The notes beneath the pieces were generated by a model. That model was not told where the DNA came from. It did not search any database and was given only the letters and a program-made list of their open reading frames with translations. The translations under genes and the position numbers were made by a program. Positions 1 to 37,211 of a DNA stretch of 37,211 nucleotides are shown here, piece by piece; within the stretch, counting starts at the first letter, position 1, and each line of letters starts with the position of its first letter. The DNA comes from a virus (Duplodnaviria > Caudoviricetes). The stretch is taken from positions 1 through 37,211 of IMG/VR virus record IMGVR_UViG_3300036985_004314; one strand, written 5' to 3'.

Positions 1-127
1 AACTTCCAAGATAGCAAGGCCATGAGCGAAGAGCTGGCCAGCCGCGTTGGTCTGGCAACCACGATGCGCGACTCGTATTTCGCTAACAGGGAAATGAAGC
101 TGCTCACGAACAACGAGGCCGAGGCGC
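1..127. repeat. Terminal direct repeat, copy 1 (assembly overlap indicating a circular or circularly permuted genome)
   Basis: 1-127 is identical to 37085-37211 and lies inside a continuous reading frame. Confidence 0.97.
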
Positions 128-978
128 TTGGCACGATGTTTAACGGGCAAGCCGTTTCTGGCCAGAAGCAACTTTTGCAGGTCCTGCGCTCGTCGGTGCA
201 GGATGACAATGCCTTCCACGCAATCCTGCAGCAGATTCGCCCAAACAGCCCGGCTACCGAAGTTGCTGGGCGTTTCATGGTCATGAACGACCCCAAGCGC
301 GTTGGTGGCGCGTGGTGGTGGAGTGACGAACGCCAGTACAAGCCTGCAGACGTTGCCGGCACCATCCTTGAAGGTGAGCGCCTGCTCAACCCCATAAAGG
401 CCGACAAGGCCGACAATGGCAAGGGCGGATTCCCGATGCCAAGCGATACCGAACTGCGTGCTGATTTTTCGGACGCTGTTGGTGCCGCGTTTGGCAGCAA
501 CGCTGATGGAGCAAATTCTGCGTATCAGGCCTACAAGGCATACTACGCTGGACGCGCTGCTCGTGACGGAGAATACAGCGGACTAATTTCAAACAAGATT
601 TCAAAAGAAGCGCTGGCTGCCGTGTTGCCCGGCGTGTCGGATGTCAACGGCAAAGGCGAAGTGTTTCGGCCCTACGCAATGGGCGAAGATACTTTTGAAA
701 ACACTCTGCAAGAAGGGTACGGAGCGTTCATGCAGCAACAAGGTTTGGCCGGAACCCAGATTGATAATTTTAACGCATGGAAAGTAATGGCACTTCCAAA
801 TAATCGCTATGCATTTCTTGCTGGTGATTTCTTGCGATACGTGTCTGGCCCCAACAAGGGGCAGGCTTACATCGTTGATATGAGCGTAGCTCCCTCGTCT
901 GCCGGCCGCATCAACCGTGCGCCTGCTGTTGCTCCAGCTGCGCCAGCCGCGCCATCTACTGTGAGGGTGGCTAAGTGA
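1..978 (+). CDS. C-terminal part of the internal virion/ejection protein with lytic transglycosylase that starts at 35486 and wraps the contig end
   Basis: ATG 22 corresponds to ATG 37106, which is in frame with ATG 35486 (1620 nt apart); stop at 976-978. Confidence 0.9.
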   Translation, partial: NFQDSKAMSEELASRVGLATTMRDSYFANREMKLLTNNEAEALGTMFNGQAVSGQKQLLQVLRSSVQDDNAFHAILQQIRPNSPATEVAGRFMVMNDPKRVGGAWWWSDERQYKPADVAGTILEGERLLNPIKADKADNGKGGFPMPSDTELRADFSDAVGAAFGSNADGANSAYQAYKAYYAGRAARDGEYSGLISNKISKEALAAVLPGVSDVNGKGEVFRPYAMGEDTFENTLQEGYGAFMQQQGLAGTQIDNFNAWKVMALPNNRYAFLAGDFLRYVSGPNKGQAYIVDMSVAPSSAGRINRAPAVAPAAPAAPSTVRVAK

Positions 979-3900
979 GTTCGCTCTATGGCATGTCGGC
1001 AGAAGCCGAAGACGAATTGCTTAATCAGCCGCGGGGTGAACTAGACCTCAATCAATTTAAGCCAAACTGGTACGGCGGATTAGCGACTGCTCCGTTCACT
1101 GGTGTTGGTGCGATTGTAAGCGACATAACCCTTCCTATTGGTGATGCTTATGCATCAACGGTGGTGCGTCCGTTTTATCAAACGGTAGATGCCGTGCTTG
1201 GCACAGAGTACGCAGGGCCGGTTACGCAGAACACGCGCCGCATGGCGTTGGAATTCAGCAAGCTTACTTCGCCTGACCCAACTACTTCAGGTGCTCTGGC
1301 GCAGGTCATTCATTCGCTGGTAAACGTAGTTCCAGAAGTAATGCTTGGCGGCCCTGCAGTGGCTGCGTCTTTGCAGGGCTACAAGGCTACGCGCATGAGC
1401 GCAGACCAAGGCTTGAGCGAACCTGTTGCGCTGGGCCTTGGCGCAATCACCGGAGCCACTACGTGGGCCGGCATGAAAATTCCAAACGTGCTGGCTCCCA
1501 AGCTAAGCACAAGCGTTAACGCGGCGCTGTCAGCGTCCGCAAACGCGGGCGTTGGAGTTGTTCAGCGTGGAACAATTGGCGAGTATTTGCGGGCCACCGG
1601 CTATCCCGAGATGGCCGAACAGTACAAGGCCATGGACACCACGTCCGTTGTAACGGACCTCATTCTTGGTGCGGCCTTTGGCGGCTATGAGTCTTACCAG
1701 AACCACAAGGTACAGGCGCAACGTCAGGCCCTTATCGACGCGGCCATGACGGCCATGCATGACCGCCACCGCACGCTTGAGACCGCGCCGGGCATCCCGC
1801 TTGACCCGGCAACCCGGCAGGTTCACGCGGACTACATGGCACGCCTGATGGAGGCCGAGCTTAACGGCGAAGAGCCGCCGCCGGTTCCGCCCGAGCTAGT
1901 GGGCGACGGGTTCCTCGCTGACCCCGACATCACCGCCGCTCGCGACGAGATTGGCGTAGCCGTGCGCCGGCACCTTGGAGAACTTGGCGAGATTGAAACC
2001 GAGCTTGCTGCTCGCGGCTTGCCGACTGACCCTGAGCTTTACAGCGTCACGCCCAACAACCGTTCCGTGCTGGACCGCGACCCCATCATGCAGGACGCCG
2101 CCCAGCGGCTGAAGGCCGGCGAGATTACCGGCTCTGAGTACCGTCGCATTGCCGACGAGCGCAAACCGGTGCTGCCGTATGAGAAGGTGCCAGAGCCTGC
2201 AACTACCGCAGACCTGCAGCGCGGCCTGACAATTGACAAGCAGCCGCGTATTAACGTGCCAGATACCCTAGAAGAGGGACATCCGGTTGGGTTGCGGCTA
2301 GACATTCCGGCCTACACAAATCACGGAGTGTGGGTTGTCTCGGTCCATGAAAAGCAGTCTGGCTGGAATGCGGGTCCGTCAATTGGCTACACGCCGGCTG
2401 CTGCCGCCACGAATGTAACGCTTGGGGTTCGAGACACCGGAGCCATGCATACGGCGACTGGCGGACAGAAGGCACCCTTTGCCGTGATGAAGGGTAGCTG
2501 GAAACCCATAACGCCGGCACAGGCCAAGGCCCTTGCTAAGCGTGCGCTGAAAGACCCGGCATGGCGACAGATTGGCATGGACCCCACGCGGCGTGCGTTC
2601 TTCTATGACCGCAAGACCATGCAGCCTATCGTGGCCGCCGACGAAGTAGTGCAAATTGGCCCGCTCGTGCTTGGCAAGAACGTGACCTACGGCAAGGCTG
2701 ATGACCATGTTTTTAGCATCGTGGGCGAGCCGGCTGCCCGCATCGCTGCCCGCGTTGCAGAACGCCCGCCTGTTCGTTTTACTGACCGCGTGCGTGGTTT
2801 GCTGGACCGCTGGAAAGAAGATGGCGACACCCGCAAGTTGCTCGACGAGCTTGTGCGCCTTGACGCAGACCTAGAAACCCGCGTTGCAAGCAACGAGGCC
2901 AAGCGCAACGCTGAACCCGTGCGCGGCGAACTGTGGGTGCGCGAGCGCTTTATGCGTGCTGAGCGCAACGGCGAGATATCGCCTGCTGCTCACAACCTTG
3001 TGAAGTGGTTGCTTAACAAAAACCCGGCGCTGGTAACTGACCTTGCCTTGTCATTCAGAACCAAGGGCGGAGACGCCGGAAGCTACAACCCGGCCAAACG
3101 CCTTGCCACCATCTTTAGCACTCGCGCCAATGAGTTGACCGCGGTGCACGAGGTGCTGCACCACATTGAGCGCATGCTTCCGGAAAAGGTGCGCGGCGCT
3201 ATCCGTCAAGCGTGGCTCAAGGACTTGCAGTCTCAATACGACCTTGCAAGCGAGGCCGGTGACGCCCTTAAGGTCAATGCAATTGATGACGCGCTTCGCG
3301 CTGCTGCTGGTGACCGCCAAGCATTTGACCGGGTTGCCAATCAGATTCGCAAGGGCGAACTGCCTGCCGACTTCTACCAGAACATGAACCCTAGCGAGTA
3401 CTGGGCCGAGAACGCTAGCCGCCTTGTGCAGCAACGTGCCGGCCGTGACGGCTGGGTGGCTGAGCTTAAGCAGTGGATGACCGAGTTCCTGCAGAAGGTG
3501 CAGGAGTTCTTTGGCGTCAGCAACAAGGCCGCTATCATTCGTGGTCTTAAAGCTGCTATTGAATCTGACGGCGCTATTCGTGGCCGCATGTTGTCTGCGC
3601 TTGGCGATGACTTCAAGCAAAACGCCATGCCGTTTGACGGAAAGGAAGTTGCTCGGACTCCGCTGGCTGATGGCACTACGCGCATCATAGTTGATGGCGT
3701 TGAGCGTTCTGCGCTAAACAGCGATGGCCGACCAATTCATTGGAGCGAGGAAGGCACCCGCAACTTCTGGCGCTGGTTTGGCAACAGCAAGGTGGTGGAC
3801 GCCGAAGGTCGCCCGCGTGTCATGTACCACGGCAGCGACGCCAAAGACTTTGCGTCATTTAACAAGGGCTCGTACTTTTCGTCTTCGGCTGAAGAAGCCG

Positions 3901-6900
3901 GCGCTTATGCATTCCCGTATGATTTTATGCGGCGCGAAAAAGGCCTAAAAAAGTACACGCTTGTAGAAGGACCGGCCTCGCTTATTGGCACCAAGGTTCA
4001 GTACGCTGGTATTCTTGATGACGCCATAGAATACTTCAAACCAAAAAACGGTGACGTTGTAGCAACCGACAACGGCGTCTACCGCAAGAACGGAAAGAAC
4101 TGGGACGCTTTTACAAACATTGACGTTGAATACGGCAGTGGAGATTTCAGCAACGGCGAAACCTTTATTACGCTAAAAGCCGGAGACGGAGCTGCTGCAA
4201 AAGAACACGTTGATTACTATGTTAACTTTGTCACCAAGAAATACACCGGCGGAGTTGGTGGCCGCGTTGTTGCTGCGTATTTAAAGCTGGACAACCCCGC
4301 AGAGGTAGAGCCGTTTAAAGCAAACCTTCTTGGCTTTCGTCTAGGCGCAACTGAAGAAAGTGTAAAGGCTGAAATACAAAAGCAAAAAGACAAGGGCTAT
4401 GACGGCATTGTCACGCAAAGCGACGAGGCCACCGCCATCTTTGAAGTTGCCGAAGACCTTGGTGGCATTCCTGACCAATACGTTATTTTTGATGGCAAGC
4501 AGGCAAAGTCAGCCGTTGGCAACCGCGGCTCGTTTGATGCAGCCAATCCTGACATGTTGCTGCAGCCGGCATGGCACGGCAGCCCGCATCGCTTCCAACG
4601 CTTTAGCTTGGACTTCATGGGCACCGGCGAAGGCGAGCAGGCGTTTGGTTGGGGCTTGTACTTTGCAGAAAAGCGAGCAACTGGCGAGTACTATCGTGAA
4701 ACGCTTGGAGGAAAGGGCCTTTTATTTGACGGCCAAGAATACGACCCTGCTAACGCATCGCATATTGCGGCAAACCAGATGCGTACTTTTAAAAACAGCC
4801 GCAGAAATGCGGTTCGTTATCTTGAAAAAATCATTGACATAGCAAGAACTCAAGAACGAAAAAACATCTATCAACAAGCTATTGACATCATAGAAAGTGC
4901 CGATACGTTTGTTAAAATTACAGAACAACAAGGCCAGCTTTACGGCGTTGACATTCCTGACAATGCTGTAAACCGCATGCTGTTGTGGGACAAGCTGTTT
5001 GATGAGCAGCCCGAGGGCGTGCGCTTAGCCTTGGAAGGAATAATTGAAGAGGTTCGTGGCGCTGACGTTTACGGCATGCCGTTTGCAAACCCAAAGGCCG
5101 GCATTGGCCGGTACTTTTACGCGGCTCTTCAATCTAAGCTTGGAAGTCACAAGGCAGCATCTCAATACCTTGCTGAGATTGGCATTCCCGGCAACAAATA
5201 TCTTGACGGTTTTTCTCGCGCAGAAGGCGAAGGCACGTATAATTACGTGCTCTGGGACGAAGCCGTCATCAACGAGATGAACGACACCGTCGAAACGCAC
5301 TACAGCGTTGTGCCAGATAAGGAGAGTGGAAGTGACTTACGACCCGAACGCTCCGGAGACGGAGGAAGACAGTATTCGAGCCGAGGCCTTGCGCCGCTTG
5401 ATGGTGCGCCGCAGGTTCGGGGGGCAACCGGTCCAATCCCCAAGCTCGTCTCCGTCGCAGAACGATTTGCCGCAGCAAACCGAATCCTACTCCGCCGACA
5501 AGCCGAGTATGTAATTGTAGACGAAGCGTTTGCTCGTCGGCTTGCTAAAGCATACGAAGACATGCCGCACGCGCCGAATGACCCGGTAGTGCGCGAAGCT
5601 TACGAAAACCTTGCGCGTCAGACCACGGCGCAGTATCGCGCTCTTGAAGAGGCCGGCTATAAGTTCTGGTTCTTTGACGAGACCAACGACCCGTATGGCG
5701 GCAACCCCATGAATGCCATGCGGGACTTGCGTCAAAACGAAAGAATGGCGGTGTTCTCCACCAAGGCCGGCTTTGGTACAGGCAATGAATTTGACCCAAC
5801 CGGAAATCCCTTGCTTGCCGAAACCGGCATCATGTGGCCAAACGGCAGCCCTGATGGCCCGCTTGTTCCGGTGCTTGCCAACGACTTGTTCCGCGCCGTG
5901 CATGATGCCTTTGGCCACGGGCTTGAGGGCGCAGGCTTCCGTGCGCAGGGCGAAGAGAATGCATGGCAGGCTCACGCTCGCCTGTTTACTGGCAGCGCCG
6001 TGGGTGCCATCACCTCAGAGACTCGCGGCCAAAATAGCTGGCTGAACTACGGGCCTTATGGCGAAGCAAACCGCGCCGCTAAAATTGAAGACACCGTATT
6101 TGGCGACCAGAAAACCGGCCTGATGCCAGAGTGGACGTGGACGGAGAACGTGGCCGGCGACATGACGCCAGAGCCTGAGCTGCTATCTGTCCTGCCAGAG
6201 CCGCCGCAGACCGCGGTAAGCCGGTTGCTGCGTCGTTCCGCAGAAAGCGAGAACCGCACGGGCATCGTAATTGGCGGCAGGCCGGGCGAGTTTGGCTGGT
6301 CATTCACGAATCGCGATGCGGTTCCGTCTCCCATCCAACACCCGGTGGTTCGTGGCCCGCGTTTAGAAAAGATTGCGCCGCTGGTTCACGGCATCTTGTC
6401 TTCGCAGGGTTTAAAAAAGCTAGCAAAAGACTTGTTTGGTATCAGTGACCTGACTGTTCGCCAGATTGAAGGCACGTGGAAAGGGGCCGCGGAGCCGTCC
6501 TACGTGCTTCATTCGAAAACCATGACTGACGCGCAGGCCAACAAGCTTGGCCGCCTGCTGGGCTTTGCTTTTTCTCAAGACTCGGTAATTGTCACCAAGC
6601 ACTCGCCTGACCTTGCCGAAGGTCGCTCGACCCTGTACCTCGGCACTGGAAAAAAGCTGACCTCTGAGCAGGTCAATGTCATAATGAAAGCCGCTCGAGA
6701 GCGCAAACTTGACCTGTCCACGTCGGCAGATGGCACCGCCGTAAAGTTTATGCATTTTGGCGAAGAAGCCGACCTTGCCGAATTCATGGACAAGGTTGGG
6801 GAAATTGCAGAGGTTGCCGGGACTAAGCCCCCGGTGCACGTAAGAACGCAAGGAGACCAGCACAATGCCGCGCAATATCTCGATGGAGAAAGCGGAGCAG

Positions 6901-8636
6901 ATGGCACGGGACAGGGGCTTCTCGGTAGCGAGCAAGACCGACCCACTGTACTCGGAAGGATATTCGATAACCTTGTCATCCCGTACGCCAAGGCAGTCGG
7001 CGCAGAAGGATATCGTCTCTCTCCCCAGCTTTTCGGAAAGCGATTTGGACTCAGCAAAGCCGAAACTCAACTTCTTGCAGAACGACTGATACCGCAAGAC
7101 GGAGCGTCTCGCTCTACTGTTGACCTGATGTCCGGCAAAGAAAAGCTGGAGGTCCTGAACACTGGGCAAAAAGGCAAGCCCAACATCACCGACGTTATGT
7201 GGGCCCTGCAGAATCGCGCTGCTAAGTTTGGCTTGATTATGCCGGGCGATTATTCGCCCAAGGCCATGAAGGCTATCGGCAGCGCTATCGTTGATGAAGT
7301 TGCGTACCACGTAAAGAACTCGCTGAAGTCAGCCATTGGCTGGTATGACGCTGCTCTGAAAAACGCAAAGACTGAGTACGACAAAATTCTCCCTGAGATT
7401 CAGCGTGACCCCAACAAGGGCATGTTGTTTGATGCGCTGCTTGGCATCACCTCTCAGGGCAATAACGTATTTGACAATTCCATCTTTGCGGTTCGCATTT
7501 TTGAATTGGTAAGGGACGGCGCGTACACCATCAGCGAGGCCGTCAAGATTCTGGCCAGCACGTTTGGCGACAAGACCGGGCAGATTGAAGCTAACGTCTT
7601 GAAGCTGGAGCACTTGCTCAACGTCAACGGCTATGACCGCATGCGCTCGCTGTTCAATACCACAATGACGGTAAGCGAATGGAACGCTAAGCTTCGTCGC
7701 GACCCAACTTTGTTTGGGCTTGATGGCAAAGCATTGAAGGTTAAAGGACAAGCCCAGCAGAAGGTAACTGGGTGGATGGTGTTTGGCCCGAAGATTGGCT
7801 CGTTCATCAACAACCTGCACGGCGACTACTCCACCTTGACGGCGGACCTTTGGTTCAGCCGCACATGGAATCGCCTGTTAGGCTTTATGTTTACGCACGA
7901 GCCCATGCTTGAGGCCAAACAGTATCAGGAGTTTAAGGACGCAATGCAGGCGGAGTACTACCGCAGCACTGATGCCAAGACTCAGAACGGCAAGCCCGTG
8001 ATGAAGAAAGGCAAGCCGGAACCGTGGCTAAATGGCGAAGACATTACGCACCTGACGCCTGAAGAATTCAGCGCGTTGCTCAACGAGCCAGAGCAATTGC
8101 TTGAGCTTGCTCGTCAACTTGAATCCACGTATCGCAATACCGGATACAAGCAAAAGACGGACTTGCGCCGGCGCGCCAAGAACTGGATTGAAAGCCGCGA
8201 GAACGTGCAGGAACTTCCTCGCACTGGACGCGAGCGTGCATTCCAGCAAAAGACCGTAGAGTGGGCTCAGAAACAATTGCGCAAGATGGGCCTTGATATC
8301 ACGGTGGCTGACATTCAAGCCGCACTGTGGTTCCACGAAAAAGAACTGTTTGACAAGATGGGCGTGGCAAGCAAGAAGGCCAAGCCGGCTGACTACGCTG
8401 ACGCTGCTCGCGAGACTGTCAAGAAGTACATTCGGGGCGAACTGTTCTGGGTGGAAAGCAAGAAGCAATTTATCGGCGGTCTTGACGGCAAGTACCTTGG
8501 CACTCGCGTGCCAGACGAGAATGGTCGCCTTGTGGTTGCCGGCAAAATGATTGAAGCTGCCGATGCTGAAGTGAAGACTGCAGAGCAGGAATCACCTAAG
8601 TTTGAAGAAGCCGTCAAATGCGAATTAAGGGGTTGA
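975..8636 (+). CDS. Giant polyvalent internal virion (ejection) protein, 2553 aa, with multiple enzyme-like domains
   Basis: Sits between two ejection proteins; Ala/Gly-rich hydrophobic N-terminus; motifs HEVLH...SEYWAE, WFGNSK...YHGS...SYFS, AWHGS...GTGEGEQAFGWGLYF, AVHDAFGHG, GTWKGAAEPS...QDSV, GPKIGSFINNL...TADLW...QAALW. Confidence 0.85.
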   Translation: MSSLYGMSAEAEDELLNQPRGELDLNQFKPNWYGGLATAPFTGVGAIVSDITLPIGDAYASTVVRPFYQTVDAVLGTEYAGPVTQNTRRMALEFSKLTSPDPTTSGALAQVIHSLVNVVPEVMLGGPAVAASLQGYKATRMSADQGLSEPVALGLGAITGATTWAGMKIPNVLAPKLSTSVNAALSASANAGVGVVQRGTIGEYLRATGYPEMAEQYKAMDTTSVVTDLILGAAFGGYESYQNHKVQAQRQALIDAAMTAMHDRHRTLETAPGIPLDPATRQVHADYMARLMEAELNGEEPPPVPPELVGDGFLADPDITAARDEIGVAVRRHLGELGEIETELAARGLPTDPELYSVTPNNRSVLDRDPIMQDAAQRLKAGEITGSEYRRIADERKPVLPYEKVPEPATTADLQRGLTIDKQPRINVPDTLEEGHPVGLRLDIPAYTNHGVWVVSVHEKQSGWNAGPSIGYTPAAAATNVTLGVRDTGAMHTATGGQKAPFAVMKGSWKPITPAQAKALAKRALKDPAWRQIGMDPTRRAFFYDRKTMQPIVAADEVVQIGPLVLGKNVTYGKADDHVFSIVGEPAARIAARVAERPPVRFTDRVRGLLDRWKEDGDTRKLLDELVRLDADLETRVASNEAKRNAEPVRGELWVRERFMRAERNGEISPAAHNLVKWLLNKNPALVTDLALSFRTKGGDAGSYNPAKRLATIFSTRANELTAVHEVLHHIERMLPEKVRGAIRQAWLKDLQSQYDLASEAGDALKVNAIDDALRAAAGDRQAFDRVANQIRKGELPADFYQNMNPSEYWAENASRLVQQRAGRDGWVAELKQWMTEFLQKVQEFFGVSNKAAIIRGLKAAIESDGAIRGRMLSALGDDFKQNAMPFDGKEVARTPLADGTTRIIVDGVERSALNSDGRPIHWSEEGTRNFWRWFGNSKVVDAEGRPRVMYHGSDAKDFASFNKGSYFSSSAEEAGAYAFPYDFMRREKGLKKYTLVEGPASLIGTKVQYAGILDDAIEYFKPKNGDVVATDNGVYRKNGKNWDAFTNIDVEYGSGDFSNGETFITLKAGDGAAAKEHVDYYVNFVTKKYTGGVGGRVVAAYLKLDNPAEVEPFKANLLGFRLGATEESVKAEIQKQKDKGYDGIVTQSDEATAIFEVAEDLGGIPDQYVIFDGKQAKSAVGNRGSFDAANPDMLLQPAWHGSPHRFQRFSLDFMGTGEGEQAFGWGLYFAEKRATGEYYRETLGGKGLLFDGQEYDPANASHIAANQMRTFKNSRRNAVRYLEKIIDIARTQERKNIYQQAIDIIESADTFVKITEQQGQLYGVDIPDNAVNRMLLWDKLFDEQPEGVRLALEGIIEEVRGADVYGMPFANPKAGIGRYFYAALQSKLGSHKAASQYLAEIGIPGNKYLDGFSRAEGEGTYNYVLWDEAVINEMNDTVETHYSVVPDKESGSDLRPERSGDGGRQYSSRGLAPLDGAPQVRGATGPIPKLVSVAERFAAANRILLRRQAEYVIVDEAFARRLAKAYEDMPHAPNDPVVREAYENLARQTTAQYRALEEAGYKFWFFDETNDPYGGNPMNAMRDLRQNERMAVFSTKAGFGTGNEFDPTGNPLLAETGIMWPNGSPDGPLVPVLANDLFRAVHDAFGHGLEGAGFRAQGEENAWQAHARLFTGSAVGAITSETRGQNSWLNYGPYGEANRAAKIEDTVFGDQKTGLMPEWTWTENVAGDMTPEPELLSVLPEPPQTAVSRLLRRSAESENRTGIVIGGRPGEFGWSFTNRDAVPSPIQHPVVRGPRLEKIAPLVHGILSSQGLKKLAKDLFGISDLTVRQIEGTWKGAAEPSYVLHSKTMTDAQANKLGRLLGFAFSQDSVIVTKHSPDLAEGRSTLYLGTGKKLTSEQVNVIMKAARERKLDLSTSADGTAVKFMHFGEEADLAEFMDKVGEIAEVAGTKPPVHVRTQGDQHNAAQYLDGESGADGTGQGLLGSEQDRPTVLGRIFDNLVIPYAKAVGAEGYRLSPQLFGKRFGLSKAETQLLAERLIPQDGASRSTVDLMSGKEKLEVLNTGQKGKPNITDVMWALQNRAAKFGLIMPGDYSPKAMKAIGSAIVDEVAYHVKNSLKSAIGWYDAALKNAKTEYDKILPEIQRDPNKGMLFDALLGITSQGNNVFDNSIFAVRIFELVRDGAYTISEAVKILASTFGDKTGQIEANVLKLEHLLNVNGYDRMRSLFNTTMTVSEWNAKLRRDPTLFGLDGKALKVKGQAQQKVTGWMVFGPKIGSFINNLHGDYSTLTADLWFSRTWNRLLGFMFTHEPMLEAKQYQEFKDAMQAEYYRSTDAKTQNGKPVMKKGKPEPWLNGEDITHLTPEEFSALLNEPEQLLELARQLESTYRNTGYKQKTDLRRRAKNWIESRENVQELPRTGRERAFQQKTVEWAQKQLRKMGLDITVADIQAALWFHEKELFDKMGVASKKAKPADYADAARETVKKYIRGELFWVESKKQFIGGLDGKYLGTRVPDENGRLVVAGKMIEAADAEVKTAEQESPKFEEAVKCELRG

Positions 8637-8637
8637 C

Positions 8638-11349
8638 ATGAGGCAGCTTTGCATACAGGCCGTAGAAGGCGTTCTCAACCGGCCCATTTCTGTAGCCGAA
8701 GCACAGAACATTGAGGCCACCATCATTCGCAACATGCGTGCCCTGAACCGCAGGGACACAACCGCATGGAACGCAATGACGCGAGACCAGCGTTTGATGG
8801 CCGCAGCGCAGGAGGCAGCGCGGGAACTTAGAGAAGCCGCATACCAGAAGCGCCGCGTTGCATCGCTAGCCATCGAAGCCCATGACCGCAACATCAACTT
8901 TATCAACACCGCCCGCGGCCAAGGACTGGAAGGGCTGGACGCCGTAGAGCGGCTGGTTGCCTTTAAGCCTGACGGCCGGTCCGACGTGTTGTCTCTTGAG
9001 ACAGAGTCTCGCGCCGTTCGCGCCAACGCCATTCGCCAGTTGGTGGACACGTTCACTGCCGTGTCGCCCAAGTTCTTTGGCCTGTTCGAGAACAAAGAGG
9101 GCGTGACTAAGCTGACCAAAGCGCTGTTTGGCCAACCCTCTGGCGACGCTCGCATTGACGCCGGCGCACGTGCGTGGCTCGATACGGCAGAGATGTTGCG
9201 CAAGCAGTTCAACGAGCTTGGCGGCAAGATTCGCGAGCTGGAAGACTGGGCTATTCCGCAGCACCATTCGCAAGCCAAGGTATCCAACGCTGCAAAAAGC
9301 TCGGACCCCATGGCAAACCGCGACAAGTGGGTGCAGGACACGCTGCCCTTGCTGGACCGCAACAGGTACTACACGCCTGAAGGCGGGCCAATGAGCACCG
9401 CGGAGATGACCGACTTCCTGAACCATGCGTGGGAAACGCTGGCTACTGGCGGCATCAACAAGCTAAAGCCGGGAGGCCCGAAGGGCACCGGCATGTTGGC
9501 CAATCGCAACAGCGAAGCTCGCAGCATTCACTTCAGGGACGCTGACGCTTACCTCGAGTACCAGCAGCTCTACGGTGAGCGGGACTTGTGGAGCATCATG
9601 AGCGGGCACGTGGACAATTTGTCAAAGCAGATTGCTCAGCTCAAGGTGTTTGGCCCCAACGCTGACGCGGGGTTGACTGCCCTGCTGGACGGCGAACTGC
9701 AGCGGGCAGCCATGAGAGACCCTGTTTCTACGCCGGCTCTTGAGGCTCGCGCCAAGCGCGTCATGGACCTTTACAACTACTTCACCGGCAACGTGGCTCC
9801 GGTGGCCAGCCGCAAGCTGGCAGAGAACTTCGATACGCTGCGCTCGTGGAACGTGGCCAGCCGGCTAGGCAGCTCAGTGGTGACGGCGTTCTTTGCTGAC
9901 CCGGCTACCATCAACCTTACAGCGCAGGCCAACAACCTCTCGTCGTTTCGCCTATGGCGCAACATGCTTGGCAACCTCAACCCGTTTAACCGAGCTGACC
10001 GCAACCTTGCGCACCGCGCCGGCCTTGCGCTAGACGTGATGCTCAACGAGCTGACCCGCTGGGGCAACGACAACCTTGGGGCCGAAGCGTCAACCCGGCG
10101 AGCCCGCGTAAGCTCCAAGGTGGCCAGCACTGTGATGCGCATGTCTCTGCTACCGGCGCTCGATAGCGCCAACCGGCGGGCCTTTGGCGCAACCATGATG
10201 CACGCGCTGGGCGAGATGGTGAACAAGCACGCCAACCTATCTGCCGTTGACGCCATCGACAACCGCATCCTGCTTTCCAAGGGCATCACTGAAACCGACT
10301 TTGCCGTGTGGAAGCTGGCGCAGCTTGAGCATTGGGGCCGCGGCAATCGAGTGCTGACACCGGAGGGTATCGCTCAGATACCAGACGCTGCACTAGACCC
10401 GCTGGTGCAGGCCGAGGCGGCGCTGCTTCAGGCAGAGATGCAGCAGAAGATTACCAACGTGCAGAACAATCAGGCCCTGATGCCGCAGCAGATTGCTGAC
10501 TCGGTGTCTGACCTGACGCGCCTGTACAGCGAGAAGATTGCCGGGCTTGGCCAGAAGATTCGCACCGACGCCATGCACCGCCTGTTAGGCGTGACGCTCG
10601 AGGAGAGCGACATGGCCATCATTAACCCGGGCCTGAGTGACCGCTTCATCACCGGCGGCAAGAACGAACGTGGCACGTGGAGCGGAGAACTTGGCCGTTC
10701 CATCTGGCAGTTCAAGGGCTTTCCCATGGCCATGATATTTCGGCACATGGGACGTGGCCTGACTCAGCCAACCGCAGGCGGCAGGGCGTACTACATCGCC
10801 AAGCTGGTGGTTGGCACGTGGCTAATGGGCATTCTCGCGCAGACGGTGAACGACCTGCTGAACGGCAAGGACGTGCGCAACTACAACCCAATGGAAGAGT
10901 ACGGCGTGCGCAACAACATTGCCGGCCTACTGAAGGGCGGGGCGCTTGGCTTGTATGGTGACTTCCTGTTTGCCGGCACCACGCAAACCTCGCGCACTGG
11001 TCCAATCGCCTCGGCTCTTGGCCCGGTGGCTGGTCTTGCCGAAGAGACTTTCAACCTGACGCAGGGCAACCTTGTGCAAGCCATCAGGGGCGACGAAACA
11101 AACTTTGGCGCAGAGGCCACTCGTTGGGTAAAGGGCAACACCCCGGGCGCTTCGCTTTGGTATGCAAAAGCTATACTCGACCATATGATTTTCCAGCAGA
11201 TGCAGGAGGCTTTGAACCCCGGCTACCTGCGCAAGACGGAGCGCCGGCTCCAGCAAGAGACGGGGCAGGAATACTGGTGGGAACCGGGCACCGGCCCAGA
11301 AGGAATGCAGGCACCGCAGCCTGAACGTGCACTCGGAGAAGGCCAATGA
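8638..11349 (+). CDS. Large internal virion/ejection protein, 903 aa
   Basis: Size and position just before the tail fibre; helical protein with motifs such as WAIPQHH, SIWQFKGFP and a Gly-rich hydrophobic C-terminal part typical of podovirus injection proteins. Confidence 0.75.
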   Translation: MRQLCIQAVEGVLNRPISVAEAQNIEATIIRNMRALNRRDTTAWNAMTRDQRLMAAAQEAARELREAAYQKRRVASLAIEAHDRNINFINTARGQGLEGLDAVERLVAFKPDGRSDVLSLETESRAVRANAIRQLVDTFTAVSPKFFGLFENKEGVTKLTKALFGQPSGDARIDAGARAWLDTAEMLRKQFNELGGKIRELEDWAIPQHHSQAKVSNAAKSSDPMANRDKWVQDTLPLLDRNRYYTPEGGPMSTAEMTDFLNHAWETLATGGINKLKPGGPKGTGMLANRNSEARSIHFRDADAYLEYQQLYGERDLWSIMSGHVDNLSKQIAQLKVFGPNADAGLTALLDGELQRAAMRDPVSTPALEARAKRVMDLYNYFTGNVAPVASRKLAENFDTLRSWNVASRLGSSVVTAFFADPATINLTAQANNLSSFRLWRNMLGNLNPFNRADRNLAHRAGLALDVMLNELTRWGNDNLGAEASTRRARVSSKVASTVMRMSLLPALDSANRRAFGATMMHALGEMVNKHANLSAVDAIDNRILLSKGITETDFAVWKLAQLEHWGRGNRVLTPEGIAQIPDAALDPLVQAEAALLQAEMQQKITNVQNNQALMPQQIADSVSDLTRLYSEKIAGLGQKIRTDAMHRLLGVTLEESDMAIINPGLSDRFITGGKNERGTWSGELGRSIWQFKGFPMAMIFRHMGRGLTQPTAGGRAYYIAKLVVGTWLMGILAQTVNDLLNGKDVRNYNPMEEYGVRNNIAGLLKGGALGLYGDFLFAGTTQTSRTGPIASALGPVAGLAEETFNLTQGNLVQAIRGDETNFGAEATRWVKGNTPGASLWYAKAILDHMIFQQMQEALNPGYLRKTERRLQQETGQEYWWEPGTGPEGMQAPQPERALGEGQ

Positions 11350-12866
11350 CCGTATCGTCCACGACCAGCCGAGTAAGCTATGCCGGCAACGGCAGCACCA
11401 CCGCATTCACGGCATCGTTCCCATTCCTTGCCAACGCAGACCTCGTTGTCATCAGGGTCACCAACGGCGTAGAAACCACGTTGGTTCTGAGCACTGACTA
11501 CACCGTCACTGGTGCCGGCGGTACTAGCGGCACGGTTACCTGCACGGTGGCCCCGGCCGTTGGCTCCACGCTTGTCATCTACCGCGACCCTGCAATCACG
11601 CAGCTTGTGGACTATCAGCCCAACGACCCGTTTCCTGCGAACACGCATGAGACCGCACTAGACCGGCTGACCATGATTTCGCAGCGGCAGAAAGACCTTG
11701 TCACGCGGTCCATGCGACTGAGCGACGGCGACGTGAGCGGCGCGTCCACCACGCTACCAACCCCCGATGCCAACAAGGTAATCGGTTGGAACTCCGGTGG
11801 CACTGGCCTCACCAACATTGACGCCAACCTGTTTGCTGCTGTTGTTGCGTTTGCCACTGCCAAGGCAGACACGTTCACTGGCAACGGCAGCACCACGGTG
11901 TTTACGTTGACCGGCAACCCGGGAGACGTTGCCAACCTTGACGTGTCCGTCAACGGGCTTACTAAAATACCGGTGACGGACTACGTGTGGAATGGCACGA
12001 CGGTCACGTTCACTGCAGCCCCCGCTGCTGCTGCAGCTATTCTGATTCGCTACATGCAGGGCTTGCCTTCGGTCTACAGTCCGCCAATTTCTGTAACCGT
12101 TGCTTCGGGAACCGCTGGCGTCAACGTCACTGACGGCGTTCGCTCAATTGGCTTTACGCCAAATGCCACCAACATTCTGTACAGCACTGCGCCGCTGAAC
12201 ATCAGCATTAGCGGCAGCGCGGCGCTACAGTTCTCTGCTAACCGAAACGTGACTATTCCCGCCCCTGTAACTGGTTTTGCACTTACGGTTAATGCTTTTA
12301 GTTCGTCAGCTACAGCATTGTTTGCCGGCAGTACAAGCCAAGCCGGTTACATCACCGTGCAAGACGGAAATACTGGCAATCGTCAGTTCAGTCTTGGCAG
12401 TGGCCTTGGTGCAATTGGTCAGTTTGCAATTTACGACAACAACGCAACGGTCAATCGCTTGGCGATTACCAGCGCCGGCGCGTGGACCTTTAACACCAAC
12501 GCCACGCAGAACTCGTTCACCATCAACGGTGGCGCAGGAACGCTTACGTTTGCGCTTACCTACGCTGCATCGCTGACGATTGACTGCAGCAAGTCCAACG
12601 TGTTTGCCATGACGTTTGGCGCTGGCAACGTGACTACGCTCACCGTCAGCAACCCGGTAGACGGGCAGACCATCAACGTGTTCCTGACGCAAGACGGCAC
12701 TGGCTCGCGCACCGTGACGTGGCCGGCATCGTTCCGGTTCCCGGGCGGCGCTGCTGCTAGCGGCGTGCTTAGCACTGCAGCCAATTCCGTTGACTTGCTG
12801 GTGGCAACGTACCGGGCAAGCCCGGGCGCGTGGTACTGCAGCTTGCTGAAGGACCTGAAGGCGTGA
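11346..12866 (+). CDS. Tail fibre protein with podovirus N-terminal anchor
   Basis: N-terminus YAGNGSTTAFT...FPF...DYTVTG...HETALDRLTMISQ matches tail-fibre anchor domains; Thr/Gly/Ser-rich body; C-terminal LTQDGTGSRTVTWPA motif. Confidence 0.88.
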   Translation: MTVSSTTSRVSYAGNGSTTAFTASFPFLANADLVVIRVTNGVETTLVLSTDYTVTGAGGTSGTVTCTVAPAVGSTLVIYRDPAITQLVDYQPNDPFPANTHETALDRLTMISQRQKDLVTRSMRLSDGDVSGASTTLPTPDANKVIGWNSGGTGLTNIDANLFAAVVAFATAKADTFTGNGSTTVFTLTGNPGDVANLDVSVNGLTKIPVTDYVWNGTTVTFTAAPAAAAAILIRYMQGLPSVYSPPISVTVASGTAGVNVTDGVRSIGFTPNATNILYSTAPLNISISGSAALQFSANRNVTIPAPVTGFALTVNAFSSSATALFAGSTSQAGYITVQDGNTGNRQFSLGSGLGAIGQFAIYDNNATVNRLAITSAGAWTFNTNATQNSFTINGGAGTLTFALTYAASLTIDCSKSNVFAMTFGAGNVTTLTVSNPVDGQTINVFLTQDGTGSRTVTWPASFRFPGGAAASGVLSTAANSVDLLVATYRASPGAWYCSLLKDLKA

Positions 12867-13444
12867 CATTCGCGGCCCGGCCTCATACAAGAACTTTTGC
12901 CACTGTGGTGCGCACGTACAGCACTGGCGCTGGCGCAACCGATACGGTGCCGACTGGCGCAAGCTCGGTCATCATTGAGGCATGGGGCGGCGGCGCGTCA
13001 GGCGAAAAAGATTCTATTGGTGGACCGGGCACCGGTGGTGGTGGCGGCTCGTATTGTTCGCGCACCATTGCCTGCATTGGCGGGAACACACTGACCTACA
13101 CCGTGGCACAGTCTGTTGCCGGCGCAAGTAGCAACGGCCCCGGCACCAACGGCAACCTATCTTCTGTTACCGGCACCGTGTCCGGTGGTTCAGTAACCAT
13201 GACCGCAAACGGCGGCAGTTCCGGCGGCACCGGCGGGTTCGGTGGTTCTGCAACTGGAGGCACGGTTAACACCAATGGTGCTGACGCGCTCAACGAAGTG
13301 GGCGGCGCTGGTGCTGGCCCCGGCGGCGGCTCAGGCGGTGGACTGAACGCTGCCGGCAATCCCCTTGGAGGCGGCGGTGGTGGTGCAACGGCGGGCTCGT
13401 CCGGCCAAGGCGCTCGCGGCCAAGTGCAGTTCACTTACAACTGA
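12863..13444 (+). CDS. Glycine-rich tail fibre/receptor-binding associated protein
   Basis: GTG 12863 overlaps the fibre stop (GTGA); IEAWGGG...GGGGGSY...GARGQV glycine-rich domain pattern. Confidence 0.7.
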   Translation: MTFAARPHTRTFATVVRTYSTGAGATDTVPTGASSVIIEAWGGGASGEKDSIGGPGTGGGGGSYCSRTIACIGGNTLTYTVAQSVAGASSNGPGTNGNLSSVTGTVSGGSVTMTANGGSSGGTGGFGGSATGGTVNTNGADALNEVGGAGAGPGGGSGGGLNAAGNPLGGGGGGATAGSSGQGARGQVQFTYN

Positions 13445-13455
13445 CGGGGCTGGAG

Positions 13456-13689
13456 ATGTCCGATATGCACCGCGACATTGGTCGGCATGATGCGCAGATT
13501 GAAGCCTTGCAAGCGCAGGTGGACCGGCTGCACTTGGACATGACTACCGTGTTGTCTGAACTGCGCACAATCAATGCCACGCTGTCTGAAGCCAAAGGTG
13601 GCTGGAAGACTTTGCTTGCCGTTGGCGCGATAGCTTCTGGCATGACTGCTTTTGCCATGAAGATTCTAGGCTTTCTGTTTTCCAAGTAA
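13456..13689 (+). CDS. Small coiled-coil protein with a C-terminal TM helix (holin/antiholin-like)
   Basis: GGAG RBS; heptad-rich N-terminus followed by a hydrophobic helix; first gene of the lysis region. Confidence 0.55.
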   Translation: MSDMHRDIGRHDAQIEALQAQVDRLHLDMTTVLSELRTINATLSEAKGGWKTLLAVGAIASGMTAFAMKILGFLFSK

Positions 13690-13697
13690 GGAACCCC

Positions 13698-14063
13698 ATG
13701 GCACTGCCCATGCTTTTGCTGGCAACTGTTGTTGCCGTCACGGATGGCGATACATTCAAGGGCCGCATCGAAGTGTGGCCGGGTATTGATGTTGTCACTG
13801 CGGTTCGCGTGGCTGGTATTGACACGCCTGAACTGAAGGGAAAGTGCGCCTCAGAAAAAGCCACGGCGCTGGCAGCCAAGGCTCGCCTTGCTGAACTGCT
13901 ATCTGCTGGTCCGGTCACCGTGGAGCAAGTCCAACTGGACAAGTATGCCGGGCGCGTTGACGCCGTGGTTCGCGTGGCCGGCAAGCTCGTGGCCGACACG
14001 CTAGTAGCCGAAGGGTTGGCCCGCAAGTACACCGGCGGAACCCGCCAAGGCTGGTGCCCGTGA
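13698..14063 (+). CDS. Thermonuclease (SNase-like) family nuclease
   Basis: VTDGDTF, VRVAGIDTPE, DKYAGR and LVAEGLA motifs of the staphylococcal nuclease fold; TAAGGA RBS. Confidence 0.9.
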   Translation: MALPMLLLATVVAVTDGDTFKGRIEVWPGIDVVTAVRVAGIDTPELKGKCASEKATALAAKARLAELLSAGPVTVEQVQLDKYAGRVDAVVRVAGKLVADTLVAEGLARKYTGGTRQGWCP

Positions 14064-14479
14064 GCCGCAACCTGCAGGACCTTCACCCCGCTGTGAACCG
14101 CATGGCCAACAGCTTTCTGATGTCCGCGGCTGCCGCCGGCATCGACTTGCTGGTGACCTGCACGTGGCGCTCTGGCGCTGAGCAGGCGGCGCTCTACGCT
14201 CAGGGCCGGACCGCGCCGGGGCCCATCGTCACCAAGGCCAAGCCCGGCCAGTCCATGCATAACCACTGCGTGCAGGGGCACCCGGCTAGCCTCGCGCTGG
14301 ACGTGGTCCCGATGCGCAACGGCAAGCCCGTCTGGAAAACGACGGACCCCGTGTGGCAGCAAGTTGGCCAGTTAGGCAAAGCCGCCGGCCTTGCATGGGC
14401 TGGCGACTGGAAGACCTTCCGCGAGTACCCGCATTTCCAACACCCTGACGCCAAGCGTCTACAAGGAGCATTGCCATGA
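14060..14479 (+). CDS. Endolysin, peptidase M15 family (L-Ala-D-Glu peptidase type)
   Basis: R-S..EQ..LYAQGRT, SMHN, ALDVVP, WAGDW..FREYPHFQ motifs; GTG overlaps the upstream stop. Confidence 0.92.
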   Translation: MSRNLQDLHPAVNRMANSFLMSAAAAGIDLLVTCTWRSGAEQAALYAQGRTAPGPIVTKAKPGQSMHNHCVQGHPASLALDVVPMRNGKPVWKTTDPVWQQVGQLGKAAGLAWAGDWKTFREYPHFQHPDAKRLQGALP

Positions 14480-14658
14480 GTTTCCTCGAATACATCGTTG
14501 CCCGCCTGCAGGAGCCCAGCACGTGGCGCGGGCTGGTGCTAATCGCTACCGCGGTTGGCGCTCACCTGACTGAGTCGCAGGTCTCGACCATCATTGAGGT
14601 TGGCCTGCTGCTTGCCGGCTTTCTCGGCGCTGCTCTGCCGGACAAGAAGGCCGAGTGA
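14476..14658 (+). CDS. Holin (2 TM)
   Basis: RLQEPSTWRGL motif, two hydrophobic segments, charged C-tail; lies between endolysin and spanins. Confidence 0.75.
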   Translation: MSFLEYIVARLQEPSTWRGLVLIATAVGAHLTESQVSTIIEVGLLLAGFLGAALPDKKAE

Positions 14659-15119
14659 TTCGGGCGGCATTGTGGCTAGCTCTGGCTGCCGGTCTAGTAC
14701 TCGGTGGCTGGGCACTGCACCGGCAGGCCTATAGAACGGGCTGGGAGGCCGGTAGCGCCTCGATTCGGGCTGAGTGGCACCTCGATAGCCTCCGCCAGCA
14801 CACGGCCCTTACAGAGGTTCTGGAGCGGCAGCACGCCGCAGCTCAGGAGATTGAACGTGGACTATCTGAAAAGCTGGCGGCTGCCGACACTCGCGGCCGC
14901 GACCTTGCTGGCCGGCTGCGCAGCGCACTCGGTTCCGCCGGAACCTGCCCGGTGCCTGCAACCGGCGAGCCCCCCGGCCCGTCTGCTGGAGCCGGCGGAG
15001 AGCCCGGCAACCCGACAGAGATTGGAGAAGCTCTTGCCTCCCACTTCATTGCCTGCGAGCGTGACGCCGAAAGGCTAGGTGCACTGCAAATCTACTGGGG
15101 AAAAGTGGTGCTACACTAG
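14655..15119 (+). CDS. Rz: i-spanin (Rz-like)
   Basis: N-terminal TM anchor, coiled coil, Pro/Gly linker, C-terminal helix with Cys; follows the holin. Confidence 0.8.
   Translation: MIRAALWLALAAGLVLGGWALHRQAYRTGWEAGSASIRAEWHLDSLRQHTALTEVLERQHAAAQEIERGLSEKLAAADTRGRDLAGRLRSALGSAGTCPVPATGEPPGPSAGAGGEPGNPTEIGEALASHFIACERDAERLGALQIYWGKVVLH
14857..15078 (+). CDS. Rz1: o-spanin lipoprotein (Rz1-like), fully embedded in Rz in the +1 frame
   Basis: AGGAGA RBS at 14845-14850, GTG start, lipobox LLAGC, Pro-rich mature part. Confidence 0.8.
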   Translation: MDYLKSWRLPTLAAATLLAGCAAHSVPPEPARCLQPASPPARLLEPAESPATRQRLEKLLPPTSLPASVTPKG

Positions 15120-15148
15120 GAGCGTGCGTTCCGTAGTGTCCCTCTATT

Positions 15149-15177
15149 CGCCCCGGCCTGCCCGGGGCGTTTTTTTT
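15149..15177 (+). terminator. Rho-independent terminator ending the late/lysis operon
   Basis: CGCCCCGG-cctgc-CCGGGGCG followed by T8, at the convergence of the two transcription directions. Confidence 0.9.
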
Positions 15178-15187
15178 CCTACCGCGG

Positions 15188-15382
15188 TCAGCCGACCTGA
15201 CGGTGAGAGGTTTCCCAAGCGCGTACATCGTCCAGCATGTACAGCACCTTGCAGCCGCGGCCAGCGCCAAGCTTTACGTAGACCGGGCCCTTCTTCTGGA
15301 CACGCCAGTTGCCCAGCGTCTTAGCGTCCATGCCCCATCGCGCAGCCAGCATTTCTGCCGTCAAAATTTCTGGTTCGTTCAC
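15188..15382 (-). CDS. Xis/AlpA-like winged-helix DNA-binding protein
   Basis: LAARWGMDAKTLGNWR...GPVYVKLG...VLY..DDV..W pattern. Confidence 0.8.
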   Translation of the reverse strand: MNEPEILTAEMLAARWGMDAKTLGNWRVQKKGPVYVKLGAGRGCKVLYMLDDVRAWETSHRQVG

Positions 15383-16095
15383 AGTTCAGTCTCCCCGGTG
15401 GTGATGTCCTGCGCGGCCTCAGCCCGCAGGGTGTTCTGCCGGCTGATGCCGGCCTGAATGGCGACCTGCCGCTCGGTGTCCACCAGCGCCTTGATGGCGG
15501 GGCGCAGCGCAGCAAGGTCCGACTCCATGCTGGCCGCGGCAATGCGGGCCAGAACCGAAGCCAGTTCCTCGCTGGGGCCTTCCTGCTGCGGGGCCTGCTG
15601 GACCTGCATGACTTGCGGCTTGGCGTCAAAGTCCGCCACTTCCTCGGGCGTGTAGACGCCAACTGCTACGCCGGGGAACACCGTGCGGATGCCCTCGCTG
15701 ATGACGCGGGCCCGCAGCATCTGCCGCGGGTACTGACGCCACGTAGCGTTCTTGGTTAGGCCGGCACGCTCGGCCATCTTGTAGGTCCACTCGATTTCCA
15801 CCGAGCCGCCCTGCGGGTGAGACACGACGGCGCTCACGGCTTCGTCGGTGTACTTGCGCCACTCCACCTTGCCGCCGTTCGACTGAAAGCGGGCCAGCAT
15901 GGCGTCCGCCTTCAGGGCCGGGCGGCCGTTGATGATGTGGTAATCGCGAGCAGCGATTGCCGGGTGCAGACCTTCGGCCTGAGCAATGAGCATCAAGGCC
16001 ATCGCTTGGTCTTGGGTCTTGATGCCAAACAAGCCCGAGCGGGCAACCGCGGCGGCCATGGTCTGGATAGCTTCAACGGGGACAAGAGCGTTCAT
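15379..16095 (-). CDS. RecT/Redbeta-like single-strand annealing protein
   Basis: GLHP...IINGRP, W.QYPRQML.AR..S..IR.VFP motifs; adjacent to the exonuclease. Confidence 0.8.
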   Translation of the reverse strand: MNALVPVEAIQTMAAAVARSGLFGIKTQDQAMALMLIAQAEGLHPAIAARDYHIINGRPALKADAMLARFQSNGGKVEWRKYTDEAVSAVVSHPQGGSVEIEWTYKMAERAGLTKNATWRQYPRQMLRARVISEGIRTVFPGVAVGVYTPEEVADFDAKPQVMQVQQAPQQEGPSEELASVLARIAAASMESDLAALRPAIKALVDTERQVAIQAGISRQNTLRAEAAQDITTGETEL

Positions 16096-16718
16096 TGTGC
16101 GTTTTCCTGTAGGTTCTTTAGAGTAATTACCATTGCATCGACTTCGACAAGAAACTGGCGGACCTCGGCATCCAGCCGGCTGATGTAATCGGCGTCACGC
16201 GGTACGCGCTGGATGTACAGCTCGAGCCCTGCCGGCATGCGCGGGTCGAACGACACAAAGTCGCACCAGTCATAGCCGGTTACCCAGAGCTGGCCCTGTA
16301 TCTGAGCCATGTGCATGGGGTCCATGCCGTTGGTCAGAGTGTACACGTGTGTGCTGCTGTTGGGGGCCTTAATTTCGATGAGGCCCTCAAGTTCAACCAC
16401 GCCATCTGGCGATACGCCTACCATTAGCTCGGGGTGCTTTACAAAGCCGACCTCGTCAACGTGCCGGCCAGTGCGTGCCACGTAGGCTTCGCGAGCAAAG
16501 GGCTCCTGCTCGGTGCCCCACTGCATAGCAGCGTTGACGTAGTTCTGGGTCGGCATGCCGGTGATGCGCTCGCAGGCAACCTCGATGAGGTAGTCCTGCC
16601 GGGCCTGCGACGGAGCGCCGTTCTTCAGCTTGGCCAGCACTGCCTTGAAGCGGCTAGCGGTGACGTGGCCAACGCGCTGCATCAGCCAAGCGTGGGTGCG
16701 TTGTTCGATGATTTCCAT
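16092..16718 (-). CDS. Lambda-type exonuclease (YqaJ family)
   Basis: QRT.AW...R.G.VTAS, AMQWGTEQEP.AR, SPDG, IEIKAP, QIQGQLWV motifs; start placed at MEIIEQ after an AAAGG RBS. Confidence 0.92.
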   Translation of the reverse strand: MEIIEQRTHAWLMQRVGHVTASRFKAVLAKLKNGAPSQARQDYLIEVACERITGMPTQNYVNAAMQWGTEQEPFAREAYVARTGRHVDEVGFVKHPELMVGVSPDGVVELEGLIEIKAPNSSTHVYTLTNGMDPMHMAQIQGQLWVTGYDWCDFVSFDPRMPAGLELYIQRVPRDADYISRLDAEVRQFLVEVDAMVITLKNLQENAQ

Positions 16719-16728
16719 GTGCGTGCCT

Positions 16729-16926
16729 TTAGCGGTTGTCGTTGATGCGTGACGTGGTAATGCGATACCAGCGTTCGTGCTTGCGGGTGGCCATGAGCTG
16801 CGGCTTAGGCAGCCCCTTGCCGAGGTTTTCAAAGTGCGAGGCAATGATGGCCAGCACAATGATGAGGGCCAGAAAGATGCCGGCAAACATGATTGCCAGC
16901 ACTTCGAGGTCATCGTAGGTCTGCAT
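16729..16926 (-). CDS. Small membrane protein
   Basis: Single strongly hydrophobic segment; start overlaps the upstream stop; tiles the operon. Confidence 0.55.
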   Translation of the reverse strand: MQTYDDLEVLAIMFAGIFLALIIVLAIIASHFENLGKGLPKPQLMATRKHERWYRITTSRINDNR

Positions 16927-17285
16927 TAGAAGCCCCTCTTGCGGTTGACCGCGCTAACCACGAGGTCCTTAATGCGGGCCTCGGACGTGAGCCGCACCTC
17001 GTTCATGATGGCCATGCCGAGCCGAAGCGCGGCGCAGTGCGCATCGACGAACGTATCGTCATCGCGCAGGCCTTCGACGAGGTTGCTGAAAGCATCGTCA
17101 AGCACCGCGTTGTCGGTGGCCTCGACTACGTCGTACATGGAGCCCAGCTTCAGCCGGGCGTAGTCGGCAATCAGGTGGCCGTGGACCCGCACCTGCTTGG
17201 CTTCGACCTTGCCTACGGCCGGCAAGGTGTCGAGGCTGTTCAGGATGGTGTTGGCAATCAACTGGTCAATGCTGTTGGAATTCAT
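16926..17285 (-). CDS. Hypothetical protein
   Basis: AAGGA RBS; tiles the leftward operon. Confidence 0.65.
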   Translation of the reverse strand: MNSNSIDQLIANTILNSLDTLPAVGKVEAKQVRVHGHLIADYARLKLGSMYDVVEATDNAVLDDAFSNLVEGLRDDDTFVDAHCAALRLGMAIMNEVRLTSEARIKDLVVSAVNRKRGF

Positions 17286-17306
17286 GGCGTTTTCCTTTTC
17301 GTTGTG

Positions 17307-17633
17307 TCAGGCAGCGGCCGCAGCGGCGGCGCGGTTCAGGATGGTCTTGAGCGTCTCGTGCTTGCCCTCGGCCAGCAGGATGGTGGCGTTGACCAGCGCC
17401 TGAGCACCGGAGCCGCCGTTCCAGCTGTGCCACATGGACAGGTTGACCGAGGCCTCTTCCTTCATGGCCTCAAGCGCCGCGACCATGAGCGCCTGCGGGT
17501 CGGCGTTCAGCTTGGCAACCATTTCGACGGCGGCGTCGTTGGTGATTTCGTAGGCCAGCAGCAAGTTGCCAAACCAGACCGAGACCTTGGTCCGGTTGCG
17601 CGGCAGCGTGCAGTTGCGAATTTCAAAGTTCAT
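17307..17633 (-). CDS. Hypothetical early protein (MNFEIRN...)
   Basis: Preceded by GAACGGAGAACGGA RBS region and a sigma70-like promoter. Confidence 0.65.
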   Translation of the reverse strand: MNFEIRNCTLPRNRTKVSVWFGNLLLAYEITNDAAVEMVAKLNADPQALMVAALEAMKEEASVNLSMWHSWNGGSGAQALVNATILLAEGKHETLKTILNRAAAAAAA

Positions 17634-17662
17634 TCCGTTCTCCGTTCGTTTCAAGTGTTGCT

Positions 17663-17691
17663 ATCTTAACAACACCCCTTGCCCGTTGCAA
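17663..17691 (-). promoter_or_regulatory. Sigma70-like promoter TTGCAA-17-TAAGAT overlapped by the inverted repeat CACCCCTTGC/GCAAGGGGTG (17673-17697)
   Basis: Exact 17-nt spacer; intergenic; upstream of the ORF starting at 17633. Confidence 0.7.
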
Positions 17692-17718
17692 GGGGTGACT
17701 GAAAGTTTATTGCAGTGC

Positions 17719-18087
17719 TCAGTAGCCGCTGGGTGCCGGCCAGCTACGCACCAGCTCCGCGCTGTGGCGGCGGGCCGCGTCACGCAACTGGTCCGCAAGC
17801 CGCTTAGCGGTGCGCAGGTAGCCCTTGTAGTCGAGCTGAAACGTGCCCGAGCAGATGGCGTAGTACATCTCGGCCGCCTCGCTATCGTCGAGCAGCGTGA
17901 TGGTGGCGGAGGTCTGCCGGCGCTTGCCGCGCATGATGATGTCGCAGGCGTGCGCATCGCTCCAGCGGCCCAGCACACTGATAGCGCCGGCGTTCATGTC
18001 GTTTTGCTGGTCCTCGTAGCTGCCGTACTCCGAGCAGTACAGCTCGGTAGCGGCGGCGTTGGACAAGCGGATGGTGATGGTGTTCAT
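17719..18087 (-). CDS. Hypothetical early protein (MNTITIRL...)
   Basis: CGAACGGAGACCACC-ATG start context. Confidence 0.65.
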   Translation of the reverse strand: MNTITIRLSNAAATELYCSEYGSYEDQQNDMNAGAISVLGRWSDAHACDIIMRGKRRQTSATITLLDDSEAAEMYYAICSGTFQLDYKGYLRTAKRLADQLRDAARRHSAELVRSWPAPSGY

Positions 18088-18109
18088 GGTGGTCTCCGTT
18101 CGAGTTAGC

Positions 18110-18364
18110 TCAGGCCTTGGAAGCGGCACTGAGGTCAAGGTAGATGTCGTAGAGTCGGTCGCGTTCGGCACGGGCGTCGGCTTCTGCGTCGGCGTAAGCG
18201 TCACCAACGCCGCGAGCAGCAGCGTAAGCATCATCGTTGGCAGCGTAATAAATTGAGTCGGCGAAGGCGTAAGCGGCCTTAGCGGCGGCGCGGTTAGCGT
18301 GGTAAATCGCGGTGGCCTTGCTTAGTGCAATCGAGGCGGCAAGGCGGGGGTCGGGCTGGTTCAT
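18110..18364 (-). CDS. Ala/Tyr/Asp-rich small early protein (MNQPDPRL...)
   Basis: CGAACGGAGACCAAC-ATG start context; promoter upstream. Confidence 0.6.
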   Translation of the reverse strand: MNQPDPRLAASIALSKATAIYHANRAAAKAAYAFADSIYYAANDDAYAAARGVGDAYADAEADARAERDRLYDIYLDLSAASKA

Positions 18365-18409
18365 GTTGGTCTCCGTTCGTGCCGGGTGCCAATCACCCGA
18401 CTGAAAGCA

Positions 18410-18458
18410 AGTGTACACGAGTGATTTGCAGTGTGCAATAGGGTGATGGAATTATTTT
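18410..18458 (-). promoter_or_regulatory. Sigma70-like promoter TTGCAC-17-TACACT with AT-rich UP-like tract (repeat copy A)
   Basis: -35 at 18433-18438, -10 at 18410-18415; 18409-18458 is 41/50 identical to 18705-18754. Confidence 0.75.
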
Positions 18459-18462
18459 GTGG

Positions 18463-18660
18463 TTATGCCTTGAGGGCGTACTTGCCCGTGCCGCCGCAGC
18501 CAAAGCAGACGTAAAGGCGACCCGTCTCTTCTTCCTCGCCGTGGTCGCCGTGTCCACCGCAAGACGGGCAGATGTTGGCGTGGGCGTAGTAGGCCTCGAC
18601 GGATTCAACGTGGAGGAGGTCGGTGTACTCGACCCAGTTCTCGATGTTGTTTTTTGCCAT
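18463..18660 (-). CDS. Small zinc-finger protein (DnaJ-type CxxCxG repeats)
   Basis: CPSCGGHG...CFGCGGTG; AACGGAG RBS. Confidence 0.7.
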   Translation of the reverse strand: MAKNNIENWVEYTDLLHVESVEAYYAHANICPSCGGHGDHGEEEETGRLYVCFGCGGTGKYALKA

Positions 18661-18705
18661 GTTCGTCGCTCCGTTTTCTGGCAGCACCGTGCTGCCTTGG
18701 AACGA

Positions 18706-18754
18706 AGAGTACAGGAGTGATTCAGAATGGTCAATAGGGTGATGCAATTATTTT
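18706..18754 (-). promoter_or_regulatory. Sigma70-like promoter TTGACC-17-TACTCT with AT-rich UP-like tract (repeat copy B)
   Basis: -35 at 18729-18734, -10 at 18706-18711. Confidence 0.78.
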
Positions 18755-18767
18755 TCTGATACGCGGT

Positions 18768-18796
18768 TTGCAAGCCCGGTGCAGTTTGGGCAACAT
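18768..18796 (+). promoter_or_regulatory. Rightward promoter TTGCAA-17-CAACAT, probably giving a leaderless transcript
   Basis: 17-nt spacer; ATG 18804 lies 7 nt after the -10 box; no SD present. Confidence 0.55.
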
Positions 18797-18803
18797 GCTG
18801 GGC

Positions 18804-19025
18804 ATGAGCATCAAACCTGCAATTTCACCGGCCCAGATTGTGGTCACCGCGTTCGGTGGCGTGCGAGCCGCGGCCCGCGTTCTGTGCGTGGACCCGTCCT
18901 GCGTTTCGCGCTGGCAGTCCAGCGGGCTGGTGCCTACCAGCCGGCAGCGCCGCATCCTAGAACTGGCGTGGCAGATGGGCATCGACATCACTGCCAACGA
19001 CCTCGTGTTCGGGCGCAACGCATGA
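18804..19025 (+). CDS. Cro/YdaS-like HTH transcriptional regulator
   Basis: FGGVRAAARVL.V..S.VSRW...G.VP pattern; first gene at the divergence point. Confidence 0.8.
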   Translation: MSIKPAISPAQIVVTAFGGVRAAARVLCVDPSCVSRWQSSGLVPTSRQRRILELAWQMGIDITANDLVFGRNA

Positions 19026-19384
19026 ACGACGAGCCCGTGCCGTGGCCACCGAGCCTCAACCACTACTGGCGTCACGTCACCAGTGGGCCGCTTAAAGGTC
19101 GCACGCTTATCAGCGTTGAAGGCAAGAGCTACCGCCGGCAAATCATGGCCATGGCATTGCAGTACCGCTGGCAGCGGTTTGAAGGCGTGCGGCTGGTGGT
19201 AACCATGAAGTGCTCTGCACCAGACAATCGCCGGCGCGACCTCGACAACATGCCCAAGTCCTTGCTGGACGCGCTGGTTCACGCCAAGGTTCTCGAAGAC
19301 GATTCCATCATTGACGAGCTGCATATCATCCGGCTGCCAAGCAGGGCGCTGGGTGCTGTTTTTTTGACCATCACAACGAGGTGA
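19022..19384 (+). CDS. rusA: RusA-family Holliday junction resolvase
   Basis: PWPPSLNHYWR, PDNRRRDLDNMPK.LLDAL, DDS.ID motifs; ATGA overlap with the Cro-like gene. Confidence 0.92.
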   Translation: MNDEPVPWPPSLNHYWRHVTSGPLKGRTLISVEGKSYRRQIMAMALQYRWQRFEGVRLVVTMKCSAPDNRRRDLDNMPKSLLDALVHAKVLEDDSIIDELHIIRLPSRALGAVFLTITTR

Positions 19385-19387
19385 CAC

Positions 19388-19651
19388 ATGGGATACGACA
19401 ACACCAACAGCGGCCTGCTGGCCCGCAACGAGCGCAAGCAAAGCGACACGCACCCCGATTTCACGGGCACCATCAACGTGGACGGCGTGGACTACTGGCT
19501 TTCTGCTTGGGTGAAGGAAGGCAAGGACGGCGGCAAGTTGGCCGGCAAGAAGTTCTTCAGCTTGTCGGTGAAAGCAAAGGAAGGCCAGCAGCCGAAGGCT
19601 AAGCCCGAGCCCGAGCAGCAGGTAGCGTTCGACGATGAAATCCCGTTCTGA
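19388..19651 (+). CDS. Small SSB-like protein
   Basis: HPDFTG.I.V.G..YWLSAW...FFSLSV beta-rich core and acidic DDEIPF tail; GAGGTG RBS. Confidence 0.7.
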   Translation: MGYDNTNSGLLARNERKQSDTHPDFTGTINVDGVDYWLSAWVKEGKDGGKLAGKKFFSLSVKAKEGQQPKAKPEPEQQVAFDDEIPF

Positions 19652-19653
19652 TG

Positions 19654-19682
19654 TTGCATTGCTAGCAACACTCGCGTAGCAT
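19654..19682 (+). promoter_or_regulatory. Sigma70-like promoter TTGCAT-17-TAGCAT containing the palindrome TTGCTAGCAA
   Basis: -35 at 19654-19659, -10 at 19677-19682; predicted start near 19689. Confidence 0.7.
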
Positions 19683-19688
19683 TGCTTT

Positions 19689-19740
19689 GCGTGGCTAGGG
19701 TAGCTCCCGAAAAGCGGTTTTCCGTTCCCGCCTGCCACGC
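19689..19740 (+). ncRNA. Candidate structured small/leader RNA (three-way junction, c4/CI-antisense-like architecture)
   Basis: Outer stem GCGTGGC/GCCACGC; inner hairpins GGG-TAGCT-CCC and GCGG-TTTTCCGTTC-CCGC; 5' end coincides with the predicted transcription start. Confidence 0.6.
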
Positions 19741-19772
19741 GCTTTCTGAACGGCTGCACTAGGACGGACTGC

Positions 19773-20429
19773 ATGAAAATTACCCCGAAGAACTGGGCCC
19801 GGTTCCAGCACTACAACGCCCGCCGGCCGCCGTGGATTAAGCTCCACCGCGGGCTGCTGGATGACTACGCTTTTCACACGTTGCCCCTTGCTAGCAAAGC
19901 GCTAGCACCACTGCTCTGGCTGCTAGCCAGTGAGCAGCAGGACGGTATCATTGAGGCTGAGCCGGCTGCTCTGGCCTTCCGCCTGCGCATCAGCGAGAAG
20001 GACCTCACTGCTGGACTCAAGCCCTTGATTGATAACGGGTTTTTTGAGTCTGCTAGCACGATGCTAGCAAGCTGCACGCAAAATGGGGTCTCAGAGACAG
20101 AGACAGAGACAGAGGGAGAGACAGAGAAAGACATTGGAGGTGCACGCAAGCGTGCCCAACAAATGCCCAAGGGCTGGACCCCGAACGCTCAGCATGCGCA
20201 GCTTGCAGCCACGCTCGGCGTGAACCTCGAGCAGCAGGTCGCCCAGTTCACTGACCACCACACGGCCAAGGGCAGCAAGTTCCTCGACTGGGACGCCGCA
20301 CTGCGCACGTGGCTGCGCAACTCCCAGCGCTTCAGCGCCGGCAAGCAGCGCAACCCGGCACTGGCCCCGAACCGCAGCTTTGCGAACGTCAACTACCGCA
20401 CTGGGGGAAACGACAATGACGCCATCTAA
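19773..20429 (+). CDS. Phage replication initiator protein (lambda O-like role)
   Basis: NW..FQHY...PPWIKLHR N-terminus, ETETETE linker, F.DHH..KG....DW.AA.RTW.RN C-domain; upstream of the DnaC-like gene; internal iterons. Confidence 0.8.
   Translation: MKITPKNWARFQHYNARRPPWIKLHRGLLDDYAFHTLPLASKALAPLLWLLASEQQDGIIEAEPAALAFRLRISEKDLTAGLKPLIDNGFFESASTMLASCTQNGVSETETETEGETEKDIGGARKRAQQMPKGWTPNAQHAQLAATLGVNLEQQVAQFTDHHTAKGSKFLDWDAALRTWLRNSQRFSAGKQRNPALAPNRSFANVNYRTGGNDNDAI
19888..20130. repeat. Putative replication origin: GCTAGC(A) iterons plus a GAGACA purine-rich tandem tract
   Basis: Copies at 19888-19897, 19901-19907, 19921-19927, 20051-20058, 20062-20069; (GAGACA)n at about 20094-20130. 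Confidence 0.6.
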
Positions 20430-21183
20430 CACCGGCACCAGCCTGCAGGTAACCGAGGCCAACTGCCCTATGCACGGCGACTACACTCGCCGCGTGGTCA
20501 TGGTTCTGAACAAGGCAGTGGCCATTGCCGGCTGCCCTGCCTGCCAGTGGGAGCGCAAGGCCGCCCAGCAGGCCCGTGACGAGGCCGAGAGCGAGGGCCG
20601 GCGCGAGGCTGCTGCCCGCGTGGCCGCCAGCCGCTCGGCTATCCCTGAGCGCTTCAGCGAGGCAACCCTTGCCGGCTACGCCGTTACGGTGCCCGAGCAA
20701 CAGACCGCGGTGGACCGCTGCCGCTGGTATCTGGACACGTGGGCGGAGCGCAAGAGGCTTGGCACCAGCATGCTGTTCATTGGCCGCCCCGGCACCGGCA
20801 AGAGTCATCTGGCCTGCGCTATCGCCCGCAACGTGACGCGCCGCGGTGACTCAGCGCTTTACACCACGGTGTCGAGCTTCACCCGTGCCGTGCGCGAGAC
20901 CTACAACGGCGGCAAGAAGACCGAGACGCAGGTGCTGGACAGCTACGCATCGCCCTCGCTGCTGGTGCTCGACGAGATTGGCGCAACCTCGGGTTCGGAC
21001 CACGAGCGCCAGATGCTGTTCGAGCTGGTGAACCAGCGTTACGAGGCCCGCCGGCCGACCCTGCTGGTGTCCAACCTGAACGCCGAGGAAGTCCGCGTGT
21101 TTCTGGGCGAGCGCATCATGGACCGCTTGCGCGACGGCGGCGGCAAGATGCTGCGCATGGACTGGGAGAGCTTTCGCAAATGA
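20416..21183 (+). CDS. DnaC/IstB-like AAA+ helicase loader
   Basis: CPMH...CPAC Zn site, IPERF, Walker A GRPGTGKS, Walker B LLVLDEIG, SNL, RIMDRL. Confidence 0.92.
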   Translation: MTPSNTGTSLQVTEANCPMHGDYTRRVVMVLNKAVAIAGCPACQWERKAAQQARDEAESEGRREAAARVAASRSAIPERFSEATLAGYAVTVPEQQTAVDRCRWYLDTWAERKRLGTSMLFIGRPGTGKSHLACAIARNVTRRGDSALYTTVSSFTRAVRETYNGGKKTETQVLDSYASPSLLVLDEIGATSGSDHERQMLFELVNQRYEARRPTLLVSNLNAEEVRVFLGERIMDRLRDGGGKMLRMDWESFRK

Positions 21184-21374
21184 ACCGCGATGACATCATC
21201 CGCATGGCGCAGGAGGCAGGCTTTGAGCTTGACTGTTGTTCGCTGGAGTGGCACGACAGGATTCAGCGCTTCGCCGCGCTGGTCGCTGCCCATGAGCGCG
21301 AGGCGTGTGCAATTATCGTTTCTCCCTGCTGCGAAGACTGTGAAAAAGAAATTCGCGCAAGAGGTCAGGCGTGA
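21180..21374 (+). CDS. Small hypothetical protein (MNRDDIIRMAQEAG...EREACA type)
   Basis: ATGA overlap; pattern common in proteobacterial phages. Confidence 0.7.
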   Translation: MNRDDIIRMAQEAGFELDCCSLEWHDRIQRFAALVAAHEREACAIIVSPCCEDCEKEIRARGQA

Positions 21375-21559
21375 AACAGCCCCGTCCCGAATACCGTGAA
21401 GAGCTAGTGCGACGTGCGGCGGAGGCCGCCGTTGCCATGCTGAGCACGGTTGAAATATGGCAGCGCGTGCCTACTGTGCCCACGCTCGAACTGCTGATGA
21501 AGGCTTGGCTCGCCGGTCACAAAGACGCAACTGACAACAGGCCGGAGACGCAGCGGTGA
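21371..21559 (+). CDS. Hypothetical protein
   Basis: GTGA overlaps at both ends; GAGGT RBS. Confidence 0.55.
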   Translation: MKQPRPEYREELVRRAAEAAVAMLSTVEIWQRVPTVPTLELLMKAWLAGHKDATDNRPETQR

Positions 21560-21834
21560 AGAAGGCCTGCATCACTTGCCTTGAGGTCAAGGAAACCACC
21601 GAGTTCAACTGGAACGGCTACAACGGCCGGCGCACCAACTGCAAGGCGTGCCAAGCCAAGTACCGGTCTGGCTTCGTGGCCAAGCCCAAACCAGAAAAGC
21701 GCAAGTGGCAACTGGCTATCGAGGCCGCGTACCCGGTGTTCCCAACGCACGGCACCCGGTGCTGGTGCTGTCGCATGCGGACCGGCAAGAAGGCCGAGGT
21801 GGCCCTGTGCTACGTCTGCATGGGCATTGCATGA
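21556..21834 (+). CDS. Cys-rich zinc-binding protein
   Basis: Four CxxC pairs (CITC, CKAC, CWCC, CYVC); GGAG RBS. Confidence 0.65.
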   Translation: MKKACITCLEVKETTEFNWNGYNGRRTNCKACQAKYRSGFVAKPKPEKRKWQLAIEAAYPVFPTHGTRCWCCRMRTGKKAEVALCYVCMGIA

Positions 21835-22208
21835 CTAAACTGATGCGAAACGCGCACGCTACCCACATCGATTACGGTGAGTTTGTTGGGCTAATTCCAG
21901 ATAACCCAAATTTTTGCCCGAGTAACATTGATGGCATAGCAGAACGAAACGGCCATGTGCTGCTAATGGAATGGAAACGTAAAGGCGAAAAAGTTAGCGA
22001 TGGGCAAAAGCGTCTTTTGCGGGGGATGGCTGACATGCCAAAGGTTCAGGTAGTCATCATTCGGGGCGACACAGACCATGGCTTGAACATAAATACTTTT
22101 TGGACAGTTCCTCCAAAAGGCTCATGTGTTCGCGCCGGCAACGGTGTTAACGATTTTTTTAATTTTTACCGTCGTTGGTATGATTACGCAAACAGGATGA
22201 TTGACTGA
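21831..22208 (+). CDS. Putative PD-(D/E)XK-fold nuclease-like protein
   Basis: SNIDG...LLMEWK...SDGQ motif; ATGA overlap; visibly AT-richer than its neighbours. Confidence 0.6.
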   Translation: MTKLMRNAHATHIDYGEFVGLIPDNPNFCPSNIDGIAERNGHVLLMEWKRKGEKVSDGQKRLLRGMADMPKVQVVIIRGDTDHGLNINTFWTVPPKGSCVRAGNGVNDFFNFYRRWYDYANRMID

Positions 22209-22209
22209 C

Positions 22210-22428
22210 ATGACAGACACCAGCGAATACTACCGGCACCAATGCGAGGTGCGTTACGTTCTGGGCCTGCGAGCAAGCAGGGGACGTGGCGTCGCGCTAG
22301 ACTACGTGGACTCCATCGAAAAAACGCGCAGCCTGTTAGCTCGACAACGACTCGAAGCTGACGTGCGTACTCAGTGGGACCGCGGTAACCGTGGCACCAC
22401 GTGGATTGATGACGTGCAACTGGACTGA
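22210..22428 (+). CDS. Hypothetical protein
   Basis: RHQCEVRY...QW.RGNRG pattern; tiles the operon before terS. Confidence 0.6.
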   Translation: MTDTSEYYRHQCEVRYVLGLRASRGRGVALDYVDSIEKTRSLLARQRLEADVRTQWDRGNRGTTWIDDVQLD

Positions 22429-22435
22429 GGGCAAC

Positions 22436-22846
22436 ATGACTGCCATAGCTAAGCGCGGTGCCGGAAGGCCCAGCATCTACAGCAAAGACCTTGCCGGCGA
22501 GATTCTCAGCATGTACGCCGCAGGCCTTTCCGTCAGCGAGATATGTCGCGAGGAGGGAATGCCTGACCGTGTGACTCTGTGGCGCTGGAGGAATGAAAAC
22601 GAGGAATTTGCAACGGCTTTCGCACGTGCGCGAGAAGCGAACGCGGAGAGCATCGAAGACGAAATGCTGAAAATCGAGTGCCAAGTTCTGCTCGGGCAGC
22701 TCGAGCCGCAGGCTGCTAGCGTCGTGCTATCAAGCCAGCGCTGGCGTGCTCGCGTCCTGCACCCTGCTCGCTTTGGCGACAAGGTGGCGCTGGACCACTC
22801 GGGCTCGGTTGGCCTGAACATCAACATCGACCTTGGCATCAAGTGA
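22436..22846 (+). CDS. terS: Terminase small subunit
   Basis: GRPSIYS...EI......G.S..EIC...GMP...T..RW HTH and P.RFGDKV tail; directly before terL. Confidence 0.88.
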   Translation: MTAIAKRGAGRPSIYSKDLAGEILSMYAAGLSVSEICREEGMPDRVTLWRWRNENEEFATAFARAREANAESIEDEMLKIECQVLLGQLEPQAASVVLSSQRWRARVLHPARFGDKVALDHSGSVGLNINIDLGIK

Positions 22847-24297
22847 CAAGCCGCAACGTCAGCTACGCCCCGCCCGGTCCGCAGTCGCGGGCCTTCATGT
22901 TGGACGATGCGTCGTTCTTCCGCGGCATCATGGGCCCGTTCGGCTCGGGCAAGAGCACGTGCTGCATCATGGACATCCTGCGCCGGGCTCAGACCCAACG
23001 GCCGGGGCCTGACGGCAAGCGCAGAAGCCGCTGGGCCATCACCCGCAACACCTTCCCTGAGCTGCGCACCACGACCATCAAGAGCTGGCACCAGTGGGTG
23101 CCGCAGACCATTGGCCGCTGGGTGGACACCGGCCCGCCCACGCACCATATCCGCGAGGGCGACATCGACCTCGAGGTGATGTTCCTCGCGCTGGACCGGC
23201 CAGATGACGTGTCTAAGCTGCTCAGCCTCGAGCTGACGGGCGCTTGGATGAACGAGGCACGGGAGCAGCCCAAGGCCGTGCTAGACGGCCTGACGGGCCG
23301 CGTAGGCCGTTACCCGAGCGCTGCGCTGGGTGGCTGCACATGGTCCGGCATCATTGCCGACACCAACCCGCCAGACGAGGACCACTGGTGGTACAAGAAC
23401 GCCGAAGAGGTGAAGCCCGAGGGCTGGCGCTTCTACCGGCAGCCCGGTGGCCTAGACGAGCGAGCCGAGAACCTCGACTGGCTGAACCAGAACCCCGAGA
23501 CGCTGGTCCTGCCCTACGGTGACCCGGTGCGCCGGCGTGCCGGCCGCGGCTACTACGAGCGGCAGGTTGCCGGCAAGGACCCTGACTGGGTCCGAGTGTA
23601 CGTAAACGCCGAGTACGGGTTCGTGCGTGACGGCAAGCCCGTGTACCCAGAGTTCCGCGACAGCGTCCACGTGGCTGAGTTTGGCCTGATGCCGGGCATG
23701 CCAATGTACGTGGGCATAGACTTCGGGCTGACGCCGGCAGCCACGTTCGCCCAGCGCACGGCCATGGGCCAGTGGCGCGTTCACTCCGAGCTAGTGACCG
23801 AGGACATGGGCGCGGTCCGCTTTGGCGAGCTGCTCCGTCAGGCTATGCACGAGCGCTACCCCGGCATGCAGTTCGCGGCCATCACGGGCGACCCGGCCGG
23901 CGAGGGGCGAGCCCAGACCGACGAGACCACGCCATTTCAAATCCTGCAGGCCGCAGGCGTCGATGCCCGCCCTGCCCCTACCAATGACTTCACCAAGCGC
24001 CGCGAGTCCGTAGCGGCCTGCCTGAGCCGTTTGGTGGATGGTCAGCCGGGGCTCGTGGTGCACCCGCAGTGCCGCACTTTGCGTAAAGCCATGGCTGGGG
24101 GCTACAATTTCAAGCGCGTTCAAGTAACAGGCGAGGAACGATACCGAGACGTACCCGACAAGGGCCAGTATTCTCACGTTGCCGAGTCCCTGCAGTACAT
24201 GCTGGTAGGGGCCGGTGAAGCGCGAACACTGGTACGCCGGGAACGCAGTACGTTCCGACAGGCCAGCGCTACCGCTGATTACTCCATCTTTGGGTGA
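22843..24297 (+). CDS. terL: Terminase large subunit
   Basis: Walker A GPFGSGKST, Walker B GAWMNE, motif III DTNPP, nuclease GIDFG and SHVAESLQY. Confidence 0.95.
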   Translation: MTSRNVSYAPPGPQSRAFMLDDASFFRGIMGPFGSGKSTCCIMDILRRAQTQRPGPDGKRRSRWAITRNTFPELRTTTIKSWHQWVPQTIGRWVDTGPPTHHIREGDIDLEVMFLALDRPDDVSKLLSLELTGAWMNEAREQPKAVLDGLTGRVGRYPSAALGGCTWSGIIADTNPPDEDHWWYKNAEEVKPEGWRFYRQPGGLDERAENLDWLNQNPETLVLPYGDPVRRRAGRGYYERQVAGKDPDWVRVYVNAEYGFVRDGKPVYPEFRDSVHVAEFGLMPGMPMYVGIDFGLTPAATFAQRTAMGQWRVHSELVTEDMGAVRFGELLRQAMHERYPGMQFAAITGDPAGEGRAQTDETTPFQILQAAGVDARPAPTNDFTKRRESVAACLSRLVDGQPGLVVHPQCRTLRKAMAGGYNFKRVQVTGEERYRDVPDKGQYSHVAESLQYMLVGAGEARTLVRRERSTFRQASATADYSIFG

Positions 24298-24300
24298 CCT

Positions 24301-24504
24301 ATGTCTGCAATGTTCTCGAAGCCGCCGAAGCCGCCACCGCCGCCAGCCCCTGCGCCGGCACCAACCATCGACACTGCTCGCCAGATGCAGATGAGCCGAG
24401 ACGTGCTGGCAGGCCGCAAGGGCCGCGCTGCCACCATCCTGACGGGCCAGCAAGGCGACCTCGTTCCGCCAACGACTGGCACCAAGACGCTGCTAGGAGG
24501 CTGA
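24301..24504 (+). CDS. Small Pro-rich virion protein preceding the portal
   Basis: KPPKPPPPP...GRAATILTG...KTLLG pattern at the position typical for podoviruses. Confidence 0.7.
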   Translation: MSAMFSKPPKPPPPPAPAPAPTIDTARQMQMSRDVLAGRKGRAATILTGQQGDLVPPTTGTKTLLGG

Positions 24505-24507
24505 CAC

Positions 24508-26166
24508 ATGGATAGCCGCGCCGACGAAATCATCCGCAGACAAGCCAAGATTGCCGGCGACAGAGCTATCTTCGATTCGCACTGGCGAGAGATTGCCGAG
24601 CGCATCCTGCCCCGCGGTAACCACTTCAAGGTTAACCGCAACCCCGGCGACAAGAACACCGAGAAGGTCTTCGATGCTACCGCAACGCTAGCACTCGAGC
24701 GCTTTGCTGCTGCGATGGAGTCCATGCTGACGCCACGCACGCAGCGCTGGCACAAGCTCAAGACGCAGGACGAGCGGCTGAACCAAGACCCCGCAGTGAA
24801 GCGTTACCTCGACGAGGTCACGCAGCTGGTGTTCAACTTGCGTTATGCGCCAAAGGCCAACTTCGCCAGCCAGACGCACGAGAGCTACATGTCGCTTGGC
24901 GCGTTCGGTACGGGCTGCATGTTCATTGACGAAATCATGGGCGTGGGTATCCGTTACCGTTCGGTCCACTTGTCCGAGCTGTTCATCGCAGAGAACCATC
25001 AGGGCGTGGTGGATACGGTCTACCGCAGGTTCATCATGACGGTGCGTCAAGCCGCGCAGCGCTTTGGCGAGAAAGGCCTGACTGAAAACCAGCGTCGTGT
25101 GCTGGAGAAAAACCCCGACCAGACCTACGAGTTCATCCACGCCGTGCTGCCTAACAGCGAGGTGAAGGAAGGCCGCAAAGACTACGCAGGCATGACGTTT
25201 GCGTCGTGCTACGTCAACATGGAAGGCCGCATGATTGTGGGCGAGGGCGGCTACCGTTCGTTCCCCTACGCAGTGGGCCGCTACGTGACGGCACCGAAGG
25301 AAGTGTACGGCCGCTCGCCGGCCATGACGGTCCTGCCCGACATCAAGATGCTCAACGAGATGAGCAAGACGGTCATCCGCGCAGCGCACAAGCTCGTGGA
25401 CCCGCCGCTGCTTTTGCAGGATGACGGCGCACTGCAGGCGTTCGACCTGCGTCCCGGCGCACTGAACTACGGTGGCGTGGACGATAAGGGCAACCAAGTT
25501 GTCCATCCGCTCGCGACTGGTGCCCGCGTGGACATTGGCCTAGACATGATGGAGCAGCGCCGCAAGACCATCAACGACGCTTTCCTTGTCACGCTGTTCC
25601 AGATTCTCGTGGAAGCGCCAACGATGACGGCCACCGAGGCCATGCTGCGTGCTCAGGAGAAGGGTGCCTTGCTTGCGCCCACGATGGGACGCCAGCAGTC
25701 TGAGTTCCTTGGTCCGCTCATCGAGCGCGAGCTAGACATTCTGGGCAACGCCGGCGCACTGCCTCCCATGCCTGACGCCTTGCTCGAGGCCGGCGGCATG
25801 GTGGAGGTGGAGTACGTCAGTCCCCTGAACAAGGCGCAACGTGCAGACGAGGGCGTGGCCATCCTGCGGACGCTCGAGTCCATCACGCCGCTGGCGCAGA
25901 TTGACCCCAGCGTCATGCTGGTGTTTGACCCCGAGGCTATTGCTCGCGAGCTTGCCGACATCAACGGCGTGCCGGCCAAGGTCATGCGTACCCCTGAGCA
26001 GATTGAAGCGCTCAAGGAGCAGCAGGCTGAGCAGCAGCAGGCAGCGGCCCTCTTGCAGGCAGCGCCCGTCGTGTCCAAGTCCGCGAAGGAGATGGCGCAG
26101 GCGCAGAGCATTGCCGGCGCTGCACCGTCGCAGCAGGCACCGGGCATCTTCGGTAACGCCGCGTGA
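24508..26166 (+). CDS. Portal (head-tail connector) protein
   Basis: 552 aa; E.YGRSPAM..LPDIK.LN, PPL, MTATEA..R..EK, EYVSPL motifs; AGGAGG RBS. Confidence 0.95.
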   Translation: MDSRADEIIRRQAKIAGDRAIFDSHWREIAERILPRGNHFKVNRNPGDKNTEKVFDATATLALERFAAAMESMLTPRTQRWHKLKTQDERLNQDPAVKRYLDEVTQLVFNLRYAPKANFASQTHESYMSLGAFGTGCMFIDEIMGVGIRYRSVHLSELFIAENHQGVVDTVYRRFIMTVRQAAQRFGEKGLTENQRRVLEKNPDQTYEFIHAVLPNSEVKEGRKDYAGMTFASCYVNMEGRMIVGEGGYRSFPYAVGRYVTAPKEVYGRSPAMTVLPDIKMLNEMSKTVIRAAHKLVDPPLLLQDDGALQAFDLRPGALNYGGVDDKGNQVVHPLATGARVDIGLDMMEQRRKTINDAFLVTLFQILVEAPTMTATEAMLRAQEKGALLAPTMGRQQSEFLGPLIERELDILGNAGALPPMPDALLEAGGMVEVEYVSPLNKAQRADEGVAILRTLESITPLAQIDPSVMLVFDPEAIARELADINGVPAKVMRTPEQIEALKEQQAEQQQAAALLQAAPVVSKSAKEMAQAQSIAGAAPSQQAPGIFGNAA

Positions 26167-26465
26167 TTCGCGAGCTAACCAAGAACGCCTCGAACTTTCT
26201 GCGTCGCAAGAGCGCGTACCGTCGCGTGTTCTTGCATCAGGACGGCGGCATGTCGCGAGACCAAGAGCTAGTGCTTGCTGACCTGCGCCGCTTCTGCAAG
26301 GCCAACTCCAGCACCATCATGGTGAGCCCCGTGAGCCGCAGCGTGGACCCCATTGCAATGGCCATGGCCGAGGGCCGCCGCGAGGTCTGGCTTCGGCTTG
26401 CCGGCATGCTGCACATTGACGAGAAGACCATGTTCAACCTGCAGGACGTAAACGATGGCAACTGA
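26163..26465 (+). CDS. Conserved small protein after the portal (Bbp19-like)
   Basis: Y.RVF...VLADL.RFC...AMAEGRREV pattern and synteny. Confidence 0.75.
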   Translation: MIRELTKNASNFLRRKSAYRRVFLHQDGGMSRDQELVLADLRRFCKANSSTIMVSPVSRSVDPIAMAMAEGRREVWLRLAGMLHIDEKTMFNLQDVNDGN

Positions 26466-26868
26466 GTACGAAGACATGGACGAGGGCGAAGACAGCCAAG
26501 AGAACTACAGCACCGCCGAAGCTGCTGCGTTCATTGGCACGCTGCTCATGGCCGCGCCGGCGGCCCACATGCTGCACCTGCAGACCAAGAGCTACGCCAC
26601 CCACAAGGCGCTCGAGGAGCTGTACACCGGTCTGCCCGAGAAGGTTGACGCGCTAGCAGAGTGCTATCAGGGTTGCTACGGCATCATCGCCAAGTATCCG
26701 CGCATGGCGCTGCCGCCGCTCGACAAGCCCATTCACTTCGTTGCTGCCCTCATGGAGTACGTCGAAGAGAACCGCGAAGGCGTGGCTGACGAGTCGCAGA
26801 TTCAGAACCTCATCGACGAGATTGCAGCGCTGCTCGATACCGTCGCATACAAGCTCATCCTCTCGTAA
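26455..26868 (+). CDS. Ferritin/Dps-like four-helix protein
   Basis: H.LHLQT.SYA.HKAL.ELY......D.LAE.YQG and NLIDEI......YKL motifs. Confidence 0.75.
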   Translation: MATEYEDMDEGEDSQENYSTAEAAAFIGTLLMAAPAAHMLHLQTKSYATHKALEELYTGLPEKVDALAECYQGCYGIIAKYPRMALPPLDKPIHFVAALMEYVEENREGVADESQIQNLIDEIAALLDTVAYKLILS

Positions 26869-26885
26869 ACCAAGGAGACTAGACC

Positions 26886-27740
26886 ATGTCGAATGCAAGC
26901 GGGTCTGCCATGTTGGCAGGCAACCCGGCCAGCGCTGAAGCTGCTGCCGGTCCTACGGGCGGCGCACCAGCCGCATCGACTACGCAGCCGGCCGGTGCCA
27001 ATGGCATGTGGTACGACAACATCGAGGACAGCGACCTCAAGGGCTACCTGCACAACAAGGGCTGGAAGGACCCGTCCGAGCTAGCCGTTGGCTACCGCAA
27101 CCTCGAGAAGTTGGTTGGCCACGAGAAAGTCCCGCTGCCCAAGGGCAACGAGGACACCGAGGGCTGGGCACGGGTCTACGACGCACTGGGACGCCCCAAG
27201 GAGGCCGCGGACTACAAGCTCGCAGTACCGGAAGGGGGCAGCCCAGAGTTCGCCCAGCAGGCCGCCAGCAAGTTCCACGAGCTTGGCCTAAGTTCCCGGC
27301 AGGCCTCCGCGCTCACCGAGTGGTGGAACACGCAGGCCGGCGGAGCGCAGCAGGCGCAGATGCAGGCCCAGTCTCAGGCCACTGAGCAGCAGCTCAACAG
27401 CCTGAAGGGCGAGTGGGGTCAGGCGTGGGACGAAAACCTCGAGCTTGGCCGGCGTGCTGCTCGCCAGTTCGGGCTCGACGCAGAGGCGCTGACCAAGATG
27501 GAGAACGGCATGGGCACGGCAGAGATGCTGAAGTTCATGTCGCGTATTGGCCGCGGGCTCACCGAGCACACGTTCGAGAGTGGCAAGACCAGCAATGGCT
27601 TTGGCATGACGCCTGACGCTGCCAAGAACCGCATCAGCGCCTTGCAGCAGGACTCTGAGTGGACCACCAAGTACCTCAACGGCAACGCAGATGCGCGTGC
27701 CGAGATGAGCCGCTTGATGGCCGTGGCTTTCCCTGAGTGA
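26886..27740 (+). CDS. Capsid scaffolding/assembly protein
   Basis: Y.NLEKLVG, LGRP....DY, ELGLS..QA, LK.EWG..WD pattern; lies between portal and capsid; AAGGAG RBS. Confidence 0.85.
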   Translation: MSNASGSAMLAGNPASAEAAAGPTGGAPAASTTQPAGANGMWYDNIEDSDLKGYLHNKGWKDPSELAVGYRNLEKLVGHEKVPLPKGNEDTEGWARVYDALGRPKEAADYKLAVPEGGSPEFAQQAASKFHELGLSSRQASALTEWWNTQAGGAQQAQMQAQSQATEQQLNSLKGEWGQAWDENLELGRRAARQFGLDAEALTKMENGMGTAEMLKFMSRIGRGLTEHTFESGKTSNGFGMTPDAAKNRISALQQDSEWTTKYLNGNADARAEMSRLMAVAFPE

Positions 27741-27747
27741 TGCGCAT

Positions 27748-27978
27748 ATGACAACACCAACAGAAAACCCCTTCCACAATCCAGAGGTCCGGCTAGACTG
27801 TCTGCGAATGGCCGCTCGGCCGGGGCTCTCGCCGCATGAAGTAATCGCGGTTGCCAGAGAGTACCTGAGCTGGGTTGCCGGTCCGCCGCAGCCGACAACC
27901 ACGCAAGTGGCCGGCACACGAGGCGTACCAACTGGCCCCGGGCAACCGGACAAGCCTCCGACAAAAGGGCGCGGGTAA
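27748..27978 (+). CDS. Hypothetical protein (3' part overlaps the structured capsid leader)
   Basis: EVRLDCLRMA...VIAVAREYLSWV helical pattern; fills the scaffold-capsid gap. Confidence 0.55.
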   Translation: MTTPTENPFHNPEVRLDCLRMAARPGLSPHEVIAVAREYLSWVAGPPQPTTTQVAGTRGVPTGPGQPDKPPTKGRG

Positions 27979-28019
27979 CACCGCATAGTTTTTGATTCAT
28001 CCCCTTCGGAGGGTAGAAC

Positions 28020-28976
28020 ATGTCTTTTAACGTCAATACCGCATTCGTCCAACAGTACTCGACGAATGTGGCAATGCTGCTCCAGCAGCAGGGCTCCAAG
28101 CTCCGCGAAGCCTGCGCTTCGTACAAGTTCCTCGGCAAGGCCGCTTCGGTGGTCGAGCAGTTCGGTGCCGTGTCGCCGGTTCGCAATCAGAGCCGTCACT
28201 CGGACACGCCGCTCATCTCCACGCCGCACGACAAGCGCTGGGCCTACCCCAACGACTACGACTGGGCGGACCTCGTGGACTCGCAGGACAAGCTGCGTAT
28301 GCTCATCGACCCGACCTCGTCCTACGCAATGGCTGGTGCCATGGCGCTGGGCCGTGCCATCGACGATGAACTCATCAGCGCGTTCTTCAACGCCAACAAC
28401 ACTGGCGAAAACGGCACGTCTTCGACGGGCACGTTGTATGCCTTTGGCTCAAACAGCCAGTCCGTTGCTGGGACCATTGGCGCTTCTGCTGCCACTGGCC
28501 TCAACATCGCCAAGCTGCGTCGCGCCAAGCGCATCCTGATGGAAGGTTTGGTTGACGTGGACAACGACCAGTTGTTCTGTGTCATCTCGGCCCGCCAGCA
28601 CGATGACCTGCTGAACGAAGCTCAGGCCATCAGCCTCGACTACAACAGCAAGCCTGTTCTCGTCGATGGCCGTATCCGTGCGTTCATGGGTTTCAACTTC
28701 ATCCTGTCCGAGCGTATCCCGGGTGCCAGCGGTTTCAATACCGCCATCAATCCGGCTATCGCCACGGGCTCGAGCGACGGCACCTACACCACGGGCACGC
28801 GCTACATGGTCCCGGTGTTCGCGAAGTCCGGCATGGCGCTCGGCATGTGGAATGACATTCAGACCACCATTGACCGCCGTCCTGACAAGCGCAACAGCTA
28901 TCAGGTTTACTGCACGGGCACCTTCGGCGCGACGCGCACCGAAGAGAAGCGCTGCGCTCTCATCAACTGCGTCTGA
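28020..28976 (+). CDS. Major capsid protein
   Basis: FVQQY..NV..LLQQ.GSKLR, DKLRMLIDP.S.Y, GR..DD, FMGF.FI, GATR.EE motifs; GGAGG RBS. Confidence 0.93.
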   Translation: MSFNVNTAFVQQYSTNVAMLLQQQGSKLREACASYKFLGKAASVVEQFGAVSPVRNQSRHSDTPLISTPHDKRWAYPNDYDWADLVDSQDKLRMLIDPTSSYAMAGAMALGRAIDDELISAFFNANNTGENGTSSTGTLYAFGSNSQSVAGTIGASAATGLNIAKLRRAKRILMEGLVDVDNDQLFCVISARQHDDLLNEAQAISLDYNSKPVLVDGRIRAFMGFNFILSERIPGASGFNTAINPAIATGSSDGTYTTGTRYMVPVFAKSGMALGMWNDIQTTIDRRPDKRNSYQVYCTGTFGATRTEEKRCALINCV

Positions 28977-28988
28977 GGAGCCTGACCC

Positions 28989-29435
28989 ATGGCTGCATAT
29001 CTTTCGACTGAACAGGGCGGCACTGCTAACCAGACGGTTGTTCCGGTTGGCTACAAGCCTCGTGCCTCGGTGTATCAGGCTCGCCTGAAGCGCTTGCGTG
29101 CTACGTTCACCTTCGCCACGCAGACTGTCAGCGACACGCTCGTCGTTGGCACTCTGCCGGCTGGTGCGACGTTCGCGCTGGGTGCAACATACGTGTCGGT
29201 CTCGACCGGCTCGGCCACCATCGCGGTGGGTACTACCGGCGCAACCGGTAAGTACAAGGCTGCCGGCGCTGTGACCAGCGTTGACATCCCCAACCACTTT
29301 GGCGTGACTGCTGCCGTTGCCGCCGCTGACCCGGCGCTGACTGCAGAAGAGATTGTCTTTGTCACCATCGCTGGCGCGTCGCTTCCGGCGTCCGGCACGA
29401 TGGTCATCGACATCTACTACTCGATGCCTCAGTGA
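28989..29435 (+). CDS. Capsid decoration/cement protein
   Basis: Beta-rich 148-aa protein directly after the capsid gene; GAGGAG RBS. Confidence 0.65.
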   Translation: MAAYLSTEQGGTANQTVVPVGYKPRASVYQARLKRLRATFTFATQTVSDTLVVGTLPAGATFALGATYVSVSTGSATIAVGTTGATGKYKAAGAVTSVDIPNHFGVTAAVAAADPALTAEEIVFVTIAGASLPASGTMVIDIYYSMPQ

Positions 29436-29441
29436 CCTGAC

Positions 29442-29485
29442 GGGGCGGCGGTACTGGGGATTCCCGGTGCCGCTGCTCCTGTCTT
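29442..29485 (+). terminator. Long GC-rich hairpin after the capsid/cement genes (partial terminator or mRNA stabiliser)
   Basis: GGGGCGGCGGTACTGGG-gatt-CCCGGTGCCGCTGCTCC with G-U pairs; only a weak U tail. Confidence 0.55.
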
Positions 29486-29497
29486 GGGGGGGCGGTT

Positions 29498-30037
29498 ATG
29501 TCTTGGTTCATCTTTGGGCGGAATTACAGTTTTGGTTTTGACGGAACTACAACTGTTGGGGGTGGGGTTAGCAGTGGGTATTTTGAGCCGCTGCCAATCA
29601 ATCCTCAATCAGGAGAAGAAATTCCGACAGGCAATGAGCATTACCTTTTTTGGAATACAAACGGCCTTGCAGCCGAGCGTGTTACCAACACAGCAGATGC
29701 CCTTCGCCTTCTTGATGTAATGCGTGCAGTAGTTCTGCGTGAGACTTGGCCAAAAAATGGCGGTGGCATCACTGGCGTTTATTTGTGGAAGTCTGCTGGA
29801 TTGTCTCAAAATGGCGCAGGGCTTAGTGGTGTTGAACGTGCTGGTATAGCAGTTGATGAAAATGGTCCGTACGTTGGCACTAGCGGTTACACTGGATACT
29901 ACTTACCTAACGCAATGACACTGCTTACGGCTCAACCGAATAACCCCCCAAGCGCCGAAATAAAGAACGACATCATGTTGTTCTTGCTAAAATGCGAAGC
30001 AGCAATGCTGCGTTACTCCGCAACTTGGACAACGTGA
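29498..30037 (+). CDS. Hypothetical virion-region protein
   Basis: ORF tiling the structural operon; AT-richer than its flanks. Confidence 0.65.
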   Translation: MSWFIFGRNYSFGFDGTTTVGGGVSSGYFEPLPINPQSGEEIPTGNEHYLFWNTNGLAAERVTNTADALRLLDVMRAVVLRETWPKNGGGITGVYLWKSAGLSQNGAGLSGVERAGIAVDENGPYVGTSGYTGYYLPNAMTLLTAQPNNPPSAEIKNDIMLFLLKCEAAMLRYSATWTT

Positions 30038-30046
30038 GGAAAGAAC

Positions 30047-30235
30047 ATGGCTTACTTCTTCGGCCTGAACACGGGTCAGAACGAATACACCCCGCCAGCG
30101 CAGGGTGCCACGACCACGTCACGCGACGTTGAGATTGTCATCAACACCAACGCCAACGTGCCTTCCATTCAGGACCTCGTCAACACCATCCGGCACTTGG
30201 AAAATTACATCTTGCGCCAAGGCAAGGCGTGGTAA
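30047..30235 (+). CDS. Small hypothetical virion-region protein
   Basis: GAGGA RBS; tiles the operon. Confidence 0.7.
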   Translation: MAYFFGLNTGQNEYTPPAQGATTTSRDVEIVINTNANVPSIQDLVNTIRHLENYILRQGKAW

Positions 30236-30239
30236 CGTC

Positions 30240-30563
30240 ATGCCTACAATGCGTGTTGATTCCAATGCATATGCCCTGCTGACCAACGCGGCAGCGGCTG
30301 GTGCCGGAACTGCGGTGCAGATTCCCGGCGGCGAATACATTTTCATGGGTACCGGAACCATTGGCGCGTCAACGCTTCAGCTTGAAGTTGAAACGCCGAC
30401 TGGCGCGTTTGTCACCGTGCAGGTGTTTACCGGCTCGCTGGTTCGCTTCACTGCGCTGCCGGCAAGTCAGACGGCTATTGCTCTGCCGGCTGGGCGCGTT
30501 CGCGCCAACCTTGTGGGCGGCACTCCGTCTGCAGTAAACGCCCACCTCGTCGGCCTCGGCTAA
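30240..30563 (+). CDS. Small beta-rich structural protein (MPTMRVDS...)
   Basis: ATG 30240 follows the upstream stop; Thr/Gly/Ala-rich beta pattern. Confidence 0.6.
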   Translation: MPTMRVDSNAYALLTNAAAAGAGTAVQIPGGEYIFMGTGTIGASTLQLEVETPTGAFVTVQVFTGSLVRFTALPASQTAIALPAGRVRANLVGGTPSAVNAHLVGLG

Positions 30564-30572
30564 GGAGCAACC

Positions 30573-31304
30573 ATGTCTACACTATCTGCAAACAGTAACG
30601 TGACGTTGCTTTGGTCTTCGTGGGATACCTTGAACGTGGTATCCAATTTTGGTCAAAACTGGCGTTATGTTTGGGTTCCTGAAGGCGCGGAATACACAAG
30701 CATTAAAGCACTGAGCCGTTCTTTTGGACCCGGCGCGGAAAACGTAACCATTGGTCGGTTTGGTGGGCCGGGTGCCATTACGCTTTACAATGACAGCACG
30801 TCAACCCTAACGTATTTTGAAGCCAAGGCTTCGCTTGCCGTTTCTACGCTTACGGTCAATCAAACATTGACGGCAAACAATTCCGTCACAATGAACCCAA
30901 GCAATGCCAACGTCAGCATTGCGCCAACCGGCACAGGCACCGTTAGCATCAACCCGGCAAGTGCTGGTTCAATTGATAATTGCGCTCTTGGTGCAACAAC
31001 GCCTCGAGCTGTCCGAACTATTCAATTGCAGATGTTGTTTACCGATTCGTCCGGAACGCCGGGCGCAGTTACCAACAACTCTCCACGAGGCCGCGTGGCA
31101 ATAGCCGCAGCGGCAAGCAGCGTAACAGTAACTAACGGGCTGGCTGCCGCTACCAGCACCGTCATTGCTAAAATTAGCCAAAACTTGGCTGACACTACGC
31201 TGACGAGTATTGTTCGTATTTATCCTTTTGCCGGCGGGTTTACCATATTCGGAAACGCTGCGGCCACCGCTAATACCGTCATAGACTACGTGCTCATCAA
31301 CTAA
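30573..31304 (+). CDS. Fibre-like structural protein
   Basis: TAAGGAG RBS; SNANVSIAPTGTGTV fibre-shaft motif; Thr/Ser/Asn-rich. Confidence 0.6.
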   Translation: MSTLSANSNVTLLWSSWDTLNVVSNFGQNWRYVWVPEGAEYTSIKALSRSFGPGAENVTIGRFGGPGAITLYNDSTSTLTYFEAKASLAVSTLTVNQTLTANNSVTMNPSNANVSIAPTGTGTVSINPASAGSIDNCALGATTPRAVRTIQLQMLFTDSSGTPGAVTNNSPRGRVAIAAAASSVTVTNGLAAATSTVIAKISQNLADTTLTSIVRIYPFAGGFTIFGNAAATANTVIDYVLIN

Positions 31305-31356
31305 TTGATTTAGCGCGGCGGCCTGCGCCGGCCTCGCCGCCTCTGCGAGGTATCTC

Positions 31357-31593
31357 ATGGCAATCGCCATCGACAAGCAGGCTCATGCGTGGTGGGGGTG
31401 GGCTATCGCCGCCACCGTGTTTCCGCTCATGGGCTGGATGTCCATCTTCATTGCTGGCGCTGTAGGCGCTGCCAAAGAACTGTGGGACAAGAACGGTCAC
31501 GGCACGCCTGACTGGATGGACTTCATCGCTACCTTGCTGGGCGGCGCGCTAGGCACGGCGGTCTGTGCCGCATTGGAGATTGCTCGTGGCTAG
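31357..31593 (+). CDS. Small membrane protein (DKxxH...KExxD...DxxA type)
   Basis: GAGGT RBS; hydrophobic helices with DKQAH, AKELWD, DFIAT motifs. Confidence 0.7.
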   Translation: MAIAIDKQAHAWWGWAIAATVFPLMGWMSIFIAGAVGAAKELWDKNGHGTPDWMDFIATLLGGALGTAVCAALEIARG

Positions 31594-32185
31594 CGTTATT
31601 CAGGTTGCCAATCGTGCGCTGACCAAGCTCGGCTCGGCCCGCATTACAAGCCTCGGTGACGATGTCAAAGCAGCACGCAGCATCACCTCGTGCTTCGATG
31701 ACTTGCGCGACGAGGAACTGCGGGCCCATCGCTGGAGCTTCTCGCTGAAGCGCACCTCGCTGGCTGCGCTCACTGACGTGCCGGCGTTTGGCTGGGACCT
31801 GCAGTACCAAGTGCCTGATGACTTCCTTAAGCTGGACATGGTCAATGACCAGTTCCCGGGCGCAATTCTCGAGAACTACATTGGCGTTGAAACCATCGAC
31901 TATGTGCTCGAGGGCAACAAGATTCTGACCAACATTAATGCGCCGTTGAAGCTGCGTTACGTGGCCAGAATCGAAGACCCCAACCAGTGGGACGTGAGCT
32001 TCCGCGAGGTCCTTGCCTGCCGCATTGCGGCGGAGATATGCGAGGAGCTGACGCAGTCCAACCAGAAGCGCCAGCTTGCGTGGGAAGAGTACGGGCAGGC
32101 TCTCGTGCGAGCCGTGCGGGCCAACGCTATCGAGCGCCAGCCCGTCATGGTGTCCGACGAAGCGTGGGTTATCGGGAGAATCTGA
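31586..32185 (+). CDS. Tail tubular protein A (adaptor)
   Basis: S..QVANRAL.KLG...I.SL, HRWSF..KR..LA, Y..P.D.L motifs; GGAG RBS before GTG 31586. Confidence 0.88.
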   Translation: MASVIQVANRALTKLGSARITSLGDDVKAARSITSCFDDLRDEELRAHRWSFSLKRTSLAALTDVPAFGWDLQYQVPDDFLKLDMVNDQFPGAILENYIGVETIDYVLEGNKILTNINAPLKLRYVARIEDPNQWDVSFREVLACRIAAEICEELTQSNQKRQLAWEEYGQALVRAVRANAIERQPVMVSDEAWVIGRI

Positions 32186-34486
32186 GTGCCCAAAGCCAGT
32201 CCTATCCGCACGAACTTCAACGCAGGCGAGCTTTCGCCGCTGCTTGATGGCCGTGTGGATATCGCCAAGTACGAAGCCGGCTGCCGGGTCATGGAAAACT
32301 TCCTGCCCACCGTGCAGGGTCCGGCCGTGCGCCGCCCCGGCACGCGCTACGTGGCCGAGGTGAAGACCAGCGCCAACCGCACGTGGCTGGCCCGCTTCGA
32401 GTTTTCGACCACGCAGGCTTACGTGCTGGAGTTTGGCAACCAGTACATCCGGTTCTACACGAACCACGGCGTGCTGCTGAACGTCGGCGTGCCCTACGAG
32501 ATTGCAACGCCGTACACCACTGCCGACCTGACGGACGCGACGGACGGCACGTTCCGTCTGTCCATGGCCCAGTCTGGCGACATCATCTACATTGCTCACC
32601 CGAGCTACCCGCTGCAGAAACTCTCGCGCCTTGGTGCCACCAACTGGACGCTGACTGAGGTGGTCCTGACTAACGGGCCCTTCAAGACGCAGAACGCAGT
32701 GCGCACCACGACGATGTATGCGTCTGCCACCACTGGTGCCGGCGTCACGCTCACGGCCAGCGCCGCGACGTTTACCGCGGCCATGGTGGGCAGCTATGTC
32801 TACCTCGAGCCGGCGGACCTTTCCAGCATCAAGCCATGGACCGCGGGGCAGGAGTACACCGCCAACCCGCTGAACACCAAGCGGCGCTCAGACGGCAAGA
32901 CCTACAATTGCACCACCAACGGCACGCCGACCGCGGGCAAGGTCTGGCGCACTGGGCCAGACAAGCCTATCCACACTTACGGCACGCAGGCTGACGGCGA
33001 CTACGGCGGCAAGACCGGCACGAACGTGGAGCGTGAGGGCCTCGACTGGAACTTCGTAGACACGGGTTACGGTTACGTAAAGATTACCGCGTTTACCTCG
33101 AGCACCGTGGTGACAGTCACCGTGCAGGGTGACAACCCGCTGCCGGCTGGCGTGGTTGGCGTGGGCAACGCCTCGTTTCGCTGGGCGCTGGCTTCGTTTA
33201 GCGGGCAAGAGGGTTACCCGTCGAAAGTCACGTTCTTCCGCGAGCGTTTGACGCTAGCCAAGGGGCAGGACATCTACTTCAGCGTGTCCGGTGACTTCGA
33301 GAACTTTGCCTCGAAAGACAGCAGCGGCCAGATTGTGGCGGACCGCGCTATTCAGGTGAACATCAGCTCGGACCAAGTGAACCAAGTGCAGTGGCTGGTC
33401 CCGACGCAAGCGCTGATGATTGGCACTTCCGGCGGCGAGTTTGCCTGCATGGAGAACTCTACCAGCGAGGCGTTCGCACCCGGCAACGTCAAGATGGAGC
33501 TGCAGACCGCAGAAGGCTCGCGCACGGTGACGCCGGTGCGAGTGGGTTACTCGGTGCTGATGACGCAGGCCTCTGGCCGCAAGGTCAAAGAGGTCAGCTA
33601 CAACTTCCAGCAGAACGGCTACGTGACCGCGGACCTGACTGCTCTTGCTGAGCATGTTACACGCACGGGCATTCAGCAGACCGTGTGGCACCGGGAACCT
33701 TACGTTGCCATGTGGGCCGTGCGCACTGATGGCCAGTTGCTGGGCTTCACGTTCAACCGCGAGCAAGACGTGGTCGGCTGGCATCGGCATATTCTTGGCG
33801 GGGCCTTCAGCACTGGTGACGCCGTGGTGGAATCTGTGTCCGTCATTCCCTCGCCGGACCGTGACCACGACGAGCTTTGGCTCATCGTCAAGCGCACCAT
33901 CAACGGCACCACCAAGCGTTACGTGGAATACCTCGAAACCGAATACGCCGAGGGCAACTTGCAGGCTGATGCGTTTTACGTGGACTGCGGTGCTACGTAC
34001 TCCGGTGCGCCGGCTACGGTCATTAGCGGGCTTGGCTACCTCGAAGGCCAGACCGTGCAGATACTTGCTGACGGTGCAGCGCATCCTGACCGCGTGGTGA
34101 CCTCTGGCGCTATCACGTTGCAGCTTTCTGCTAGCAAGGTGCAAGTGGGCCTTGGCTACGTGTCCACCTTGCAGACCAACCGCATCAACGCTGGCGCTGG
34201 TGATGGCACTGCGCAGGGCAAAACCAAGCGCATCAACAAGTGCGTCATACGGTTCTACAACACGCTTGGCGCGAAGGCCGGCCCCGACGAGAACAACCTC
34301 GACGAGCTAAACTTCCGCTCCGGCTCGGACCTGATGGACCAGCCACCGCCGCTGTTTACCGGCGACAAGCTGATGGAGTGGCCAAGCGGTTACGACTTTG
34401 ACGGCTACATCATGGTTCGACAAGAGCAGCCGTTGCCCATGACAGTGGTGGCCATTATGCCGCAGCTGCATACTTTTGACCGATGA
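32186..34486 (+). CDS. Tail tubular protein B (nozzle)
   Basis: NFNAGELSP.L.GR.D, QGP..RRPGT, YPS.VTFFRERL, V.GWHRH, QPLP.TV motifs; 766 aa. Confidence 0.92.
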   Translation: MPKASPIRTNFNAGELSPLLDGRVDIAKYEAGCRVMENFLPTVQGPAVRRPGTRYVAEVKTSANRTWLARFEFSTTQAYVLEFGNQYIRFYTNHGVLLNVGVPYEIATPYTTADLTDATDGTFRLSMAQSGDIIYIAHPSYPLQKLSRLGATNWTLTEVVLTNGPFKTQNAVRTTTMYASATTGAGVTLTASAATFTAAMVGSYVYLEPADLSSIKPWTAGQEYTANPLNTKRRSDGKTYNCTTNGTPTAGKVWRTGPDKPIHTYGTQADGDYGGKTGTNVEREGLDWNFVDTGYGYVKITAFTSSTVVTVTVQGDNPLPAGVVGVGNASFRWALASFSGQEGYPSKVTFFRERLTLAKGQDIYFSVSGDFENFASKDSSGQIVADRAIQVNISSDQVNQVQWLVPTQALMIGTSGGEFACMENSTSEAFAPGNVKMELQTAEGSRTVTPVRVGYSVLMTQASGRKVKEVSYNFQQNGYVTADLTALAEHVTRTGIQQTVWHREPYVAMWAVRTDGQLLGFTFNREQDVVGWHRHILGGAFSTGDAVVESVSVIPSPDRDHDELWLIVKRTINGTTKRYVEYLETEYAEGNLQADAFYVDCGATYSGAPATVISGLGYLEGQTVQILADGAAHPDRVVTSGAITLQLSASKVQVGLGYVSTLQTNRINAGAGDGTAQGKTKRINKCVIRFYNTLGAKAGPDENNLDELNFRSGSDLMDQPPPLFTGDKLMEWPSGYDFDGYIMVRQEQPLPMTVVAIMPQLHTFDR

Positions 34487-34908
34487 ACATTGTCCCGTTT
34501 CAGCCGGAACATCTAAAGTACATTTCGCTGCAGCCGTCGCAGATAGTACTGCAGCCTGAGCTTGCCAAGGTGGACTACGGCCCGTCCCTGCTAGCTGCCG
34601 GGCCGTGCTACTCCGCGGTAGCTGGTGACGAGGTCATTGCCTCCGCTGGCTTCTACCCGCAGTGGGATGGCCGGGCAATTGTGTGGGCACTAGTGAGTGC
34701 AAATGCAGGCCGGCACTTCGTGAAGCTGCACCGGGCAGTATTGCGGTCATTTGAGATTCACCCGTTTCGCCGCGTGGAGACATGCGTGCTGGCCGGGTTT
34801 TCCGAGGGCTGCCGATGGGCCGAGATGCTGGGGTTCGAGCGCGAGGGCTTTATGCGTGCCTACGCGCCGGACGGTTCTGATTTCCACCTGTACGCAAGGG
34901 TGAAGTGA
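34483..34908 (+). CDS. GNAT-fold virion assembly protein (T7 gp13-like position)
   Basis: RW.EMLGFEREG.MR.Y motif; follows the nozzle gene. Confidence 0.75.
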   Translation: MNIVPFQPEHLKYISLQPSQIVLQPELAKVDYGPSLLAAGPCYSAVAGDEVIASAGFYPQWDGRAIVWALVSANAGRHFVKLHRAVLRSFEIHPFRRVETCVLAGFSEGCRWAEMLGFEREGFMRAYAPDGSDFHLYARVK

Positions 34909-34909
34909 C

Positions 34910-35482
34910 ATGGCTTTCGTAATTCCTATGTTTGCCGCTATCGGCACGGCGCTTGGCGCAAGCAGCGCAGCTGCCGCCACCGTTGGCATGCTAGCCACCA
35001 CTACCGCGGTATCCACCGTTGGCGCTCTTGCTGGTGCCAAGGCCCAGAGCAACCAGATGAAGTCGCAGGCCTATGCCGACGAGTTCAACGCAACTGTGCT
35101 CAAGCAGAACGCCGGGGTGGCCAGCGCCGAAGCAAACCAGCGCGAGGAACTGCAGCGCCGTCAGTTTGCTCAGTTGCAGGGTCAGGCCCTTGCTGGCGTG
35201 GCCCAGAGCGGCACCGGCTTTGGCGGGTCCAACCTTGACGTGCTGAACCAGAACGCCGTAAACGCCGAACTGGACGCCTTGAACATTCGCTACGAGGGGC
35301 AAATGCGTGCACGCGGTTTGCTTGCTCAGTCGCAACTTGAGACCATGCAAGCCAAGGCTCATCGCGCCGGTGCTCGTGACACGATGGCTGCCGGCTTCAT
35401 CAATGCAGGCTCCAACTTGCTAAGCGGTGCCACCAAGGCCTACGGCGTTTCCAAGGGCATGAACCTGTCAGGGCTGGGTTAA
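34910..35482 (+). CDS. Small internal virion/ejection protein (T7 gp14-like position)
   Basis: Hydrophobic Ala/Gly N-terminus, Gln/Ala coiled coil, AQSG...GS..DV motif. Confidence 0.8.
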   Translation: MAFVIPMFAAIGTALGASSAAAATVGMLATTTAVSTVGALAGAKAQSNQMKSQAYADEFNATVLKQNAGVASAEANQREELQRRQFAQLQGQALAGVAQSGTGFGGSNLDVLNQNAVNAELDALNIRYEGQMRARGLLAQSQLETMQAKAHRAGARDTMAAGFINAGSNLLSGATKAYGVSKGMNLSGLG

Positions 35483-35485
35483 TTC

Positions 35486-37211
35486 ATGGCTATCCGCATT
35501 GCTCAGTACGACCAGCGTACGACTCCCTCGACTGGCGGGGTGCAGGTATCTGCCCGCGGCGTGCAGGTTTCTGATGCCACCGCACGTGCCACGCAGGGCT
35601 TTGGTCAGGCTATCGGGCAAATGGCCGACGTGCTTGTCAAGAAAGAAGCCGACGATGCGGTAAGCGATGCCGGCAAGAAGGTCAGCGACGCCACCTTGCA
35701 TTGGTCCGAGTACTACCAGAACGCCAGCCAAAACGCTGCGCCGGGTGCGCCAAACTTTACCGGCACGATGCTTACCGAATTTGATACCTACGCGGAAAAG
35801 ACGCTAGAGGGTATCCCTCACCCAGTAGCTCGCAAGGTTGCCTCGCGCAACATGATGAGCCTGCGTGAGAACCTGCAGCTTAAGTCCATGGCGTTCGAGG
35901 CTCAGGCCGGCGTGACTAAGCGCACGGCGGACCTCGAAGGCAGCGTAACCAATTACAGTCAGATTCTGGCCGCGGACCCCACGCAATACGCTTTAGCCGA
36001 AAAGGCGGTGCTCGACCAGATTGCCAACGGCGGGTTTGGCCAGCAAAGCACCGAGATGGCCACTCGCGCCAAGCAGGCATTGAACGTGGCTATGGGCACC
36101 GGCCTCGTGCAACGCGACCCCACGGGCGCGAAGCGGGCGCTTGAGTTTACCTTTGGCATCGCTCAGCCCGTAGCCGCTAAGCCTGAAACGGCGGCCCCTG
36201 TAACCGTCGAAAGCGTGTGGCCCAAGGTGGAGCGTCAGGAGTCCGGCGGCAATCAGAACGCGGTCAGCTCTGCCGGCGCTGTTGGCGTGGCTCAAATCAT
36301 GCCCGACACCGGACCAGCCGCCGCCGCACTGGCCGGCCTGCCGTGGGACGAGCAGAAGTTTAAGACCGACGCCGCCTACAACCGTGCGCTGGGGCAGGCC
36401 TACCTTGCCAAACAGTTAAAAGACTTTGGGTCCATGGACAAGGCGTTGGCCGCCTACAACGCCGGACCCAACCGCCTCCGCAAGGAGCTTGCCAAGGGAG
36501 AGGGCGATTGGCTGAGCAGGATGCCCGCAGAGACGCGCAATTACGTTACCAGCATCTTGGGTGCCCCCGCGGCTAGCGCGGCTCCTGCGGCCCCGCAGAC
36601 GCCTCCTCCGAACCCGCAATACATCGAGTGGGCCAAGCGCCTGACGGTGCAGCAGGCGTCATCGTTCCTGACGGCAGCCGAGTCCGAGGTCAATCGCCAG
36701 CAGGCGGGTGCCCGGTCCAACATCGAGAACGTCATCACCGGCCACATTGCCGGCGCACAGAACGGCGTGGTCCCGGGTCAGCCCCTAACCGAGCAGCAGT
36801 TCACGATGGCCCTTGGGCCGGAGCAGGGCAGCCTGCGCTTTGCCCAGTACCAGCAGCAAATGCAGACGGGCGCTGATATCAATGCCATGAAAACCATGAC
36901 GCCGGTGCAGGCCAAGGCGCTCATTGACCGGGCTGCTCCGCCGGCCAATAGCGATGACCCGCTTTACGCCGGCTATGTGCAGCGTCAGGCCCAGCTTGTG
37001 CAGGCCTATGACCGCGTGCGCACCATGCAGACCGCAGACCCCATTGCCTATGCCATGGAGGTTAGGATTGGCGGCAAGCCGCTGAACTTCCAAGATAGCA
37101 AGGCCATGAGCGAAGAGCTGGCCAGCCGCGTTGGTCTGGCAACCACGATGCGCGACTCGTATTTCGCTAACAGGGAAATGAAGCTGCTCACGAACAACGA
37201 GGCCGAGGCGC
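35486..37211 (+). CDS. Internal virion protein with SLT lytic transglycosylase domain (continues to 978; about 858 aa in total); missing from the supplied ORF track
   Basis: My translation from ATG 35486 is open to the contig end and contains QESGG...AVSSAGAVGVAQIMPDT, ALAAYNAGP and ETRNYV (about 36230-36550). Confidence 0.92.
   Translation, partial: MAIRIAQYDQRTTPSTGGVQVSARGVQVSDATARATQGFGQAIGQMADVLVKKEADDAVSDAGKKVSDATLHWSEYYQNASQNAAPGAPNFTGTMLTEFDTYAEKTLEGIPHPVARKVASRNMMSLRENLQLKSMAFEAQAGVTKRTADLEGSVTNYSQILAADPTQYALAEKAVLDQIANGGFGQQSTEMATRAKQALNVAMGTGLVQRDPTGAKRALEFTFGIAQPVAAKPETAAPVTVESVWPKVERQESGGNQNAVSSAGAVGVAQIMPDTGPAAAALAGLPWDEQKFKTDAAYNRALGQAYLAKQLKDFGSMDKALAAYNAGPNRLRKELAKGEGDWLSRMPAETRNYVTSILGAPAASAAPAAPQTPPPNPQYIEWAKRLTVQQASSFLTAAESEVNRQQAGARSNIENVITGHIAGAQNGVVPGQPLTEQQFTMALGPEQGSLRFAQYQQQMQTGADINAMKTMTPVQAKALIDRAAPPANSDDPLYAGYVQRQAQLVQAYDRVRTMQTADPIAYAMEVRIGGKPLNFQDSKAMSEELASRVGLATTMRDSYFANREMKLLTNNEAEA
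37085..37211. repeat. Terminal direct repeat, copy 2
   Basis: Identical to 1-127. Confidence 0.97.

Follow-up and report, generated by a model that had tools for sequence, protein, structure and literature searches.

A phage int-alpA RNA as a probable cis-acting leader of the replication initiator gene, with one loop and two alternative pairing sites

Introduction

What does a structured RNA of 52 nt do when it lies between a predicted promoter and the replication initiator gene of a phage, and when its loop can pair both with sites just downstream and with the ribosome-binding sites (RBS) of early genes on the other strand? A preliminary description of this locus proposed that a junction RNA of the c4 or CI type acts in cis as a gate for the replication gene and in trans as a silencer of the early cassettes, perhaps as a substitute for a missing CI repressor.

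The window, by which we mean the whole 37,211-bp stretch of DNA analysed here, is a complete phage genome with direct terminal repeats at its ends and with head, portal, terminase, tail and lysis genes. Its leftward early block encodes a RecT-like protein, an exonuclease and small ORFs without assigned function, and its rightward block a Cro-like HTH protein, RusA, an SSB-like protein, the replication initiator (rep, in whose product a DnaT-like domain scores under the Pfam cut-off) and a DnaC-like helicase loader that is likely co-regulated with rep (Table 1). A search of the complete record with PF00589 returned no integrase match, and no CI-type family was seen among the ORFs scanned (sets of 31 and 38, part of the genome's ORFs), where the only HTH proteins were Cro-like and excisionase-like. 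Because no integrase was found in this complete genome, nothing points to a missing CI, and the idea of an RNA substituting for one is not supported; the phage may have a plasmid-like prophage state. Elsewhere in the genome, a 2553-aa virion protein (975-8636) carries a weak endolysin-family stretch at residues 1301-1456 besides several domains of unassigned kind, while the ~1.7 kb at 35500-37211 hold short ORFs only, and those scanned had no Pfam match.

Table 1. Positions of the RNA element, its pairing sites, the neighbouring genes and the early-cassette motifs in the window
Feature	Position	Strand	Basis or remark
Predicted sigma-70-type promoter TTGCAT-17-TAGCAT	19654..19682	+	Sequence pattern
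int-alpA three-way junction, 52 nt	19689..19740	+	Rfam RF02996 and covariation
Helix P1	19689-95/19734-40		Junction helix
Helix P2	19698-700/19706-08		Junction helix
Helix P3	19714-17/19728-31		Junction helix
GAAAA joiner	19709-13	+	Part of int-alpA junction
P3 loop UUUUCCGUUC	19718..19727	+	Variable pairing element
T1, GAACGG, predicted parking site leaving the RBS free	19748..19753	+	6 Watson-Crick pairs with loop; covariation, geometry
T2, GGACGGA	19762..19768	+	7 loop pairs, one G-U; overlaps likely Shine-Dalgarno
Likely Shine-Dalgarno of rep, AGGA	19761-64	+	Overlapped by T2
rep, replication initiator, 218 aa	19773..20429	+	PHROG 26426, E 1e-35; PHROG 1408
DnaC-like helicase loader	20416..21183	+	PHROG 50, E 3e-68; start overlaps rep stop
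Early-cassette RBS GAACGGAGA before 18364	18370..18378	-	Proposed trans target, not supported
Early-cassette RBS GAACGGAGA before 18087	18093..18101	-	Proposed trans target, not supported
GAACGGAGA (17639-47) and second GAACGGA before 17633	17633..17647	-	Proposed trans target, not supported
AACGGAG before 18660	18669..18675	-	Weaker match, 6 Watson-Crick pairs

Results

The element is a new member of a known family, int-alpA (Rfam RF02996), whose covariance model matched it with 49.7 bits against a cut-off of 35.8 and over model positions 1-71 of 71; an Rfam search of the whole record found one copy in the genome. The UA, GAAAA and CU joiners that characterise the int-alpA junction are all present, as judged from the model alignment and from pair counts. 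The c4/CI-type assignment of the preliminary description is thereby replaced, as neither C4 nor isrK matched at the gathering threshold, nor even at E≤10 within 17200-20000. A blastn comparison of the element with GenBank phages gave 31 partial matches, none of them annotated as RNA. Single-sequence folding of 19689-19775 gave z = 0.0, and the junction fold has -19.9 kcal/mol versus -21.0 for the minimum, so that energy alone does not favour the junction. Covariation does, in that 91.7% of cells were paired in a 49-sequence alignment (A1) and compensatory changes occurred in 8 of the 14 junction pairs; none of 500 shuffles reached as high, and slid structures gave 34-51%. The sequences of A1 were hand-chosen from 68, near-duplicates and some poor matches having been removed, and the invariance of CUAG, CGAAAAGCGG and CCGCCUG in it was imposed by the search patterns, as was that of P3. 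In loci found through their protein P3 does covary (GACG/CGUC, GGCG/CGCC and GGUGA/UCACC, for instance). It is because of the covariation that we accept the junction, and the coordinates first proposed for it and for its loop were correct. Upstream of rep in three further loci (L627, L635 and L639) we saw variants with AUAG replacing CUAG, two of which were missed by our search model R1, and the family is therefore wider than the counts given here.

With regard to the promoter, TTGCAT begins at 19654 and TAGCAT at 19677, with the 17-nt spacer previously reported; the sequence was thus as described, while its role as a promoter and a start at about 19689 are predictions from the pattern. A consensus promoter scan placed it below threshold and did not list it. 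A relaxed pattern, TTG[AC]NN-17-TANNNT, had six matches in the genome, of which four are this promoter and three early-cassette promoters. In 11 of 28 loci of a set made of rep orthologues and the window, 12-14 nt separate the end of a -10 hexamer from the CUAG that follows; given that a control window inside rep (+250) matched in 8 of 29, only this positional clustering counts. Among 89 listed homologues a scan for TANNNT 5' of P1 revealed only a broad excess at 1-12 nt; the signal is clearer in the rep-orthologue set. No terminator was found 3' of P1 at the window locus. Two freshwater metatranscriptome runs contain 6-9% of the words; their contigs belong to a related strain and are scattered across the region, one of them covering 19627-19811, and they carry no end or level information and may be DNA.

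The loop was compared with its surroundings in homologues from pattern scans of viral and metagenome contigs, which yielded 89 distinct loops among the matches listed (at least 65 nt of downstream sequence being needed, and row L165 excluded). A loop's own T1 pairs with at least 5 Watson-Crick bp in 75 of these 89 versus 8.8% of swapped loops, its own T2 in 67 versus 15.1% of swaps, and two non-overlapping sites occur in 62 versus 4.2%; 27 of the 89 are without two sites of at least 5 bp, and none of 10,000 permutations reached the mean of either T1 or T2. The homologues are related, and these counts therefore overstate the number of independent events, for which a subset of loops sharing no 5-mer (from 68 listed) corrects in part; there T1 was found in 18 of 19 and T2 in 14 of 18, with swaps at ~5%. 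No seqA-like site was seen upstream, where own loops paired 3.51 bp with the 45 nt in question and swapped ones 3.73 (n = 68 listed). Pooling gave 104 distinct loops among the matches listed; for 54 of them the two sites were both present and an ATG could be called. Spacing in these 54 listed two-site homologues is tight, in that T1 starts 11-21 nt past the junction and the T1-to-T2 distance falls within 11-17 nt in 50. An overlap of T2 with the best Shine-Dalgarno match is seen in 52, and in 41 the T1 and T2 duplexes differ by at most 2 kcal/mol. In the window 7 nt separate the junction from T1 and 21 nt separate it from T2. T1 was found where the preliminary description had it; the second cis target, given there as GACGGA, is also present, and becomes one base longer (GGACGGA) once a G-U pair is allowed. 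One contig (L473) has two copies of the RNA with different loops, each fitting its own downstream sites. Judged from these comparisons, the loop co-varies with the putative sites T1, in the spacer, and T2, at the Shine-Dalgarno sequence of the next gene.

These data also bear on whether the RNA might act on transcription instead, by attenuation after P1 or through Rho access, with loop pairing setting the read-through. The Rfam consensus does have a U-run after P1, at least 5 U in 8 nt are seen in 11 of the 54 listed linkers, and the CI RNA of P4 works by termination according to the portion of PMC4825925 available to us. Most linkers, however, have no U-run, T2 tracks the Shine-Dalgarno sequence in all but two of the 54 listed homologues, and the 68 listed loops showed no upstream counterpart of seqA; we regard control of transcription as highly improbable.

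An independent set of loci was obtained by protein and not by RNA, as the best 80 of 568 relatives from an alignment of Rep. The RNA is present in 42 of these 80 (model R1, E≤0.03), adjoining the rep start in 37 and lying ~200 nt farther upstream in 5. Loop parsing covered 32 of the 43 loci (the 42 plus the window), 11 being left out, and the RNAs carry different loops with matching targets; among 17 distinct loops, that of the window included, T1 was found in 14 and T2 in 14, a result reached by 0 of 10,000 permutations. The proposal of cis gating of rep thus emerges as likely, strongly backed by loop-target covariation in both the homologue and the rep-orthologue sets. Around the listed loci in general, 56 downstream proteins (of 66 ORFs called) were scanned, and they comprised 10 replication initiators, 11 nucleases, 2 methyltransferase/ParB proteins, 2 structural proteins, 4 of unknown families and 27 without a match, with no integrase or AlpA family among the matches shown. 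Initiators and nucleases are plausibly genes whose dose needs limiting.

Two further features of rep and its orthologues were noted on the way. Eight orthologues without int-alpA (L581, L584, L603, L644, L597, L631, L632 and L573) have leaders that are rich in hairpins by eye and fall into at least three groups, which may be further families of rep-leader RNAs. In addition, a palindrome, (T)GCTAGC(A), recurs inside rep at the fixed positions +117, +128, +149, +279 and +290, with window copies at 19889-19927 and 20051-20069 and another in the promoter spacer (19660-19667). GCTAGC makes up codons 40-41 of rep in 65 of the 71 distinct orthologues from the best 80 of 568 relatives, and Ala-Ser dicodons are written in this way in 123 of 224 cases in the 5' part of rep versus 33 of 648 in other ORFs. 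The palindromes inside rep are likely to be origin iterons. The promoter-spacer copy, which was not seen at the same place in the rep orthologues examined, could permit autorepression by Rep.

On the strength of the covariation we consider it quite probable that the int-alpA RNA is a cis leader of rep and works as a two-position translational switch. The transcript would start at P1; T1, being made first, would capture the loop as a pseudoknot and leave the RBS open, so that rep is translated, while T2, near-equal in strength, would compete for the loop, which would block the RBS when resting there. The balance between the two sites would then limit or time the synthesis of Rep and of the coupled loader. 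Candidate triggers are a factor that would bind the conserved UA/GAAAA/CU junction and a second copy of the RNA that would occupy one of the two sites.

A second copy is central to another reading, in which T1 neutralises the RNA's own loop and the copy that binds T2 in trans comes from additional genomes in the cell or from a co-infecting phage with the same loop; if true, this would mean copy-number control or loop-defined exclusion groups in the style of plasmid antisense RNAs and of c4 in P1 and P7. Loops as diversified as the 104 distinct ones listed, each with matched targets, are what specificity groups would predict, the frequent position of the RNA before initiators would suit such sensing, and in I-complex plasmids, as far as the available part of PMC10724649 goes, antisense control of rep translation sets incompatibility. 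Yet full-length leaders would hold their loops parked in cis, UUUU occurs in just 10 of the 54 listed linkers (the linker of the window has no terminator), the tight spacing of the sites suits intramolecular pairing, and the two copies on the L473 contig differ in their loops. We find such self-sensing doubtful, and the cis switch acting within one leader remains our preferred reading.

The early-cassette motif is present as the preliminary description reported, preceding the starts at 18364, 18087 and 17633, the last with a second GAACGGA. GAACGGAGA occurs three times in the genome, each time on the minus strand and 4-5 nt before an early start, whereas in 100 shuffles it averaged 0.24 copies and never exceeded 2, and its duplex with the loop does have the 9 bp with one G-U that were claimed (10 bp at 17633). 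The genome-wide count of the shorter forms was a different matter, as GAACGGA has copies (7 vs 4.0 expected) and so does AACGGAG (5 vs 4.3), neither being enriched. The leaders of 18660 and 18364 are ~82% alike over 50 nt, and in a near-identical relative (L237) these leaders are joined at the RBS/ATG to other ORFs than in the window. The cassettes appear to swap at this point, and the RBS repeats behave like cassette junctions and represent roughly one event, not four. Each of the three early cassettes (17633-18760, minus strand) has its own TTGNNN-17-TANNNT promoter and a hairpin near the RBS, and in L490/L536 an inverted repeat, TCACAACTGTGA, which is probably an operator, lies in three early cassette promoters. 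Similar arrays exist in other phages, where GAACGGAG(ACC) precedes four to five co-oriented small genes (G001:C1 15830-18478, L387; G002:C1 60172-62265, L336). A separate antisense partner of such arrays was sought in G001-G003, with no R1 match in any of the three and no Rfam match in G001 and G002, and folds around other GAACGGA sites revealed nothing convincing by eye. It is possible that a protein or nuclease recognises the recurrent GAACGGAG RBS.

Does the 52-nt RNA, besides its role in cis, also silence the early cassettes in trans through GAACGGAGA, possibly in this lineage only? Several observations would suit this. Of the 89 listed loops, that of the window alone reaches 7 or more Watson-Crick bp at each of the three early start regions; its duplexes with the early RBS, at -11.9 to -12.6 kcal/mol, exceed those with T1 (-7.6) and T2 (-9.4) in strength; L237 shares the loop and carries four AACGGAGA sites, of which three precede different ORFs; and GAACGGAG is rare at starts in general (3 of 1047). 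The relatives, on the other hand, speak against such a regulon. In 39 other listed loci of at least 7 kb, the window being excluded, matches of a loop to its own genome were not above swaps (p 0.05-1.0 over eight settings), and the lowest value, 0.0505 (at least 7 bp, divergent genes), comes from three matches, two of which are one L186 site counted twice. Among 44 other listed loci 2 of 183 start regions paired at least 7 bp versus 0.93 expected, with no locus having two (swap-test p 0.23-0.58). The 22 rep-orthologue loci gave 149 divergent start regions, none of which paired at least 6 bp with the loop of its own locus, where 2.8 were expected (p 0.33-1.0). The start sites in these tests were set mechanically, from an ATG, the ORF length and an anti-Shine-Dalgarno match of at least 4 nt, and some are wrong. 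In none of the three locus sets, then, did the loop co-vary with the early-gene RBS of its genome, and the trans silencing put forward in the preliminary description is not borne out.

Individual loci argue in the same direction. L490 shares the scaffold and has a cassette array of this RBS style, one member being GAACGGAGA, yet its loop pairs only 3-4 bp there; L127, L005 and L067 have AACGGAGA before the first divergent gene, where their loops pair just 3-5 bp. AACGGAG starts are present at least twice in 13 of the 83 loci that were chosen by GAACGGAGACCRNCATG, and the near-identical relative is the only one of the 83 with the RNA within 10 kb. Five GAACGGAGACC starts in one array of G001 (35% complete) and four GAACGGAG starts within 2 kb of G002 (81% complete) come with no RNA by Rfam or R1 in the portions of these genomes available, and L237 also holds a mismatched ACCGGAGA cassette. 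At the window itself no terminator that would free the RNA was found after P1, T1 would occupy the loop in cis, and the U-rich half of the loop pairs with any purine run; this loop ranks first of 45 listed for G-U-inclusive matches to the starts of other phages. A rep orthologue, L634, has GAACGGAG as its own T2, and a loop of the window type can therefore arise for cis reasons. The match of the loop to the early RBS is most likely a by-product, since the loop needs to be complementary to Shine-Dalgarno sequences, and the RBS style GAACGGAG recurs in phages and is multiplied here by cassette duplication; we estimate such a coincidence at about 1-2% per genome, which is not negligible for a common family. 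Because the early-RBS match is specific to one of the 89 listed loops, we still leave a small probability to a regulon peculiar to this lineage, which we otherwise think unlikely.

Discussion

Our results point to a leader RNA whose loop, by covariation, pairs at two places in front of the downstream gene, and this makes the function of int-alpA testable with a few point mutations. They also tie the family to a widespread phage replication initiator, the RNA being present at 42 loci among the best 80 of 568 relatives. Compact and programmable through its loop, of which ~100 natural variants are listed, such a switch would be a new instance of phage replication under RNA control. Co-option of this cis switch as a trans repressor, its loop being tuned to an RBS common to swappable early cassettes, strikes us as improbable; if it were true, one 52-nt RNA would shut the early genes off while gating replication, and newly captured cassettes, being swapped in at the RBS, would come under its control without further change. 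The relatives give no backing to an RNA regulon in place of CI.

The int-alpA motif is reportedly from the work of Weinberg et al. in 2017, and its name presumably implies a position upstream of int or alpA genes. In Rfam it is typed as "Gene; sRNA". The element of the window shares the three-way junction of this family, as its full-length match above the cut-off indicates, and differs in having a replication initiator downstream, which is a matter of context and not a criterion of Rfam membership. The last columns of the RF02996 model reach T1 (loop CCuUua versus 3' uaAgGG) and end before T2 and the Shine-Dalgarno sequence; since the model extends to T1, the original alignment may already have marked the loop-T1 pseudoknot. 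The name int-alpA does not occur in the accessible main text of PMC5737381, while in the parts available of two other papers it is entered in a genome table without a test (PMC12370729) and denotes a gene order (PMC13612085). Neither a two-site switch nor T2 is described in the literature searched, which mostly lacked subscription papers and the Weinberg supplement, so that absence from print is not established; no functional test of int-alpA was found there either, the family being catalogued as a small RNA.

Among RNAs of known function, c4 of P1 and P7 comes close in its logic, for its loop pairs with two downstream target sets and its loops are phage-specific. It is encoded in the operon that it represses, c4-icd-ant (accessible part of PMC8198154), and in this it resembles the window RNA and rep. 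However, c4 is processed and acts in trans, repressing an antirepressor of a temperate phage, whereas the targets in the window are in cis and the search for an integrase there found none. In P4 and Gifsy-1, according to the parts of PMC4825925 and PMC10111431 at our disposal, an operon is likewise controlled by RNA-RNA pairing at its 5' end, with replication genes among those affected in P4, and IsrK of Gifsy-1 is both a leader and a trans RNA. Pairing at the 5' end would be common to these systems and the window, which has no upstream seqA-like target and no C4 or isrK match; in addition, P4 CI leads to termination and IsrK pairs over ~30 nt and activates. In repZ of the I-complex plasmids an activating pseudoknot faces competition from a separate antisense RNA (Inc RNA/RNAI), and a leader peptide also takes part. 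Loop pairing near the initiator RBS sets rep translation there, according to the available part of PMC10724649. Where repZ uses a separate antisense RNA, the window has one loop and two tandem cis sites, an antisense gene not being evident. By analogy, then, the window RNA would work like c4 and the repZ pseudoknot, in that a loop governs access to a nearby RBS, and it is a member of neither system.
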